DNA from: an uncultured Candidatus Saccharibacteria bacterium
GTDB taxonomy: Bacteria > Patescibacteriota > Doudnabacteria > UBA920
DNA length: 58,940 nt
Direction of reading: 5' to 3'
Assembly: GCA_964384035.1 (NCBI GenBank)
Contig: CAYLIB010000002.1
Span: forward strand, 101,608-160,547
A program made the translations under genes and the position numbers. This document shows positions 1 to 58,940 of this stretch, piece after piece (the stretch's first letter is position 1; every line of letters begins with the position of its first letter). Under the pieces are notes generated by a model. The model was given only the letters and a program-made list of their open reading frames with translations. It made no database searches and was not told where the DNA came from.

Positions 1-53
1 GCGTTGGTTTGCGGTACCAGAGGTCGCAGGTTCGACTCCTGCCGGGTGCACCA
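1..53 (+). tRNA. 3' portion (about positions 24-76, CCA encoded) of a tRNA-Arg(GCG)-like gene, cut by the window edge (unit A)
   Basis: Anticodon stem ttggt/accag, loop ttGCGgt, variable loop aggtc, T arm gcagg-ttcgact-cctgc, acceptor 3' strand cgggtgc, A73, CCA. The 5' part is outside the window, so intactness is unknown. Confidence 0.5.
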
Positions 54-59
54 CTAAGA

Positions 60-80
60 AACACCTAAGCGGTGTTTTTT
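60..80 (+). terminator. Hairpin plus T-run after unit A
   Basis: aacacc-taagc-ggtgtt followed by tttt. Confidence 0.6.
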
Positions 81-221
81 AGTTTGCTAGCACCAAGGGT
101 GCGAGAAAGGGGAGGCTCCATAAGGGCTTCGCCCGTTGGAGGGGACGACGCTAGTCCCGTTAATAGTCGCGTTGGTTTGCGGTACCAGAGGTCGCAGGTT
201 CGACTCCTGCCGGGTGCACCA
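81..221 (+). ncRNA. tRNA-Arg-like structured RNA, unit B: conserved 78-nt hairpin module fused to a tRNA 3' domain
   Basis: Hairpins P1 90-102 (gcacc-aag-ggtgc), P2 116-141 (ctcca...tggag) and P3 142-158 (gggac-gacgcta-gtccc). These are followed by 169-221, identical to 1-53. No canonical acceptor 5' strand or D arm is present. Confidence 0.5.
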
Positions 222-359
222 CTTCGGGCCAATCAGCCCAAGCTTTGCTTCAGATTTTCGATGCAGAAAATCTTGCGCGACGCTTTGGCTGTTGTTCCTC
301 CTCCCAAATTGCTTAACCTCCGCACGGCTTCGGCCCAAGTAATTTGGGAACCCTAAATA

Positions 360-379
360 AACACCGAAAGGTGTTTTTT
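360..379 (+). terminator. Hairpin plus T-run ending unit B
   Basis: aacacc-gaaa-ggtgtt followed by tttt; GNRA loop. Confidence 0.6.
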
Positions 380-478
380 AGTTTCCTAGCACCAAGGGTG
401 CGAGAAGGGGAAGCTTCATAAGGGCTTCGCCCGTTGAAGGGGGCGACGCTAGCCCCATATATAGCGAAGGTGTTTTTT
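380..478 (+). repeat. Unit C: truncated copy of the hairpin module, lacking the tRNA-like domain
   Basis: 380-455 aligns to 81-158 with a few substitutions. After ...atagcg it joins directly to aaggtgtttttt, the 3' half of the terminator hairpin. Confidence 0.55.
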
Positions 479-760
479 AGTTTCCTAGCACCAAGGGTGC
501 GAGAAGGGGAAGCTTCATAAGGGCTTCGCCCGTTGAAGGGGTGCTCTTGAAGGGATCAGGCTTCGCCTGGCCCTGCTCAAGTCGGCGACGCAAGTCCCAT
601 TATAGTCGCGTTGGTTTGCGGTACCAGAGTTCGCAGGTTAAGCGCGAAGGATCCGGCTTAAAAGCGAGTTCTTATGTAAGCAAGCAGGCTTTGCCTGTTG
701 CTGTAATAAGAGCGCTCCCTCTGCCGGTCCTGCTCGTGTCGACTCCTGCCGGATGCACCA
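479..760 (+). ncRNA. Unit D: hairpin module plus tRNA-Arg-like 3' domain with two extra structured insertions
   Basis: 479-541 matches the module. An extra hairpin lies at 546-581 within the 542-585 insert. 608-639 plus 740-760 reproduce the tRNA-like domain, interrupted in the T loop by about 100 nt (640-739). The 3' end is ccggatgcacca. Confidence 0.45.
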
Positions 761-765
761 TAAAA

Positions 766-800
766 AATAATACCCCTTATGCAAGGTGTATTATTTTTTT
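766..800 (+). terminator. Intrinsic terminator after unit D
   Basis: aataatacccctt-atgc-aaggtgtattatt (one mismatch) followed by ttttt. Confidence 0.65.
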
Positions 801-887
801 ATGGTTAAGACTGCAGGGGTCATTAAGGGGCTCCCAAAAGCAATAATGATCTAAATATAAAAAAAGACCGACAGTTTTATCGGTTTA

Positions 888-1679
888 TTAATCGGTTTTT
901 GCAGTCTTTGCATTCAAGCGGGCGCGGTATTCGGCGCTAGTGCGGGTCTGTTTCTTCAGTAGCCCGTCGTAGTGGTCAAGATATTCAATTACTTGCGCCT
1001 TGGTTACGTCACCATCTTCAAGCTGTTCAAATAGCTTTTTCATTGTCATGGCATTATAACCCGCAAGTGATCTGAACTTCAAGGTGACAGTCTGATTAAT
1101 TCCAGCTACCCCATTTTCTTTCTGTTTTTTCCTGTTACCACCTAGAGCCTGTTGGAGTTTTTTAATATCGACTCCGAATTGCTCTGCGGCCTGCTTAACA
1201 GTAAAGCTTTGGTTGGTTACCGCATTGCTGGCTTTAATGAGTGCTTGTCTGGCCTGTTTGGATCTCACGGTCGTAATGTACTTCCGAGTCATCCCTGGGG
1301 GTAGACCTAAAAGCTCAGCAATTCTTTTTACAGATTCCCCTCGATTAATCAAAAGGCTAACAGTATGTTCTGTATCCTGTGGGGTCGGAGGGAGTGATCC
1401 ACCCATGTTGGAGCGATAAGCTCGTGAAATCAAATCCGCTTCATCTTGAAGGTCAACTACCATAGCCGGGATCTGTTTCCGGTTTAGTAGTTCATAGGCT
1501 TCTATTCTATGTCTACCATCTATGATTATCCGATCTTTGGTTATCTCGATCGGTGGTAGTTCCATTCCGTTCTCAAGTAGTTCTGCCAGGTAAAGCGCAT
1601 GGTCTTCGTTAAGCTCCTGTCTAACAAAGAGATTCTTTTGCAGGGTTACAATATCAAACAATTCCGGTCTCTTTCTCAT
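888..1679 (-). CDS. ParB-like nuclease domain protein with C-terminal helical/HTH-like region
   Basis: N-terminal ParB/Srx-type motif IIIDGRHRIEAY. GC is higher than the backbone (28/60 in line 1201-1260). A hairpin plus T-run on the minus strand lies at 866-884. Confidence 0.7.
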   Translation of the reverse strand: MRKRPELFDIVTLQKNLFVRQELNEDHALYLAELLENGMELPPIEITKDRIIIDGRHRIEAYELLNRKQIPAMVVDLQDEADLISRAYRSNMGGSLPPTPQDTEHTVSLLINRGESVKRIAELLGLPPGMTRKYITTVRSKQARQALIKASNAVTNQSFTVKQAAEQFGVDIKKLQQALGGNRKKQKENGVAGINQTVTLKFRSLAGYNAMTMKKLFEQLEDGDVTKAQVIEYLDHYDGLLKKQTRTSAEYRARLNAKTAKTD

Positions 1680-1681
1680 TG

Positions 1682-2668
1682 CTATTTGCTCCTATTTTCT
1701 TGAAAATCATCGGTTGGGGACGTATACCTTGCGAGTAAGGATCTCCAACCAGCTCTTTTCTTGACCAATTCACTCAGTACAACATACATTCCTGGTTCAG
1801 GGTAAGTGCGTTCTTTCCATACTTCTCCCGAAAGAGAAAACGTAATCGTACCGAGTTCCTCAGACCTTGTTACCGCATAAGGTCCATGCTTGCCTCTTGG
1901 AATTATTTTCTCGACGATTGCCTGGTAACTTGGATTTTCGCCTATTTCTATCCTCCTTTCTTCGGCTATCAAAAGAAGTAATCGCAAATTTTTTGAATAC
2001 CGAATTAAGTCTAGGGTTATCTCATTAGGTATTCGCTTTAGTTCCCTTTCGGTTAAAAAAGCAAACCCGCTTTTCTCTAGTAAAGGTAGGATAGAACTCA
2101 AGAGTGGATTCCGGATTTCTGGAATTGGTTTTTCTTTACCCAGCTTAAGTTGCTCTGTTTTAAGTGGTTTGTCTGAACCAACATTCACAAAACAGGAATC
2201 GCGTAATGCTTGTTTTTGAATTTCAAGTTCTTCCCTATATTGTTTCCATGTATCTCGAATTATTTCGTGTCTCTCCTCGCTTATTCCTAACTGGCCGTTT
2301 AAGGCTTTGTATAGAGTAGAAGTGCTGGAGTACCTGAGTATCTCGAGTGCTTGGTCTGGGCTAATGACCGAATAGCCCAGCAACTCTACAAAATTTCTTC
2401 TGCCAAGTTGCATCCTTTCGAGTTCAATGATCTTATAACCAAGCATGTCCATATAGCAGATGATCTTGAAGAGATCACCTCCTGTAGGTGGAGAGTTATT
2501 TAACCACCTGGAGACAGTGGCAAGAGACACCCTACAAAAGTCTGCGACAGGTTTTTTGGCTTGCCTAGAGCCTTTTAGACCTCTTGGAGCCACCTGATTA
2601 AACCAGTTTGCGAGATGTTCAAGACACTCGTCATAGTGACCGCGCATTATTTCCGCAGTTTGTTGCAA
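1682..2668 (-). CDS. Hypothetical DNA-binding (HTH) protein
   Basis: HTH-like segment ADFCRVSLATVSRWLNN. It ends 2 nt upstream of the ParB-like gene start, so they are probably co-transcribed. Confidence 0.6.
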   Translation of the reverse strand: MQQTAEIMRGHYDECLEHLANWFNQVAPRGLKGSRQAKKPVADFCRVSLATVSRWLNNSPPTGGDLFKIICYMDMLGYKIIELERMQLGRRNFVELLGYSVISPDQALEILRYSSTSTLYKALNGQLGISEERHEIIRDTWKQYREELEIQKQALRDSCFVNVGSDKPLKTEQLKLGKEKPIPEIRNPLLSSILPLLEKSGFAFLTERELKRIPNEITLDLIRYSKNLRLLLLIAEERRIEIGENPSYQAIVEKIIPRGKHGPYAVTRSEELGTITFSLSGEVWKERTYPEPGMYVVLSELVKKRAGWRSLLARYTSPTDDFQENRSK

Positions 2669-2915
2669 ATTGATCCTCCTTTCTGAAACAGTCCCGAAGG
2701 GCAGAAATACCCGGCATACCCGGGCTAATCATAGTACCAATACCATAAGACTAGTCAACTTTGTTATGGTGTAGAATGATTTTAGTATTTGTATTTATTC
2801 GTCTTGTAGATTTTAATAAAAGTACAAAAAATTCCAGAGCGTTTCAAGCACGTAACTGCTAAAGTAAGATTTATAGTGAAGTTAATCGAAAAAAAGTAAA
2901 TACCCAATAGCTGGG

Positions 2916-3884
2916 TTATTTTTTTCTATTATGAAATCTTTTGTGGACTTCTCGAAGCTGAGTGTTTGTTATGTGTGTATAAATCTGTGTCGTGGTTATA
3001 GACGAGTGGCCCAATAATGTCTGTACGCTCCTAATATCTGCTCCATTTTGTAATAGGTCTGTAGCAAAACTATGTCTTAGGGTATGGGGTGATACTTTAT
3101 GCATGACACCCGCTAGCATGGCATATTTATGTACTACGCGTTGTACAGTTCTAGCCGTAAGTCCATTTTTCTTTCCACTCATTGCTTCCATTTGTTTGGT
3201 CACACTTTCACCTATTTGGCTATGAGCAAGAAATAACGATGGGTGGTTATCTTGTCTTTTTTTAAAATATTTTTCTAGAGCCTCTATGGCTTCCCCGGAG
3301 AAGAAAGTCAATCTAAGCTTGTCTCCTTTTCCTCTCACGGTAAATTCTCCAGTTTTAAAATTTATCATACTCTTCTTGAGGGATACTAGCTCCGATACAC
3401 GAACGCCGCTTGAAAACAAACATAGAAGTAACGCCTTATCCCTAAGTCTCAAAATTTCCTTAGGTTCTTCGTCTACCGCATTTACAATTCTTTCCAACTC
3501 CTCATTAGTTAACACAGAAACTTCTCTGCTTGGATTTTTTGCTAACTCAATTTTTTCTGGCGATAGCGTTTTAAAGTCACGCTTTATGGCATATTTTAAA
3601 AACGCCCTTACTGCAATAGTGTGATAATTCTGGGTAATTAGTTTTAATCTTTTCCCATTGTTGTCTTCAAATCGGTTGAGGAACAGTCTAAACGATCTTA
3701 TTAAATCGGCAGTGATATCACTCATTCTATTTGCCCCCTGGGCTTCCGAAAAACTTGCGAAGCGGGCTAGATAGTGATTGTAGTTATCAATTGTAAGAAC
3801 ACTGTGATTTTTTTCAATCTCACAATACTCCAGAAAATCTAAAATTAGTTTTCGTATCTCACTCTTTGTTTTAGTCTCATTCAT
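2916..3884 (-). CDS. Tyrosine recombinase, XerC/XerD/integrase family
   Basis: Catalytic signature GVRVSEL (Arg), HTLRHSFAT (H-x-x-R) and LGHSSITTTQIYTH (His/Tyr). An N-terminal SAM-like core-binding domain is present. Confidence 0.85.
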   Translation of the reverse strand: MNETKTKSEIRKLILDFLEYCEIEKNHSVLTIDNYNHYLARFASFSEAQGANRMSDITADLIRSFRLFLNRFEDNNGKRLKLITQNYHTIAVRAFLKYAIKRDFKTLSPEKIELAKNPSREVSVLTNEELERIVNAVDEEPKEILRLRDKALLLCLFSSGVRVSELVSLKKSMINFKTGEFTVRGKGDKLRLTFFSGEAIEALEKYFKKRQDNHPSLFLAHSQIGESVTKQMEAMSGKKNGLTARTVQRVVHKYAMLAGVMHKVSPHTLRHSFATDLLQNGADIRSVQTLLGHSSITTTQIYTHITNTQLREVHKRFHNRKK

Positions 3885-3907
3885 ACCAATAGTATAGTAT
3901 AGATTAC

Positions 3908-4711
3908 ATGCGCATACTTTGTATCTCTAGTAAAACTTCATACGGAGCCAAAAGGCTCACAGAGGAAGCAAAAAAGCTTGGGTTGGTTTTTCGTATACAT
4001 TCGCCTCGAGAGGTAGCGCTTAAAAAAGGTTTAGAGAAAAAATTCGACTTGTTATATGTCCGCCAAGCCTATCCAAATTTTCCTAGTGTTATAGGGCTTG
4101 CGAAAAAATTCAAAAAATTAGGAAAAACTGTTGTGGATTCTGAATGGACAGACGCAAATCTAGATGTATCTAAAACAGTTATGTACAAAAAGTTGGAGGA
4201 GGCTGGTCTACCTATACCAGAGACCAATAGTTTATCAGTTCAAGAGTGTAAGTATCCTATAATAGTAAAATGGAATTATGGATTCGGGGGTAAGCATGTT
4301 TGGCTAGTGAGGAGTAAGGCATCGTTAGAAAGAATTTTAAAGATATACCCCAGGAAAGAGTTATTAGCTCAAGAATTTATCGCGTCAGAATATGAATACA
4401 AAGTGGTTGTTATTGGATACAAAGCCCTTCCGTTCGTTGTTCGTTATAAGATAGACAAGTTCCGTCTTACAGCTGATCTAAATAAATTTAAAATATTAAA
4501 AGGCCAAGAGGCTGAGAGCTTACTGTTGCTAGCCGAACAGGCAAGTCGAGTTGTCGGCAGAGCCTTATCTAAGGTAGATATTATAGATAGTTCCGAAAGC
4601 GCCAAAATACTTGAAGTTAATAGAAGTCCAGGACTAGAACCAATAGAGCAGGCGAGTGGTGTAAATATTTTTAAAAGTTTTGTTGAATATTTATCTAGTC
4701 AAGCCGAGTAG
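3908..4711 (+). CDS. ATP-grasp family protein (RimK-like)
   Basis: Motifs YPIIVKWNYGFGGKHVWLV, EYKVVVIG and KVDIID...ILEVNRSPG, typical of RimK-type ATP-grasp ligases. Confidence 0.6.
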   Translation: MRILCISSKTSYGAKRLTEEAKKLGLVFRIHSPREVALKKGLEKKFDLLYVRQAYPNFPSVIGLAKKFKKLGKTVVDSEWTDANLDVSKTVMYKKLEEAGLPIPETNSLSVQECKYPIIVKWNYGFGGKHVWLVRSKASLERILKIYPRKELLAQEFIASEYEYKVVVIGYKALPFVVRYKIDKFRLTADLNKFKILKGQEAESLLLLAEQASRVVGRALSKVDIIDSSESAKILEVNRSPGLEPIEQASGVNIFKSFVEYLSSQAE

Positions 4712-4968
4712 AATAAAAAAACTAAATATATTATTATTCTCTTATTATTAAGTTAACGACTATATGGAAAGCTCAAGTACAAACATAACTACTCCACCAG
4801 CGACAAGTACCGAAGAAGAAAAAGAAGGTGAGTAAATCCCAAGCTAAAAAATAGAGTGGGATAAAAAACAACCCGAACCGAGTCACATTCTCAGTTCGGG
4901 TTTTTCCTTAAAAAAGGACGTGAATTGCAAACCAAACATTATAGCATAAAAATATAAAATAGTCAACT

Positions 4969-4997
4969 TTGCTTTATATTGTGGTTTTCCATATAAT
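4969..4997 (+). promoter_or_regulatory. Sigma70-like promoter for rpsO
   Basis: ttgctt, 17 nt, tataat. This would give an ~83-nt leader containing hairpin gttgcc-tagca-ggcaac at 5054-5070. Confidence 0.5.
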
Positions 4998-5086
4998 TAA
5001 GCCACTATTATTTACCACGTAGTAACTTTAAGCGGTTGCTTCGTGTAGACCCCGTTGCCTAGCAGGCAACAGAAGAAAGGAAATCA

Positions 5087-5365
5087 ATGCTTAGTAAAAA
5101 AGAGAAAGACGACATTATTCGTAAGTTCCGTACTCATAAAGACGACACCGGAAGTCCAGAAGTTCAGGTCGCTGTTCTTACCGAAGAAATAAAAAGATTA
5201 TCTGATCACTTAAAAATTCACAGAAAAGACAATCACAGCAGAAGAGGTCTTTTAAAAATGGTTGGCAACAGAAGAAGATTGCTTCGTTTCCTAAAAACTG
5301 AAGATGAAAAACGTTACATTAAAATAACAGACAAGCTAAAACTTAAGCGCGACGTTAACTCCTAA
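5087..5365 (+). CDS. rpsO: 30S ribosomal protein S15
   Basis: 92 aa. Classic S15 sequence [45 protein letters not shown]. Confidence 0.95.
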
Positions 5366-5366
5366 T

Positions 5367-5732
5367 ATGGCGCTTACACCGGAAAACCAGTCGTTTGAGA
5401 ACGAATGGCTACAAGTGGCAAAAGAGATTTGTCGCCGTATTCTAGAGTTACCCGAAATACAAAATATGCGGGAAACTCTTAAGGCGGCTGGTTTTCTTAC
5501 GGTGGAACAAAAAAGTACTTTTGTTGGTATAGCAAATAAAGTTAAATACGATGTTATCTACGAGAAATACGGAAAACCAGGTACAAATACATTTGAGCAG
5601 TTTAATGCAAGGTGGAAATGTTGGTTTAATGACAAAGATGGTGACACCGTAAGCCATTGGGGAAAGAGACTCACAAATGAAGAGCATATTATTTTCGGAT
5701 CAACTCCAGATCCAGAAGAGTTTCTTAAGTAA
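5367..5732 (+). CDS. Hypothetical protein inserted between rpsO and pnp
   Basis: 121-aa ORF. Its ATG is 1 nt after the rpsO stop. No motif recognised. Confidence 0.5.
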   Translation: MALTPENQSFENEWLQVAKEICRRILELPEIQNMRETLKAAGFLTVEQKSTFVGIANKVKYDVIYEKYGKPGTNTFEQFNARWKCWFNDKDGDTVSHWGKRLTNEEHIIFGSTPDPEEFLK

Positions 5733-5735
5733 ATG

Positions 5736-5815
5736 AATAAAGAATAAGGAATAGTGAATGAAGTATTTAAGTTAATTTTTCTCTATTCTTCATTCATAAT
5801 TCTTTATTCTTAATT
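5736..5815 (+). promoter_or_regulatory. Long AT-rich imperfect hairpin upstream of pnp (terminator and/or RNase III-type leader structure)
   Basis: 5736-5763 pairs with 5788-5815 (about 26 of 28 positions, counting 2 G-U pairs). The loop is 24 nt and tttt follows. Confidence 0.5.
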
Positions 5816-5902
5816 TTCCGCTTTGTGTATAGATAGAACGATGTGCAAAGTATTGCCATTGTAAATCTGTACATCATTCGGAAATAAAAAGGAAAATTAA
5901 AA

Positions 5903-8152
5903 ATGGAACAAAAAAAAGTTACCTTCAAAGTAGGCGACGCTGATTTTAGTTTTGAAACAGGTCAGTTAGCCAAGCAAGCTAATGCTGCGGTTGTGGGACG
6001 AGTGGGCGATACTGTGGTTCTCGCAACCTGTGTTATGGGCAAAACACCAAGGGATGGTATAAATTATTTCCCGCTTTTAGTCGATTACGAAGAGAGACTG
6101 TACGCAGCCGGCAAAATAAAAGGTAGTCGTTGGGTGAAGAGAGAGGGTAGAGCAACAGACGAAGCTATATTAACCGGTCGTGTTATAGATCGTACATTAA
6201 GACCACTTTTTCCGGACGGAATGAAAAACGATGTTCAGGTTGTAGCAACTGTGCTATGTGTGGATGGTGTTAATGATCCAGATATGGTAGCAGTAAACAC
6301 CGCTGCTGCAGCGTTAACCATTTCCGATATACCTTTCGATGGTCCAGTGGCTGCTGTTCGAGTTGGGATGGTTGAAGGAAAGTACGTCGTTAATCCAACC
6401 CAGGAGCAAAGAGATAAAAGTAATTTAGATCTTATAGTTTGTGGTACCAAAGAACATATTATTATGGTTGAAGCAGGTGCTAATGTAGTGCCTGAAGAAG
6501 AAATCGTTGGTGGTATTAAATTTGCACAAGAATATCTCGGTGCTCTCTGTGAGGGGCAATTAGAATTAAAAAAACAGGCAGGATTAGAAAAAGCTGAGGC
6601 GGTTATGGTGGTCATAAATGACGATGTAAAAAAGGAACTATCTGCATTCGTGACTCCAGAAAAGATTGAAGCGGCTGTTTTTGTGAAAGACAAAGATGAG
6701 CGCGAAGCAAAGATGGATGCTCTCTTTAATGAAGCTATAGATGCACATAAAGAGAAGTTTGTCTCCTCAGGGATAGATGAAAAAGAATATAAATCTCAAG
6801 CAAATACCGTAGTCGATAAAGTCATAAAAAAATATATCCAGAAGCAAATATTAGAGCATGACCGCAGGGTAGATGGCAGAAGATTAGACGAAACCAGAGC
6901 TATTTCATGTGTAGTAGGGATATTGCCCAGAACTCACGGATCCGCTCTCTTTAACCGTGGTGAAACTCAAGTGCTAACTACCGTAACCCTAGGAAGCAAG
7001 GGCGATGAACAAATGCTAGACGGTATGGAAGATCCTATGGAAGGTCGTAGTAAACGTTACATTCACCACTATAACTTTCCAGGTTATTCAGTTGGAGAAG
7101 TTGCGCCTATTAGAGGTCCTGGTAGAAGAGAAATTGGACACGGAGCCCTAGCCGAACGTGCAGTAGAGGTAGTGTTGCCAAACCAGGAAGATTTCCCTTA
7201 CACAATGCGTTTAGTGTCCGAAACTTTATCTAGTAATGGCTCTACTTCCATGGCAAGTACATGCGGAAGTACTTTAGCGCTTATGGATGCTGGTGTGCCT
7301 ATTCGAGAAATTATCGGTGGTGTTGCAATGGGTTTGGTATTGGACGAAGAAAACCCAAGTCACTTTAAGGTACTTACCGACATTGCTGGTATAGAAGACT
7401 TTAATGGACATATGGACTTTAAAGTCACAGGGTCAGACAAAGGTGTAACTGCTCTTCAGTTAGATATAAAAGTAAAAGGTTTAACTGCGGAAATTCTTGA
7501 AAAAGCCATTATGCAAGCTAAACCCGGTAGAATGCATATTTTGGAAACCATGAAAGCGGTAATTCCTGCACCCCGAGCAGACCTTTCTCCTTTTGCTCCA
7601 AGAATCACTAGTTTCATGATAAAGCCAGACAAGATAAGAGAAGTTATTGGTGCAGGTGGTAAAGTTATAAACGAAATTATTGCGGCTACAGGCGTAAAAA
7701 TAGATATAGAAGATTCTGGTTTAGTTATGGTTTGCGGTACAGACGCCGAAATGAGCAAGAAAGCCGTGGACTGGATTCAGAATATTGTAAAAGACGTAGT
7801 CCCAGGTGAAGTATATGAAGGTAAGGTTACTAGACTCATGGACTTCGGTGCTTTCGTAGAAGTATTGCCAGGTAAAGAAGGCTTGGTTCACATTAGCGAG
7901 CTTGCCAACTATCGTGTAGGAAAAGTAGAAGACGTGGTTAAGGTGGGAGATACTCTACAAGTAAAAGTTAAAGAAATAGACGATCAAGGTAGAGTAAACC
8001 TGACCCATAGACCCTTCGCTCCAAAAGCTACTCCAGAACAATTAGCAAGTAGTGGTGGCGGAGATAGGCGGGGTCATGTAGGTGGTTTTGGTAGACCCCG
8101 CGGTCACGGTGGTGTTCACGGCTCATCAAGACCCCATAATCACGATAAATAG
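5903..8152 (+). CDS. pnp: Polyribonucleotide nucleotidyltransferase (PNPase)
   Basis: Two RNase PH domains, KH (IREVIGAGGKVINEI) and S1 (GEVYEGKVTRLMDFGAFVEV), plus a Gly/Arg/His-rich C-terminal tail. Confidence 0.95.
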   Translation: MEQKKVTFKVGDADFSFETGQLAKQANAAVVGRVGDTVVLATCVMGKTPRDGINYFPLLVDYEERLYAAGKIKGSRWVKREGRATDEAILTGRVIDRTLRPLFPDGMKNDVQVVATVLCVDGVNDPDMVAVNTAAAALTISDIPFDGPVAAVRVGMVEGKYVVNPTQEQRDKSNLDLIVCGTKEHIIMVEAGANVVPEEEIVGGIKFAQEYLGALCEGQLELKKQAGLEKAEAVMVVINDDVKKELSAFVTPEKIEAAVFVKDKDEREAKMDALFNEAIDAHKEKFVSSGIDEKEYKSQANTVVDKVIKKYIQKQILEHDRRVDGRRLDETRAISCVVGILPRTHGSALFNRGETQVLTTVTLGSKGDEQMLDGMEDPMEGRSKRYIHHYNFPGYSVGEVAPIRGPGRREIGHGALAERAVEVVLPNQEDFPYTMRLVSETLSSNGSTSMASTCGSTLALMDAGVPIREIIGGVAMGLVLDEENPSHFKVLTDIAGIEDFNGHMDFKVTGSDKGVTALQLDIKVKGLTAEILEKAIMQAKPGRMHILETMKAVIPAPRADLSPFAPRITSFMIKPDKIREVIGAGGKVINEIIAATGVKIDIEDSGLVMVCGTDAEMSKKAVDWIQNIVKDVVPGEVYEGKVTRLMDFGAFVEVLPGKEGLVHISELANYRVGKVEDVVKVGDTLQVKVKEIDDQGRVNLTHRPFAPKATPEQLASSGGGDRRGHVGGFGRPRGHGGVHGSSRPHNHDK

Positions 8153-8169
8153 CTTTTAAGTTAAATAAA

Positions 8170-8195
8170 CCTCCCTGTTTATTGGGGAGGTTTTT
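8170..8195 (+). terminator. Intrinsic terminator after pnp
   Basis: cctccct-gtttatt-ggggagg followed by ttttt. Confidence 0.7.
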
Positions 8196-8198
8196 ATA

Positions 8199-8227
8199 TT
8201 GACATTATTGATCAAAGTCTGTATAAT
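8199..8227 (+). promoter_or_regulatory. Consensus sigma70 promoter of the GC-rich cassette
   Basis: TTGACA (8199-8204), 17 nt, TATAAT (8222-8227). Confidence 0.7.
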
Positions 8228-8298
8228 TACATATTCTTCTCGCAAGAAACTGCCCCTGCCAGCAGGGGTAAAGACTAACCACGAATGGAGGAAAAACT

Positions 8299-8742
8299 GT
8301 GAAAAATTTCGCAAGTTTCAAACGCATCGAGAGGATCCAGGTCTACGGGCCTGGCTTAAACCTCGTCTCACCGTCAATTGGCATTCGCTTCCGAGATGCC
8401 CAGGAAGCTGCGCGCAAAGCCAAAACTGCACCAAAGTCTCCAGAGCAGCTTTTGGTCGAGGTGCAGCAGCGAATTGGCGGGGACTTGGTAGCCGCGCGCC
8501 AGTTCCTCACCCGTCTCCAGGCAACAGCAGGGGACCATCAGCATAACAGTACACTTATGGGTATGATCGCCAGTATGGAGACTTTTGTGGCGAAGCTGGA
8601 AGCCGAAATCGCTTTCGCGGAGCATGCGGCATACAAGGAGAGTGTGCAGCCGCCTCCGCTGAATGACTTTCTCTTCCCAGTCGACATGAACGCACGCCAG
8701 GGAACGCATGTGCGCTCCTACCACCACAAGAGCCGTTTCTAA
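8299..8742 (+). CDS. Hypothetical protein, GC-rich orphan
   Basis: GTG start 7 nt after GGAGG (8287-8291). 147 aa. About 50-58% GC in hand-counted lines. Own promoter and terminator. Confidence 0.55.
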   Translation: MKNFASFKRIERIQVYGPGLNLVSPSIGIRFRDAQEAARKAKTAPKSPEQLLVEVQQRIGGDLVAARQFLTRLQATAGDHQHNSTLMGMIASMETFVAKLEAEIAFAEHAAYKESVQPPPLNDFLFPVDMNARQGTHVRSYHHKSRF

Positions 8743-8755
8743 CCGGCCTAAACCA

Positions 8756-8787
8756 CCGTCTGCCCCCAAAGCAGACGGTCTTTTTTT
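8756..8787 (+). terminator. Intrinsic terminator of the GC-rich cassette
   Basis: ccgtctgc-ccccaaa-gcagacgg followed by tcttttttt. Confidence 0.75.
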
Positions 8788-8815
8788 ATTGTCCAAAATT
8801 TTGTATTATAGATAG

Positions 8816-9982
<1,167 letters not shown>

Positions 9983-10026
9983 AATCAACTGCTACAAAAA
10001 GTAATATCTAAAATCATGGAGGAAAA

Positions 10027-10620
10027 ATGATAGCACTTATTTCGCATTTAGGTGTGCCCTATATTCCGAGAGCTGAGTTCTTAGAAAAGCATTTCAACTT
10101 TCTCGCCGATAATAAAATTAAGTACTTCAGTAGTTTCTATATTTGGCGTTATAAAAGGAAGGGTGTAAGAACAGCCTACGATGCTGCTAAGTTCAGTTCA
10201 GGAGAGCGTATGGTTGCTAGAACAATTCGCAGATTTTGTCTTCTCACAGATTTTATACAAACTGAGAAAGATCATACTATAGTAAAAGAGTTCTTCCAGT
10301 TTGTAGGGTACTTTACCGCGCTACTAGCAATTACCTTCTTCGAAAATATCTTCAATTATCGAGCCAGTGGAGGTTTGGGTTGGAGCAAGGTAAGCTTAAG
10401 TGACTACTCGGTAAATCATTCCGAAAGTGTACCTGTTTCAGTTAAGGAACTTATTAGGAATCTCACTAGGCAAGCCGACGATCAAAAAGTTAAGTTAAAT
10501 TTTGATATTGAATACATTGGTAGTGATCCATTACTTTGGGTTGAATATTCCAAGAGAGGTACTAAACCCCGCAAAAAGTGCGTAGCTATTTGGAATGGTG
10601 ATACGGTAATACTTCCTTAA
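10027..10620 (+). CDS. Hypothetical protein
   Basis: 197-aa ORF with GGAGG 3 nt upstream. No motif recognised. Confidence 0.5.
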   Translation: MIALISHLGVPYIPRAEFLEKHFNFLADNKIKYFSSFYIWRYKRKGVRTAYDAAKFSSGERMVARTIRRFCLLTDFIQTEKDHTIVKEFFQFVGYFTALLAITFFENIFNYRASGGLGWSKVSLSDYSVNHSESVPVSVKELIRNLTRQADDQKVKLNFDIEYIGSDPLLWVEYSKRGTKPRKKCVAIWNGDTVILP

Positions 10621-10760
10621 CCGTTTAAACTCGGCGATTTGTCGAGGTTTTTTTATTTGGCTATACTATCTCCATGCAAAATATTAAACGAAGCGAATCT
10701 GGCTCTGCCAGTTCGCACAGTTTGTCTGCGGGTAGGGCTCCGCAGGCAGATACACAGCAA

Positions 10761-12053
10761 ATGATTGAGAAAATAGTCTCTCTTTGTAAGCGCCGAGGCT
10801 TTGTATTTCCTGGTAGTGATATTTACGGGGGCTTAAGCAATTCCTGGGACTACGGCCCTCTTGGGGTCGAGTTAAAAAACAACATAAAAAAACTCTGGTG
10901 GAAACGTTTCGTTCAAACTAGGGAAGATATAGTAGGTATAGACGCTGCTTTGGTAATGAATCCAAAAGTCTGGGAAGCAAGTGGACACTTAGCCACTTTT
11001 TCTGACCCGCTTGTTGAATGTAAGAAATGTCATTCACGATATCGTGCAGATCAAATGCCAGAAAAGTGTGAATCCTGTGGTGGTAAAGACTTCACAGAAG
11101 CAAAGCAATTTAACTTAATGTTCAAAACGTTTATAGGTCCTGCAGAGGAGGCAGCAAATGTTGCCTACTTCCGTCCAGAAACCGCGCAGGCAATGTTTAC
11201 CAATTTTAAGAATGTTCTAGACACAGCCAGAAAAAGAATTCCTTTTGGTATAGCGCAAATAGGTCCTGCTTTCAGAAACGAGATTACTCCGGGTAACTTT
11301 ATATTCAGAACTCGCGAATTCGAGCAAATGGAAATTGAATATTTCATTGCTCCTCCAAAAACAGACGAGGATTGGAACGAATACTTCGAACAGTGGAGAG
11401 GGAGTATGATCTCCTGGATGAAAGACGACCTAGGTTTCAATATGTCTCATATTCATGAACTTGAGGTACCGGCAGAAGACCGCGCTCATTATAGTAAGAG
11501 AACTATAGATTTCGAATACGAATTTCCCTTCGGTATTAAAGAGTTGTATGGTTTGGCCTACCGAACCGATTTCGATTTGAAAAATCACATAAAGGCCAGC
11601 GGACAAGACCTCTCTTATAGAGACCCAGAAACAAACGAAGTATATGTCCCGCACGTCATAGAACCAACATGGGGTGTAAACAGAACAATGCTCGCGCTTC
11701 TCTGTGAACACTACGACGATAGCGATCCAAGTCATATAATTCTCCACTTACCACCAAAACTCGCGCCATATCAAGTCGCTGTTTTTCCTTTGCTCAAAAA
11801 CAAACCAGAGTTAGTTGCAAAGGCTCGTGAAGTATTTGCAAAACTCCAAGAAAATTTCAGTGTCGCATGGGATGATCGCGGAAATGTTGGTAAGAGGTAC
11901 TTCAGTCAAGATGAAATAGGAACACCTTTCGGTATAACCATAGACTTCGACACCCTAGAAAATAATACCGTAACGGTAAGAGACCGAGACACCGCACAGC
12001 AAGAACGTATAGAAATAGATAAATTACAAAGCTACTTAATTTCTAAAATGTAA
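10761..12053 (+). CDS. glyQS: Glycine--tRNA ligase (dimeric GlyQS type)
   Basis: MIEKIVSLCKRRGFVFPGSDIYGGL...WDYGPLG is the usual N-terminus of this family. The ORF track starts at 10674, adding 29 unusual residues, so the true start is uncertain. Confidence 0.9.
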   Translation: MIEKIVSLCKRRGFVFPGSDIYGGLSNSWDYGPLGVELKNNIKKLWWKRFVQTREDIVGIDAALVMNPKVWEASGHLATFSDPLVECKKCHSRYRADQMPEKCESCGGKDFTEAKQFNLMFKTFIGPAEEAANVAYFRPETAQAMFTNFKNVLDTARKRIPFGIAQIGPAFRNEITPGNFIFRTREFEQMEIEYFIAPPKTDEDWNEYFEQWRGSMISWMKDDLGFNMSHIHELEVPAEDRAHYSKRTIDFEYEFPFGIKELYGLAYRTDFDLKNHIKASGQDLSYRDPETNEVYVPHVIEPTWGVNRTMLALLCEHYDDSDPSHIILHLPPKLAPYQVAVFPLLKNKPELVAKAREVFAKLQENFSVAWDDRGNVGKRYFSQDEIGTPFGITIDFDTLENNTVTVRDRDTAQQERIEIDKLQSYLISKM

Positions 12054-12059
12054 AACAAA

Positions 12060-13298
12060 ATGTTCCAAGGAGACAGTAGTGAATTCCACCCAGCTTCCGG
12101 TGAGGTAACAGAAACACCAACTTACAACTTCGAACAGTTCCTGGCCGACGTCGAACAAGGCGGGCAAGGTTTTAGTGGTAAATCCGAAATCGAAAAGTTA
12201 GAAAGTCTTATCCAGATAGCTGAACAGTATGCCAAAGATCAGTTAAATGACCCCGAGGCAAAACTTCAGTCAGATCCTCGTTGGGATGAGATGAGCAAAG
12301 CGGTAAAAAAACTTTACCGCATGCAAGGCAAAGAGTGGCATCCAGAGTCACGAAATTTAATAGTTCAGATGTTGGATATTTCAACTCACTATAGTCCAGG
12401 CGAAGCTGTCCTTAGGTCAGTCAAAAAAGGTTGGCAACTAGGCGGTCGAATCAAAAAAAGTGAGGTTGAGAAAAGGGATGATGGCAGCAGAGAAGAACAA
12501 ATTGTTCAGTTTATGAAAGGGATAGAGCAAGCCAAAGCTCAACTAGCTCAAATGAAACGAGCCGAGCAAGTTGGCGAAAAAGTAGAAACTCCTACCCAAG
12601 TCGAAACTTTTCAGCCAGCAGAGGAAGAGAGGAGAGAAGAAAATAGTGATTTGGTAGAATCAGCGGGTAGAAAAGGGGTTTTCGAAAGTCGTAAAAAAAC
12701 TTTAGAATGGCTATTTTCAGAAAAGAAAAAAGAAATTGGGAGTCTAATCGAAAAAGTTGCAGAAGGTAGTCTAACAGAGGAAGATGTCGCAAAAACATTC
12801 GAGGAAGATGAAGTCCCCGAAGAGTTGCTAAAAATTATTTTCACTTCCTTAGGAGAACTTCACGCCACAGGCCTTAGTGAATTACCTCCTGTGAAGGATA
12901 AACTTAAATTGATCCTCGAGTCAAAACTCTATCCAACAAGAAAATCGGTTACCAAACCCCCTCACGAGGGCTTTAAACCCGAACCTGAAGGTCTGCTACT
13001 AGAAGAACGTAGGATGAGAGCAAGAGTAAGGGAGTGGATACTTTTGAATAAATCAGACACTATAGATGAACTTATAGAAACAGTTATCGATGGTAACCCA
13101 CAAGATCTAGATGTAAGAGCCGCATTCCGGGATGCACCCGAAATAGAGGATCTTTATATAGGAGCCATTACACGGTCTTTAGTTGAGTTAAGACGTGATT
13201 ACAAAGACGCTAGGAATCCAAGACAAATATTTGAAGGTTTGTTGCTTAAGAATTTAGAACCAGATGATATTTCAGTAGATACAAATAATCAAAAATAA
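12060..13298 (+). CDS. Hypothetical acidic protein with an internal ~80-aa duplication
   Basis: 412 aa. Residues 211-290 and 320-399 align (R..EW...K...I..LIE.V..G....DV..F...). Confidence 0.55.
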   Translation: MFQGDSSEFHPASGEVTETPTYNFEQFLADVEQGGQGFSGKSEIEKLESLIQIAEQYAKDQLNDPEAKLQSDPRWDEMSKAVKKLYRMQGKEWHPESRNLIVQMLDISTHYSPGEAVLRSVKKGWQLGGRIKKSEVEKRDDGSREEQIVQFMKGIEQAKAQLAQMKRAEQVGEKVETPTQVETFQPAEEERREENSDLVESAGRKGVFESRKKTLEWLFSEKKKEIGSLIEKVAEGSLTEEDVAKTFEEDEVPEELLKIIFTSLGELHATGLSELPPVKDKLKLILESKLYPTRKSVTKPPHEGFKPEPEGLLLEERRMRARVREWILLNKSDTIDELIETVIDGNPQDLDVRAAFRDAPEIEDLYIGAITRSLVELRRDYKDARNPRQIFEGLLLKNLEPDDISVDTNNQK

Positions 13299-13300
13299 TA

Positions 13301-14329
13301 ATGCCAGAATCAAAAAATTTAAATATATTTAGAAAATCTCTTAAAAGACCTGTAGTTATAAAAAAACCAGAAAACATATTTTATTTAACTGGCCAGAAAT
13401 TCATATACGGACTGCTTTTGGTGTCACCGAAGCAAGCCGTATTTTTTGGTGATGGTTTAGAACATGTAGAGAAGCTAAAAACAGACTCACTCATAAATAT
13501 AAAAAAATACATCAGGCCAGGTTCTATTTTGGAAGTAGAAGACGAACTAACATTAAAAGAAGCAAAATTCATAGAATCTAAAGTAAGTAAGGTAAAGCTA
13601 ACTCACAGAAGTGAGATATTGGCTGAGCTTAGACTAATAAAAAGCGTTGAAGAATTAAAGCTAGTTGAAAAGGCAGTTAAGCTAACACATGAAGTATTCG
13701 AAAATGTAAAAGTTGCATTAAAGCAAGATACATGGACAGAAAAACAACTCGCTCGTTTTATTCGACACGAAGGAATTGGTGCAGGGGCGGAAGATGTTTC
13801 TTTTGATCCAATAGTAGCAGCAGGGGAAAATTCCGCTATCCCGCACCATAAACCAGGGGACAGACAGTTAAAAGTAGGTGAGCCTATTGTGCTAGATTTC
13901 GGTTTTAAAATAGACGGATACTGTAGCGACTTCACAAGAACTGTTTTCCTTAGAAAGGTTTCAAAAGAATTCGAAAATTACTACAAGCATGTGCTTAATG
14001 CGTATGAAGCGGCTTATAGTAAACTGAAATTAGGCATGAAAGGAAAAGAAGTAGACGCTCTTGCAAGAGAAAAGTTAAGAAAAGAAAAGTTAGATAAATT
14101 TTTTGTACACAGTCTTGGGCATGGTACTGGTTTAGAGGTCCACGAGTCTCCAGGTGTTGGTCCATACTCAGAAGGTCCAATTCTAGATGGAATGGTTTTT
14201 AGTATTGAACCGGGGATTTACCTAAAGAAAAAAGGCGGAATTAGAATTGAAGACTTAGTCTTCATGGACAAGGGGAAAGTAAAGCAATTCGCTGAGTGTT
14301 CACGACAATTAAAAGACAACATTTTGTAA
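13301..14329 (+). CDS. M24 family metallopeptidase (Xaa-Pro aminopeptidase/dipeptidase-like)
   Basis: Pita-bread fold motifs VLDFGFKIDGYCSDFTRT, HSLGHGTGLEVHE and GGIRIED. Confidence 0.85.
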   Translation: MPESKNLNIFRKSLKRPVVIKKPENIFYLTGQKFIYGLLLVSPKQAVFFGDGLEHVEKLKTDSLINIKKYIRPGSILEVEDELTLKEAKFIESKVSKVKLTHRSEILAELRLIKSVEELKLVEKAVKLTHEVFENVKVALKQDTWTEKQLARFIRHEGIGAGAEDVSFDPIVAAGENSAIPHHKPGDRQLKVGEPIVLDFGFKIDGYCSDFTRTVFLRKVSKEFENYYKHVLNAYEAAYSKLKLGMKGKEVDALAREKLRKEKLDKFFVHSLGHGTGLEVHESPGVGPYSEGPILDGMVFSIEPGIYLKKKGGIRIEDLVFMDKGKVKQFAECSRQLKDNIL

Positions 14330-14330
14330 C

Positions 14331-14474
14331 ATGAAATTTACACCAGGTGAATACACTGGAAGTTGTTTTGAGGCAGGGGTGTATCAAGATCTTAGATTTA
14401 ATTTAAATGCTAATCTGAACGAAGACAGGGCATTTATTGCCGCATGGTCAAGGTATTTTGGGATAATTAAATAA
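14331..14474 (+). CDS. Possible 47-aa small protein (not in the ORF track)
   Basis: The ATG is 1 nt after the previous stop, and the stop is 3 nt before the next ATG. It exactly fills an otherwise 148-nt gap. Confidence 0.3.
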   Translation: MKFTPGEYTGSCFEAGVYQDLRFNLNANLNEDRAFIAAWSRYFGIIK

Positions 14475-14477
14475 TTT

Positions 14478-15743
14478 ATGAAATATTTTTTAGAAAAACT
14501 TGCAAATGGGTTAACAATATTAAAAGTACCGAGTAACGACGCCGAAAGTGTCGTTGTAGATTTTTTTATTAAAACTGGTTCCAGGAGTGAATCAGCTAGA
14601 GAAAATGGAATTGCTCATTTCTTAGAACATTTCCTTTTTAAGGGTACTAAGAATCATCCGAGTGCTATGGCTATTTCAGAAATAGTCGATGCTATTGGGG
14701 GAGAAATGAATGCAAATACAGGTAAAGAGCATACGCAGTATTATATAAAAGCTACCAGTACTAAGCTGGAGCTCATTTTCGAAGTACTTACAGATATGCT
14801 TCAGAATCCACTCCTAGACGAAGTAGAGCTGGAAAAAGAAAAGGGTGTAATAGTAGAGGAGATAAACATGTACAAGGATAGTCCAATGTACGAGATAGAG
14901 AATGTTCTCGAAAATACTATGTGGCCTAACGACCCGCTTGGTAGAGATATCGCTGGTTCAAAAGAAACCGTTACCAAGTTCAATAAAAGGATGTTTCAGG
15001 ACTATATGGAAAGACACTACCAGACTCCAAATATGATCCTGGGTATCTCGGGTAAATACGACGAAAAACTTATAAAAAAACTCATAAGTAAGTATTGGGC
15101 AAATGTACCTAAAAAGCGTTTTCATAATTGGATGCCAGCAAAAGACACTCAGAATCAACCAAGGCTAAACATTCAGTTCAAAGAAACCGAGCAGGCGCAT
15201 TTAGCCATTGGTTTTAAAGGCTTTGCATATGGGGACAAGCGAAACACCTCTGCTCAGGTATTAGCAGCCATTCTTGGAGGAGGTATGAGTAGTCGACTCT
15301 TTACAGAAGTTAGAGAAAAAAGGGGATTGGCCTATTACGTTCGTTCGCACCCCGGTAGTTTTCAGGATACAGGTTTGTTTCAGGTTAACAGTGGGGTTCA
15401 GGTCGGTAAAATTCAGGAAGCTATAAAAGTTATTTTAAGTGAACTTGAACTTATAGGCAGGGAGCCAGTTGCTGAAAAAGATTTACTAAAAGCCAAAGAA
15501 TATCTTAAAGGTAAAACAACTCTTGCGCTAGAAGATAATCAGGTGAGGCTAGATTGGTATTTGGATCAGGTAGCATTTCTAAAAAATATTAAGAGTCCTA
15601 TGGATGCTTTTGCAAAGATAGACAAAGTATCCGTAAAAGATATCCAAGCTGTTGCGAAAGAGTTATTCAATAAAAAGAAAATGACATTAGCTGTAATAGG
15701 TCCCTACAAATCAGATAAGTTATTTAAAGATCTGCTTAAATAA
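14478..15743 (+). CDS. M16 family zinc peptidase (pitrilysin-like)
   Basis: Inverted zinc motif HFLEHFLFKGT (HxxEH), about 420 aa. Confidence 0.85.
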   Translation: MKYFLEKLANGLTILKVPSNDAESVVVDFFIKTGSRSESARENGIAHFLEHFLFKGTKNHPSAMAISEIVDAIGGEMNANTGKEHTQYYIKATSTKLELIFEVLTDMLQNPLLDEVELEKEKGVIVEEINMYKDSPMYEIENVLENTMWPNDPLGRDIAGSKETVTKFNKRMFQDYMERHYQTPNMILGISGKYDEKLIKKLISKYWANVPKKRFHNWMPAKDTQNQPRLNIQFKETEQAHLAIGFKGFAYGDKRNTSAQVLAAILGGGMSSRLFTEVREKRGLAYYVRSHPGSFQDTGLFQVNSGVQVGKIQEAIKVILSELELIGREPVAEKDLLKAKEYLKGKTTLALEDNQVRLDWYLDQVAFLKNIKSPMDAFAKIDKVSVKDIQAVAKELFNKKKMTLAVIGPYKSDKLFKDLLK

Positions 15744-15748
15744 ATATT

Positions 15749-16690
15749 ATGTCTCTTGAAGCGGGTTTTGTACCAGAAGAATATGCGGGTAAAGAAGTAG
15801 ATGTTGAGTCTACCCAGGAAGATCTCGAACACCCAGAGCTGGACCAAGCCACAGCTTGGGCTTTAGAAGTCATCACTTCAAATCGTCCAAAGGAAGAAAT
15901 TTTTTTGCAAAATTGGCACCCTAAAGATAGATCTATTTTTCTATACGAAAGAGATAAGTTTTTTTCGAGAAAATCCAAAAAGGGTGGAGTTGGGCTTTTT
16001 GAAAACGAAGGCCAGCAATACGGACTAATTCTAGAAGGATTATTTGCAGATCCAAAATTTTCAGAAGCCGCATTCGGCAAACAAATTGCTTTCAGACCGG
16101 CGACCAGGTGGGACGATGCTCATCAGGGCACAGATAGCTTGTTAACTTTAAAAAGTTCAAGACAGGATAAGGATTTTGTAATAGCTATAGACTTCACAAT
16201 AGGAGAATCTAGAAATTACCTACAAGAAAAATTCAAAAAAAGTTTTGACATTTCTAAAAAATCAGAACTGGTAGAACCTATGTATGAAAATCCATTTTCT
16301 CACAAAATAGAGAGTCACAGAGTCCCAAAGCTATTAGTTGTTGTAGATAGAGTAGATTTAGACGAATGTATTACTCCTTGGTTAAATGACGACTATAAGG
16401 GTTTAAGTAAAACAAATCTTGCAAATTTAGTAATGGCAGAACTCTACTATGAGATGGAAGGTTTGAGTAACTATTTAAATAATCCGAATTCAGAAGATGA
16501 GAATAAAAGGGTCGCCCGATATTTACATTCCTGCAAAACCCGCCTAGCGGAGCTAGCCGAAGCCCGTGGCATAGACTATAAAATGGAAAAATCCGACAGA
16601 GTCGTGCTAGATATAATAAAAAGAACCCTAGCAGTAAGGCTGCAAGCCCCAAGAGAAAAAGGTATAGGTAGTTTTAGAATTGTAAATTAA
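15749..16690 (+). CDS. Hypothetical protein
   Basis: 313-aa ORF in tight operon spacing. No motif recognised. Confidence 0.5.
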   Translation: MSLEAGFVPEEYAGKEVDVESTQEDLEHPELDQATAWALEVITSNRPKEEIFLQNWHPKDRSIFLYERDKFFSRKSKKGGVGLFENEGQQYGLILEGLFADPKFSEAAFGKQIAFRPATRWDDAHQGTDSLLTLKSSRQDKDFVIAIDFTIGESRNYLQEKFKKSFDISKKSELVEPMYENPFSHKIESHRVPKLLVVVDRVDLDECITPWLNDDYKGLSKTNLANLVMAELYYEMEGLSNYLNNPNSEDENKRVARYLHSCKTRLAELAEARGIDYKMEKSDRVVLDIIKRTLAVRLQAPREKGIGSFRIVN

Positions 16691-16719
16691 GCATACTCAT
16701 TAGTTTATTGAAATAATAA

Positions 16720-17577
16720 ATGAAAAATAACATTAAAGTAGGTTGTCATGTTTCCATTGCAGGGGGGTTATTTAACGCACCAAAAAACGCGGCAGATCTA
16801 AACTGTGAGACATTCCAAATTTTTTCTCGTTCCCCAAGGGGTGGCTCAGCGCCAGAAATAACAAAAGAAATCCAAAAGCAGTTCAAAGAAGAAATGGAAA
16901 AATATAAATTCACCAATTTTGTTATCCATGGTCCGTATATAATTAACTTCGGTTCAGCTAATCCAAAAACCTACAACGGTTCAATTAGTCTAATCCGTCA
17001 AGATCTTGAAAGAGGAAGTTTAATTGGTGCAGATTACGTAATGTTCCATGTTGGTAGCGGGAAAGATCTTGGCTACGAGAATGCAGTAAAGCAGGCAAAA
17101 GTTGGCATTACAAAAGTTTTGGAAGGTTATAAAGGTAAAACTCAATTACTCCTAGAAATAGCCGCAGGGGCAGGGGAGGTGCTAGGGGATACTTTCGAAG
17201 AATTAGCAGAGCTTATGAAGCCGCTATTAAAATACAAAACTTTTGGCGGCATCTGTTTCGACACCCAACATGCTTTTGCTTCAGGGTACGACATTAGAAC
17301 CAAAGACTCGGTAGAGGAAACTTTTAAAAAATTCGACAAAGTAATAGGCTTTGAGTACCTAAAATGTTTTCAGATAAATGACAGTAAAACTGAACTCGGT
17401 TCAAAGAAAGATAGACACGAGCATATAGAAGAAGGTCTTATAGGTAAAGCCGGTTTTGGAGCACTAATTTCCTATTTACAAAATAAAAAATGGCAGGGCA
17501 GTTTGATTTTGGAAACCGAACATGATAAAGTCAAAAAAGATATAGAAATTCTAAAAAATTTAAGAAACACAAAATGA
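16720..17577 (+). CDS. nfo: Endonuclease IV (AP endonuclease)
   Basis: Motifs HVSIAGG, HGPYIINF, MFHVGS, CFDTQHAFASGYD, DRHEHIEEG and LILET. Confidence 0.9.
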   Translation: MKNNIKVGCHVSIAGGLFNAPKNAADLNCETFQIFSRSPRGGSAPEITKEIQKQFKEEMEKYKFTNFVIHGPYIINFGSANPKTYNGSISLIRQDLERGSLIGADYVMFHVGSGKDLGYENAVKQAKVGITKVLEGYKGKTQLLLEIAAGAGEVLGDTFEELAELMKPLLKYKTFGGICFDTQHAFASGYDIRTKDSVEETFKKFDKVIGFEYLKCFQINDSKTELGSKKDRHEHIEEGLIGKAGFGALISYLQNKKWQGSLILETEHDKVKKDIEILKNLRNTK

Positions 17578-17744
17578 ACAACGCAGAAAGGGGTTTGGAT
17601 CACTCCGAAAACAAATTCGAAGCAATAGGAAATTTCCGACTACCGGAGAATGACGAAGAGTTAATCGGTTCAAGACAACGATTCCAGTCGCTTCACGACT
17701 TGGCAGATAGAATGAAAAATCTAATAGGGGAGCAAGGTAGATAA
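17574..17744 (+). CDS. Possible 56-aa small protein (not in the ORF track)
   Basis: ATGA start/stop overlap with nfo; fills the nfo-17759 gap. Confidence 0.3.
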   Translation: MNNAERGLDHSENKFEAIGNFRLPENDEELIGSRQRFQSLHDLADRMKNLIGEQGR

Positions 17745-17758
17745 AAGGAAACAAAACT

Positions 17759-17989
17759 ATGTATAAACAACAAGATATGGATGACCTCATTCATCTGATT
17801 GAGATGTCAGATTTAGATCAAACCATAAAAGATATTTTAATTAGAGATTTAAAAAACGAAGGACTTACTGAATTTTTAGCAGAGCAAATTAAAGCATATT
17901 GTTTAGCAGGGATGAAGCTTATCGACGAACGTATCGAGAAAGCAAAAGGTATCTTAGAAGAGGCCACCACAAAGCCAGATATAATCTAA
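17759..17989 (+). CDS. Hypothetical small protein
   Basis: 76-aa ORF, no motif. Confidence 0.4.
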   Translation: MYKQQDMDDLIHLIEMSDLDQTIKDILIRDLKNEGLTEFLAEQIKAYCLAGMKLIDERIEKAKGILEEATTKPDII

Positions 17990-17992
17990 AAA

Positions 17993-19009
17993 ATGTTAAA
18001 GGTATTCAATAAGGAAACTCAAATTATACTCAAAGTAGTGCTAGTAGCACTATCTCTTTGGGTAATTTGGCTTTTGCAGGATGTCGTACTTATACTTTTA
18101 CTTTCTTTAATCCTTACATCGGCCATGGAACCAATGGTGGATTACTTTAAACTTAAAAAAATCCCCAGATCTCTAAGTGTTTTGGGGGTTTATGTTTTAG
18201 TATTGGGTTTTCTCGGGTTACTGGCCTTGCTAATTACACCAATTATAATCGACCAGTTCCAAAGTCTGGTAAATAACCTTCCTCATTACTCTGCTGAGTT
18301 AAAGCTTAAATTCCCTGGCCTTTTTTACGCTTTTGGAAGTTTGGAGCTCGGATCACTGTTTAATAAGTTTCTAAACCTTGGTAGTGGAAATGGAGCGGTC
18401 TTTGCAAAAACTTTAAGTTTTGTTAACGGGCTTGTTACCTTTGTTACGGTTCTTGTTATTTCTTTTTATTTAAGTGTGGAAGAAGATGGTATGAAGAAGT
18501 TCATTAAGACTTTAGTACCTATCAAATTTCAAGAGAGTACATATTCCGTGGTAACTAAAATTCAGAAAAAAATGGGCCGGTGGGTTTTAGGACAAGTAAT
18601 TTTGGCCTTCTCGATATTCGCCCTAACATGGATCGGTCTTACTATATTAGGTGTTGAAAACGCACTCTTCCTAGCCATTATTGCAGGTGCTCTAGAGGTA
18701 GTGCCCTACATAGGACCTATACTTTCAGGTGTTCCTGCATTCCTTGTCGCTTTACCCCAAGGACCTTTAACTGCTTTTGGGGTCATAGCGCTTTTCTTGC
18801 TCATACAGAAAACCGAAGGTTTAATTTTGGTGCCAAAAATCATGCAAAAAACTGTCGGTGTGTCTCCTATAGTTACTCTTTTGGCACTGCTGGCAGGTTT
18901 TAAGCTTGCTGGTATTGTCGGTTTGCTTCTTGCTGTTCCCTTGGTAGGTATTCTGACTGTTTTTATAGAAGAATGGCCAAACTTAATGGCAAGTAATAAA
19001 GCAGATTGA
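17993..19009 (+). CDS. AI-2E family transporter (PerM/YhhT-like permease)
   Basis: Multi-pass membrane protein with typical GALEVVPYIGPILS and LLIQKTEG..L.PKIM segments. Confidence 0.8.
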   Translation: MLKVFNKETQIILKVVLVALSLWVIWLLQDVVLILLLSLILTSAMEPMVDYFKLKKIPRSLSVLGVYVLVLGFLGLLALLITPIIIDQFQSLVNNLPHYSAELKLKFPGLFYAFGSLELGSLFNKFLNLGSGNGAVFAKTLSFVNGLVTFVTVLVISFYLSVEEDGMKKFIKTLVPIKFQESTYSVVTKIQKKMGRWVLGQVILAFSIFALTWIGLTILGVENALFLAIIAGALEVVPYIGPILSGVPAFLVALPQGPLTAFGVIALFLLIQKTEGLILVPKIMQKTVGVSPIVTLLALLAGFKLAGIVGLLLAVPLVGILTVFIEEWPNLMASNKAD

Positions 19010-19033
19010 CATTAGGTCACTGTGTTGTATAAT
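19006..19033 (+). promoter_or_regulatory. Near-consensus sigma70 promoter of the second GC-rich cassette
   Basis: TTGACA (overlaps the stop of the upstream gene), 16 nt, TATAAT. Confidence 0.65.
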
Positions 19034-19112
19034 CAGTCTTGCTCTGGACTCTAAATCTTCCTATAAAGAAGGTTTTTATTTTGTATGTTTCTATCAATAG
19101 GAGGTTAAGATC

Positions 19113-19496
19113 ATGAATAGTCGTGTCGAGCTGGATGCGCTTAGGTCGCTTATTGACCGTTGCCCCGAAATCAAAGTCGGGGATGGGGGTTTTAGTGGTG
19201 CAAAAGACTTCCAGCTCAAAGGAAAAAGAATCTTTTTCTGGGGAAGAAGGGATGACTTTGGAAACGGAAGAGGGGTTCTGGGGTTAGGTGTCGAATGTAA
19301 GGAGGACATTGCTCCTCCTACCGAAACTGAGCTCAGGCTCTCAGGGTTTGCAGTGCTTTTTGTCCACCAAGGCGGTACCACATATCGGATTATTCCATTG
19401 AGGCTGGTTAGTAGGGCAAATGGGGTCTTCGAATTTGAGATAGCCCAGGGTAAGGAAGGTGAAGATCTTGGGGCTTGTTTCTCTTTAACTACTTAG
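19113..19496 (+). CDS. Hypothetical protein, GC-rich orphan
   Basis: AGGAGG lies 8 nt upstream of the ATG. 127 aa. 31/60 GC in line 19141-19200. Own terminator. Confidence 0.55.
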   Translation: MNSRVELDALRSLIDRCPEIKVGDGGFSGAKDFQLKGKRIFFWGRRDDFGNGRGVLGLGVECKEDIAPPTETELRLSGFAVLFVHQGGTTYRIIPLRLVSRANGVFEFEIAQGKEGEDLGACFSLTT

Positions 19497-19501
19497 ACTC
19501 A

Positions 19502-19523
19502 CACGGAACAACCGTGTTTTTTT
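19502..19523 (+). terminator. Intrinsic terminator
   Basis: cacgg-aacaa-ccgtg followed by ttttttt. Confidence 0.7.
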
Positions 19524-19577
19524 AATACTTTTGATATATAATATAAATACTAATTAGCCGAAAATGGCTTTTATTTT

Positions 19578-21047
19578 ATGGAAAAATACTATCTAACAAC
19601 CACAACTCCATATGTTAACTCCGACCCTCATATAGGTTTTGCACTCGAAATTGTTCATGCTGACTGCATAGCAAGATATTACAGATTAATAGGTAAAGAG
19701 GTTGTCTTTAATACCGGCACAGACGAACATGGTCTAAAAATTCTTAGAAAAGCAGAAGAATTAGGAGTAAGTCCTCAGGAATATGTAGATAGTTTCGCCC
19801 CTAAGTTTGAAGCATTGAAACCATTACTTAATCTTTCTTATACAAATTTCATAAGAACTACAAATCCAGGTCACAAGTTAGCAGCACAAGAGTTTTGGAA
19901 AAGATGTATGGAAAATGGGGATATATACAAAAAGCTTTATGAGATTAAATATTGCGTGGGTTGTGAACTCGAAAAAACAGACTCAGATCTTGTAGGTGGT
20001 GGCTGTCCTATTCACCCAAATTTGGAACTGGAAATTATTGAAGAGGAGAATTATTTTTTCAAATTTTCTAAATTTCAAAAACCATTACTCGATTTATACA
20101 AGAAATATCCAGACTTTGTTGTGCCAGATTTCAGGTTCACTGAAATAATTAAATTCGTTGAAAGCGGTCTTCAAGATTTCTCGGTTTCCAGGGTAAAGGA
20201 AAAAATGTCCTGGGGTGTTCCAGTTCCGGGTGACGACTCTCAGGTAATGTATGTTTGGTTCGACGCTTTAGTGAATTATATTTCTACCTTAGGTTGGCCA
20301 GATAATAAAAGTAAATTTGAACATTTTTGGGGTACACAAGAAAATCCCAGAGGTATTCAATTTGCAGGAAAAGATAATCTGCGTCAGCAGTCAGCTATGT
20401 GGCAAGCAATGTTGATGTCGGCTGGTTTACCTAATAGTCGCCATATCGTAATTCATGGATTTATAACAAGCGATGGTCAAAAAATGAGTAAGTCTTTGGG
20501 TAATGTGGTTGACCCTTTCTCTGTAGTAGAAAAATTTGGCACAGATGCCCTGAGGTATTGGTTAATTCGCGAGATGCCAACTTTTGAAGATGGTGATTTC
20601 ACTTGGGAAAAATTTGAGGAAAGTTATACGGCGAATCTTGTAAATGGTATAGGAAATTTAACAAGTAGAATTCTAAAAATGGCACAAAATGCCAATATCA
20701 AACTTTCTACAGAAGATTATTCTAAACTACAAACCGAGGATATTTTAAACGCAGACAATACTGAATATGCAATAGCGCTAAAAAATTTCAATATTAAAAA
20801 ATCCTCAGATTTTGTATGGCTTAAGATGTCGGCATTAGATGGTTACATTCAAAACAATGAACCCTTTAAAAAAATAAAATCCCCAGACACTGAAACTCAG
20901 GCTAGGGAGGATATTCATTTTTTACTCATGGAGCTGTTTAGGATCTCAATACTTTTAGAGCCTTTCTTACCGGAAGCTTCGAAGAAAATTCAATTAGGGA
21001 TTAAGAGCAGCGAGCTCTCATCGCAGTTATTCCCAAGAGTAGTCTAA
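19578..21047 (+). CDS. metG: Methionine--tRNA ligase (short form)
   Basis: HIGFALE (HIGH-like) and KMSKSLGN motifs, plus zinc knuckle CVGCE...CPIH. Confidence 0.92.
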   Translation: MEKYYLTTTTPYVNSDPHIGFALEIVHADCIARYYRLIGKEVVFNTGTDEHGLKILRKAEELGVSPQEYVDSFAPKFEALKPLLNLSYTNFIRTTNPGHKLAAQEFWKRCMENGDIYKKLYEIKYCVGCELEKTDSDLVGGGCPIHPNLELEIIEEENYFFKFSKFQKPLLDLYKKYPDFVVPDFRFTEIIKFVESGLQDFSVSRVKEKMSWGVPVPGDDSQVMYVWFDALVNYISTLGWPDNKSKFEHFWGTQENPRGIQFAGKDNLRQQSAMWQAMLMSAGLPNSRHIVIHGFITSDGQKMSKSLGNVVDPFSVVEKFGTDALRYWLIREMPTFEDGDFTWEKFEESYTANLVNGIGNLTSRILKMAQNANIKLSTEDYSKLQTEDILNADNTEYAIALKNFNIKKSSDFVWLKMSALDGYIQNNEPFKKIKSPDTETQAREDIHFLLMELFRISILLEPFLPEASKKIQLGIKSSELSSQLFPRVV

Positions 21048-21214
21048 AAGTGCATGTCTAACTCCTGGTCGCACTCCTTGCAGTAAAAAAGTAGAAATTC
21101 ATCTAATTCCCCCTCATTATAAGTTTCTGTCTTTATGCACTCAGGGCAATTTAAGGTTTTGCAAGTAGGGCACATTTCGGCGTCTTTACCACTATCGCAA
21201 TCACAATTAACCAT
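21044..21214 (-). CDS. Small Cys-rich zinc-ribbon protein
   Basis: MVNCDCDSG..CPTC..CPEC...CKEC (four Cys pairs). GGGAGG lies upstream of this ATG. The ORF track extends to 21283, but that start overlaps tatD. Confidence 0.5.
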   Translation of the reverse strand: MVNCDCDSGKDAEMCPTCKTLNCPECIKTETYNEGELDEFLLFYCKECDQELDMHF

Positions 21215-21239
21215 ATTTAACCTCCCAAAATATAACACT

Positions 21240-22094
21240 ATGTTAGTAGATACACATACCCATGTCCAATTTAGAGGCTTCAAAGAAGAAGCTGATCAGG
21301 TTATGAATCGAGCGCTTGAGGCTGGAGTTATTGTAATAAATGTAGGTACTCAGAAAGATACTTCAAAGGAAGCTGTTGATATGCTTTCAAAATACCCTAA
21401 CAATGTTTATGCGGTTGTGGGTCTTCACCCAATTCATACATATAGTCAGTATGTAGACGAAGAAGAAAGTAGCTTCTTGACTCGCGAAGAAGTATTCGAC
21501 TACGAATATTATAAAGAATTAGCTTCAAATCCTCGCGTTGTTGGAATAGGTGAGTGCGGTTTTGACTACTATCGTCTCTCAGAAAACGAAGACCCCGCAA
21601 GGATAAAGAAACTCCAGCTAGACGCCTTTATGTCACAAATAAAGTTAGCCCTAGAATTGGATAAGGTATTATGCATCCACACTCGCCCAAGTCCCGGCAC
21701 TATGGACGCATATCAGGACTTAGCAGAGCTCATATCGTCATTCGTCAATCGTCATTCTCCATTCCCCAAATTCGAAGTTCATTGTTACACTGGCAACTTA
21801 GAGTATGCAAGAAAGTTTGTAAGTCTAGGTGGTTACATTGGTGTAAATGGAATTGTGACTTTCGATAAAACCGGTATTGCCGAGGAAGTAGTAAAAAACA
21901 TTCCCCTAGAAAGTATTCTCCTAGAGACGGACGCTCCTTACTTAACACCGATGCCGCTCAGGGGTAAAAAAAACGAGCCTTCATATATAAGGTTTGTTGC
22001 AGAAAAAATCGCGAGTGTAAGAGGTGAGTCCCTCATGCAGGTAGAAAGTATAACCACGGAAAACGCGAAAAAATTATTTTCTATAACCGATTAA
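21240..22094 (+). CDS. tatD: TatD family metal-dependent hydrolase/DNase
   Basis: MLVDTHTHVQF is the family-typical N-terminus; also GECGFDYY, HTR and ETDAPYL. The track start at 21135 is probably too early. Confidence 0.88.
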   Translation: MLVDTHTHVQFRGFKEEADQVMNRALEAGVIVINVGTQKDTSKEAVDMLSKYPNNVYAVVGLHPIHTYSQYVDEEESSFLTREEVFDYEYYKELASNPRVVGIGECGFDYYRLSENEDPARIKKLQLDAFMSQIKLALELDKVLCIHTRPSPGTMDAYQDLAELISSFVNRHSPFPKFEVHCYTGNLEYARKFVSLGGYIGVNGIVTFDKTGIAEEVVKNIPLESILLETDAPYLTPMPLRGKKNEPSYIRFVAEKIASVRGESLMQVESITTENAKKLFSITD

Positions 22095-22102
22095 TTATCT
22101 TA

Positions 22103-23344
22103 ATGTCTACCAATAAAAAAGCTTTATCTAGTATTTTCCTTACAGTTCTAATAGATGCGATTGGTTATGGAATATTATTCCCCATAATCCCTAGAGTTTT
22201 AACAGACCCTACATCAGCCTCTTATATCCTACATAACGTAAGTAGTAATTTGGGTTACTATATGCTCGGGGCTGTTACTGCTATATATCCATTCATGCAG
22301 TTCTTGGCAGCTCCCATTTTGGGTCAGCTCTCAGACATTTATGGCAGAAAAAAACTTTTAGCCTTATCTGTTTTTGGTACGGCTTTAGGTCATTTTTTAT
22401 TTGCCATTGGTATAGCTCTCAAAAGTTTTACTTTAGTTTTCCTGGGTCGCCTAATAGACGGTATTACAGCGGGGAATTTTTCAATTGCCCAAGCTTCGAT
22501 AGCAGATATCTCAGAACCTAAAGAAAGAGCTAAAAATTTTGGTATTGTTTTTTCGGCGTTTGGTATTGGTTTCATAATAGGACCGCTATTGGGGGGTGTG
22601 TTAGCAGATTCAAATCTTGTTTCTTGGTTTTCAGCGCAAATTCCTTTTTGGTTTGCGGGGTTATTAGCGACAATTAATACATTAATGATCCTTAGGTTCT
22701 ATCCAAAAACCAATCAGAAGCTGTTGGTAATGAAACTGACATTTAATAAATCTCTTTCAAATATTAAGAAAGCTATAGTATCCCCAGTCTCTAAATTTTT
22801 ATTCTTAGCCTGGTTTTTCATTCAGTCCGGTTTCGCTTTCTATACAAGTTTCGTGGCAACTTATTACTACGAACAATTTCATGTTAGCGAAAGGCAAGTC
22901 GGGGTTTACTTCGGAGTTGTTGGGGTAGGCATGATTATTACGCAAGCGCTAATAGTCCCTTGGGTTAGTAAACGGGCAAGTTCCTGGAAAACTGTCTTTA
23001 TATCCGTCATCCTAGTTAGTATCTTGCTTATTGGGATACCATTATTGCCAAAGTTTAATTACATAATGGTACTCGCTCTTGTGCTCTCGGTATTCATAGG
23101 TCTAATGTTCGCTAACTTTTCGGCAATTATAAGCAGGACAGCGCCACCCGAAGAGCAGGGAGAGGTTATGGGTATTTCTACCTCTGTACAAGCAATAGCT
23201 GCTACTTATCCACCACTTTTGGCTGGCTTCCTTGCCGCGCATTTTGCAGTGAATATTCCGTTGTTTGTTAGTGGGTCGTTTGTATTTATTGGTTGGCTAA
23301 TTTATGTAATTAAATCATACAAGCCGAATCAAATAAATGCTTAA
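22103..23344 (+). CDS. MFS transporter (drug/H+ antiporter-like)
   Basis: 12 predicted TM helices; motif GQLSDIYGRKK between TM2 and TM3. Confidence 0.8.
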   Translation: MSTNKKALSSIFLTVLIDAIGYGILFPIIPRVLTDPTSASYILHNVSSNLGYYMLGAVTAIYPFMQFLAAPILGQLSDIYGRKKLLALSVFGTALGHFLFAIGIALKSFTLVFLGRLIDGITAGNFSIAQASIADISEPKERAKNFGIVFSAFGIGFIIGPLLGGVLADSNLVSWFSAQIPFWFAGLLATINTLMILRFYPKTNQKLLVMKLTFNKSLSNIKKAIVSPVSKFLFLAWFFIQSGFAFYTSFVATYYYEQFHVSERQVGVYFGVVGVGMIITQALIVPWVSKRASSWKTVFISVILVSILLIGIPLLPKFNYIMVLALVLSVFIGLMFANFSAIISRTAPPEEQGEVMGISTSVQAIAATYPPLLAGFLAAHFAVNIPLFVSGSFVFIGWLIYVIKSYKPNQINA

Positions 23345-23972
23345 TTTTTCAAAAGAAAAACAAAAATATTGTGAAATTTATTTGGCCCGCCATGGTAAAT
23401 CTATTTCTAACGTAAGACAAATAATGGATGGTCAAATAATAAACGCCCCTCTCTCAGAAGAGGGTAAAGAGTATCTAAAAGACGTAGCAGAACAAATTAA
23501 GAACATAAAATTTGATGCTATTTTTGCTTCAGATCTCGTGAGGGCTGTAGAAACTGCTGAAATTCTTCGGGCGGAAAGAAATCTTGTAATACAGACAACA
23601 TATAAACTTCGTGAGAGATTTTTCGGAGAGATAGAAGGAATGGGGTGGGAGGAATATAAAAAACTCATAGCCTATGTATATCCACAGTTAAGTAATGGTA
23701 GAGACGAGTTAGTTTGGGATTTTAAACCCAGACCAGAAGTAGAGAGTTATGAAGAGGCAGCAGAGAGATATATACTTGCAATAAGAGAGATCGCTTTAGG
23801 TTATATTGGTAAAAGAGTATTGCTCGTGGGGCATGGCGGAGCAATTCGAGCATTTATGGTTAGGGCTGGGTTCGGAGGTCTAGAAGATTTTCCTGCATGG
23901 GGGATTGATAACGGTAAATTTGTTAGAATACTTTCAGACGGAGTAGATTTCTTTCAGTTGCCACAAATATAA
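23337..23972 (+). CDS. Histidine phosphatase family protein (phosphoglycerate mutase-like), paralog 1
   Basis: LARHGKSISN (RHG motif), SDLVRAVETAE and LLVGHGG. Confidence 0.8.
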   Translation: MLNFSKEKQKYCEIYLARHGKSISNVRQIMDGQIINAPLSEEGKEYLKDVAEQIKNIKFDAIFASDLVRAVETAEILRAERNLVIQTTYKLRERFFGEIEGMGWEEYKKLIAYVYPQLSNGRDELVWDFKPRPEVESYEEAAERYILAIREIALGYIGKRVLLVGHGGAIRAFMVRAGFGGLEDFPAWGIDNGKFVRILSDGVDFFQLPQI

Positions 23973-23997
23973 AAGTACTATTTAAAATAGTGGAAAA

Positions 23998-24492
23998 ATG
24001 TGTTCGATTAAAAATAAGTCTTTAGGTTTTACGCTTATTGAATTGCTGCTCGTTATTTCGATAATAGCACTTATGGCTAGTGTGGTCCTCATTTCACTAA
24101 ATAAAGCAAGAAGTACAGCTAGAGATACCAAGAGAATTGCCGATATTAACCAAATGAGAAAAGCACTTGAGTTGTATTATTTGGATTATGGGGTCTATCC
24201 AACTACTTCTGCTGGGAGTGAAACCGAAGTGGCGCTTTGGGATTGGTTATTCGCATCTACAATGCAACCCTATATAGACCCTCTTCCACGAGACCCAAGG
24301 TGTCCTGCAACCGGAAATCCCTGTACTACAGTTCCTAAAATGAACTATAAATACATAGTCACAGATGTTTCTGCTCCGCAGCAAGGTTTTGGCATACTTA
24401 TTCCATTTGCTAACGATGGTAATAAGGCAAATTGTAAGGTTAGAGAAAATGGTAGTGCTAGTTGGTTTAGTAATGCCCCCGATTGTAAATAA
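23998..24492 (+). CDS. Type IV pilin-like / pseudopilin protein
   Basis: Prepilin N-terminal cleavage/methylation motif LGFTLIELLLVISIIALMASVVL. Confidence 0.85.
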   Translation: MCSIKNKSLGFTLIELLLVISIIALMASVVLISLNKARSTARDTKRIADINQMRKALELYYLDYGVYPTTSAGSETEVALWDWLFASTMQPYIDPLPRDPRCPATGNPCTTVPKMNYKYIVTDVSAPQQGFGILIPFANDGNKANCKVRENGSASWFSNAPDCK

Positions 24493-24507
24493 TTTCAAAA
24501 TATCAAT

Positions 24508-25293
24508 ATGTACGAAAAAGAATTAGGATTCGCAAAACAATTAGCTAGTAAAGCAGGAGAGTTGATAAGAAAAAACTTCGTAAGTATTGGTTCGAGTGAA
24601 AAAGTATGGAAGGCGGATAATTCTCCTCTTACTATAACCGATACTACGATAAACAGAATGGTGCTTGAGGCTGTCGAGAAAGAATTTCCCCAGCACTCAT
24701 TATTAGGTGAAGAAGAGTCTTCCTCGCATAACAATACGGAATTCGTGTGGGTTTGTGATCCTATAGACGGGACCATACCTTTTTCTCATGGTTGGCCAAC
24801 GAGTTGTTTTTCTCTCGCTCTATGCAAGGACGGTAATCCCGTTGTCGGTGTTGCGTACGATCCTTATATGGACCGTATGTATTGGGGTGAAAAAGGGCAC
24901 GGATCATTTGTAAACGATACAAAGCTGGAAGTGAATAAGTTTAGTGAGTGGAGACAGTTATACATAGCTTTTGACTATTGGATAGAAGCAAAGTTTAAAT
25001 TAGATGATACTTTGCCGGTTATTATAGGAAAAGGTGGGAGTGTATTTAAGATAGGTTCCGCCGTATATAGTTCTACGTTAGTTTCCGCCGGTCATTACGC
25101 TGCGTATATCTTCGCAGGGAAAACCGCTTGGGATATAGCTGCTATAAAAGTTATTATTGAAGAAGCCGGAGGTAGAGTTACTGACTTGTATGGTAATGAT
25201 CAGCGGTATGATAAAGAAATAAATGGTGCTCTGGTAAGTAATGGATTAGTTCATGATAAATTGCTGAATATAATTTCTCCCTATATTAAATAA
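24508..25293 (+). CDS. Inositol monophosphatase family protein
   Basis: Motifs LLGEE, WVCDPIDGT and WDIAA. Confidence 0.85.
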   Translation: MYEKELGFAKQLASKAGELIRKNFVSIGSSEKVWKADNSPLTITDTTINRMVLEAVEKEFPQHSLLGEEESSSHNNTEFVWVCDPIDGTIPFSHGWPTSCFSLALCKDGNPVVGVAYDPYMDRMYWGEKGHGSFVNDTKLEVNKFSEWRQLYIAFDYWIEAKFKLDDTLPVIIGKGGSVFKIGSAVYSSTLVSAGHYAAYIFAGKTAWDIAAIKVIIEEAGGRVTDLYGNDQRYDKEINGALVSNGLVHDKLLNIISPYIK

Positions 25294-25305
25294 ACAGACG
25301 CGCTT

Positions 25306-25992
25306 ATGAGTATTACAGTGAATGAGAGTGGAATCGATCATGCCAAGTATTGTGAGTTTTATCTTTTCAGGCATGGTGAGTCTAAATCAAACGTAGGTCA
25401 CATCATGGATGGCCAGATTATTAACGGAGAGCTTACAGAAAATGGCAAAAATGAACTTAAAGAAATAGCTGAAAATTTTAAAGACATTCATTTCGATGCC
25501 ATATTTTCGTCAGACCTTTTGCGGGCTAGGCAGACTGCAGAAATCTTGAAAGCACACAGGGATCTTGAGGTTAAAGCCTTAAAAATGCTCCGTGAAAAGC
25601 ACTACGGTAAGTACGAAGGTAAAAGTTATCAGGAATATAGGACCGCAGTTGAAAAGGTATACCCTGAACTTGGTAAGGGTTTCGGTATCTATTGGAATGA
25701 AGAAAAATTTTACTTCAGGCCTGATGAATCTGTAGAAACCTACGCAGAAGCTGGTACTCGTTACATTGAACAACTACGAGAAATAGCTCTTGGTTACATA
25801 GGAAAGCGTGTTTTGGTAGTGGGTCATGGAAGCGGGCCTAGGTCTTTTATAGTAAAAGCACTGGGGGAAAGGTATGAGATAACCCCTGCTCAAGGTTTTA
25901 GAAATGGTGAGCATTGTGTGGTGCTTTCGGATGGGGTAGAATTCCTCTTTAAGAACCTCCCGATTGGGAAGGATTATGGTGTGGTTAAATAA
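25306..25992 (+). CDS. Histidine phosphatase family protein, paralog 2
   Basis: LFRHGESKSN, SDLLRARQTAE and LVVGHGS; collinear with 23337-23972. Confidence 0.8.
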   Translation: MSITVNESGIDHAKYCEFYLFRHGESKSNVGHIMDGQIINGELTENGKNELKEIAENFKDIHFDAIFSSDLLRARQTAEILKAHRDLEVKALKMLREKHYGKYEGKSYQEYRTAVEKVYPELGKGFGIYWNEEKFYFRPDESVETYAEAGTRYIEQLREIALGYIGKRVLVVGHGSGPRSFIVKALGERYEITPAQGFRNGEHCVVLSDGVEFLFKNLPIGKDYGVVK

Positions 25993-26021
25993 GCTAAAGC
26001 ATTTAAAATCTAAGTCCTATT

Positions 26022-28457
26022 ATGACTAAAGCTAAAAAATATTATCATTTACAGGTAGAAAAAAAGTGGCAGAAATTTTGGGAAACCAAAAAATCGTTTG
26101 TTGCTAAAGACACTGTTGCTGGCAAGCAGAACATGTACATATTGGACATGTTTCCATATCCAAGTGGAGCCGGTCTCCATGTAGGGCACCCCGAAGGTTA
26201 TACTGCTACAGATATATTAACTCGCTACTACAGGGCGAAGGGTTTCAATGTGCTCCATCCAATGGGTTGGGACGCTTTTGGGTTACCGGCAGAGAATTAT
26301 GCTATAAAAGTTGGTATACATCCTGAAACTTCTACTAAGAAAAATATCAGACGTTTTACTCAGCAAATAAAGTCTCTTGGTTTCTCCTACGATTGGAGTA
26401 GAGAAATCTCTACCTGTGATCCAGAATACTATAAGTGGACCCAGTGGTTATTCTTAAAATTGTACGAAAAAGGTTTAGCCTATAAAAAAGAAGCTGCAGT
26501 AAATTGGTGTCCGCAGGACCATACTGTGCTCGCAAATGAACAAGTGGTAAATGGTAAATGTGAAAGATGTGGGAGTGAGGTAGTCCAAAAAGAACTTTCG
26601 CAATGGTTTTTTAAGATAACTGATTATGCGGAGAGGCTCCTAAAAGATGTTGAAAGTTTAGACTGGCCAGATCCAATAAAGCACATGCAGAAGAACTGGA
26701 TTGGAAAAAGCGAGGGTATAACCTATACACAGAAAGTTAAGGGTTTAGACGTAACTCTGACTGCGTATGATTCAGTTCCTCAGACATTTATGGCCCAGAC
26801 TTTTGCTGTTATCGCGCCAGAACATCCAATGCTAAAAAAGTTGGTAGAAGGTACAGAACACGAAAAAGTAGTTTTGAAATTTGCTGACAAGATAAAAAAG
26901 AAAAAGCTCGCTCAAAAATTCCAAGTCGACAAAGACATAGAAGGTATTTTTACTGGTAGATTTTTAGATAATCCTTTTGGAACAGGTGATCTTCCTATAT
27001 GGGTAGCTTCTTTTGTAGTTATGGACTATGGTAGTGGTTTTGTGAATTGCAGCGCCCATGATGAGCGTGATTTTGCCTTCGCTAAAAAATACGGAATTCC
27101 ATTAACGCCAGTAATGTTTCCGAAAGATCCTGTTGAAGCAAAAAAAGTAAAGAATTTAGAGTACTGTTACCATCACGCTACTGAAGGAGTTTTAGAGAAA
27201 GCCCCCGAAGGTATTATTGGAATGACTTGGTCCGAGGCTCGTGAACCAATTTTGAAATACTTAGAAAAAAATGGATATGGAAAAAAGTCTACTCAATACA
27301 AGATTCGAGATTGGTTAGTTTCTCGTCAGCGCTACTGGGGTGCGCCTATTCCTATAATTCACTGTGAGAAGTGTGGAGAGCAACCAGTGCCAGAAAAAGA
27401 CCTACCTGTCGTTTTGCCTAAAGATGTAGATTTCAGGCCAACAGGTGAGTCACCCCTCACTAGAAGTAAAAAATTTCACAATGTAAATTGTCCAAAATGT
27501 AAGGGGAAAGCAAGAAGAGATAGTGATACAATGGATACTTTTGTGGATTCCTCTTGGTATTACCTGCGTTATACAGACCCCAATAACAAAAAAACCTTTG
27601 CCGATACTAAAAAAATAGAAAGCTGGTTACCAGTAAATACTTACGTGGGTGGTGCAGAGCATGCTGTATTACACTTACTTTATTCTCGTTTCTTTACCAA
27701 ATTCCTATTTGACCAAGGCTTGGTAAAATTCGAGGAGCCTTTCTTGAAACTCAGAAACCAGGGGTTAATCCTAGGTCCTGATGGTGAAAAAATGAGTAAG
27801 AGTAAGGGAAATGTTATAAACCCAGACGATGTCGTAAAAGAGGTGGGCGCAGATAGCCTTAGGCTTTATGAAATGTTTATGGGCCCACTCGAGGATGCAA
27901 AACCTTGGAGCACGCAGAGTATTAGCGGCGTTAGGAGATTTATAGAGCGAGTATGGGTTTGGGTGCAGACACAAGGAGTTGGTAGTAATAAGACAACAGA
28001 AAAAGCAGATAAAGAACTTCATAAACTAATAAAAAAAGTTACCGAGGATGTTGAGAGTTTACGTTTCAATACAGCCATTTCTTCGTTTATGTCTTTCTTG
28101 AACAATATAAAAGATGAATCTGTAGCAAAAAAGGATATGGTGATATTTTTACAGCTTCTCCATCCTTTTGCTCCCCATGTAACCGAAGAGCTTTACGAGC
28201 TTCTTGGTGGTAAAAAGTCCATACAGTTACTCTCTTGGCCTAGTTATGATCCCAAAAAAGCTACCGATGATGAGGTGGATATTGTTGTTCAAATAAATGG
28301 AAAATTCAGAGACAAAATAAGAATGAGTCCTAACTCTACAGAAGCTCAGGTAAAATTGGAAGTATTAAAGTTAGAAAAAATAAAATCACAGTTGGGTAAT
28401 AACGAACCTAAGAAGACAATATTCGTTCAAGGAAGGCTCATTAATTTCGTACTATAA
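26022..28457 (+). CDS. leuS: Leucine--tRNA ligase
   Basis: HVGHPEGYTATD and KMSKSKGN, plus a CP1 editing domain; 811 aa. Confidence 0.95.
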   Translation: MTKAKKYYHLQVEKKWQKFWETKKSFVAKDTVAGKQNMYILDMFPYPSGAGLHVGHPEGYTATDILTRYYRAKGFNVLHPMGWDAFGLPAENYAIKVGIHPETSTKKNIRRFTQQIKSLGFSYDWSREISTCDPEYYKWTQWLFLKLYEKGLAYKKEAAVNWCPQDHTVLANEQVVNGKCERCGSEVVQKELSQWFFKITDYAERLLKDVESLDWPDPIKHMQKNWIGKSEGITYTQKVKGLDVTLTAYDSVPQTFMAQTFAVIAPEHPMLKKLVEGTEHEKVVLKFADKIKKKKLAQKFQVDKDIEGIFTGRFLDNPFGTGDLPIWVASFVVMDYGSGFVNCSAHDERDFAFAKKYGIPLTPVMFPKDPVEAKKVKNLEYCYHHATEGVLEKAPEGIIGMTWSEAREPILKYLEKNGYGKKSTQYKIRDWLVSRQRYWGAPIPIIHCEKCGEQPVPEKDLPVVLPKDVDFRPTGESPLTRSKKFHNVNCPKCKGKARRDSDTMDTFVDSSWYYLRYTDPNNKKTFADTKKIESWLPVNTYVGGAEHAVLHLLYSRFFTKFLFDQGLVKFEEPFLKLRNQGLILGPDGEKMSKSKGNVINPDDVVKEVGADSLRLYEMFMGPLEDAKPWSTQSISGVRRFIERVWVWVQTQGVGSNKTTEKADKELHKLIKKVTEDVESLRFNTAISSFMSFLNNIKDESVAKKDMVIFLQLLHPFAPHVTEELYELLGGKKSIQLLSWPSYDPKKATDDEVDIVVQINGKFRDKIRMSPNSTEAQVKLEVLKLEKIKSQLGNNEPKKTIFVQGRLINFVL

Positions 28458-28463
28458 AATAAA

Positions 28464-28883
28464 ATGAAAATTGTATTAAAAGACGGTAGAAGATATGTTC
28501 TATCTTTTAAGCTGGGAGAGGATTATATAACTGAACTAAGATCCTTTTTATTAGATCAAAATATTAATTCTGCTTTTTTCTTCGGAATTGGCGGGGCCTC
28601 ATTTCTCCAGCTTGGTTTTTATAATTCAGATTCGAAGAACTACGATCTTAAAGAGTATAGAGGTTCTTTCGAGGTGCTTAATTTATCGGGGAATGTAAGT
28701 ACTAGCAACGGCGAGATTGTTATCCATTCACACGGCTCATTTAGTGGAGAAGATATGCTGGCTTTTGGAGGGCATGTCTTTGGGTTAAAAGTAAAGCCTA
28801 CATTAGAACTAAGCTTAATTTCACTTGAAGGAAGTATGGAAAGAACGCAGGACCCGGAAATAGGTTTGAAACTATTAGGTTAG
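28464..28883 (+). CDS. PPC (DUF296)-like domain protein
   Basis: Resembles the PPC domain pattern (GEIVIHSHGSFS...FGGHV). Recognised from memory only. Confidence 0.4.
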   Translation: MKIVLKDGRRYVLSFKLGEDYITELRSFLLDQNINSAFFFGIGGASFLQLGFYNSDSKNYDLKEYRGSFEVLNLSGNVSTSNGEIVIHSHGSFSGEDMLAFGGHVFGLKVKPTLELSLISLEGSMERTQDPEIGLKLLG

Positions 28884-28932
28884 TAGATTTTTCAAAATCA
28901 AAAAGTTAGTCAACGTACTGTATACTATTTAT

Positions 28933-29583
28933 ATGGAAGTTATTAAATATAGTTTAAAAAATCACAAAAAAATAATATCGCAAATTACTGAAGCTTTAAG
29001 AGAAGGAAAAGTTGTCGCATATCCAACAGATACTAGTTATGGGCTCGCTGTAGATATTTCAAACCAGGAAGCGCTTAAGAGGCTTTATAAAATTAAAGAA
29101 AGACAGAAAACTCAACCTATACATATTTTAGTGCCCAGTATTTCTTATGCTAAAGAAATAGTTAATTGGGACGAGCAAATCGAAAAGTTTGCAAATAAAT
29201 ACTGGCCTGGTCCACTTACTTTAGTATTAAAACTAAAGAGTCGTGAGAAGGTTTATAAAACTCTCTCTGGTAACACTGGATTTTTAGGTGTAAGGATGTC
29301 TAAAAGTAAAATTTCTCAAGATATAGTAGCGTCTCTTGGTTCACCAATTACTACAACCAGTGCTAATCCTTCAAAACATATTAGTGGTGGTAAAGATAGT
29401 TACTCAGGAGAAGAGGTATTTAGGCAATTTGAAAAGCAAAAGCATAAACCAGATTTAATTCTCGATGCAGGTAAGTTAGTTAAAACAAAACCATCAACCT
29501 TAGTCAAAATAGATGGACAGATTTATGAAATTCTAAGAGTTGGTCCCATTAAAGAAACAGAAATAAAAAAATTCTGGAAATAA
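28933..29583 (+). CDS. tsaC: L-threonylcarbamoyladenylate synthase (TsaC/YrdC family)
   Basis: VVAYPTDTSYGLAVD, YWPGPLTLVL and TTSANPS. Confidence 0.85.
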   Translation: MEVIKYSLKNHKKIISQITEALREGKVVAYPTDTSYGLAVDISNQEALKRLYKIKERQKTQPIHILVPSISYAKEIVNWDEQIEKFANKYWPGPLTLVLKLKSREKVYKTLSGNTGFLGVRMSKSKISQDIVASLGSPITTTSANPSKHISGGKDSYSGEEVFRQFEKQKHKPDLILDAGKLVKTKPSTLVKIDGQIYEILRVGPIKETEIKKFWK

Positions 29584-29587
29584 AAAT

Positions 29588-30730
29588 ATGAAATTAAGTC
29601 TGCCACATTATTTCTCGCGCAGGCTATCTCTGCAAATAGAAGAGCTCTACGCGGCAACCGCGATAGGTGATTTAGGTGTATCCATAATGCTCCTTTTCGA
29701 GCCAATTTTCTTATTTACCGTTCTTAATTTCACCATTCAGCAGGTGCTTTGGTATTACGCTCTAGTGTACTTTTGCTATGCCTTGTTTATTCCCATCGGC
29801 GCTCGCATAGTAAGCGTATCTGGTTATTATCATGGAATCTTCTATAGTACTTTCTTTATGATTGGTTATTGGTTGTTGTTATATAACAGTACCAATTACA
29901 ACTATTTAATATGGTTAGCTCCTGTGGTATTAGCTATGACTAAATCACTATACTGGCCAGCTTTCCATGCAAGTATAAGTAGGTTCGCAGGGCAGCATCA
30001 GAAGGGTAGAGAATTTTCTGCATTGTACGCCATTGTAAATCTCACAAGGATCGCAGGGCCGTTTATTGGTGGGTTAGTTGGTTCTTATTATGGACTACAG
30101 GGAAGTTTACTGCTTGCTTCTGTAATTTATTTTTGCTCTTTTATTCCTCTCTTTATAAGGAAAGAAGAGTTTGTGCCTAAGCCATACCAGTATAAGTGGA
30201 CTTTGGAAATGTATAAAAAATACCCTAAGAAGTTTTTAGGTTATTTGGGTTTTGGAGAAGAACTAATTGTTTTAACTATCTGGCCTATATTTATTTACAC
30301 CATAGTTAAAACCTTTGAGGGGACTGGATTACTCGCAACTCTCTCAACGCTTGTTGCAACTGTACTGGCTCTTTATTTAGGTAAAATTACCGATACGAAA
30401 AGTAAGGGTATGCTAATTAAAATAGGAGCCTTTATGACCTCACTTGTTTACTTAGCTAGATTTATGGTAAATGGTTACACTAGTATCTTTGCCGTAGACG
30501 CGCTTTCAAGAACTAGTAAGGATATCGTTTTTATACCTCTCTCGGCAGTAACTTACGAAAGAGCAGAATCAACGCATATAATGCCGTACGTTGTTTTCTT
30601 TGAGCAAAGTCTGGCCATAGGTAAGCTCCTTGCGTGTCTTTTAGGTATCATTTTATTCGGAATGACCGGAAGCTTCCTCGCAGTCTTCCTACTGGCTGCC
30701 ATTTTTAGTCTTTTGTATATGTTGATCTAG
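29588..30730 (+). CDS. Multi-pass membrane protein, MFS-like
   Basis: About 11-12 hydrophobic helices; no sharp motif. Confidence 0.5.
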   Translation: MKLSLPHYFSRRLSLQIEELYAATAIGDLGVSIMLLFEPIFLFTVLNFTIQQVLWYYALVYFCYALFIPIGARIVSVSGYYHGIFYSTFFMIGYWLLLYNSTNYNYLIWLAPVVLAMTKSLYWPAFHASISRFAGQHQKGREFSALYAIVNLTRIAGPFIGGLVGSYYGLQGSLLLASVIYFCSFIPLFIRKEEFVPKPYQYKWTLEMYKKYPKKFLGYLGFGEELIVLTIWPIFIYTIVKTFEGTGLLATLSTLVATVLALYLGKITDTKSKGMLIKIGAFMTSLVYLARFMVNGYTSIFAVDALSRTSKDIVFIPLSAVTYERAESTHIMPYVVFFEQSLAIGKLLACLLGIILFGMTGSFLAVFLLAAIFSLLYMLI

Positions 30731-30766
30731 ATTATTTAATTTTAGGGTCTTTGGATGGTATACTAA

Positions 30767-30790
30767 CTCTATGCGAATAGAGCTTTTTTT
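30767..30790 (+). terminator. Intrinsic terminator
   Basis: ctctat-gcga-atagag followed by cttttttt. Confidence 0.65.
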
Positions 30791-30910
30791 ATTACAATCC
30801 CGCGGTTTCCTCTGGTAAACCAACCCTAGTTTTCCCCGTCACCCTTTACTTGTCCTCCGTAGCTTTAGCGAAGGGGGATTCTCTATTCTTCATTCTTCAT
30901 TACAAATCCC

Positions 30911-32236
30911 ATGAACTACAATACCATCCAAACCCAAGACCCAGAAATTTACGAACTCATTAAAAAGGAAGAAATCCGTCAAAAAGAAGGTCTTGAGCTT
31001 ATTCCTTCAGAAAATTACACATCTAAAGCCGTCCTCGAGGCCAATGGAAGCATTTTTACTAACAAGTATTCCGAAGGGTACCCTGGTAAACGGTACTATG
31101 GAGGAAACTTTATAGTCGATCAGCTAGAAACCCTTTGCCAAAAAAGAGCACAAGAGGTTTTTGGGGCAGGAGAGTACAGGGTAAATGTTCAACCTTATTC
31201 CGGAAGCCCTGCCAATATTGCAGTCTACAATGCACTCTTAGAATTCGGAGACACGGTATTATCCCTTGAACTTGCACAAGGTGGGCATTTAACACATGGT
31301 TCTCCAGTAAACTTTTCTGGTCGTGCGTTTAATTTTATTCACTATCCACTCAACCCAGAGACAGAACAAATAGATTACGAAGTAGTAGAAAAGTTAGCAC
31401 TCGAACATAAGCCTAAGATTATTCTTTCAGGATTTACCGCTTACCCAAGAAAAATAGATTTTGCTAAATTCCACGAGATTGCAAAAAAAGTTGGTGCTAT
31501 TTCAATGGCCGATATTTCGCATATTTCAGGGCTCATTGCCGGTGAGGTACACGTAAGTCCCTTTCCTTTCACAGACATAGTAACCACAACTACTCATAAA
31601 ACACTCAGGGGCCCTAGAGCTGCAATGATATTTAGCAAATCAGAATTTGCGGACAAAATAGATAAAGCAATTTTCCCAGGCTCTCAAGGTGGTCCACACG
31701 AACACACTATTGCAGGCATAGCAGTAGCTTTAAAAGAAGCAAAGGAAGAAAGCTTTAAAACATACGCAGAACAAATTGTAAAAAACACCCAGGTCTTAGC
31801 AGAGTCTCTAGCTTCAGACGAGATAAAGCTTGTCTCTGGTGGGAGCGACAACCATCTTCTCCTTGTCGATCTGAGGGCCTATGGTCCAAGCAAAGGTATA
31901 TTCATAGAAAAAGCATTAGATGCCGCCCATATTACCGTAAATAAAAATACTGTACCTGGAGATACAGCAAGTCCCTTCTATCCATCTGGAATAAGACTGG
32001 GTACTCCAGCTCTAACGACTAGGGGTATGAAAGAATCCGAGATGCAAGTCGTAGGAAAATTAATTTCAAGAATAATAAAAGAATTTGCTACAACAGAACT
32101 ACCAGATGACAAAACCGTAAGAATGGAAAAAATTAAGTCATTTGAAAATTTATTATTATCCCACGAAACAATTTTAGGAGTTAAGAAAGAAGTTATAGAA
32201 TTAACCAAAAATTTCCCTGTCCCAGGGATAGAATAA
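30911..32236 (+). CDS. glyA: Serine hydroxymethyltransferase
   Basis: LIPSENYTS, GYPGKRYYGG and TTTTHKTLRGPR (PLP lysine). Confidence 0.95.
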   Translation: MNYNTIQTQDPEIYELIKKEEIRQKEGLELIPSENYTSKAVLEANGSIFTNKYSEGYPGKRYYGGNFIVDQLETLCQKRAQEVFGAGEYRVNVQPYSGSPANIAVYNALLEFGDTVLSLELAQGGHLTHGSPVNFSGRAFNFIHYPLNPETEQIDYEVVEKLALEHKPKIILSGFTAYPRKIDFAKFHEIAKKVGAISMADISHISGLIAGEVHVSPFPFTDIVTTTTHKTLRGPRAAMIFSKSEFADKIDKAIFPGSQGGPHEHTIAGIAVALKEAKEESFKTYAEQIVKNTQVLAESLASDEIKLVSGGSDNHLLLVDLRAYGPSKGIFIEKALDAAHITVNKNTVPGDTASPFYPSGIRLGTPALTTRGMKESEMQVVGKLISRIIKEFATTELPDDKTVRMEKIKSFENLLLSHETILGVKKEVIELTKNFPVPGIE

Positions 32237-32240
32237 AAAA

Positions 32241-32582
32241 ATGAAGCAAGGCAAAATTCCCAAAAATTTTGGAATACCTGAGGTGGACAATACACCCCTA
32301 GGGTTAGTTAGTATGGAAGGTCAATTATACCGCGGTCTTTCTAATCGCGCTTTCAGAAATCCATTTTTCCGCATGGTGGGTGTGGTTTTTGCCTTAGTAT
32401 TTTTGGTTGCTCCCGGGTTAGGGGCAATTTATGCGGGTTTAGAGTACGAAAACCCAATATGGGGAGAGTCACCATTGGTAATAGCAATTATCCAGGTGGG
32501 TGTAGGTTTAGTATTTTTTATCGCAGGTCTCAGAATAATCTATAATCTACTCGTGCAGTCAAAAAGTGAAACTACAAATTAA
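32241..32582 (+). CDS. Hypothetical small membrane protein
   Basis: Two hydrophobic helices; 113 aa. Confidence 0.45.
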   Translation: MKQGKIPKNFGIPEVDNTPLGLVSMEGQLYRGLSNRAFRNPFFRMVGVVFALVFLVAPGLGAIYAGLEYENPIWGESPLVIAIIQVGVGLVFFIAGLRIIYNLLVQSKSETTN

Positions 32583-33391
32583 TGACAATAATTCAAGCAT
32601 TAATTCTAGGGTTAGTTCAGGGTCTTGGTGAATTTTTGCCAATATCTTCTTCTGCACATTTAATTCTTGTGCCATGGTTTTTTGGTTGGAAAGACCCTGG
32701 ACTTGGTTTCGATCTTGCGCTTCATTGGGGAACTCTTCTTGCCGTATTTATCTATTTTAGAACAGATATCATAAATATTATTCGAGGTTTTTTACATAGT
32801 CTAAGAAAATCCACTCGAGATTTTGAAGGAAATATTTACCAAAAACTCTCTTGGTATTTACTGATAGCAACAATCCCTGGTGCAATAATAGGTAAGTTGC
32901 TTGAAGAAAAAGTTGAGACTGTTTTTAGAAATCCTTTGTTAATCGCGGCAACTTTGAGTCTCGCTGGTATTCTACTCTGGTTAGTAGACTCAGCAAGTAA
33001 AAAAGAAAAAAACTTAAACCGTATCACATGGAAAGACTCTCTTGTTATAGGTTTATCCCAAGCAACGGCAATTATCCCCGGTATTTCGAGAAGTGGTGCA
33101 ACTATGATATCTGCTCTGGGTCTAAAGTTTAAAAGAGAAGATGCCGCAAGGTTTAGTTTTCTTCTCTCAATTCCAATTATTCTAGGGGCAGGGCTTTCTA
33201 AAATAAAAGAAATAGGTTCAGCATCAGGGAATCCAGAATTGATAATTGGTTTTTTTGCTTCTGCAGTATCGGGTTTCTTCGCAATAAAGTATTTACTGAA
33301 ATATATTTCTAAAAAAGATTTTAGAGTCTTCGTTTGGTACCGAATAGCTTTAGCGGTTATAATATTATTAGTCTATTATGTAAGACACTAA
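32582..33391 (+). CDS. uppP: Undecaprenyl-diphosphate phosphatase (BacA/UppP)
   Basis: GLVQGLGEFLPISSSAHL and PGISRSGAT motifs. Confidence 0.92.
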   Translation: MTIIQALILGLVQGLGEFLPISSSAHLILVPWFFGWKDPGLGFDLALHWGTLLAVFIYFRTDIINIIRGFLHSLRKSTRDFEGNIYQKLSWYLLIATIPGAIIGKLLEEKVETVFRNPLLIAATLSLAGILLWLVDSASKKEKNLNRITWKDSLVIGLSQATAIIPGISRSGATMISALGLKFKREDAARFSFLLSIPIILGAGLSKIKEIGSASGNPELIIGFFASAVSGFFAIKYLLKYISKKDFRVFVWYRIALAVIILLVYYVRH

Positions 33392-33394
33392 AAT

Positions 33395-33934
33395 ATGTGG
33401 ACCAGAAAATGGTTCTTAGAAACACAAAATAAAATTACAAATTCCGCATTGTTAAGAGTAACGCTTCAGTGTTTGGCATTTTATGGTCTCGTTCCTTATT
33501 TTGCTTTTGGGGTGTGGCTATTTTATTCTGGCCAGATTATCCCATTCTATTTTTTAGGAATAACGGCATCCATAGCTCGGTTCATATCCTCGCCAGTCTT
33601 GGAAACATTAATAACCAGGCAAAGACCATATCAGAAGCATCACTTTAAACCACAAGAATCAAAATTTTTTTCGAGAGTACGGCGGAGTTACGACTCTTTC
33701 CCTTCAGACCACACAGCATTTCTATTCTCGCTATCGCTCGGTATAGCTCTTTGGTATCCTGTGCTGGGTATTGTCTCGGCAGTACTCGCAATCTTAGTAG
33801 GCTTAAGTAGGGTAGCTTTAGGTTATCATTATTTATCAGACATATTAGGGGGTATTTTAGTTGGCATTACTAGTTATTACATAACTTTTTACTTCTTCAA
33901 TAACTATGTTTTAATTCAAACTATCGCACCATAA
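33395..33934 (+). CDS. PAP2 family lipid phosphatase, paralog 1
   Basis: KxxxxxxRP (TRQRPY), SFPSDH and SRVALGYHYLSD motifs. Confidence 0.8.
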   Translation: MWTRKWFLETQNKITNSALLRVTLQCLAFYGLVPYFAFGVWLFYSGQIIPFYFLGITASIARFISSPVLETLITRQRPYQKHHFKPQESKFFSRVRRSYDSFPSDHTAFLFSLSLGIALWYPVLGIVSAVLAILVGLSRVALGYHYLSDILGGILVGITSYYITFYFFNNYVLIQTIAP

Positions 33935-33941
33935 AGTATAG

Positions 33942-34463
33942 ATGAAAAACTTTTTTTTATCCCAACAAAAGAAAATAAATAAATCCTTTTTATATAGAGA
34001 GCTTTTAGTTCTCTTTGCAGCATATGCTATTGTTTTCTATTCCCTAGCCGTAGCATGGCACGCTTACCACAACAAAAGTATGTTATTTTTGGGGATATTA
34101 ATAATAGTAATTCTTTTTTCAAGGTTTGTGGTTAGTGAATTTATCCACCGACTCACAAAAAGAGCTAGGCCATACCAAAAATACGGATTCAAGCCAGTCG
34201 AATCTATTCTTTTCACCTTCCGCCACAAACAACACGATTCCTTCCCTTCGGACCACGAACTAATAATGACCTTTAGTGCAGTAGCCATGTACCAAATCTG
34301 GCCTAGATTAGCTTTAGCGGCTTTAATTATAGGCCCGTTAATGGGGTTAGCCAGAGTAGCTTTAGGATTTCATTATATAACCGATTTATTAGGAGGTATT
34401 ACCTTAGGTATAATTCTGGGATTAATTTTCAATGTGCTAATTGTTACACCTTACTTTACCTAA
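33942..34463 (+). CDS. PAP2 family lipid phosphatase, paralog 2
   Basis: KRARPY, SFPSDH and ARVALGFHYITD motifs. Confidence 0.8.
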   Translation: MKNFFLSQQKKINKSFLYRELLVLFAAYAIVFYSLAVAWHAYHNKSMLFLGILIIVILFSRFVVSEFIHRLTKRARPYQKYGFKPVESILFTFRHKQHDSFPSDHELIMTFSAVAMYQIWPRLALAALIIGPLMGLARVALGFHYITDLLGGITLGIILGLIFNVLIVTPYFT

Positions 34464-34512
34464 CTTGAAAATGAATATAAAATACTCTAGTCCTTGATTG
34501 CTGTTAAAAAAT

Positions 34513-34572
34513 GAGGATTTTCTGAAACATAGTGAGCCTTTGTGATTTTAAGGCGAACGGGTTGAAGAAAAA
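34513..34572 (+). repeat. 60-nt direct repeat, copy 1
   Basis: gaggattttctgaaacatagtgagcctttgtgattttaaggcgaacgggttgaagaaaaa, identical to 34667-34726. Confidence 0.9.
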
Positions 34573-34666
34573 AACAGGGGTCCCCAAATAGCTTGATTAC
34601 TTAAGTGTTTTAAAAAGATTTGAAAAGTCTTTTTAAAACTATAGCAATAAGGTATTTGGGGCTAGC

Positions 34667-34726
34667 GAGGATTTTCTGAAACATAGTGAGCCTTTGTGAT
34701 TTTAAGGCGAACGGGTTGAAGAAAAA
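34667..34726 (+). repeat. 60-nt direct repeat, copy 2 (ends 6 nt before tRNA-Leu)
   Basis: Perfect identity with 34513-34572. Confidence 0.9.
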
Positions 34727-34732
34727 CGAAGC

Positions 34733-34819
34733 GCCGGTGTGGCGGAACTGGCATACGCTCGCGACTCAAAATCGCGCGCCCGTAAGGGATTGTGGGTTCA
34801 ACTCCCACCACCGGCACCA
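34733..34819 (+). tRNA. tRNA-Leu(CAA), class II, CCA encoded
   Basis: Acceptor gccggtg/caccggc, D region tggcggaactggcatacgc, anticodon stem cgcga/tcgcg, loop ctCAAaa, long variable arm (ccc-gtaa-ggg), T arm gtggg-ttcaact-cccac, A73, CCA. Confidence 0.9.
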
Positions 34820-34823
34820 AAAA

Positions 34824-34851
34824 ACAACTTCTTCTTTAGAAGTTGTTTTTT
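34824..34851 (+). terminator. Intrinsic terminator after tRNA-Leu
   Basis: acaacttct-tcttt-agaagttgt followed by ttttt. Confidence 0.75.
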
Positions 34852-34878
34852 ATTTAATATGAGTGCAAACTTACTTAT

Positions 34879-35115
34879 ATGAATAGCAAAATCAACATAC
34901 CTAAGCGAATCGCAGAATCCAAGTTAAGTAGGGGGTATAAGGTATTTTTTCTTATCCTGATACCGTTAGTCTATTTTATTATTCCTATTGACTTAGACTT
35001 TATTGGTTGGTTATTACCACCTAGTATTCCTCTGGTATTAGCAGATGATGCGATGCTAGCAGTTTATTGTTTTTGGTTGATACTAAAAATATATAAATCT
35101 CCTAACAAGGCTTGA
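34879..35115 (+). CDS. Hypothetical small membrane protein
   Basis: 78 aa, two hydrophobic segments. Confidence 0.4.
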   Translation: MNSKINIPKRIAESKLSRGYKVFFLILIPLVYFIIPIDLDFIGWLLPPSIPLVLADDAMLAVYCFWLILKIYKSPNKA

Positions 35116-35176
35116 TTTTTTATTAAAAAAATGTTATAAAGCTTCTTGTTTCTAAATAATAACAGGAGGTTACGCT

Positions 35177-35440
35177 ATGAATTGTTTGAGGCCATTCTTT
35201 AGAAAGTTAAAGGATGAATTACTTCAAATTAGTAGAATAATAGATCAATTTTTTCAAAGAGTCGATTTGCAAAATAAAATAGCCGGTGCCTCTTGTTCGG
35301 ATGCTGAGATTGAATTGTTAGTCATTTCATACTGCAAGAAATACGATCCAGACATACAGCAAGATGCAACTATTGAACTCATAACCCAACTTATCAACCA
35401 GAGACCCGAACTCTATCATACCCTTATGTGTGGAAGTTAA
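35177..35440 (+). CDS. Hypothetical small protein
   Basis: AGGAGG lies 7 nt upstream of the ATG; 87 aa; no motif. Confidence 0.45.
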   Translation: MNCLRPFFRKLKDELLQISRIIDQFFQRVDLQNKIAGASCSDAEIELLVISYCKKYDPDIQQDATIELITQLINQRPELYHTLMCGS

Positions 35441-35469
35441 TGTTTCCATGCATGGAGAGTGAGGTAATA

Positions 35470-37023
35470 ATGACGAAACAAGAACAAGCAAAACTCATTC
35501 TGAGTCAGGATCCTCATATCTTGGCTTATGCGCAAAAAGTCGCGAAAGCTGTGGTAAACCTATCACCTCTCCCGAGCCACTCCCATATTCAGCCGAGAGC
35601 ACTTTTGGTTGGTGGTTTTGTCCGTGACGCATTTCGCGGTACAGGGTCAAAAGATGGCGACCTCGAAGTTTATGGTGTGTCATCCGAGGTATTGATCCAG
35701 CTTCTGATTGAACTTTTCGGTAGAGAGAAGGTTAATCTAGTAGGTGAACAGTTCAAGGTTATCAAGGTTTCTGTCGAAAATGGTATCGAGTTAGATATCT
35801 CTATCCCCAGACTCGACTCCAAAGCTGGCCGCGGACACAGAGGCTTCAACATCCTTGGAGATCCTTCACTCAGTATCAAAGACGCTGCTAAGAGACGAGA
35901 CTTCACAATCAACAGCATGGCTGCCGACCCTCTCACAGGGGAGGTGTTTGATCCATTTGGTGGGTGTGAGGATATTGAATCCGGAATCCTCCGCGCAACA
36001 GACCCTGAGCACTTTGGTGACGACGTGCTTCGTGTCTACAGAGCGGTGCAGTTCGCCGCACGTTTCGAGATGCAGATTGACCCTGCAACATTCGAGCTTA
36101 TGAAAGAAATGGTTCAGGGTAGTGAATTTTCAGAACTTCCATTCGAAAGAATTAGCGAAGAAATGAAAAAGCTGCTGCTTAAGAGCAAGGCACCTTCCAT
36201 TGGGTTTAATCTAATGAGGGACTTGGGTATCTTGGAAATTCATTTCCCGGAGATCCATGCGCTCATTGGTGTCGAACAAGATCCAGAATGGCACCCAGAA
36301 GGCGATGTGTTCATTCACACGCTCATGGTTGTCGACGAGGCAGCAGCAATTATCCGCCGGGAAGGTTTTTCCGAAGAAGAATCCCTCGCGGTAATGTATG
36401 GTGCTTTGGGTCATGACTTCGGAAAACCTGCAACCACCGCTTTTGAAGAAGGGCGATGGAGAAGCAGGGGACATGAAGAAGCAGGTGTCGACCCTTGTCG
36501 GAAATTTGGCAACAGGATGAAGCTTAAGAGTGAGCTCATCCGAACAATGGAAGCTGTTTCCGCGGATCACCTAAAACCCGCAGAACTCTTTCGAAGTCTG
36601 GAGAAGGGTAGTCTAGGAGAAACCTCTTACGCAAACGCCGTCAGGCGATTGCTAAAAAGAATCTCACCTACTCCTTGGCGAGTAGCGATCGCTGTTTCAG
36701 AAGCCGACTCAAAAGGTAGAGCCATCCCAGGGGTTAAAGAAGCACCTTATCTGCCAGGTCTCAAGCTTGCTGAAGTCGTAACCGAAAAACACCTGGACGT
36801 AGTAGCTAAAACCGACCTCGTCTATGGTCGCGATATTCTCGCTATGTGTAAAGAGCTAGGTTTCAGCTTCCCACAAACCGAAAGATTTCATTTCGGAATC
36901 TGGATAAAAGAAGTTGAGAACCTAAGGGACGAAGGCAGAATTACCGAAAGGGAGCAAGGCCTAGAATTAGTCCGGGAAAAGCTTCTTGCTTACATCAAAG
37001 AAAAAACCGAACCAAACGAGTGA
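35470..37023 (+). CDS. cca: CCA-adding enzyme / tRNA nucleotidyltransferase with HD domain
   Basis: LLVGGFVRDAF...DGDLEV (pol-beta NTase head), RRDFTINSMA and an HD region (HDFGKP). The start is chosen at MTKQEQ after gaggt; the track start is 35428. Confidence 0.85.
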   Translation: MTKQEQAKLILSQDPHILAYAQKVAKAVVNLSPLPSHSHIQPRALLVGGFVRDAFRGTGSKDGDLEVYGVSSEVLIQLLIELFGREKVNLVGEQFKVIKVSVENGIELDISIPRLDSKAGRGHRGFNILGDPSLSIKDAAKRRDFTINSMAADPLTGEVFDPFGGCEDIESGILRATDPEHFGDDVLRVYRAVQFAARFEMQIDPATFELMKEMVQGSEFSELPFERISEEMKKLLLKSKAPSIGFNLMRDLGILEIHFPEIHALIGVEQDPEWHPEGDVFIHTLMVVDEAAAIIRREGFSEEESLAVMYGALGHDFGKPATTAFEEGRWRSRGHEEAGVDPCRKFGNRMKLKSELIRTMEAVSADHLKPAELFRSLEKGSLGETSYANAVRRLLKRISPTPWRVAIAVSEADSKGRAIPGVKEAPYLPGLKLAEVVTEKHLDVVAKTDLVYGRDILAMCKELGFSFPQTERFHFGIWIKEVENLRDEGRITEREQGLELVREKLLAYIKEKTEPNE

Positions 37024-37044
37024 GTAACTCGCTTGGTTCTTTTT
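37009..37044 (+). terminator. Intrinsic terminator overlapping the cca stop
   Basis: gaaccaaacgag-tgagtaa-ctcgcttggttc followed by ttttt. Confidence 0.7.
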
Positions 37045-37060
37045 ATTTAAAGGAGGAATT

Positions 37061-37993
37061 ATGGCGAATTTTGTTATCTCTCAAAAAGGGATGTTTGAGT
37101 GTATGGTTCCAGGTCCAAAAAGATCCGGTAAGGTTAGAGATGTTTATACTTTAGGGCAGAATAGGCTTCTTATAGTTGCAACAGATCGTATCTCTACTTT
37201 CGATTGCGTACACCCAAATCCAATTCCAGGTAAAGGAGTAATTCTTACTATGCTTTCTAATTTTTGGGCACAAAAGTTCACTCACATTGTACCCTATCAT
37301 TTAATAACCGATAGTGTGAAATACTATCCGAGTCCCTACTCGCAGTTTACTCAAGAACTAGCAGGTAGATCACAATTAGTAAGAAAGTGTGAGGTTATTC
37401 CCTTCGAATGTGTCGTTAGGGGGTTTCTTAGTGGAGGGGGTTGGGAAGAATATAAAAATTCTGGTCAAATCTGTGGTATTAGGTTGCCATCTGGTCTCTT
37501 AGAGTCAGGCAAATTACCTGAACCAATATTCACACCAGCCACTAAAGAAGTTTCAGGGCATGATCAAAACATTTCTTACGATTATATGGCAGAAAAAATC
37601 GGTGCTGATCTCTCAGAGAAATTAAGACAAATATCTCTAACCCTTTTCGCTCTAGCCTCAAGGTATGCTGAGAGTGTTGGAATAATAATCGCCGATACAA
37701 AGTTTGAGTTTGGATTAAGAGATAGTCAATTGTTTCTAGTAGATGAAATTTTAACCCCCGACAATACTCGTTTTTGGAAAAATTGTGGGTACGAACCTGG
37801 TGGGGGTCAAGAATCGCTAGATAAGCAATACGTTAGGGATTTTGTCATTAACAATGGCTGGAGTAAGAACCCGCCAGCTCCAGAACTACCTCAAGATGTC
37901 GTAGCTAACACTCAAATCAAGTACGCTGAGATTTTCAAAATTCTAACAGGAGACGAAATAACCCTATCGGGTGAAGCGTTAAAATATGGCTAG
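37061..37993 (+). CDS. purC: Phosphoribosylaminoimidazole-succinocarboxamide (SAICAR) synthase
   Basis: GKVRDVY, ATDRISTFD, IIADTKFEFG and LVDEILTPDNTRFW; AGGAGG SD. Confidence 0.88.
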   Translation: MANFVISQKGMFECMVPGPKRSGKVRDVYTLGQNRLLIVATDRISTFDCVHPNPIPGKGVILTMLSNFWAQKFTHIVPYHLITDSVKYYPSPYSQFTQELAGRSQLVRKCEVIPFECVVRGFLSGGGWEEYKNSGQICGIRLPSGLLESGKLPEPIFTPATKEVSGHDQNISYDYMAEKIGADLSEKLRQISLTLFALASRYAESVGIIIADTKFEFGLRDSQLFLVDEILTPDNTRFWKNCGYEPGGGQESLDKQYVRDFVINNGWSKNPPAPELPQDVVANTQIKYAEIFKILTGDEITLSGEALKYG

Positions 37994-38087
37994 ATACTGG
38001 CCTTTTTTTATTTATTTACTACATTCGACAATTCTGAAAGTTTATAGTAAAATTCGATATTTGTCGGACAGTACAAGTTTTAATCAC

Positions 38088-38106
38088 GGTGATCCTCAGG
38101 ATTACC
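38088..38106. promoter_or_regulatory. 19-bp near-perfect palindrome in the pspA leader (candidate operator)
   Basis: ggtgatcct-c-aggattacc, arms matching 8/9; lies between a promoter-like tcgaca-17-taaaat element and the SD. Confidence 0.3.
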
Positions 38107-38143
38107 TAAATATCAACACTTGAAACAAATAAGGAGGTCCACT

Positions 38144-38929
38144 ATGTGGGCAAGACTGAAACGTCTCTTTCGAGCAATTTTTGGTGGCCTGATTTCATCC
38201 GCGGAAGATCCGGAGTTAATTCTGGAACAACTCATCCGTGATATGAATGACGAAGTGCCGAAACTTCGTTCCAATGTAGCTGAAGTTATGGCGAATGAAA
38301 AACGTCTCGAACGAGAAATAGAGCGTGATCAGGAAAAAGTCACGTCTTTAGACGGTAAAATTAAGGCCGCCATTCGTATGGGGCAGGATGACATCGCCAA
38401 GTCGATGATCGCCGAGATGAATCTCGCTCAAAAGTCGCTAGAGACGACAAAAGCAAATCTCGCCACTGCCAGTGCTGCTTCTCTAAAGGCGCGCGAGTAC
38501 TTGGACAATTACATGGCTCAAGTACGTCGTCGTCAAGCAGAAGCGATGCAGCTTATTTCGGCCAGCAAGCAGGCTGCCATGCAAGAAAAAATGGCTGCTA
38601 CCATGGCCGCTTTCCAAGTCGGTGACGCAACACACACGTTCGATGATATGCGTGAAAAGATTGATCAACGTTCCGCTACGGCCGAAGCCAAAATGGAGCT
38701 TGGTTTGAATACCTTCGATGCGAAGATGCAGTCGTTCGACAATGATGTCGCAAAGCTCGAAGCAGGTGATCAGCTTTTGGCTTACAAGCGCCAAATGGGT
38801 TTGATCCCGGCTGAGGAAGAAAATCCGCCCCTCGGCGAAGGTGCACCCAGCTTGCGCCGCGAACTCAATCCCGCGAATGAAGAAAGCGCTGTAAGCGTAG
38901 ACCCGCGACTCCGCGAACTCGCCAACTAA
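38144..38929 (+). CDS. pspA: PspA/IM30 (Vipp1) family protein
   Basis: MWARLKRLFRA...AEDPELILEQLIRDMNDE is the canonical PspA N-terminus, followed by long coiled coils. AAGGAGG lies 6 nt upstream. The track start at 38120 (TTG) is unlikely. Confidence 0.85.
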   Translation: MWARLKRLFRAIFGGLISSAEDPELILEQLIRDMNDEVPKLRSNVAEVMANEKRLEREIERDQEKVTSLDGKIKAAIRMGQDDIAKSMIAEMNLAQKSLETTKANLATASAASLKAREYLDNYMAQVRRRQAEAMQLISASKQAAMQEKMAATMAAFQVGDATHTFDDMREKIDQRSATAEAKMELGLNTFDAKMQSFDNDVAKLEAGDQLLAYKRQMGLIPAEEENPPLGEGAPSLRRELNPANEESAVSVDPRLRELAN

Positions 38930-39012
38930 AACTTATATCCACTAAATGTGGGTTTTTTATTTGGCGTAGATACGCGGATTTGGTAATATTACATATGTAT
39001 TAATCTTTTTTT

Positions 39013-40086
39013 ATGGACGGTATTGTCTTAAATCCAAAACCACAGATTTCAAGTATCCCTGAACCTATTCAGCCTATTTATAGCCCTCTTTCACCGCTGG
39101 CCAATTCGGCTCAAAGCTACCAACCTGAACCTGAGCTAGAGGACGATGAATGGGATCGAAAGCTAGATGAGATTGCACCCGTAACATCCTCTAGGCCTGC
39201 TCCGGTTATGCCTAGTCAATCTATGGCCCCGAGTATAGCGCAAGAAGTCTCGGAAGGTCCGGTGTCTTATGCCGATGCTTCTATACAAGAGATAGACATT
39301 ACTAAGATTATCCCGAATCCTTTTCAACCCAGAAAAATCTTCGACGAACGCGCCTTAAACGAACTCGCTGAGTCCATAAAGGAGCACGGTGTTATTCAGC
39401 CGCTCGTGGTTACAGAAACGGCAAATGGTTATGAGTTGGTTGTAGGAGAGAGACGTTTCCGTGCGAGTCAATTGGCAGGTGTGGCAAAAGTACCAGCAAT
39501 TGTAAAAAGACAAATGCAGGACCAAACAAAGCTCGAGGTCGCATTAATAGAAAACATTCAACGCCAAGAACTTAACCCAATCGAAGAGGCTCAAGCTTAC
39601 GAAAGGTTAATGAAAACATTTAATCTTACTCAAGAACAAGTAGCAAAGAAAGTAGGAAAGAGTAGGCCTGCAGTTGCAAACACCGTTCGACTTTTAAACT
39701 TACCCGCAGAAATTCAACGAGGTGTTATAGAAGGAAAAATATCTGAAGGTCATGCCAGGGCAATTTTAGGACTCCAAGATTACGAAAGGCAATTACAGTT
39801 ATATAAACTTATAATTGAACAAGGTCTGAACGTAAGACAGGTTGAACAAAAGGTAAGAGAAGTTAGTTTAAGGCGTCAATTAGACGCCGCTAATATGGAT
39901 CCTAAGTTTGTAGCTTTAGAGTCTGAGTTAAGGCAAAAATTATCCGCGCAGGTCAAAATACAGCGCAGTGGAAAAGGCGGTAAAATCACAATTGAATTCT
40001 TTAGTGAGGATGAACTGAAAGAAATAATGGGTAGAATGACTAGAATAAAAGAAGCAGAGCAAAACAATCAATATTTAACAGTTTAA
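39013..40086 (+). CDS. parB: Chromosome partitioning protein ParB/Spo0J with ~90-aa N-terminal extension
   Basis: IIPNPFQPRK, GVIQPLVV, GERRFRAS and HTH LTQEQVAKKVGKSRPAVANTVRLLNLP. Confidence 0.9.
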   Translation: MDGIVLNPKPQISSIPEPIQPIYSPLSPLANSAQSYQPEPELEDDEWDRKLDEIAPVTSSRPAPVMPSQSMAPSIAQEVSEGPVSYADASIQEIDITKIIPNPFQPRKIFDERALNELAESIKEHGVIQPLVVTETANGYELVVGERRFRASQLAGVAKVPAIVKRQMQDQTKLEVALIENIQRQELNPIEEAQAYERLMKTFNLTQEQVAKKVGKSRPAVANTVRLLNLPAEIQRGVIEGKISEGHARAILGLQDYERQLQLYKLIIEQGLNVRQVEQKVREVSLRRQLDAANMDPKFVALESELRQKLSAQVKIQRSGKGGKITIEFFSEDELKEIMGRMTRIKEAEQNNQYLTV

Positions 40087-40089
40087 GTA

Positions 40090-40536
40090 ATGAAGAAAAT
40101 AATTAGCTGGCTAGGGCATAACGCATTGTATTTATCTTTCGGTATCGCTTTGACCGCGACGTTGGGTAGTTTGTTTTTTAGCGAAGTAATGAATCTTCCT
40201 CCGTGTGTGCTTTGCTGGTATCAGAGGGTTTTCATATATCCACTCTTTCCTATTTTTCTAGTCGGAATTTTAAGAAAAGATCCAAAGGTTCATTGGTACG
40301 CATGGCCGCTTGTAATTCCTGGGCTTTTGATATCTGTCTTTCATAATCTTCTATACTGGAAATTGTTGCCAGAGGCAGCAGCTCCTTGTGTAGCTGGAGT
40401 GTCCTGTACAACAAAGTTCTTTGAGTGGTTCGGTTTTATAACTATCCCATTCCTCTCACTAACGGCATTCGTAGCACTAACTATTCTTATGGTTATCTAT
40501 ACCAAAAGACATAAAATTAATCTCCCACAAATCTAG
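40090..40536 (+). CDS. DsbB/BdbC family disulfide bond formation protein
   Basis: Four TM helices; PPCVLCWYQR plus a second Cys pair CVAGVSC. Confidence 0.8.
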   Translation: MKKIISWLGHNALYLSFGIALTATLGSLFFSEVMNLPPCVLCWYQRVFIYPLFPIFLVGILRKDPKVHWYAWPLVIPGLLISVFHNLLYWKLLPEAAAPCVAGVSCTTKFFEWFGFITIPFLSLTAFVALTILMVIYTKRHKINLPQI

Positions 40537-40537
40537 T

Positions 40538-41182
40538 ATGCAGAAAGAAGCAAAAATTTTAATTTCTATAGGTGCTGGTATATTAGTTATTCTTTTTGGT
40601 ATTTTCCTTTGGTACCAACAGAACACAGCTCTTAACGATTCTAAGCCGGTTGACGATAAAAAATTAATCAGAACAGATAGTCAGATCATAGGTAAAAAAG
40701 ATGCACCCAACACACTCGTAGAGTTTGGGGACTTTCAATGCCCTGCGTGTGGGGCAGCTCATCCATTTTTAAAGGAACTTCTAAATGGAGAATACAAAGA
40801 TAAAGTAAGGTTAGTTTTTAGAAATTTTCCTCTTTCTCAGCACAAGAACGCATATCCATCAGCCCAAGCAGCCGAGGCAGCAGGAAAACAAGGTAAATAT
40901 ACTGAAATGCATGACAAGATTTATGAGACTCAAAATGAATGGAGTAATTCAAGTGACCCCAAGGAAACATTTATCGGTTATGCCAAGCAATTAGGTTTAG
41001 ACGAAAAGAAGTTTGAGTCCGATTATAATGACTCATTTCTAAAGGAAAGAATAAAGTTAGATGTAGATGATGGTAATGAGCTAGGTGTAAACTCTACTCC
41101 AACATTCTACTTAAATGGAGAGAAGTTAGAGATAAAAGATTTTCGAAAATTTAAGGAAGAGTTAGGAGCAAAGTTAAAATAA
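40538..41182 (+). CDS. DsbA-like thiol:disulfide oxidoreductase (thioredoxin fold)
   Basis: N-terminal TM anchor; active site FQCPAC; TPTFYLNG. Confidence 0.85.
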   Translation: MQKEAKILISIGAGILVILFGIFLWYQQNTALNDSKPVDDKKLIRTDSQIIGKKDAPNTLVEFGDFQCPACGAAHPFLKELLNGEYKDKVRLVFRNFPLSQHKNAYPSAQAAEAAGKQGKYTEMHDKIYETQNEWSNSSDPKETFIGYAKQLGLDEKKFESDYNDSFLKERIKLDVDDGNELGVNSTPTFYLNGEKLEIKDFRKFKEELGAKLK

Positions 41183-41183
41183 T

Positions 41184-41639
41184 ATGTTAGCAACCGTTCA
41201 TGTCGCCGTAGGCGCGGCTATCGGTAGGTATATAGGTGATCCTTACATTGTTGCACCGTTGTCTTTTATTAGCCATTATTTTCTAGACGCCGTACCCCAC
41301 TTTAAGTGGAAAAAATTAAAACTCAAAAAAAATCACCATATGAATGTTAGGGCATTCAGGGCTTTGTGGTATGAAGCCATAGAGCCGCTGGTTGCTTTTT
41401 CGCTTGCAGTATATCTATACGTTCTTGCCCCGGAAAGCTTAAAATTTCCTGTACTAATAGGCATAGTATTTAACCAGATCCCAGATCTTCTAGTTCTCCT
41501 TGAATGGCGCTATGGTATAAATCGCCCTTTCCCTATAAGGCAAATAGAAAATGCAACCCACAGACATTCTATTAGTTTTATGGGTGTTGCAAATCAGATA
41601 TTCGTACTTGTACCAATTATGTACTATCTATTAAAATAA
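41184..41639 (+). CDS. Hypothetical membrane protein
   Basis: 151 aa with hydrophobic segments; no sharp motif. Confidence 0.45.
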   Translation: MLATVHVAVGAAIGRYIGDPYIVAPLSFISHYFLDAVPHFKWKKLKLKKNHHMNVRAFRALWYEAIEPLVAFSLAVYLYVLAPESLKFPVLIGIVFNQIPDLLVLLEWRYGINRPFPIRQIENATHRHSISFMGVANQIFVLVPIMYYLLK

Positions 41640-41708
41640 GTTTTGCATTACGGTAATATCTTGTGGGTTAGTTGAATAGTTCGTGTCCTACGCTAACTTT
41701 AGGTTATG

Positions 41709-41782
41709 CGGAATATAGTATAGTGGTAGTACGCGTCCATGGGGTGGATGTAGTTCCGGTTCGATTCCGGATATTCCGACCA
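41709..41782 (+). tRNA. tRNA-Pro(GGG), CCA encoded
   Basis: Acceptor cggaata/tattccg, U8, D arm gtat-agtggta-gtac, anticodon stem cgtcc/ggatg, loop atGGGgt (G37), T arm tccgg-ttcgatt-ccgga, A73, CCA. Confidence 0.88.
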
Positions 41783-41828
41783 TAAGTTATCGCAGGATAA
41801 ATTTGAGTTAAGTTAAGACTAGTTACTT

Positions 41829-41868
41829 TATATATAAATACGATCCGTAAGGATCGTATTTATATATA
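41829..41868. terminator. Perfect 18-bp AT-rich hairpin between convergent tRNA-Pro and the minus-strand ORF
   Basis: tatatataaatacgatcc-gtaa-ggatcgtatttatatata. There is no clean U-run on either strand, so terminator function is only inferred. Confidence 0.5.
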
Positions 41869-41888
41869 AAAAAAGAACCTAAGTGGTT

Positions 41889-42290
41889 CTAGAAATCGGT
41901 ATTCTCAGTGTGTCGGGTATATTTGTCGAAGATCACCAGTTTGTATGAGTCCTGGTCATCTTCGCTAACTGAAAATGAAAAAAAGTTTGTGCTTGTGCTA
42001 AATTCTTTGCCTTCCAATAACTTAAGAATTTCCAGACCCTCGGCTTGGTCCACTGCTAGGCCAAGTTCTGCTAATCTGTTCGCAACATGTACTTTTTTGG
42101 CCTTCCTGGTATAACAGAAAGTCCGAACAATAAGGTTCGCGAACACATTGTGGGGAAGGAAGCAGTCCGAAAACATTTTACAGCATTTATTGTTTCGGTC
42201 TTGTACGTTCTCATAATCTGCTAAATCAAACAAGCAGTACAAACGTCTTTTAATCTCCTCAATCGTAAGTGGGTATCTGAAAGCAGTCAT
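41889..42290 (-). CDS. Hypothetical protein
   Basis: 133-aa ORF with GGAGG upstream on the minus strand; no motif. Confidence 0.5.
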   Translation of the reverse strand: MTAFRYPLTIEEIKRRLYCLFDLADYENVQDRNNKCCKMFSDCFLPHNVFANLIVRTFCYTRKAKKVHVANRLAELGLAVDQAEGLEILKLLEGKEFSTSTNFFSFSVSEDDQDSYKLVIFDKYTRHTENTDF

Positions 42291-42427
42291 AAATAACCTC
42301 CATGGTGTACGGTTTATATAAAAAGAATAGCTAGTATACTATAAAATAACAGCTTAGTCAAGTATCTAAGTGGAAAATTAGCCATTGACGGCTTTTTTTT
42401 GTGGTGCTAGCATAGGCTAATCTTTGT

Positions 42428-44032
42428 ATGATACCTACTCAAGTCACGTCAAAAGAGTCTACCGAATCCAAAACTTACCGCACCTTAACTAGTTGGAGTA
42501 AGTTACCGTATCCGTACACTATAAACAGTGTTCGGAATAATTTTGCTTCACTCAAAGAATCGGTTCTTGTTAAGCGTCCTGTGCTTAGGGAAATCTATTC
42601 AGAATATGGCAATTTATCACCTTTAGACTACGAAAAGGTATTCATAGAGCACACGCTAGGTAACTTATATAAATCCAGAAGACCAGAACTGATGTCTGTA
42701 ATAAAAGAAGTACTTACTCCTAGATTAGGTGAGGGGGTTACCGTTGAGGTTATTAGTCAACTTGAAAAGACCAATTTTGTCTCAACCGCAGATCATCACG
42801 GTCCAGTCCTGGATCCATATTTTATAAATTCTAACCTAACTACCGCCTTGGCAGGTCAAAATTTCTCAGACCCGCTAAAATACTTGGTGGTTTTTTCGTG
42901 TGCAAATGTTTCCCTAAATAACTCTACATTTCCCAGGGGCTTAAGTTTTACCTCTGAGACTTCCTATGGAATGAGGAGAATAAAACTTCCATTCTTCGAA
43001 GCATCTAGCAGGCTTTCTCCGGTAATAAATTTTAGACCTTATGTTCAAAAAGATATAGATCGACTGAAAAAAGAATTCAGAAAACTTTCGACTTCTGGGA
43101 TGATTAAAAAGAATGTCGAAGAAAACTTTCTCGACATTTTTTCTAGGATTTATGATAACGATTATATAAAGTCTCTTTCTTCTTTCTCAGAACAAGTAAC
43201 AGCCACTAATCTTTTACTCTGGGATGAGATTTTTAAGTCAGATTCCCAAAAGCAGAAACTTGTTTATATAGAACAGGAAAAAATCGTCTCTGAGCTAATT
43301 CGTAAAATACATTTAAATAAAGACACTCTAATTTCAGATATATTATTTGACCAAAAATCCAGGCAGGTTTTTCGAGAAGTCTATGAAGGTGTAGAGGGTG
43401 GATTTAGCGAAGCAAATAAAGCAGGTTCATTTCTTTTTTGGGCATTACCTAAGGGTTCTAAATATAGAATTCAGTTATGGCTAAAAGATAATACACTAGC
43501 AAATGAGGATGGCAGTATTGTCTATGAGTTATCTAGAACTAGTCTGGAGACTGCTCTCCAAGAAGGGGAGCTAATTCCTAGCATGCTTCTCACCTTCGTT
43601 GTTCTGTCCTTTTACTATGGACTTAACTGTTTAGGTGGATTTTGTCAGGTTAACTATCTTACAAATATGAAAGAGCGTTTTTCAGAATATCTTCAATTAG
43701 TCGGAACTAACTTTGACAATCATTTGGGAGTAGAGACAAAACGTCTGTGTGAGGGTATGAGTATCGCTTTCCTTCAAAACAGTAAAGGAAAGAGCTCTCT
43801 TGCTACTGGCCTAGACTTATTGCTATATGGAACTCCAAATTTTAAGGAAAGGCTTACTAAAACGGCCAAAACAATTACTGTTTCAAAAGCGCTAGACGTA
43901 ATGCTGCCAGAATTTTATACAGTTATGTACGGAGAGTTAGAAAGGTCTCCTCAACTATTAAACTTAACAGCAAGTGATATCGCTGATCAGAATGGCTTAA
44001 ATGAGCTTGTCTGGCCTTGTGCAGTGCTATAA
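42428..44032 (+). CDS. Hypothetical protein (534 aa)
   Basis: Long ORF preceded by TTGACG-17-TAGCAT (42385-42413). No family recognised. Confidence 0.6.
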   Translation: MIPTQVTSKESTESKTYRTLTSWSKLPYPYTINSVRNNFASLKESVLVKRPVLREIYSEYGNLSPLDYEKVFIEHTLGNLYKSRRPELMSVIKEVLTPRLGEGVTVEVISQLEKTNFVSTADHHGPVLDPYFINSNLTTALAGQNFSDPLKYLVVFSCANVSLNNSTFPRGLSFTSETSYGMRRIKLPFFEASSRLSPVINFRPYVQKDIDRLKKEFRKLSTSGMIKKNVEENFLDIFSRIYDNDYIKSLSSFSEQVTATNLLLWDEIFKSDSQKQKLVYIEQEKIVSELIRKIHLNKDTLISDILFDQKSRQVFREVYEGVEGGFSEANKAGSFLFWALPKGSKYRIQLWLKDNTLANEDGSIVYELSRTSLETALQEGELIPSMLLTFVVLSFYYGLNCLGGFCQVNYLTNMKERFSEYLQLVGTNFDNHLGVETKRLCEGMSIAFLQNSKGKSSLATGLDLLLYGTPNFKERLTKTAKTITVSKALDVMLPEFYTVMYGELERSPQLLNLTASDIADQNGLNELVWPCAVL

Positions 44033-44054
44033 TAAAAGCAATTAATATAAAAAC

Positions 44055-44501
44055 ATGGAAAATACTCCAAATTCAATGGGTCAAGACATGCCACCTGTGC
44101 AATCACCTATGAACACTATGGTAAGTCCTAGTCTAGCTGGTATCGGCAAGAGGTTTGTCGCTATTATTATCGACTGTGTTATTGTGGGTGTAGTAATTGG
44201 TGCTCTAAGTTTCGGTCTAAAAGGTAGTGCCCTAGAAGGGCTACTAAGTGCAGTGATAGGTTTTGGTTATTTTATTTATTTTGAAGGTTCAGAGAGGCAA
44301 GCTACTCTTGGAAAACAAGTAATGGGTATAAGAGTAGTTACCGCAAATGGCGGTAAAGTAGACTTTGCGAAAGCTGCCGTTAGAAACTTAAGTAGAATAC
44401 TCTCCGGGATATTATTAATAGGTTACATAATGGCGTTATTTACAGAAAAAGAACAAGCCTTACACGATATGATTGCTGGGACAATAGTCGTTAGAAAATA
44501 A
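44055..44501 (+). CDS. RDD family membrane protein
   Basis: RFVAIIIDCVIVG...R...LHDMIAGTIVV layout typical of RDD domains. Confidence 0.7.
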   Translation: MENTPNSMGQDMPPVQSPMNTMVSPSLAGIGKRFVAIIIDCVIVGVVIGALSFGLKGSALEGLLSAVIGFGYFIYFEGSERQATLGKQVMGIRVVTANGGKVDFAKAAVRNLSRILSGILLIGYIMALFTEKEQALHDMIAGTIVVRK

Positions 44502-44563
44502 TTCGTACAATATAAAGCTGTCAATTTTTTGGCAGCTTTTTATTTAGACAATATAATTACATT

Positions 44564-45805
44564 ATGCAAATAAGTAAGAATCAAAAATTAGTTACTTCTA
44601 TTTTAGTATTTATATTGTTCTTATTGGTCGGATTATATTTTTACTTCCTACCTGGGTTATCAGATATTTTACCAGCTTTGTTACCTGCGAAAAAACACCT
44701 TATTCCAACTATACACGAAACTAAAAAATCTAATAATTTAACATCTGGTAATTTTACCGGAATACCACTTAATATACCTAGTAATCTTAGGATAGATGTT
44801 TATGCGAAAGACTTGGGGAAACCGAGAGACTTAATCGAAGATTCACAAGGAAACATTTTAGTAAGTATTCCAGAAAGAGGTCAGGTGCTAGCACTACTAG
44901 ACACGCGTGGTAACGGTCTATCTGATAAAACTCAGGTCATCATCGAAAAGTTAAAACAACCCCATGGACTGGCTTTTTCAGGAGACACGCTTTTCATTGC
45001 GGAAACAAATAAAGTGGTAAGTTATTCTTACGATCCAAAGAGTCATTCAGTTTCCAATGCTAAAAAATTATTTGACCTACCCGGGGGAAGTAATCATTGG
45101 TCTAGGAGTCTTTTGGTTTCAGGTTATCAAGGTAAGCAAAAATTATTTATCTCTATAGGCTCATCCTGTAATGCATGTGAAGAAGTAGATCCTCGAAGAG
45201 CAGCAGTATGGTTTGCTAATCTAGACGGTTCAGATTTGAGAAGCTTCTCGACTGGTCTAAGGAACTCAGTTTTTCTAACCACACACCCAAATACTGGTGA
45301 AATTTGGGCTACCGATAACGGACGAGATAGGCTAGGCGACGAGCTTCCACCCGAAGAAGTAAATGTTTTAAAAGAAGGTTATTTTTTCGGCTGGCCGTTC
45401 TGTTATGGTGATGGGGTTATTGATGAGTCTTTAGGTACAAGTGTAAATAAAGAAAAAGTATGCAAGAAAAGCGCTAATCCTGTTGTAAAAATGCCCGCCC
45501 ATAGCGCACCCCTCGGCCTTGCATTTATTCCTGAGAATTTTGACGGATCAAAAAATAATCTCCTTGTAGCCTTTCATGGTTCATGGAACAGTACAGTACC
45601 AACTGGTTATAAAATAGTAAAAATTCACCTTTCAGATTCAGGAAGCTACGAAGATATTGAAGACTATATTTCCGGTTGGCTACCTAGTGCAAGTTCAGCT
45701 CAGGTTTATGGGAGGCCTGTGGATATTTTATTTTCAAAAAAAGGTTTAGGTTATATTTCTGACGACAAAGCCGGGTTAGTCTATAAAATAACTTATATAA
45801 ATTAA
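44564..45805 (+). CDS. PQQ-dependent sugar (glucose/sorbosone) dehydrogenase-like beta-propeller protein
   Basis: N-terminal TM/signal; PHGLAF, GLRNSV, NGRDRLGDELPPEE and FGWPFCYG motifs. Confidence 0.7.
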   Translation: MQISKNQKLVTSILVFILFLLVGLYFYFLPGLSDILPALLPAKKHLIPTIHETKKSNNLTSGNFTGIPLNIPSNLRIDVYAKDLGKPRDLIEDSQGNILVSIPERGQVLALLDTRGNGLSDKTQVIIEKLKQPHGLAFSGDTLFIAETNKVVSYSYDPKSHSVSNAKKLFDLPGGSNHWSRSLLVSGYQGKQKLFISIGSSCNACEEVDPRRAAVWFANLDGSDLRSFSTGLRNSVFLTTHPNTGEIWATDNGRDRLGDELPPEEVNVLKEGYFFGWPFCYGDGVIDESLGTSVNKEKVCKKSANPVVKMPAHSAPLGLAFIPENFDGSKNNLLVAFHGSWNSTVPTGYKIVKIHLSDSGSYEDIEDYISGWLPSASSAQVYGRPVDILFSKKGLGYISDDKAGLVYKITYIN

Positions 45806-45808
45806 TCT

Positions 45809-47020
45809 ATGACAAACGAACAGATTATTCGTATTGCCCGAGGGGGAGGAGGGGGTAGTGGTGGAGGAGGTGGAGGAAGCTCAGGTAGTCACAGTAGTTA
45901 TTCATCTGGTGGTAGTGGCACAGGGATTAATGATAGTGGCTTAGGTGGAGTAGTAATCGCTATTTTTCTTGTTTTCATAGTTTTAGTAATAGTAATGGCC
46001 AGAAGAGCGGAATTAAGTAGAAAGAAGGCATCAGAACAAGCGAAAAATGATTGGCTAGAAAAATCAGGAGTCAGCTGGGAAACTTTTGTGGTCCAGTTTA
46101 AGCAGTTGTTCTTCGACTTTCAGGAATCATGGAGTAAATTCGACTTAGAAAAACTACAAACAACCGTCACAGAAAACTACTACAAACGTTTAGTCTTAGA
46201 GTTGGGTGTTCTACAAGCAGAAAAACGAGTAAATTTAATGGAAAGTATTTTTGTCTCTCATGTGGGTGTTATACCCGAGATAGGCTTTTTAAATACAGCA
46301 AATAATGTTGTCTTAGAGGTAACCGCAAGCGCAAGAGATACTCTTTACGATCAAGACCAAGACAAGAAACTATATGTAGACAGTGGTTCGTTTACTGAAT
46401 ACTGGCATGTGGTAAAAGTAGGTGACGCATGGAAGTTAGATCTCATTACTCAGTCCACCGAAGACACCACAAAAACTGAATGGTCAATTGCTGAATTTGC
46501 TAAAACTAATAACTTCTTTTTCGACCCTGACTTTGGTTGGCTAATGATGCCCAACAAAGGTATTATTTTTAATCAAACTAGTTTCGGTAGATCAGATATT
46601 AATAATCACGTTATCGGTTATTATAGGAACAAAATAGTCGAATTCTATACTTATATTCCAGGAGTGAGCAGTGCCAAAAATTATTTAATAGCCCAGACTA
46701 TTCTTCCCAAAGAATATAAAAATATACTTATTAAAAAGAAGGGTTTTATAGAACCAAAACCTAAAGGTTTAAATAAGCAAGAACTCGAATGGCCGGATTT
46801 TAATAATAAGTTCACCCTTTGGGCACACCCAGAAGATAAAGTTAATTCGCTAGAATTATTGACGCCAAATTTTATGGAGAAAATCTACGACCTACCTTTC
46901 GAATTAAACATTGAAATTGTGGGTCCATTCCTGTATTTTTACTCAGAAGACAGGCGTGATGTCAGTTACCAGCAAATGCTCGAAGTGTTATCTTGGGCAT
47001 TCGACGAAATGAAAATGTAA
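45809..47020 (+). CDS. Membrane protein with Gly-rich N-terminus and Tim44-like domain
   Basis: GGGGGSGGGGGGSSG tract, one TM helix, then a Tim44-like region (WETFVVQFKQLFFDFQESWSKFDLEKL). Recognition is tentative. Confidence 0.5.
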   Translation: MTNEQIIRIARGGGGGSGGGGGGSSGSHSSYSSGGSGTGINDSGLGGVVIAIFLVFIVLVIVMARRAELSRKKASEQAKNDWLEKSGVSWETFVVQFKQLFFDFQESWSKFDLEKLQTTVTENYYKRLVLELGVLQAEKRVNLMESIFVSHVGVIPEIGFLNTANNVVLEVTASARDTLYDQDQDKKLYVDSGSFTEYWHVVKVGDAWKLDLITQSTEDTTKTEWSIAEFAKTNNFFFDPDFGWLMMPNKGIIFNQTSFGRSDINNHVIGYYRNKIVEFYTYIPGVSSAKNYLIAQTILPKEYKNILIKKKGFIEPKPKGLNKQELEWPDFNNKFTLWAHPEDKVNSLELLTPNFMEKIYDLPFELNIEIVGPFLYFYSEDRRDVSYQQMLEVLSWAFDEMKM

Positions 47021-47026
47021 AATTTT

Positions 47027-48235
47027 ATGAACAAAAAGAGTATATATTTAGACTATGCCGCAACAACCCCGTTAAGACCCGAAGTGGTAAAAGCCATGGC
47101 GCCTTTCTGGAGTAAATCCTTTGGTAATCCTTCGAGTCTTTACAGTATAGGTAAGGAAGCGAATTTGGCTCTAGTCGCCGCAAGAAAAAAGGTGTCAGAG
47201 TTGCTAAAGGTAAAATCTGATGAGATAGTTTTCACTGCTGGCGGAAGTGAGAGTTTGAACCTGGCAATTTTAGGATCTGCGAAGGCATATAGAAAAATAA
47301 ATAAAACCGGTGGGCATATTATAAGTTCAAGTATAGAGCATAAAACTGTCTTAAGCTGTTTAGGGCAGCTGGAAAATGAAGGCTTTACGGTTACTCGTGT
47401 AGACGTAGATAAGGAAGGTTTTTTTAATTCCGATTCTATAAACAAAGCTGTAGAAAAAGATACTTTTTTGGTCACGCTCATTTATGCGAATAACGAAATA
47501 GGTACAATCGAACCTATTTCCCAAATTGGCAAAATGTTAAACGGTTTAAATAAGCGAAGAGAAAAAGATTATTTACCAAAAATAGTTTTTCATACAGATG
47601 CTTGCCAGGCTTCAGGATTTTTAGACATTACACCTAATAACCTGGGTGTGGACTTATTGACTATAAATGGAAGTAAAATTTATGGACCAAAGCAGACTGG
47701 CTGTTTATATGTAAAAAAAGGTACTAGCTTAGAACCGATTATTTATGGAGGTGGACAGGAGAGGGGTTTAAGAAGTGGAACCGAAAACGTTCCTGGTGTA
47801 TTAGGTTTTGCAACCGCTTTAACACTTTCTAATAAAGAAAAAAACAAAGAAGCAAAAAGACTATCTGGGTTAAGGGATTGGTTCATAAAAGAAGTACTAA
47901 AAAAAGTACAGGATACAAAACTAAATGGTCCAACTAATAGTGATCGTCTACCAAATAATATAAATGTATCTTTTTCGGGTTGCGAAGGCGAAGCCTTAAT
48001 GTTCTATTTAGACGCCAAGGGCTTTGCTGTTTCCACCGGCAGTGCGTGCACTTCAAGTTCAAGCGAACCTTCTCATGTACTAGAAGCAATCGGGCTTGAT
48101 AAAACTCACTTAGACGGTAGTCTCAGAATTACTCTCGGAAAATACACATCAAAAAAAGATTTAGAATCTTTAATGAAAATTTTGCCAAATATAGTTGCGC
48201 AGCAAAGGAAAGTAAAAAATTTACATAATGTTTAG
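47027..48235 (+). CDS. Cysteine desulfurase (NifS/IscS class V aminotransferase)
   Basis: YLDYAATTP, FTAGGSESLN, HTDACQA, INGSKIYGPK and SGSACTS. Confidence 0.88.
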   Translation: MNKKSIYLDYAATTPLRPEVVKAMAPFWSKSFGNPSSLYSIGKEANLALVAARKKVSELLKVKSDEIVFTAGGSESLNLAILGSAKAYRKINKTGGHIISSSIEHKTVLSCLGQLENEGFTVTRVDVDKEGFFNSDSINKAVEKDTFLVTLIYANNEIGTIEPISQIGKMLNGLNKRREKDYLPKIVFHTDACQASGFLDITPNNLGVDLLTINGSKIYGPKQTGCLYVKKGTSLEPIIYGGGQERGLRSGTENVPGVLGFATALTLSNKEKNKEAKRLSGLRDWFIKEVLKKVQDTKLNGPTNSDRLPNNINVSFSGCEGEALMFYLDAKGFAVSTGSACTSSSSEPSHVLEAIGLDKTHLDGSLRITLGKYTSKKDLESLMKILPNIVAQQRKVKNLHNV

Positions 48236-48977
48236 AACTCGAATAGCCAAGGATATTGTTTGCGAATTTCTACCCCCAGCTAGGAAAATCAAAAAAACTA
48301 AAGTTATTATTTACGCTCCCGGTTTTCCAAGTTCGCCTAGCAAAAACACTTTAGCGGAATTCTATTCCAAAAAAGGTTTTTGGGTTTTCATTCCCCGTTA
48401 CCGCGGCGCTTGGGAAAGTGGGGGAGAGCTTCTTAGAAACGAACCCACGGAAGATATTAAAGACGTTATCGATGCAATTTACAAAGGTTTTAAAGATATT
48501 CCTTTTTCCGCCATTCAAAAACCAACTACTTTTAAATTAAATCCTGATTCTTTGTTACTCATAGGTTGTAGCTTTGGGGGGCCTGCTATGCTTTTAAATT
48601 CAAAAGACCCAAGGGTTACCAAAGTTATCTGTCTTTCCCCAGTAGTAGATTGGAAAAATCCTAGTAGGGTAGAGCGCGCCAAATGGTTTTGGCCTTTTGT
48701 TAATGAGGCCTACGGCGAAGCATTTAGGATAAATAAAGAAGGTATAAAAAAACTATATAAAACAAATTTTTATAACCCATCAAAACAATTAGAAAAAATA
48801 GATGGCAGTAGAATTACTATTTTTCATGCAAATAACGACGAGGTGGTGTTGCCAGAACCAGTAATAAAGTTTGCAAATGCGACCGAGAGCAGGTTAGTAT
48901 TATTAAAGAAGGGCGGGCATTTAACAAGCAGATTTCTTTTAGGTAAGAAGTATTTAAGAATATTAAACTATAAATAA
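48228..48977 (+). CDS. Alpha/beta hydrolase fold protein
   Basis: Nucleophile elbow GCSFGG; 8-nt overlap with the upstream gene. Confidence 0.6.
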   Translation: MFRTRIAKDIVCEFLPPARKIKKTKVIIYAPGFPSSPSKNTLAEFYSKKGFWVFIPRYRGAWESGGELLRNEPTEDIKDVIDAIYKGFKDIPFSAIQKPTTFKLNPDSLLLIGCSFGGPAMLLNSKDPRVTKVICLSPVVDWKNPSRVERAKWFWPFVNEAYGEAFRINKEGIKKLYKTNFYNPSKQLEKIDGSRITIFHANNDEVVLPEPVIKFANATESRLVLLKKGGHLTSRFLLGKKYLRILNYK

Positions 48978-48978
48978 A

Positions 48979-49314
48979 ATGAGAGAGACTATACAGAACC
49001 CAGCCCAAGCTTCGGGGCAAACTATAGAATCAGGTTTGGGTGGCTCAGTTGATTCAGTTTTGGAAAGGATTCAAAATGATTTCCCGGGTGTGAAGCCTGA
49101 GGATCTATCAGAAGAAGAGAAAGCCGCTGGATCATTAGGACTGTCAGAACTAGGTTCTCCTCTAAGAGTAAACCAGGCCAGACGCCATACCGCAGCAATG
49201 ATAAACAAGGAAAGGGCCAACGTTGGTGGCGGTGACCCGGATAGGCTAAGGGAATTGTCACAGAAATGGCATGACCTTGCGCGTCGCGAATTTGAGTTAA
49301 GGAGCGAAGGCTAG
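48979..49314 (+). CDS. Hypothetical protein
   Basis: 111-aa ORF, by eye GC-richer than its neighbours; no motif. Confidence 0.45.
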   Translation: MRETIQNPAQASGQTIESGLGGSVDSVLERIQNDFPGVKPEDLSEEEKAAGSLGLSELGSPLRVNQARRHTAAMINKERANVGGGDPDRLRELSQKWHDLARREFELRSEG

Positions 49315-49328
49315 CATAAAAGATACTA

Positions 49329-50153
49329 ATGAAAATCGGCGTATTTGATTCAGGGCTTGGGGGTCTAAATATACTGCGGGAGCTTTTAAAAAAACTCCCG
49401 CAGTATGATTATGTATACCTAGGCGACACCAAGAACTTACCTTACGGTGAAAAAACACAAGAGCAAATATTCAAATTTACAAAAAAAGCTGTAAATTATT
49501 TATTTAAAGAACAAGATTGCGCTCTTGTTTTAGTCATGTGTAATACAGCTAGCACCAAAGCTTTAAGAAAATTACAGAGAGAGTGGCTTCCAAAGAATTT
49601 TCCCGACAGAAGAATCCTTGGTCCAATTATTCCCACAGTAGAAACCGTCTGCGCCAATTACTCAAGGACGGTCCTTGAGCAAGGGGGTAGGGTTGGGGTT
49701 TTGGCTACAAAGGCCACGGTTGATTCTAGGGTTTTTGTAAAGGAATTTAAAAAGCTTAATCCGAAGATTCGGGTTTTTCAAAAAGCCGCACCTAAACTAG
49801 TTCCTCTCATTGAGACTGGAAAAGTAAAAGAGTCAGAGATGGTTCTAGATGTTTACCTAAAACCCTTATTGGCTAAGAATATAGACACGTTAATTCTTTC
49901 AGGAAGCACGCATTATTCTGTATTAAAAGGGTATGTTAAAAAAAAGTATGGTAGAGAAATTCGCATCTACTCCCAAGACGAGATTATCCCCGATTCACTT
50001 GAAAAGTACCTGAAGAAACATCTCGAAATATCAGTAAAGTTCTCTAAAAAATCAGAGAGGCTATTTCTAGTTACCAAAACCACTCAGGTAGTTCAGGACT
50101 ACTTGAAAAACAATCTGGATGCCAAATTTAAACTATTACAAGTAATGGTATAA
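49329..50153 (+). CDS. murI: Glutamate racemase
   Basis: GVFDSGLGGL, YLGDTKNLPYGEK and CNTAS motifs. Confidence 0.9.
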   Translation: MKIGVFDSGLGGLNILRELLKKLPQYDYVYLGDTKNLPYGEKTQEQIFKFTKKAVNYLFKEQDCALVLVMCNTASTKALRKLQREWLPKNFPDRRILGPIIPTVETVCANYSRTVLEQGGRVGVLATKATVDSRVFVKEFKKLNPKIRVFQKAAPKLVPLIETGKVKESEMVLDVYLKPLLAKNIDTLILSGSTHYSVLKGYVKKKYGREIRIYSQDEIIPDSLEKYLKKHLEISVKFSKKSERLFLVTKTTQVVQDYLKNNLDAKFKLLQVMV

Positions 50154-50168
50154 TTACTTTGTAGAAAA

Positions 50169-53100
50169 ATGACTAGAAACCAAAATCAATCAGGCTTCAT
50201 CCCGGCCCTGCTCCTACTTTTAGCTGTATCAGGTTTTTTGACTTTGGGTGTAGGTGGCTATAAATATTTAGCTAAAGAAAGGTTAAAGAATACTCCACAA
50301 GTTTCTGTTTCCACTCAAGAAACCGAAAAAACCGAGCCAACTTCTTTAGTCCAAAGTTCCACTCCTCAAGTAGCAGGTCTTTCCACAACCACACCAGAAG
50401 TAAAAACTATTGTTCGGACCCAAAAATTATCCACAGAACAAGTAAGGCTCGCTGTTGCAGATGAAATGAAGGCTTTGCTTGCTCAAGGTCTACTTCAAGG
50501 GCCCAAAGGTGAGAAAGGGGATAAAGGGGGTTCGGTTGCCACGCCTGATTCAGTAAACAACCTAGGACAAGTTCTGGGAATTTCCACTCAAGCCCAGTCC
50601 ACCCCACTCCCACAATACGCACCTATTTTCTACAACCCTGGTAACCCTCAAACTCTTCAAAGTCCAATCAGTAGTATAGGGGCGACAAATATTACCACGG
50701 ATAAATTGAGTGTGAACCAAAACTTTACAGTTACCGGAAATAGCAGCTTAAATGGAAATATTTCTGTTACCGGAAGCATTAGTTCTAGTGGAGTGGAAGC
50801 TTCGATTGCGAGAAATGTCACGGCTGGTAGGGTAGACTCTTCAGATCTTCTTACCATGAATGGTGGTGGTAGTTTTTATAATGAAAATCAGCATTGGGTT
50901 CAGGTGGGGTCAGATGGATATCCGAGGTTTGTATATATAGCTAATGGTTATACAGAGGTTCGTTTTGTTCAGTGTACAAACTCGGATTGTTCAACAAAGG
51001 TAAATACGGTACTCGTCACAAACTCAAATGGGGTAGATGCACCTACTTTAAAAATTGGCACGGATGGTTACGCGAGAATTTCTTATATAACTTACGATAG
51101 CCCCAATCAGCTCCATTATATAAAATGTACGAATGCTAGTTGTTCTTCAAACACTGATACTTTAGTTGATGTTAGCAATTCTACAGGTCTGACTAATTTT
51201 TACACTGCAACTTTAGCGATAGGAGCAGATGGTTACGCTAATATTCTGTACGACAATTATGGTGCATCAAAGGCACTTAAACTGGCGCAGTGTACCAATG
51301 AGGCTTGTTCTACAAAAAATTTGACCACTTTAACTACTAGTACTGGTTATTTGGAAAATAGTCAGATACAAATGGCATCAGACGGTTTTGCTAGAATTGC
51401 TTTCGTAGATGAAGGGAGTCCTAATCAAATTCGCTATATAAAATGTACAAATGCGAGTTGTTCTGCAAATTCGAATAATTTAGTCTTTAGCGCTGCAGGG
51501 AGTTTGTACTATATCAGCATGGAATTGGGGTTGGATGGATTCGGGAGAATATTTTTCTCCGAATCGTCTGGAGGTGGATACCAGTATATCCAATGCACTA
51601 ACGACCTTTGTACTTCTAAGGCTCTTACTACAATAGAAGCTAGTTCTACTAGTTTCGGTGTTTCTGCAAGAGTGAGTTCGGATGGTAAAGTATCGCTCTT
51701 GCACAGTAGGGGAAATGGGTCTCCTTTGATATATACAAAGTGTTTGAGTGATGATTGTGTGACAAAGACTACTACAGTAATTTCATCGACAGCTGGTGGT
51801 GCACCCCTCTCGTTTGCATTTGATACCAGCAATTTGCCTCATATTTTCTACGCTAAATCCAGTGGGGGTACTATCCTTTCCTACACCAAATTTGGAACCT
51901 CAAATGGTGTACCAGTAATAAATAACGCAGGTTCAAGCTTGGGTTCTAGTTCAAATCCATATTCCAATTTGTATGCCAATGGCTTAAGTCTATATGAGGA
52001 CACATATTTATTGAGTTCCAGGGGAGTCTTGAATATTGGAGCTTCCTCAAGTGCCTTTGATGGCACTACTAATGGGTATTTCAACGGGTCATCTAGTGGA
52101 ACTCAAATAGCAGTTAATGCAAGCTCAAGTTTCGGTGGTAATTTCATAGATCTTCAGCAGGCGGGTTCAAGTAAGTTCAAGGTTAGTAGTGCTGGGGTCA
52201 CGGTACAAGGTATAAATACAACCATTCAAAATGGACAACTTATTGTAACAAGTGACGCTACTGGAGATACACAATTAGCACAAATTATTTCTACGAATAA
52301 CGTTGGTAAAACCACAGCACTTTGGACGGCTAATTCCGCTAGTGCTTTTCATCCTAATTCCGGACTACTTTATGGGCCAGAATTACAAATTTTTGCCGAT
52401 GGTAACGCTGGAGCCGGTAAGATTAATTTCTATACAAACGCCGCCAGTGCTTGGGTAGATATCCCTAAGGTCACATTTACAAATACAGGTATAGTCGCCA
52501 TAGGTCTTGGTAACACTGCTCCAGATTCTAGTACTAAACTCCACGTCTCCGGTCACACCCGCATAGACGGTGGTCTCTGTATTCGTAACGCTACTGCCTG
52601 CCCTAGCTACAGTAACGGTCGTCTCTATGTAGATACAGCTGGTACGGTTGGTGGAGATGACCCCGGGGATGTCTTCGATATTGCCGAAATGTATGCCGCA
52701 GATTCAGTTTCTGCTGGAGATGTCATTACAGCAGATAGTACCGTTGGTAGAGTAAAAAAGACAACAGAATTCGGAGAACTAGAACTTCCTAGTGTCACTA
52801 AAGCTAAAAAAGCCTACACCAATATTCTCGGTGTAGTTTCCACTCGTCCTGCTATCACCATTGCCGGTCACTATGTAATCACTGGTCCAGATGGGCAAAA
52901 AGAAAATGCAGATCTCGCTCAGGTAGCCCTCACTGGTCGTGTTCCCGTTAAAGTTTCTACAGAAAATGGAGAAATCCAAATTGGCGACTATCTAACTTCT
53001 TCTAAACTTTTCCCCGGTTATGCTATGAAAGCAACCAGAAGTGGAGAAGTCATAGGTCAAGCACTAGAACCTTACATTTCCACAGAAGCAGGAAAAGTCC

Positions 53101-53855
53101 TAGTCTTCCTAAAACCTGGCTACCAAGTCATTAACAACACATTTGTTTTAGACGTCGAAGATGGACAGCTTACTTCTCAGATATTTAAAATTGAAACCAA
53201 TAATCAAGATACCGCACTCCTAGTAAACCAAAAGGGGAGTGGTAATCTTCTTACTCTACAAAGAGATGGTACAGACTCATTTATTGTTAAAAACAATGGC
53301 AGTGTATATCTCTCATCAAATATCCAAGAAGTAGCTCTCCCTGTGCTAAATGTTTCCAATCAAGACAAAAAACTATTTGTAGTCTATGCGAGTGGGAACA
53401 TAGAAATTACAGGAAATATAAAAGTAGCAAAAGATACAGCGGGGACAGCAGTTGTAAAGATGGGAGATAATCGTGCAGAAGTTGTATTTCAAACCGCATA
53501 CCAGACTATACCCAAAATCACACTTGCTCCTGTGGGTTCGTTTATTCCATATTTCATAGAGCATAAAACTGAAGCCGGGTTCACTATAGTTCTAAAAGAA
53601 CCAGCACCAAGCGATATTAGTTTCGACTGGATAGCTCTAGAACAGCCACAGGAAACACAGTCTAATTCTAAATTACTCATTGAATCATTTGCACCTGCCA
53701 ACCCTGAACCAGTAGTTAATGAAGCTAAAGAGCAAGACCTAGAGCCTGTTGCAACTCCTGAGCCGGAGGAAAATAAGGAAATTAAAACAGATAAACCCAC
53801 AGAACAGACTCCCGAACAAACACTCCCTGAACCCGAAAAACCAAAAACAGAATAA
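50169..53855 (+). CDS. Giant cell-surface protein 1 (1228 aa)
   Basis: N-terminal TM anchor, collagen-like GPKGEKGDKGG, about 7 repeats of ~50-55 aa (six ending in C-T-N-x-x-C-S), Gly/Ser-rich beta-rich region, DVFDIAEMY module, Pro/Glu-rich tail. Confidence 0.8.
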   Translation: MTRNQNQSGFIPALLLLLAVSGFLTLGVGGYKYLAKERLKNTPQVSVSTQETEKTEPTSLVQSSTPQVAGLSTTTPEVKTIVRTQKLSTEQVRLAVADEMKALLAQGLLQGPKGEKGDKGGSVATPDSVNNLGQVLGISTQAQSTPLPQYAPIFYNPGNPQTLQSPISSIGATNITTDKLSVNQNFTVTGNSSLNGNISVTGSISSSGVEASIARNVTAGRVDSSDLLTMNGGGSFYNENQHWVQVGSDGYPRFVYIANGYTEVRFVQCTNSDCSTKVNTVLVTNSNGVDAPTLKIGTDGYARISYITYDSPNQLHYIKCTNASCSSNTDTLVDVSNSTGLTNFYTATLAIGADGYANILYDNYGASKALKLAQCTNEACSTKNLTTLTTSTGYLENSQIQMASDGFARIAFVDEGSPNQIRYIKCTNASCSANSNNLVFSAAGSLYYISMELGLDGFGRIFFSESSGGGYQYIQCTNDLCTSKALTTIEASSTSFGVSARVSSDGKVSLLHSRGNGSPLIYTKCLSDDCVTKTTTVISSTAGGAPLSFAFDTSNLPHIFYAKSSGGTILSYTKFGTSNGVPVINNAGSSLGSSSNPYSNLYANGLSLYEDTYLLSSRGVLNIGASSSAFDGTTNGYFNGSSSGTQIAVNASSSFGGNFIDLQQAGSSKFKVSSAGVTVQGINTTIQNGQLIVTSDATGDTQLAQIISTNNVGKTTALWTANSASAFHPNSGLLYGPELQIFADGNAGAGKINFYTNAASAWVDIPKVTFTNTGIVAIGLGNTAPDSSTKLHVSGHTRIDGGLCIRNATACPSYSNGRLYVDTAGTVGGDDPGDVFDIAEMYAADSVSAGDVITADSTVGRVKKTTEFGELELPSVTKAKKAYTNILGVVSTRPAITIAGHYVITGPDGQKENADLAQVALTGRVPVKVSTENGEIQIGDYLTSSKLFPGYAMKATRSGEVIGQALEPYISTEAGKVLVFLKPGYQVINNTFVLDVEDGQLTSQIFKIETNNQDTALLVNQKGSGNLLTLQRDGTDSFIVKNNGSVYLSSNIQEVALPVLNVSNQDKKLFVVYASGNIEITGNIKVAKDTAGTAVVKMGDNRAEVVFQTAYQTIPKITLAPVGSFIPYFIEHKTEAGFTIVLKEPAPSDISFDWIALEQPQETQSNSKLLIESFAPANPEPVVNEAKEQDLEPVATPEPEENKEIKTDKPTEQTPEQTLPEPEKPKTE

Positions 53856-53906
53856 AATCTCTTATACACACCATGAAAGTGGTGTGTATTTGATATAATA
53901 AATGTA

Positions 53907-56900
53907 TTGATAAATATAAATTCGAAACAAAAAAATCCCCATAAACAAGCAGGGTTTCTTGCGGTAGTTATTGGGTTATTAGTGTTTGGGGTGGCTGTAA
54001 CAGGTACTTATGCATATAAGCACCGTAGTTTTGTTTTAAATAAGTTTAAGCAATTCCAAAATTTCTCAAAATCGAACACAAATCCGAGCGTTCAGTTAGC
54101 AACAAACACAGATGAGAAGGCCGTAAGTAGTAAACAAGAAAGAGAACCTGAAGGGCAGGTCTTAAGCGTGGTAGATAATAAAAGCTATATAAACCAGGCA
54201 GTCATAGAAGAATTCCAGAGACTAGTTGCATCAGGCGCATTAACAGGCCCACAAGGTGTAAAAGGAGAAAAGGGTGACAAAGGCGAGAATTCAGAAACCA
54301 GAAATACTTCTCAAAATTATCCCGTAGGGCTCCCATCTAACAATTTGGGTCAGGTCTTAGGTGCGACCATTACAGCAACTCCTAGCTACAACCCACCTTC
54401 CCCCCAAGGTCCTACCACTACAAATATTCCAAGCATTCAACAAGGCTATGTTCCGGTTGGGCTAGTTCCTAATAATGACCAAGGTTTTAATGGTGCAGTG
54501 CTCGGTGGATTTACTAGTTTAGGGGCTAAGAATTTAGCCGCAGACTCCCTAAGTGTAACTGGTAATTTTACGTCTACTGGTTCTGCAAGCATTTCAAATC
54601 TAAGTGTGAGCTCGGCTTTGAGTTCGGCAAGCGTAAATCCTGCAACGGCGAACACAACGACAGAAGGTCTTGTCCTTACTCAGGGGGTGGCCGCATCTGT
54701 CAACGTTAATCTTTATCAGGATGCTCAAAAACAAATCGCGCTAACGAGCGATAATTTACCTTATTTTATTCACTATTCGAATACTTCTGGGACCGATCTT
54801 TATTTAGTGAAGTGTGCTGATGTAGATTGTCTTCAGAAAACGAGCACTTTAGTTGCAACATCTCCTAGTGGGATTGGAAATTATGTGATTAAAATGGGGA
54901 GCGATAACTTACCTAGGATTCTCTACGTGGCTTACGAGACCCCACAAGAGTTACATTTGATAACTTGTACAAATGCAACTTGTAGTGCTAATACAAATAC
55001 TTTGATTGATGTATCTACTAGTGTGGGTTATCTCAGCTTTTATTCTCTCGCCATGTATTTGGATTCAAACAACTTTGCTCATATATTTTATGATAATTTT
55101 CAAAATTCTAACCAAGCCCTTCGTTATGCTAGGTGTTCAGATGTAACCTGTAGCTCTAAAACTCTTACTACAGTAACGACAGGTACAACACCGGACTTTT
55201 TTGAGGCTTTAAGTATTGCACAGGGACTCGATGGGTTTCCTAGGGTTGCTTATACTACTGCTAATACAACAATAAAATATATCCAGTGTACTAATGCTTC
55301 ATGCTCAGCAATTGCAAATACTGTAATAGATTCCACGGGTACTTATTACTACGAGCTGGATATGCAGGTTGCAAGTGACGGTTTTGGAAGAATTGCCTAT
55401 ACAGACTATACAACCGGGATAATAAAATATGTTCAATGTACAAATGCGAGTTGTTCAACTAATGTTATAAATACAGTAAATACTCTTACAAATCCTTGGG
55501 GTGTCTCATTGGTTTTAGGGTCAGACGATACTGCAAGAATTGTCTACGACAACTACAGGTCTGGTGGGGTTTACTACACAAATTGTAAAAATGCCAGTTG
55601 TTCAGTAAAAAACACAAAGACTATTTCTTCTACTGGAAAATTCCCCGTTTCCGTGACTATGGGTTCAGATAATTTTGCAAGATTAATTTATACACAGCCT
55701 GACCTTTTAACCATAGATTTCGTTAGATTAAAATCCACAGACGGTAATCCAACCCAAGTATTAGGTTCTGTTCTAGGTACAAGTACCAGTCCATTCGGGC
55801 AAGTCTTTAGTAATGGGTTAACCCTTTATGAAAATTCTTTTTTTACTACAAATAAGGGAGTGTTAAGTATAGGTAATAATCCCGCTTCTTTTGATGGCTC
55901 TACTACAGGATTCTTTAGCGGTTCAGAAAACGGGACATTAATAGCGGCAAATGCTGCTTCTGGGTATGCCGGGAATTTAATAGACCTTCAGGTGGCAGGC
56001 GTAAGTAAATTCAAAGTAGACTCTACAGGTGCTATTACTTTCAATGGTGCAATAACCTTACCCACAGGAACAGATCTAGGTAATTTAATACCTCGTTCTG
56101 TTACTAGAACAGTGCCAACTACTATTGGAGATGCAGTAGACATAGGAAGTTTTTATGTTACAGAGCTAGCTGCTGTTTTTGAAGTTTATATTTCTGTACC
56201 GGCATCTAATTTTTCTGTTGCAAAAAAATATACAATACCAGCTAGGTTCGGTTATACCGGTGGAAATTGGTATGTGGCTATGGCAGATCAGTCTACTGGA
56301 AATTATTCTGGAAACGACTATGAGCTAGATGTTAATATGAATGCATATACAACGAGTTTCAGGATTAGGCGAACAGGTGGTTCCACAGCAGGGACAGCAT
56401 ATGTAACAATTCTTCAGCAAGGCGCTACTACGTCTATCTGGACACCTTCTTCCGCAACTTCAACCGTAGCATCGCTACCAACTCAAACTTTAGATTACTT
56501 GGATAGGAATTTACGCATAGTCAGTTTGCAGCCAGGTTCAGTAAGTGCTGGTAATGGTACCACAGCGGCAAATGTTATAAATGTTACCGGTGGTGCAGGT
56601 GGTGATTCCTCCGCGGCTGGCTCTATAACTGGTGGAACCGGTGGTGCGATTCTGCTTACAACCGGAGCAGGTGGACAAGCTACAGCTGCGACAACTGCAG
56701 CTACAGGCGGAACCGGTGGTGCATATACATTGCAAGGCGGAACCGGTGGTGCCTCTACGGTTTCCGGAGGGGCAACAAATACAGGTGGTACCGGAAGTGC
56801 TCTTACTTTTAACGCAGGTACAGGCGGTGCGGCGTCAGGTGGTACTTCAAATGTGGGAGGTACTGGTGGTGCCATAGCTATAAACGCTGGAACAGGTGGT

Positions 56901-58940
56901 GTAGGAACAACTAGTGGTGGAAATGGTGGAGCAGTAACTATTCAGGGTGGTCAAGCAGCGGCTATGGCAGGCGCAGCTGGTGGCGCAATAACCTTAACAG
57001 GCAGAGCCGGTTCTTCTACTGGTACTGGTGGAGCAGGTGGTGCAATTACCTTAACAGCCGGTGCAGCCGGCGGAGATGATACAGTAACAAGAACAGGTGG
57101 TTCCATTTCTCTCACAGCTGGTGCTTCCAAAGGTAATACTGCTGCGGGAGGAATTTCAATAACAGGTGGTGCTGCCTCACAAAATTTAACATCTGGTACA
57201 GCTACTGGTCCAGCTGGTGGGTCAATGACATTTACTTTAGGCGCAGGTGGTACCGCTCCTAGTGCGACTACTGCTTCTACAGGAGGTTCAGGAGGTACAT
57301 TTAACCTTCAGGGCGCAAACGGTGGAGTCGCTTCGGTAGCAGGAACAGGAACAAATACAGGTGGAGCTGGTAGCGCGCTCAATCTTACGGGTGGTGTAGG
57401 AGGGAACGCGACGGGGAGTACATCAAATACAAATACTGGTGGACCTGGTGGAAGCATAACTATTACCGGTGGTGCAGGTGGAAACGCAACAACTGGAAGC
57501 GGTACTCTTCAGGGTGGTGCAGGAGGAGGGGTAACCATTCAAGGTGGTACTGGTGGAAGTGGAACTATTGGTGGTAATGGCGGTCTAATTACAATAGTCG
57601 GAGGAAATGCACAAAACGTGGCTGGTTCAGCTGGGGGTTCTGTTCAAATAATAGCCAGACAAGGTTCTAGTACTGGTTCCGGTGGTGCTGGTGGAGCACT
57701 CACTTTAAATGCAGGTGCTGCTGGTGGTGATGATACCGTTGCGAGAGCTGGTGGGCTTGTAAGTATTGCCGCTGGTGGTTCAAAAGGTAACACGGCTGGA
57801 GGTTCAATGAGTTTGACGCCAGGCAGTGCTGGTCAAAATTTAGCAACAGGAACAGCGAGTGGTCCAGCTAGCGGTGCATTTACGATTAGCATCTCAACTG
57901 GTGGAACTGCCCCTAATGCTGACGTTGCGTCAACAGGCGGAGCTGGTGGTACTTTTACTATTCAAGGTGGTACAGGGGGTGCGGCTAGTGTGGCAGGTAC
58001 GGGTACTAACACCGGTGGTGTCGGTTATACAACAAACTGGACTCTTGGTACGGGTGGTGCAGCAAATGGTGCAACTTCTGGTACGAACACAGGCGGTTCG
58101 GGCGGTGGTTTTAACCTGACTGGTGGAACTGGCGGTGCTGCAAGTAATGGTAGCGGAAACATGGTTGGTGGTACCGGTGGTGCTCTAACTTTCACAGGAG
58201 GTACAGGTGGTGTGGGTACGACAAGTGGTGGTAACGGTGGAGCAGTTACTTTGCAGGGTGGTGTGGCCGCAGCTATGGTTGGTGCTGCGGGTGGCGCTGT
58301 AAGTATTACTGGTAGGACAGGCTCTTCTACAGGTTCCGGTGGTGCTGGTGGTGCAGTTGCTATATCTTCTGGGGCTGCTGGTGGAAATGATACCGTAAGT
58401 CGTGCTGGCGGTGCTATTACCATAACCTCTGGTGCGTCTAAAGGGGACTCAGTAGGTAGTGCCATTACTTTAACTTCAGGAGCTGGTGGACTTGGAACTG
58501 GTGCAACAGGTGCAATTGGTGGGGCAGTTACCCTTCAAGCCGGAGCTGGTGGCGCAAACGCAACTACGAGCGGTGCTGGTGGGGATGTAAATATTCGTGC
58601 AGGTGTTGGTGGGTCTTCTGGTTCTGCTGGAAGTGGTGGAGCAATTATTTTACAAACTGCAACTACAACTTCGCTCGCAAATAGGTTAACAATAGATGCT
58701 AAGGGTAATGTCGTGTTGGGTACTGGAGCGCTCTCTACTAGTGCTACCGATGGATTTATTTATGTTCCAGCATCAGCGGGAACTCCAACAGGTGTTCCTA
58801 CTAGTTACAGCGGAAGAGCAGCAACTGAATACGATACTACAAATAACAAACTATGTTCATATAACGGTGCTTGGAAATGTAGTGGTGCGTTTGCAGATAT
58901 TGCAGAGTGGATGCCGGCAAGTGGTGCTGAATCTGGTGAT
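53907..58940 (+). CDS. Giant cell-surface protein 2, paralog of 50169-53855; partial, runs off the window end
   Basis: The frame is open from the in-frame stop at 53874-53876 to the window end (over 1670 codons). The only canonical start before the TM helix is TTG at 53907. It has the same architecture as protein 1 plus a long GGxGG-rich repeat region. It is absent from the ORF track because no stop lies inside the window. Confidence 0.75.
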   Translation, partial: MININSKQKNPHKQAGFLAVVIGLLVFGVAVTGTYAYKHRSFVLNKFKQFQNFSKSNTNPSVQLATNTDEKAVSSKQEREPEGQVLSVVDNKSYINQAVIEEFQRLVASGALTGPQGVKGEKGDKGENSETRNTSQNYPVGLPSNNLGQVLGATITATPSYNPPSPQGPTTTNIPSIQQGYVPVGLVPNNDQGFNGAVLGGFTSLGAKNLAADSLSVTGNFTSTGSASISNLSVSSALSSASVNPATANTTTEGLVLTQGVAASVNVNLYQDAQKQIALTSDNLPYFIHYSNTSGTDLYLVKCADVDCLQKTSTLVATSPSGIGNYVIKMGSDNLPRILYVAYETPQELHLITCTNATCSANTNTLIDVSTSVGYLSFYSLAMYLDSNNFAHIFYDNFQNSNQALRYARCSDVTCSSKTLTTVTTGTTPDFFEALSIAQGLDGFPRVAYTTANTTIKYIQCTNASCSAIANTVIDSTGTYYYELDMQVASDGFGRIAYTDYTTGIIKYVQCTNASCSTNVINTVNTLTNPWGVSLVLGSDDTARIVYDNYRSGGVYYTNCKNASCSVKNTKTISSTGKFPVSVTMGSDNFARLIYTQPDLLTIDFVRLKSTDGNPTQVLGSVLGTSTSPFGQVFSNGLTLYENSFFTTNKGVLSIGNNPASFDGSTTGFFSGSENGTLIAANAASGYAGNLIDLQVAGVSKFKVDSTGAITFNGAITLPTGTDLGNLIPRSVTRTVPTTIGDAVDIGSFYVTELAAVFEVYISVPASNFSVAKKYTIPARFGYTGGNWYVAMADQSTGNYSGNDYELDVNMNAYTTSFRIRRTGGSTAGTAYVTILQQGATTSIWTPSSATSTVASLPTQTLDYLDRNLRIVSLQPGSVSAGNGTTAANVINVTGGAGGDSSAAGSITGGTGGAILLTTGAGGQATAATTAATGGTGGAYTLQGGTGGASTVSGGATNTGGTGSALTFNAGTGGAASGGTSNVGGTGGAIAINAGTGGVGTTSGGNGGAVTIQGGQAAAMAGAAGGAITLTGRAGSSTGTGGAGGAITLTAGAAGGDDTVTRTGGSISLTAGASKGNTAAGGISITGGAASQNLTSGTATGPAGGSMTFTLGAGGTAPSATTASTGGSGGTFNLQGANGGVASVAGTGTNTGGAGSALNLTGGVGGNATGSTSNTNTGGPGGSITITGGAGGNATTGSGTLQGGAGGGVTIQGGTGGSGTIGGNGGLITIVGGNAQNVAGSAGGSVQIIARQGSSTGSGGAGGALTLNAGAAGGDDTVARAGGLVSIAAGGSKGNTAGGSMSLTPGSAGQNLATGTASGPASGAFTISISTGGTAPNADVASTGGAGGTFTIQGGTGGAASVAGTGTNTGGVGYTTNWTLGTGGAANGATSGTNTGGSGGGFNLTGGTGGAASNGSGNMVGGTGGALTFTGGTGGVGTTSGGNGGAVTLQGGVAAAMVGAAGGAVSITGRTGSSTGSGGAGGAVAISSGAAGGNDTVSRAGGAITITSGASKGDSVGSAITLTSGAGGLGTGATGAIGGAVTLQAGAGGANATTSGAGGDVNIRAGVGGSSGSAGSGGAIILQTATTTSLANRLTIDAKGNVVLGTGALSTSATDGFIYVPASAGTPTGVPTSYSGRAATEYDTTNNKLCSYNGAWKCSGAFADIAEWMPASGAESGD
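56530..58470 (+). repeat. Coding higher-order tandem repeat, period ~654-657 bp (~218 aa), about 3 copies, inside giant protein 2
   Basis: Anchors ggtgg(a/t)aa(t/c)gg at 56916, 57570 and 58227, and gatgat/aatgat at 57075, 57729 and 58386, give spacings of 654 and 657 nt. Confidence 0.8.

Follow-up and report, generated by a model that had tools for sequence, protein, structure and literature searches.

A three-hairpin module and displaced tRNA-Arg(GCG) 3' fragments in a repeat array of a Patescibacteria chromosome

The 58,940-nt stretch of DNA analysed here (the window) begins within an ordinary tRNA-Arg(GCG) gene on a chromosome from Patescibacteria that is labelled Saccharibacteria, and the array behind this gene is a unit of about 300 nt, made of a tRNA block, a trailer with a terminator (X) and a three-hairpin module, that has been amplified and rearranged. 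The tRNA-like pieces of the array fit better as fragments from the 3' part of this gene that were displaced or duplicated, with the geometry found at anticodon-loop att sites, and the module, which was previously undescribed, is an independent element separate from these pieces. The reading that unites these parts, namely a tRNA-Arg gene with att-type 3' fragments, an amplified unit and a separately spreading hairpin module, is one that we hold with moderate confidence. The features are as follows.

1-53, + strand: copy 1, tRNA positions ~24-76, the 3' part of a canonical tRNA-Arg(GCG) gene (Rfam tRNA, ARAGORN)
59-80, + strand: terminator-like hairpin AAACACC-TAAGC-GGTGTTT with a T-run, called 'T' (sequence; by-eye comparison with the end of X, 352-379)
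87-168, + strand: module B (covariance models R1, 104.6 bits, and R2, 103.9 bits)
169-223, + strand: copy 2, the exact 55-nt tRNA-Arg(GCG) 3' part with CT, without the acceptor 5' strand and without the D arm (100% identity to 1-55)
224-379, + strand: trailer X (inverted repeats, terminator scan, fold, copies in L005)
386-466, + strand: module C, with P2 CTTCA/TGAAG and P3 GGGGC/GCCCC (R1, 99.4 bits; alignments A1, A2 and A4)
485-607, + strand: module D (R1, 68.9 bits with an insertion; fold of 479-800)
608-760, + strand: copy 3, a decayed tRNA 3' part in pieces 608-639 and 739-760, with the T-loop split (repeat search, fold)
762-799, + strand: array-closing 17-bp hairpin with an A-run and a T-run on its flanks, bidirectional terminator-like (inverted repeat, 94% complementary)
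888-1679, - strand: ParB_N-like/HTH protein (Pfam, NCBIfam and PHROGs scans)
1682-2668, - strand: 321/328-aa protein given no function by the same three scans
2916-3884, - strand: XerC/XerD-like tyrosine recombinase (Phage_integrase, 140 bits, and SAM-like N-terminal domains)

The tRNA-Arg(GCG) gene and its displaced 3' copies

Positions 1-53 of the window gave a 5'-truncated match to the Rfam tRNA model at 33.5 bits (gathering score 29), in agreement with an earlier reading of the sequence alone, which had assigned this segment to tRNA positions ~24-76 with anticodon GCG. That reading had also taken copy 1 for a unit without a 5' part, and here it was mistaken, as the window begins within a canonical gene. 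The 5' 24 nt of the tRNA sit directly upstream of the window start in L001, which is the same sequence, with GCACCCGTAGCTCAGTTGGATAGA adjoining position 1 on its 5' side. ARAGORN called the full 77-nt tRNA-Arg(GCG) at 11627-11703 of L001 and at 1524-1600 of L005, a locus of the same species group; in L001 the gene is preceded by a tRNA-Arg(TCT). Only copy 1, with the upstream 24 nt included, formed a full cloverleaf by Rfam RF00005 or ARAGORN.

Copies 2 and 3 lie downstream, on the 3' side of the intact gene and in direct orientation to it, and neither was detected as a tRNA. The block at 1-55 recurs at 169-223 with 100% identity over 55 nt; its left edge is 3 nt ahead of the anticodon stem, and its right edge takes in CCA plus CT. 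The distal copy 3 is degraded. It carries two substitutions, among them CGGGTGC to CGGATGC, and its T-loop holds a hairpin-forming insertion of ~100 nt (640-738, apex CAGGCTTTGCCTG). The 22-nt tRNA 3' end was matched three times in the window, compared with zero times expected from shuffles of the window, far more than chance would give. The three copies described earlier stand, the third of them split. An 'atagtc' stretch ahead of the tRNA copies had looked like a relic of the D arm (CGCTAGTCCCGTTAATAGTC compared with CGTAGCTCAGTTGGATAGA). This idea was rejected: P3 and TATAGTC are also found in modules from a dnaA leader (L008) and a phage (L048), and because the phage copy carries it too, 'atagtc' belongs to the module.

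Layout of the array in the window and in relatives

The order of parts in the window is tRNA–T–B–block–X–C–D–block, with a periodicity of ~299 nt. In a sister lineage (L005, L166, L167 and L169) the order is tRNA–X–B–block–X–C'–C'–C'(truncated), the C/C' repeats being 99 nt long. A more distant relative, L021, has a plain tRNA-Arg(GCG) followed by a terminator, without an array. Occupancy of the site thus varies among relatives, L021 being empty and L005 differently arranged, and simple block-to-block events do not account for how the window differs from L005. The sequence-only reading had named a full canonical tRNA-Arg directly upstream of position 1, together with units B-D that relatives lack and that are not expressed, as the observation that would point to att scars; such a tRNA is present, and the array is missing in L021. 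A synteny comparison through the RluB-like gene was abandoned because conservation there is poor: both L019 and L021 differ, and L018 stops inside the tRNA.

Trailer X consists of a long imperfect hairpin (234-291), a CCTCCTCCC tract (297-305), a hairpin with a C(UUCG)G loop (302-349) and a terminator (359-379). The 59-80 hairpin is a shortened form of the last 28 nt of X, and in L005 X takes its place; L005 has X twice, at 98% identity, with one and the same trailer behind both the gene and the fragment. The fold of 81-379 gave z = -3.06. Terminator hairpins with T-runs are present at 59-80 and 359-379, the latter being called by the terminator scan. The earlier statement that each unit ends in such a hairpin is true of some units but not of unit C, in which the module is followed only by half a terminator hairpin, the 3' one (466-479), and by no tRNA part. 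The 75-nt repeats at 368-442 and 467-541, in units C and D, match at every position (100% identity). A promoter scan of 1-1000 found no sigma-70-like promoter.

The three-hairpin module and its occurrences

The module is ~82 nt long and folds into hairpins P1, P2/P2b and P3. In module B, P1 pairs 90-94 with 98-102, a G-rich linker occupies 103-115, P2 pairs 116-120 with 137-141 below an apical P2b (124-127/131-134), and P3 pairs 142-146 with 154-158 around the loop GACGCTA and is followed by the tail GTTAATAGTC. Module D equals C up to the end of P2 and then has a 43-nt hairpin insertion (542-584, apex CAGGCTTCGCCTG) within P3; the fold of 479-800, the unit D region, gave z = -4.9. The insertions in unit D were considered as copies of a mobile hairpin, an idea that was dropped as no fetched locus has a second copy. 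The three occurrences of the module seen from the letters alone were all confirmed, at 87-168, 386-466 and 485-607.

The structure of the module is preserved through sequence change. In alignment A4, which holds five distinct copies, 100% of the cells of 19 pairs are paired, and compensatory double changes are present in 7 of the 19 pairs and across all four helices; none of 500 shuffles matched this and slid controls gave 0-1, the relatedness of these five sequences inflating the shuffle statistics. A separate pair count gave similar figures. Independent copies therefore show the compensatory changes expected of a structured RNA family (five sequences), and the changes in P2 and P3 noted earlier are real by the alignment pair counts. 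They indicate selection for the hairpins of the module, as judged from the alignment. The earlier structural argument thus holds for the module, but it applies to an independent element and not to a tRNA-like chimera. All stem changes are Watson-Crick to Watson-Crick, except for two G·U pairs of the phage copy, which lie in tandem in its P2 helix. The exposed GGGGAGG tract is kept. P1 is a perfect palindrome, and in four of the five copies its GCACC/GGTGC matches the tRNA-Arg acceptor end over 5 bp, the phage copy having GCCCC/GGGGC; we treat this match as coincidence or local conversion. A pseudoknot between 5' CUAGC and the P3 loop GCUAG was rejected, as it is not kept in C', L008 and L048. 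Rfam scans, of the whole window at gathering thresholds and of 1-1000 at E ≤ 10, gave no family that matches the module, and only tRNA matches reached threshold.

Two contexts outside the array carry the module without a tRNA part. In another Patescibacterium (L008/L029) it lies in the dnaA 5' UTR, after DnaA boxes and a promoter, and ends 6 nt ahead of the dnaA ATG; L029 (5.1 kb) has one copy. In the phage contig L048 it occupies 1103-1184, in frame in the protease–capsid ORF, and begins 12 nt past an SD and ATG inside the capsid ORF. The module is on the sense strand in all three contexts, and the sense strand folds better than the antisense strand by 0.8 to 9.5 kcal/mol in 6 of 6 copies. 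It is not a conserved dnaA leader, as it is missing from the dnaA leaders of relatives L022-L024 (filters off included), nor is it conserved among related phage protease–capsid genes, as it is missing in 79 such loci. The phage linker that carries it is no longer than in relatives, so that L048 does not demonstrate an insertion event, and the linker is hypervariable there, so that the ends of an insertion cannot be delimited. Within the 58.9-kb window the module is confined to 87-607.

Wider searches returned few matches. A scan of GTDB-representative genomes with the P1...P2b pattern found only L005 and a chance match in a Reyranella SDR gene (L006). The metagenome scan with a 19-mer gave L008 as a true match, together with L007, which has only the P1 palindrome in common, inside an AT-rich repeat family, and L009, a chance match. 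Further viral scans with three more patterns and the tRNA block added no module; their matches were unrelated tRNA-Arg(CCG) sites (L025-L028) and coding look-alikes (L040, L042). BLAST against phage and plasmid collections matched the tRNA block alone.

Most likely, the module is an element that spreads horizontally, either as a structured RNA or as a hairpin. REP/BIME, Correia elements, mitochondrial GC clusters and double-hairpin elements are similar small hairpin elements. Like the Rickettsia palindromic elements, the module is short, GC-rich and hairpin-forming, and it is found in intergenic DNA, beside an RNA gene and in frame within a protein gene; both in-frame (L048) and non-coding (L008) occurrences were found. 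Unlike them, it has three or four hairpins in direct order rather than one long palindrome, is always in sense orientation, is common to distant genomes and a phage, and sits at one locus only in 59 kb rather than in the many dispersed copies of REP- or RPE-like repeats. It also resembles mRNA leader structures, such as 5' stabilisers and translation-initiation-region structures, in its position near the dnaA ATG in L008 and near the SD and ATG in L048 and in its conserved exposed GGGGAGG; it differs in that no ORF follows the modules in the window, SD motifs are rare in the host and no Rfam family matches. The idea of an SD plus structured spacer was rejected, as it suits L008 only and SD motifs are seldom found in the host (in 4 of the 36 long ORFs of the window organism).

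A more speculative reading, less likely than not, is that the module represents a new class of horizontally mobile structured RNA element common to Patescibacteria chromosomes and a phage. It would have been inserted or captured near the 5' ends of transcripts, near start codons, as in the dnaA leader and at the internal start of the capsid gene, and beside the tRNA att core. At these places it might have its own function, for example in regulating translation, processing or stability, or it might be the arm by which a tiny integrase-less integrative element is recognised at the tRNA-Arg anticodon-arm site. The module is compact, and its covariation is unusually clean given the small number of copies. 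Rfam does not contain it, and the three contexts in which it is found, in candidate-phyla-radiation bacteria and a phage, are unrelated to one another and presumably transcribed. To our knowledge, little is known of regulatory RNAs and mobile DNA in Patescibacteria; if mobile or regulatory, the module would be among the first such elements described for them.

Origin of the array

Intact tRNA genes followed by 3' copies in direct orientation are known from islands and prophages (PMC4383910, PMC9897764). Under the Islander principle, the 'anticodon-centred' att class comprised 2083 of 3919 islands, and tandem arrays are known (PMC4383910); tRNA 3' fragments are pervasive as attR sites (PMC9897764). 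The array is alike in several respects. An intact tRNA gene has cognate fragments in the same orientation on its 3' side; the fragment runs from one of the crossover sublocations of Islander (anticodon loop, T loop, T/acceptor junction), here the anticodon arm, to just past the gene 3' end; the farther copy is more decayed; and copy number differs between lineages. It is unlike islands in that the intervals are short (115 nt and 386 nt) and wholly non-coding, with no integrase for each fragment, that the trailers after gene and fragment can be identical (L005), and that a conserved structured module abuts each fragment.

No integrase is encoded in the 115-nt and 386-nt intervals, and ORFs in 56-168 and 224-607 run only across the repeat units themselves, none being taken as a gene. 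The recombinase at 2916-3884 lies outside the repeat-bounded intervals, scores ~231 bits with the NCBIfam XerC/XerD models, which is under their equivalog cut-offs, and has no paralog in the window. The array is thus not a classic island, because its intervals have no non-Xer integrase of their own and no island size, and the sole nearby recombinase is Xer-like and lies outside them. Att scars at a tRNA-Arg, one of the options raised from the sequence, account better for the tRNA pieces, given the full tRNA upstream and the lack of an array in L021, but not for an island in the classic sense.

We infer site-specific integration as the origin of the fragments, and an RNA-level function and mobility for the module. 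A non-coding unit of ~300 nt, [55-nt tRNA 3' block]–[X with terminator]–[82-nt module], would have been amplified and rearranged 3' of the gene. The fragments would have been left by recombination at an anticodon-loop att site and then copied via block-to-block recombination, the copy farthest from the gene being the oldest and decaying. As the units carry no recombinase of their own, they would be non-autonomous, moved or amplified in trans or via homologous recombination, either of one 55-nt block with another or of one module with another. The module hairpins would be kept by selection on the transcribed strand, and the module may act as RNA, probably as a structure of an mRNA or other transcript, close to the 5' end or a start codon, that affects stability, processing or translation. 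Cis-mobilizable, integrase-less elements are among the known systems that the array most resembles. Miniature units of this kind, non-coding, bounded by repeats and placed at a tRNA att core, would stretch integrase-less 'accreted' elements down to ~0.1-0.4 kb.

The identical trailer behind gene and fragment in L005 fits a tandem duplication, or the re-integration of a local circle, better than a foreign element. Pure tandem duplication or unequal crossing-over of the tRNA 3' flank, with a resident module copied along and no site-specific recombination, is the strongest rival, although we consider it rather improbable. It would agree with the ~299-nt periodicity and the 99-nt C/C' repeats, with copies that are 100% identical and with intervals that lack an integrase. 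However, the fragment edges fall exactly at the anticodon-arm boundary and just past CCA, as att cores do; slippage has no reason to produce these ends, and the same junction occurs again in B and D. Tandem duplication also leaves the module in the dnaA leader and in the phage unexplained.

The hairpins could instead be DNA-level sites, either protein-binding palindromes or recombination sites folded from single-stranded DNA, for the Xer-like protein or the ParB_N-like/HTH protein, the array being a cluster of recombination or partition sites. The genes for both proteins are close by, P1 is palindromic, the stem changes are Watson-Crick to Watson-Crick apart from the two phage G·U pairs, and the L008 module adjoins the DnaA-box region. 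But the ParB_N-like gene and the 321/328-aa gene form a two-gene cassette (888-2668) with 128 homologs, the named ones mostly from Patescibacteria, and no module lies beside the homologs in L010-L017, so that an association of the module with the cassette was discarded; around the module at L048 and L008/L029 there is no cassette of this kind. Covarying stems are unexpected in the half-sites of dimer operators, and the tandem G·U pairs of the phage, the always more stable sense strand and the constant orientation with transcription also argue against DNA sites, which makes this explanation quite unlikely. Flanking repeats for the cassette in the window amount to weak AT-rich matches.

Least probable of all is a functional chimeric tRNA-like RNA, the expanded tRNA-like RNA of the sequence-only reading, in which a unit would be one transcript, the module would replace the acceptor 5' strand and D arm, and GCACC of P1 would alternatively pair with the 3' GGTGC-ACCA to give a mimic such as a decoy, a primer or a Y-RNA-like molecule. 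In units B and D the module does lie right next to the tRNA block, GCACC/GGTGC is the acceptor end, the minimum-free-energy fold of unit B uses that long-range helix, the unit D fold has the z of -4.9 given above, and there is a weak YrlA-like match of 21 bits. However, units B (81-221) and D (479-760) form no full cloverleaf, ARAGORN finds neither tRNA nor tmRNA in 54-800, and the best Rfam tRNA match beyond copy 1 (148-218, 22.7 bits, gathering 29) has mismatched acceptor and D stems. The unit B fold is no better than shuffled sequence (z = 0.08), with a centroid that retains the local P1 hairpin. In unit D the long-range helix has an uncompensated C·A mismatch (CGGATGC) while local P1 stays perfect, and the T-loop is broken by ~100 nt. 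Modules C, C', L008 and L048 have no tRNA part at all, the phage P1 is unrelated to tRNA-Arg, and 1-1000 has no promoter.

Other known RNAs fared similarly. Rfam matches to HPnc0260 and miRNAs were far under threshold, and tmRNA_permuted scored 12.2 bits against a gathering score of 47. The units also differ from a ToxI-like type III toxin-antitoxin array, which has tandem ~34-45-nt repeats directly 5' of a same-strand toxin endoribonuclease gene; here the units are 99-299 nt long and the next gene is convergent and ParB_N-like. With YrlA (RF02553), tmRNA and viral tRNA-like structures the array has in common a T arm, an acceptor 3' strand and CCA beside non-tRNA helices, and YrlA gave weak matches of 21 bits and 14.4 bits (gathering 69), with a cmscan match at 165-285. 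Unlike these mimics, the tRNA part here is an exact copy of the neighbouring gene and not a diverged form. The apparent tRNA-like array is thus to be annotated as a real tRNA-Arg(GCG) gene with fragments, the fragments being labelled neither as tRNAs nor as a new RNA class.

The repeat array and the tRNA gene at its head

The sequence-only reading described the start of the window as a tandem array of tRNA-Arg-like units without tRNA 5' parts. Its repeat observation was largely borne out, with copy 1 reinterpreted. The array unit consists of a 55-nt tRNA block, a trailer (X) and a three-hairpin module.

Features of the array (window coordinates)
1-55: first tRNA block
56-80: segment T, equal to X minus its first ~130 nt
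87-168: module, unit B
169-223: exact repeat of 1-55
224-379: trailer X, two long hairpins and a terminator
386-466: module, unit C
485-607: module, unit D, with a 43-nt insertion in hairpin P3
608-639 and 739-760: third tRNA part in two pieces, with a ~100-nt insertion in the T-loop and two substitutions

Modules C and D are 100% identical across 75 nt, and the C-to-D junction is a unit without the block and most of X. The 22-nt 3' end of the block has three matches in the window (none expected from window shuffles), and a search of the rest of the window found no match beyond position 760. Five of the six window occurrences of GGCTTYGCC, for which shuffles predict 0.8 matches per window, lie within the array (125-133, 423-431, 522-530, 559-567 and 687-695), as apices of small hairpins that include both unit-D insertions. 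The last tRNA 3' end also forms a 27-nt inverted repeat (741-767/795-821, 78% complementary) with sequence past the 762-799 terminator; the match is 14/20 once A/T runs are excluded, borderline for chance.

Window bases 1-53 align with the part of the Rfam tRNA model that begins at position 23 and runs through its 3' end (33.5 bits, flagged as 5'-cut). We retrieved the window sequence in public assemblies through a neighbouring gene's exact product (L001, JGI 3300006899). Directly 5' of window position 1 this contig reads GCACCCGTAGCTCAGTTGGATAGA, and ARAGORN predicted a 77-nt tRNA-Arg(GCG) there, preceded by tRNA-Arg(TCT) and an RluB-like pseudouridine synthase gene. Because an intact tRNA lies directly upstream, the first copy is a canonical tRNA gene cut by the window edge, not a 5'-less unit. 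Such an upstream tRNA was one of the observations that the sequence-only reading had named as counting against its expanded tRNA-like RNA.

Loci of tRNA-Arg(GCG)
L001 (window sequence): 11627-11703
L005 (sister lineage): 1524-1600
L021 (more distant relative): 834-910
L018 (contig ending inside the tRNA): 1-46

The gene is paired with tRNA-Arg(TCT) in L001, L005 and L021. CGY codons are probably decoded in this lineage by this GCG-anticodon tRNA; the usual bacterial gene is ACG (inosine).

Origin of the tRNA fragments

The tRNA pieces are 3' fragments that lie 3' of the intact gene in direct orientation, beginning 3 nt 5' of the anticodon stem and stopping 2 nt past CCA. Judged from sequence, this geometry corresponds to the anticodon-centred att class, to which 2083 of 3919 Islander islands belong (PMC4383910). 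Tandem island arrays are known (PMC4383910), and tRNA 3' fragments of att origin are pervasive (PMC9897764). The most distal tRNA copy is the most decayed, which fits serial displacement. The sequence-only reading had named an intact upstream tRNA, together with units B-D being absent from relatives and unexpressed, as pointing to att scars. L001 has such a tRNA, and L021 (RluB 77% identical) has no array, only a plain tRNA-Arg(GCG) and terminator. Att scars best describe the tRNA pieces, though in an unusual form that is miniature and integrase-less. Unlike classic islands, the array has intervals of just 115 nt and 386 nt without an integrase (an ORF search of the repeat-bounded intervals found neither an integrase nor a credible gene), and in L005 gene and fragment are both followed by the same trailer X. 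We therefore view the array as a non-autonomous unit around an att-type core, a unit that may have multiplied and been rearranged through recombination between blocks and between modules. Two haplotypes were seen: the window type, identical in three JGI samples, and the L005 type, tRNA–X–B–block–X–C'–C'–truncated C', where C' is a C-type module.

The alternative of an expanded tRNA-like RNA is not supported: ARAGORN found no tRNA in units B and D, the highest-scoring Rfam tRNA alignment (148-218), whose acceptor and D stems contain mismatches, fell short of the gathering score (22.7 vs 29 bits), and Rfam detected neither YrlA (21 bits vs 69 needed) nor permuted tmRNA (12 vs 47) in the array. 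Unit B folded at the level of shuffled sequence (z = 0.08), keeping the local P1 hairpin in its centroid, and in unit D, where P1 is still perfect, the T-loop is interrupted and the 3' strand now reads CGGATGC, placing a C·A mismatch in the proposed long-range GCACC/GGTGC helix.

The three-hairpin module

We aligned five distinct module copies with MAFFT, not fitted to a model. The four helices (P1, 5 bp; P2, 5 bp; P2b, 4 bp; P3, 5 bp with a GACGYNA loop) were paired in 100% of cells, and both-sided changes occurred in 7/19 pairs, at least one per helix.

Helix variants
P1: GCACC/GGTGC vs GCCCC/GGGGC
P2: CTCCA/TGGAG; CTTCA/TGAAG; CTCAC/GTGAG
P2b: GGGC/GCCC vs TCAGC/GCTGA
P3: GGGAC/GTCCC vs GGGGC/GCCCC

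None of 500 shuffles reached this level and slid controls gave 0-1, but the five sequences are related, and the covariation of so small a sample is therefore support, not proof. A model-fitted alignment gave similar counts. The compensatory changes noted earlier are thus real, but they apply to an independent element, not to a tRNA-like chimera. Sense folding was better than antisense in 6/6 copies (by 0.8 to 9.5 kcal/mol). The module follows the local transcription direction in all three of its contexts, which favours a structure acting at the RNA level.

Pattern scans and a covariance model (R1) placed the module in two contexts outside the array. In another Patescibacterium (L008/L029) one copy lies within the dnaA 5' UTR, 3' of DnaA boxes and a conserved promoter, and ends 6 nt before the ATG; it is absent from the dnaA leaders of relatives (DnaA 52-56% identical). 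The viral contig L048, with a lambda-type terminase and portal and a protease–capsid fusion, carries a full-length module (69 bits with R1, 83.5 bits with a second model, R2), which lies within the fusion ORF's linker, in frame and 12 nt past a GAGGAG-N6-ATG; all 79 related phage loci lack it. In the phage copy, P2 and P2b form one continuous helix of 10 bp that includes tandem G·U pairs. This copy ends in TATAGTC as units B and D do, so the bases directly 5' of the tRNA block read as module sequence.

The module matched no Rfam family, was not dispersed within the 59-kb window, and showed no tie to the ParB-like cassette (below) or to dnaA in general. It appears to be an undescribed, independent element of ~82 nt, and is the part worth a wider survey; the array, by comparison, is only modestly interesting. 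A cis-acting transcript element would be consistent with the module's sites by start codons and with its GGGGAGG tract, which is conserved and exposed. A simple Shine-Dalgarno (SD) role is unlikely in the host because SD-like motifs are rare: only 4/36 long window ORFs have one within 20 nt 5' of the ATG. In many, TATAAT-like boxes occur instead, a few bases ahead of the ORF, suggesting that SD-independent or leaderless initiation is widespread among them.

Three side observations concern these contigs. The strong GAGGAG-N6-ATG inside the L048 fusion ORF (1195-1215, minus strand) suggests, by analogy with lambda C/Nu3, a nested internal start making the scaffold/capsid part separately. In an AT-rich metagenome contig (L007, 950-1760) the palindrome GCACCWWWGGTGC recurs six or more times, in both orientations, inside a longer repeat. 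Its only overlap with the module is a 19-mer at P1; it may represent a family of protein-binding sites, or the resemblance may be due to chance. Finally, dnaA breaks ~570-578 nt into the gene in two independent assemblies (L008 1-571; L029 4547-5124), and the best 120 of 1,572 DnaA N-terminal homologs are all partial proteins. A feature inside dnaA may break assemblies in these lineages, or the search may have produced an artefact.

Neighbouring genes

The array locus is chromosomal (~39% G+C), with RimK-like, rpsO, pnp and tgt genes downstream, and a MAG labelled Candidatus Saccharibacteria carries a near-identical locus (L005/L166). A promoter scan of 1-1000 found no sigma-70-like promoter. 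A nearby XerC/XerD-like tyrosine recombinase scores ~231 bits against the XerC/XerD models, under their cut-offs. Adjoining it is a two-gene cassette, widespread in Patescibacteria, of a ParB_N-like/HTH protein (263 aa) and a 321-aa protein (321/328 aa, elsewhere split into ~250 + ~90 aa); none of the cassette loci examined in other genomes (L010-L017) has a module beside it.

Cassette loci
Window: 888-2668, minus strand
L012: 4833-6904, between 18-nt direct repeats spaced 2054 nt
L010: 1992-4547, directly after tRNA-Leu(CAA) and a LAGLIDADG-like ORF

The gene pair resembles a small mobile cassette. Homologs number 128, and the 119 listed show 42-59% identity; named sources are mostly Patescibacteria, and many homologs sit on contigs of ~2.26-2.29 kb. 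In the sister lineage (L166 3463-4330, L167, L169) an additional 211-aa ORF lies between the 321-aa and Xer-like genes, where the window has a gap of only 247 nt (2669-2915).
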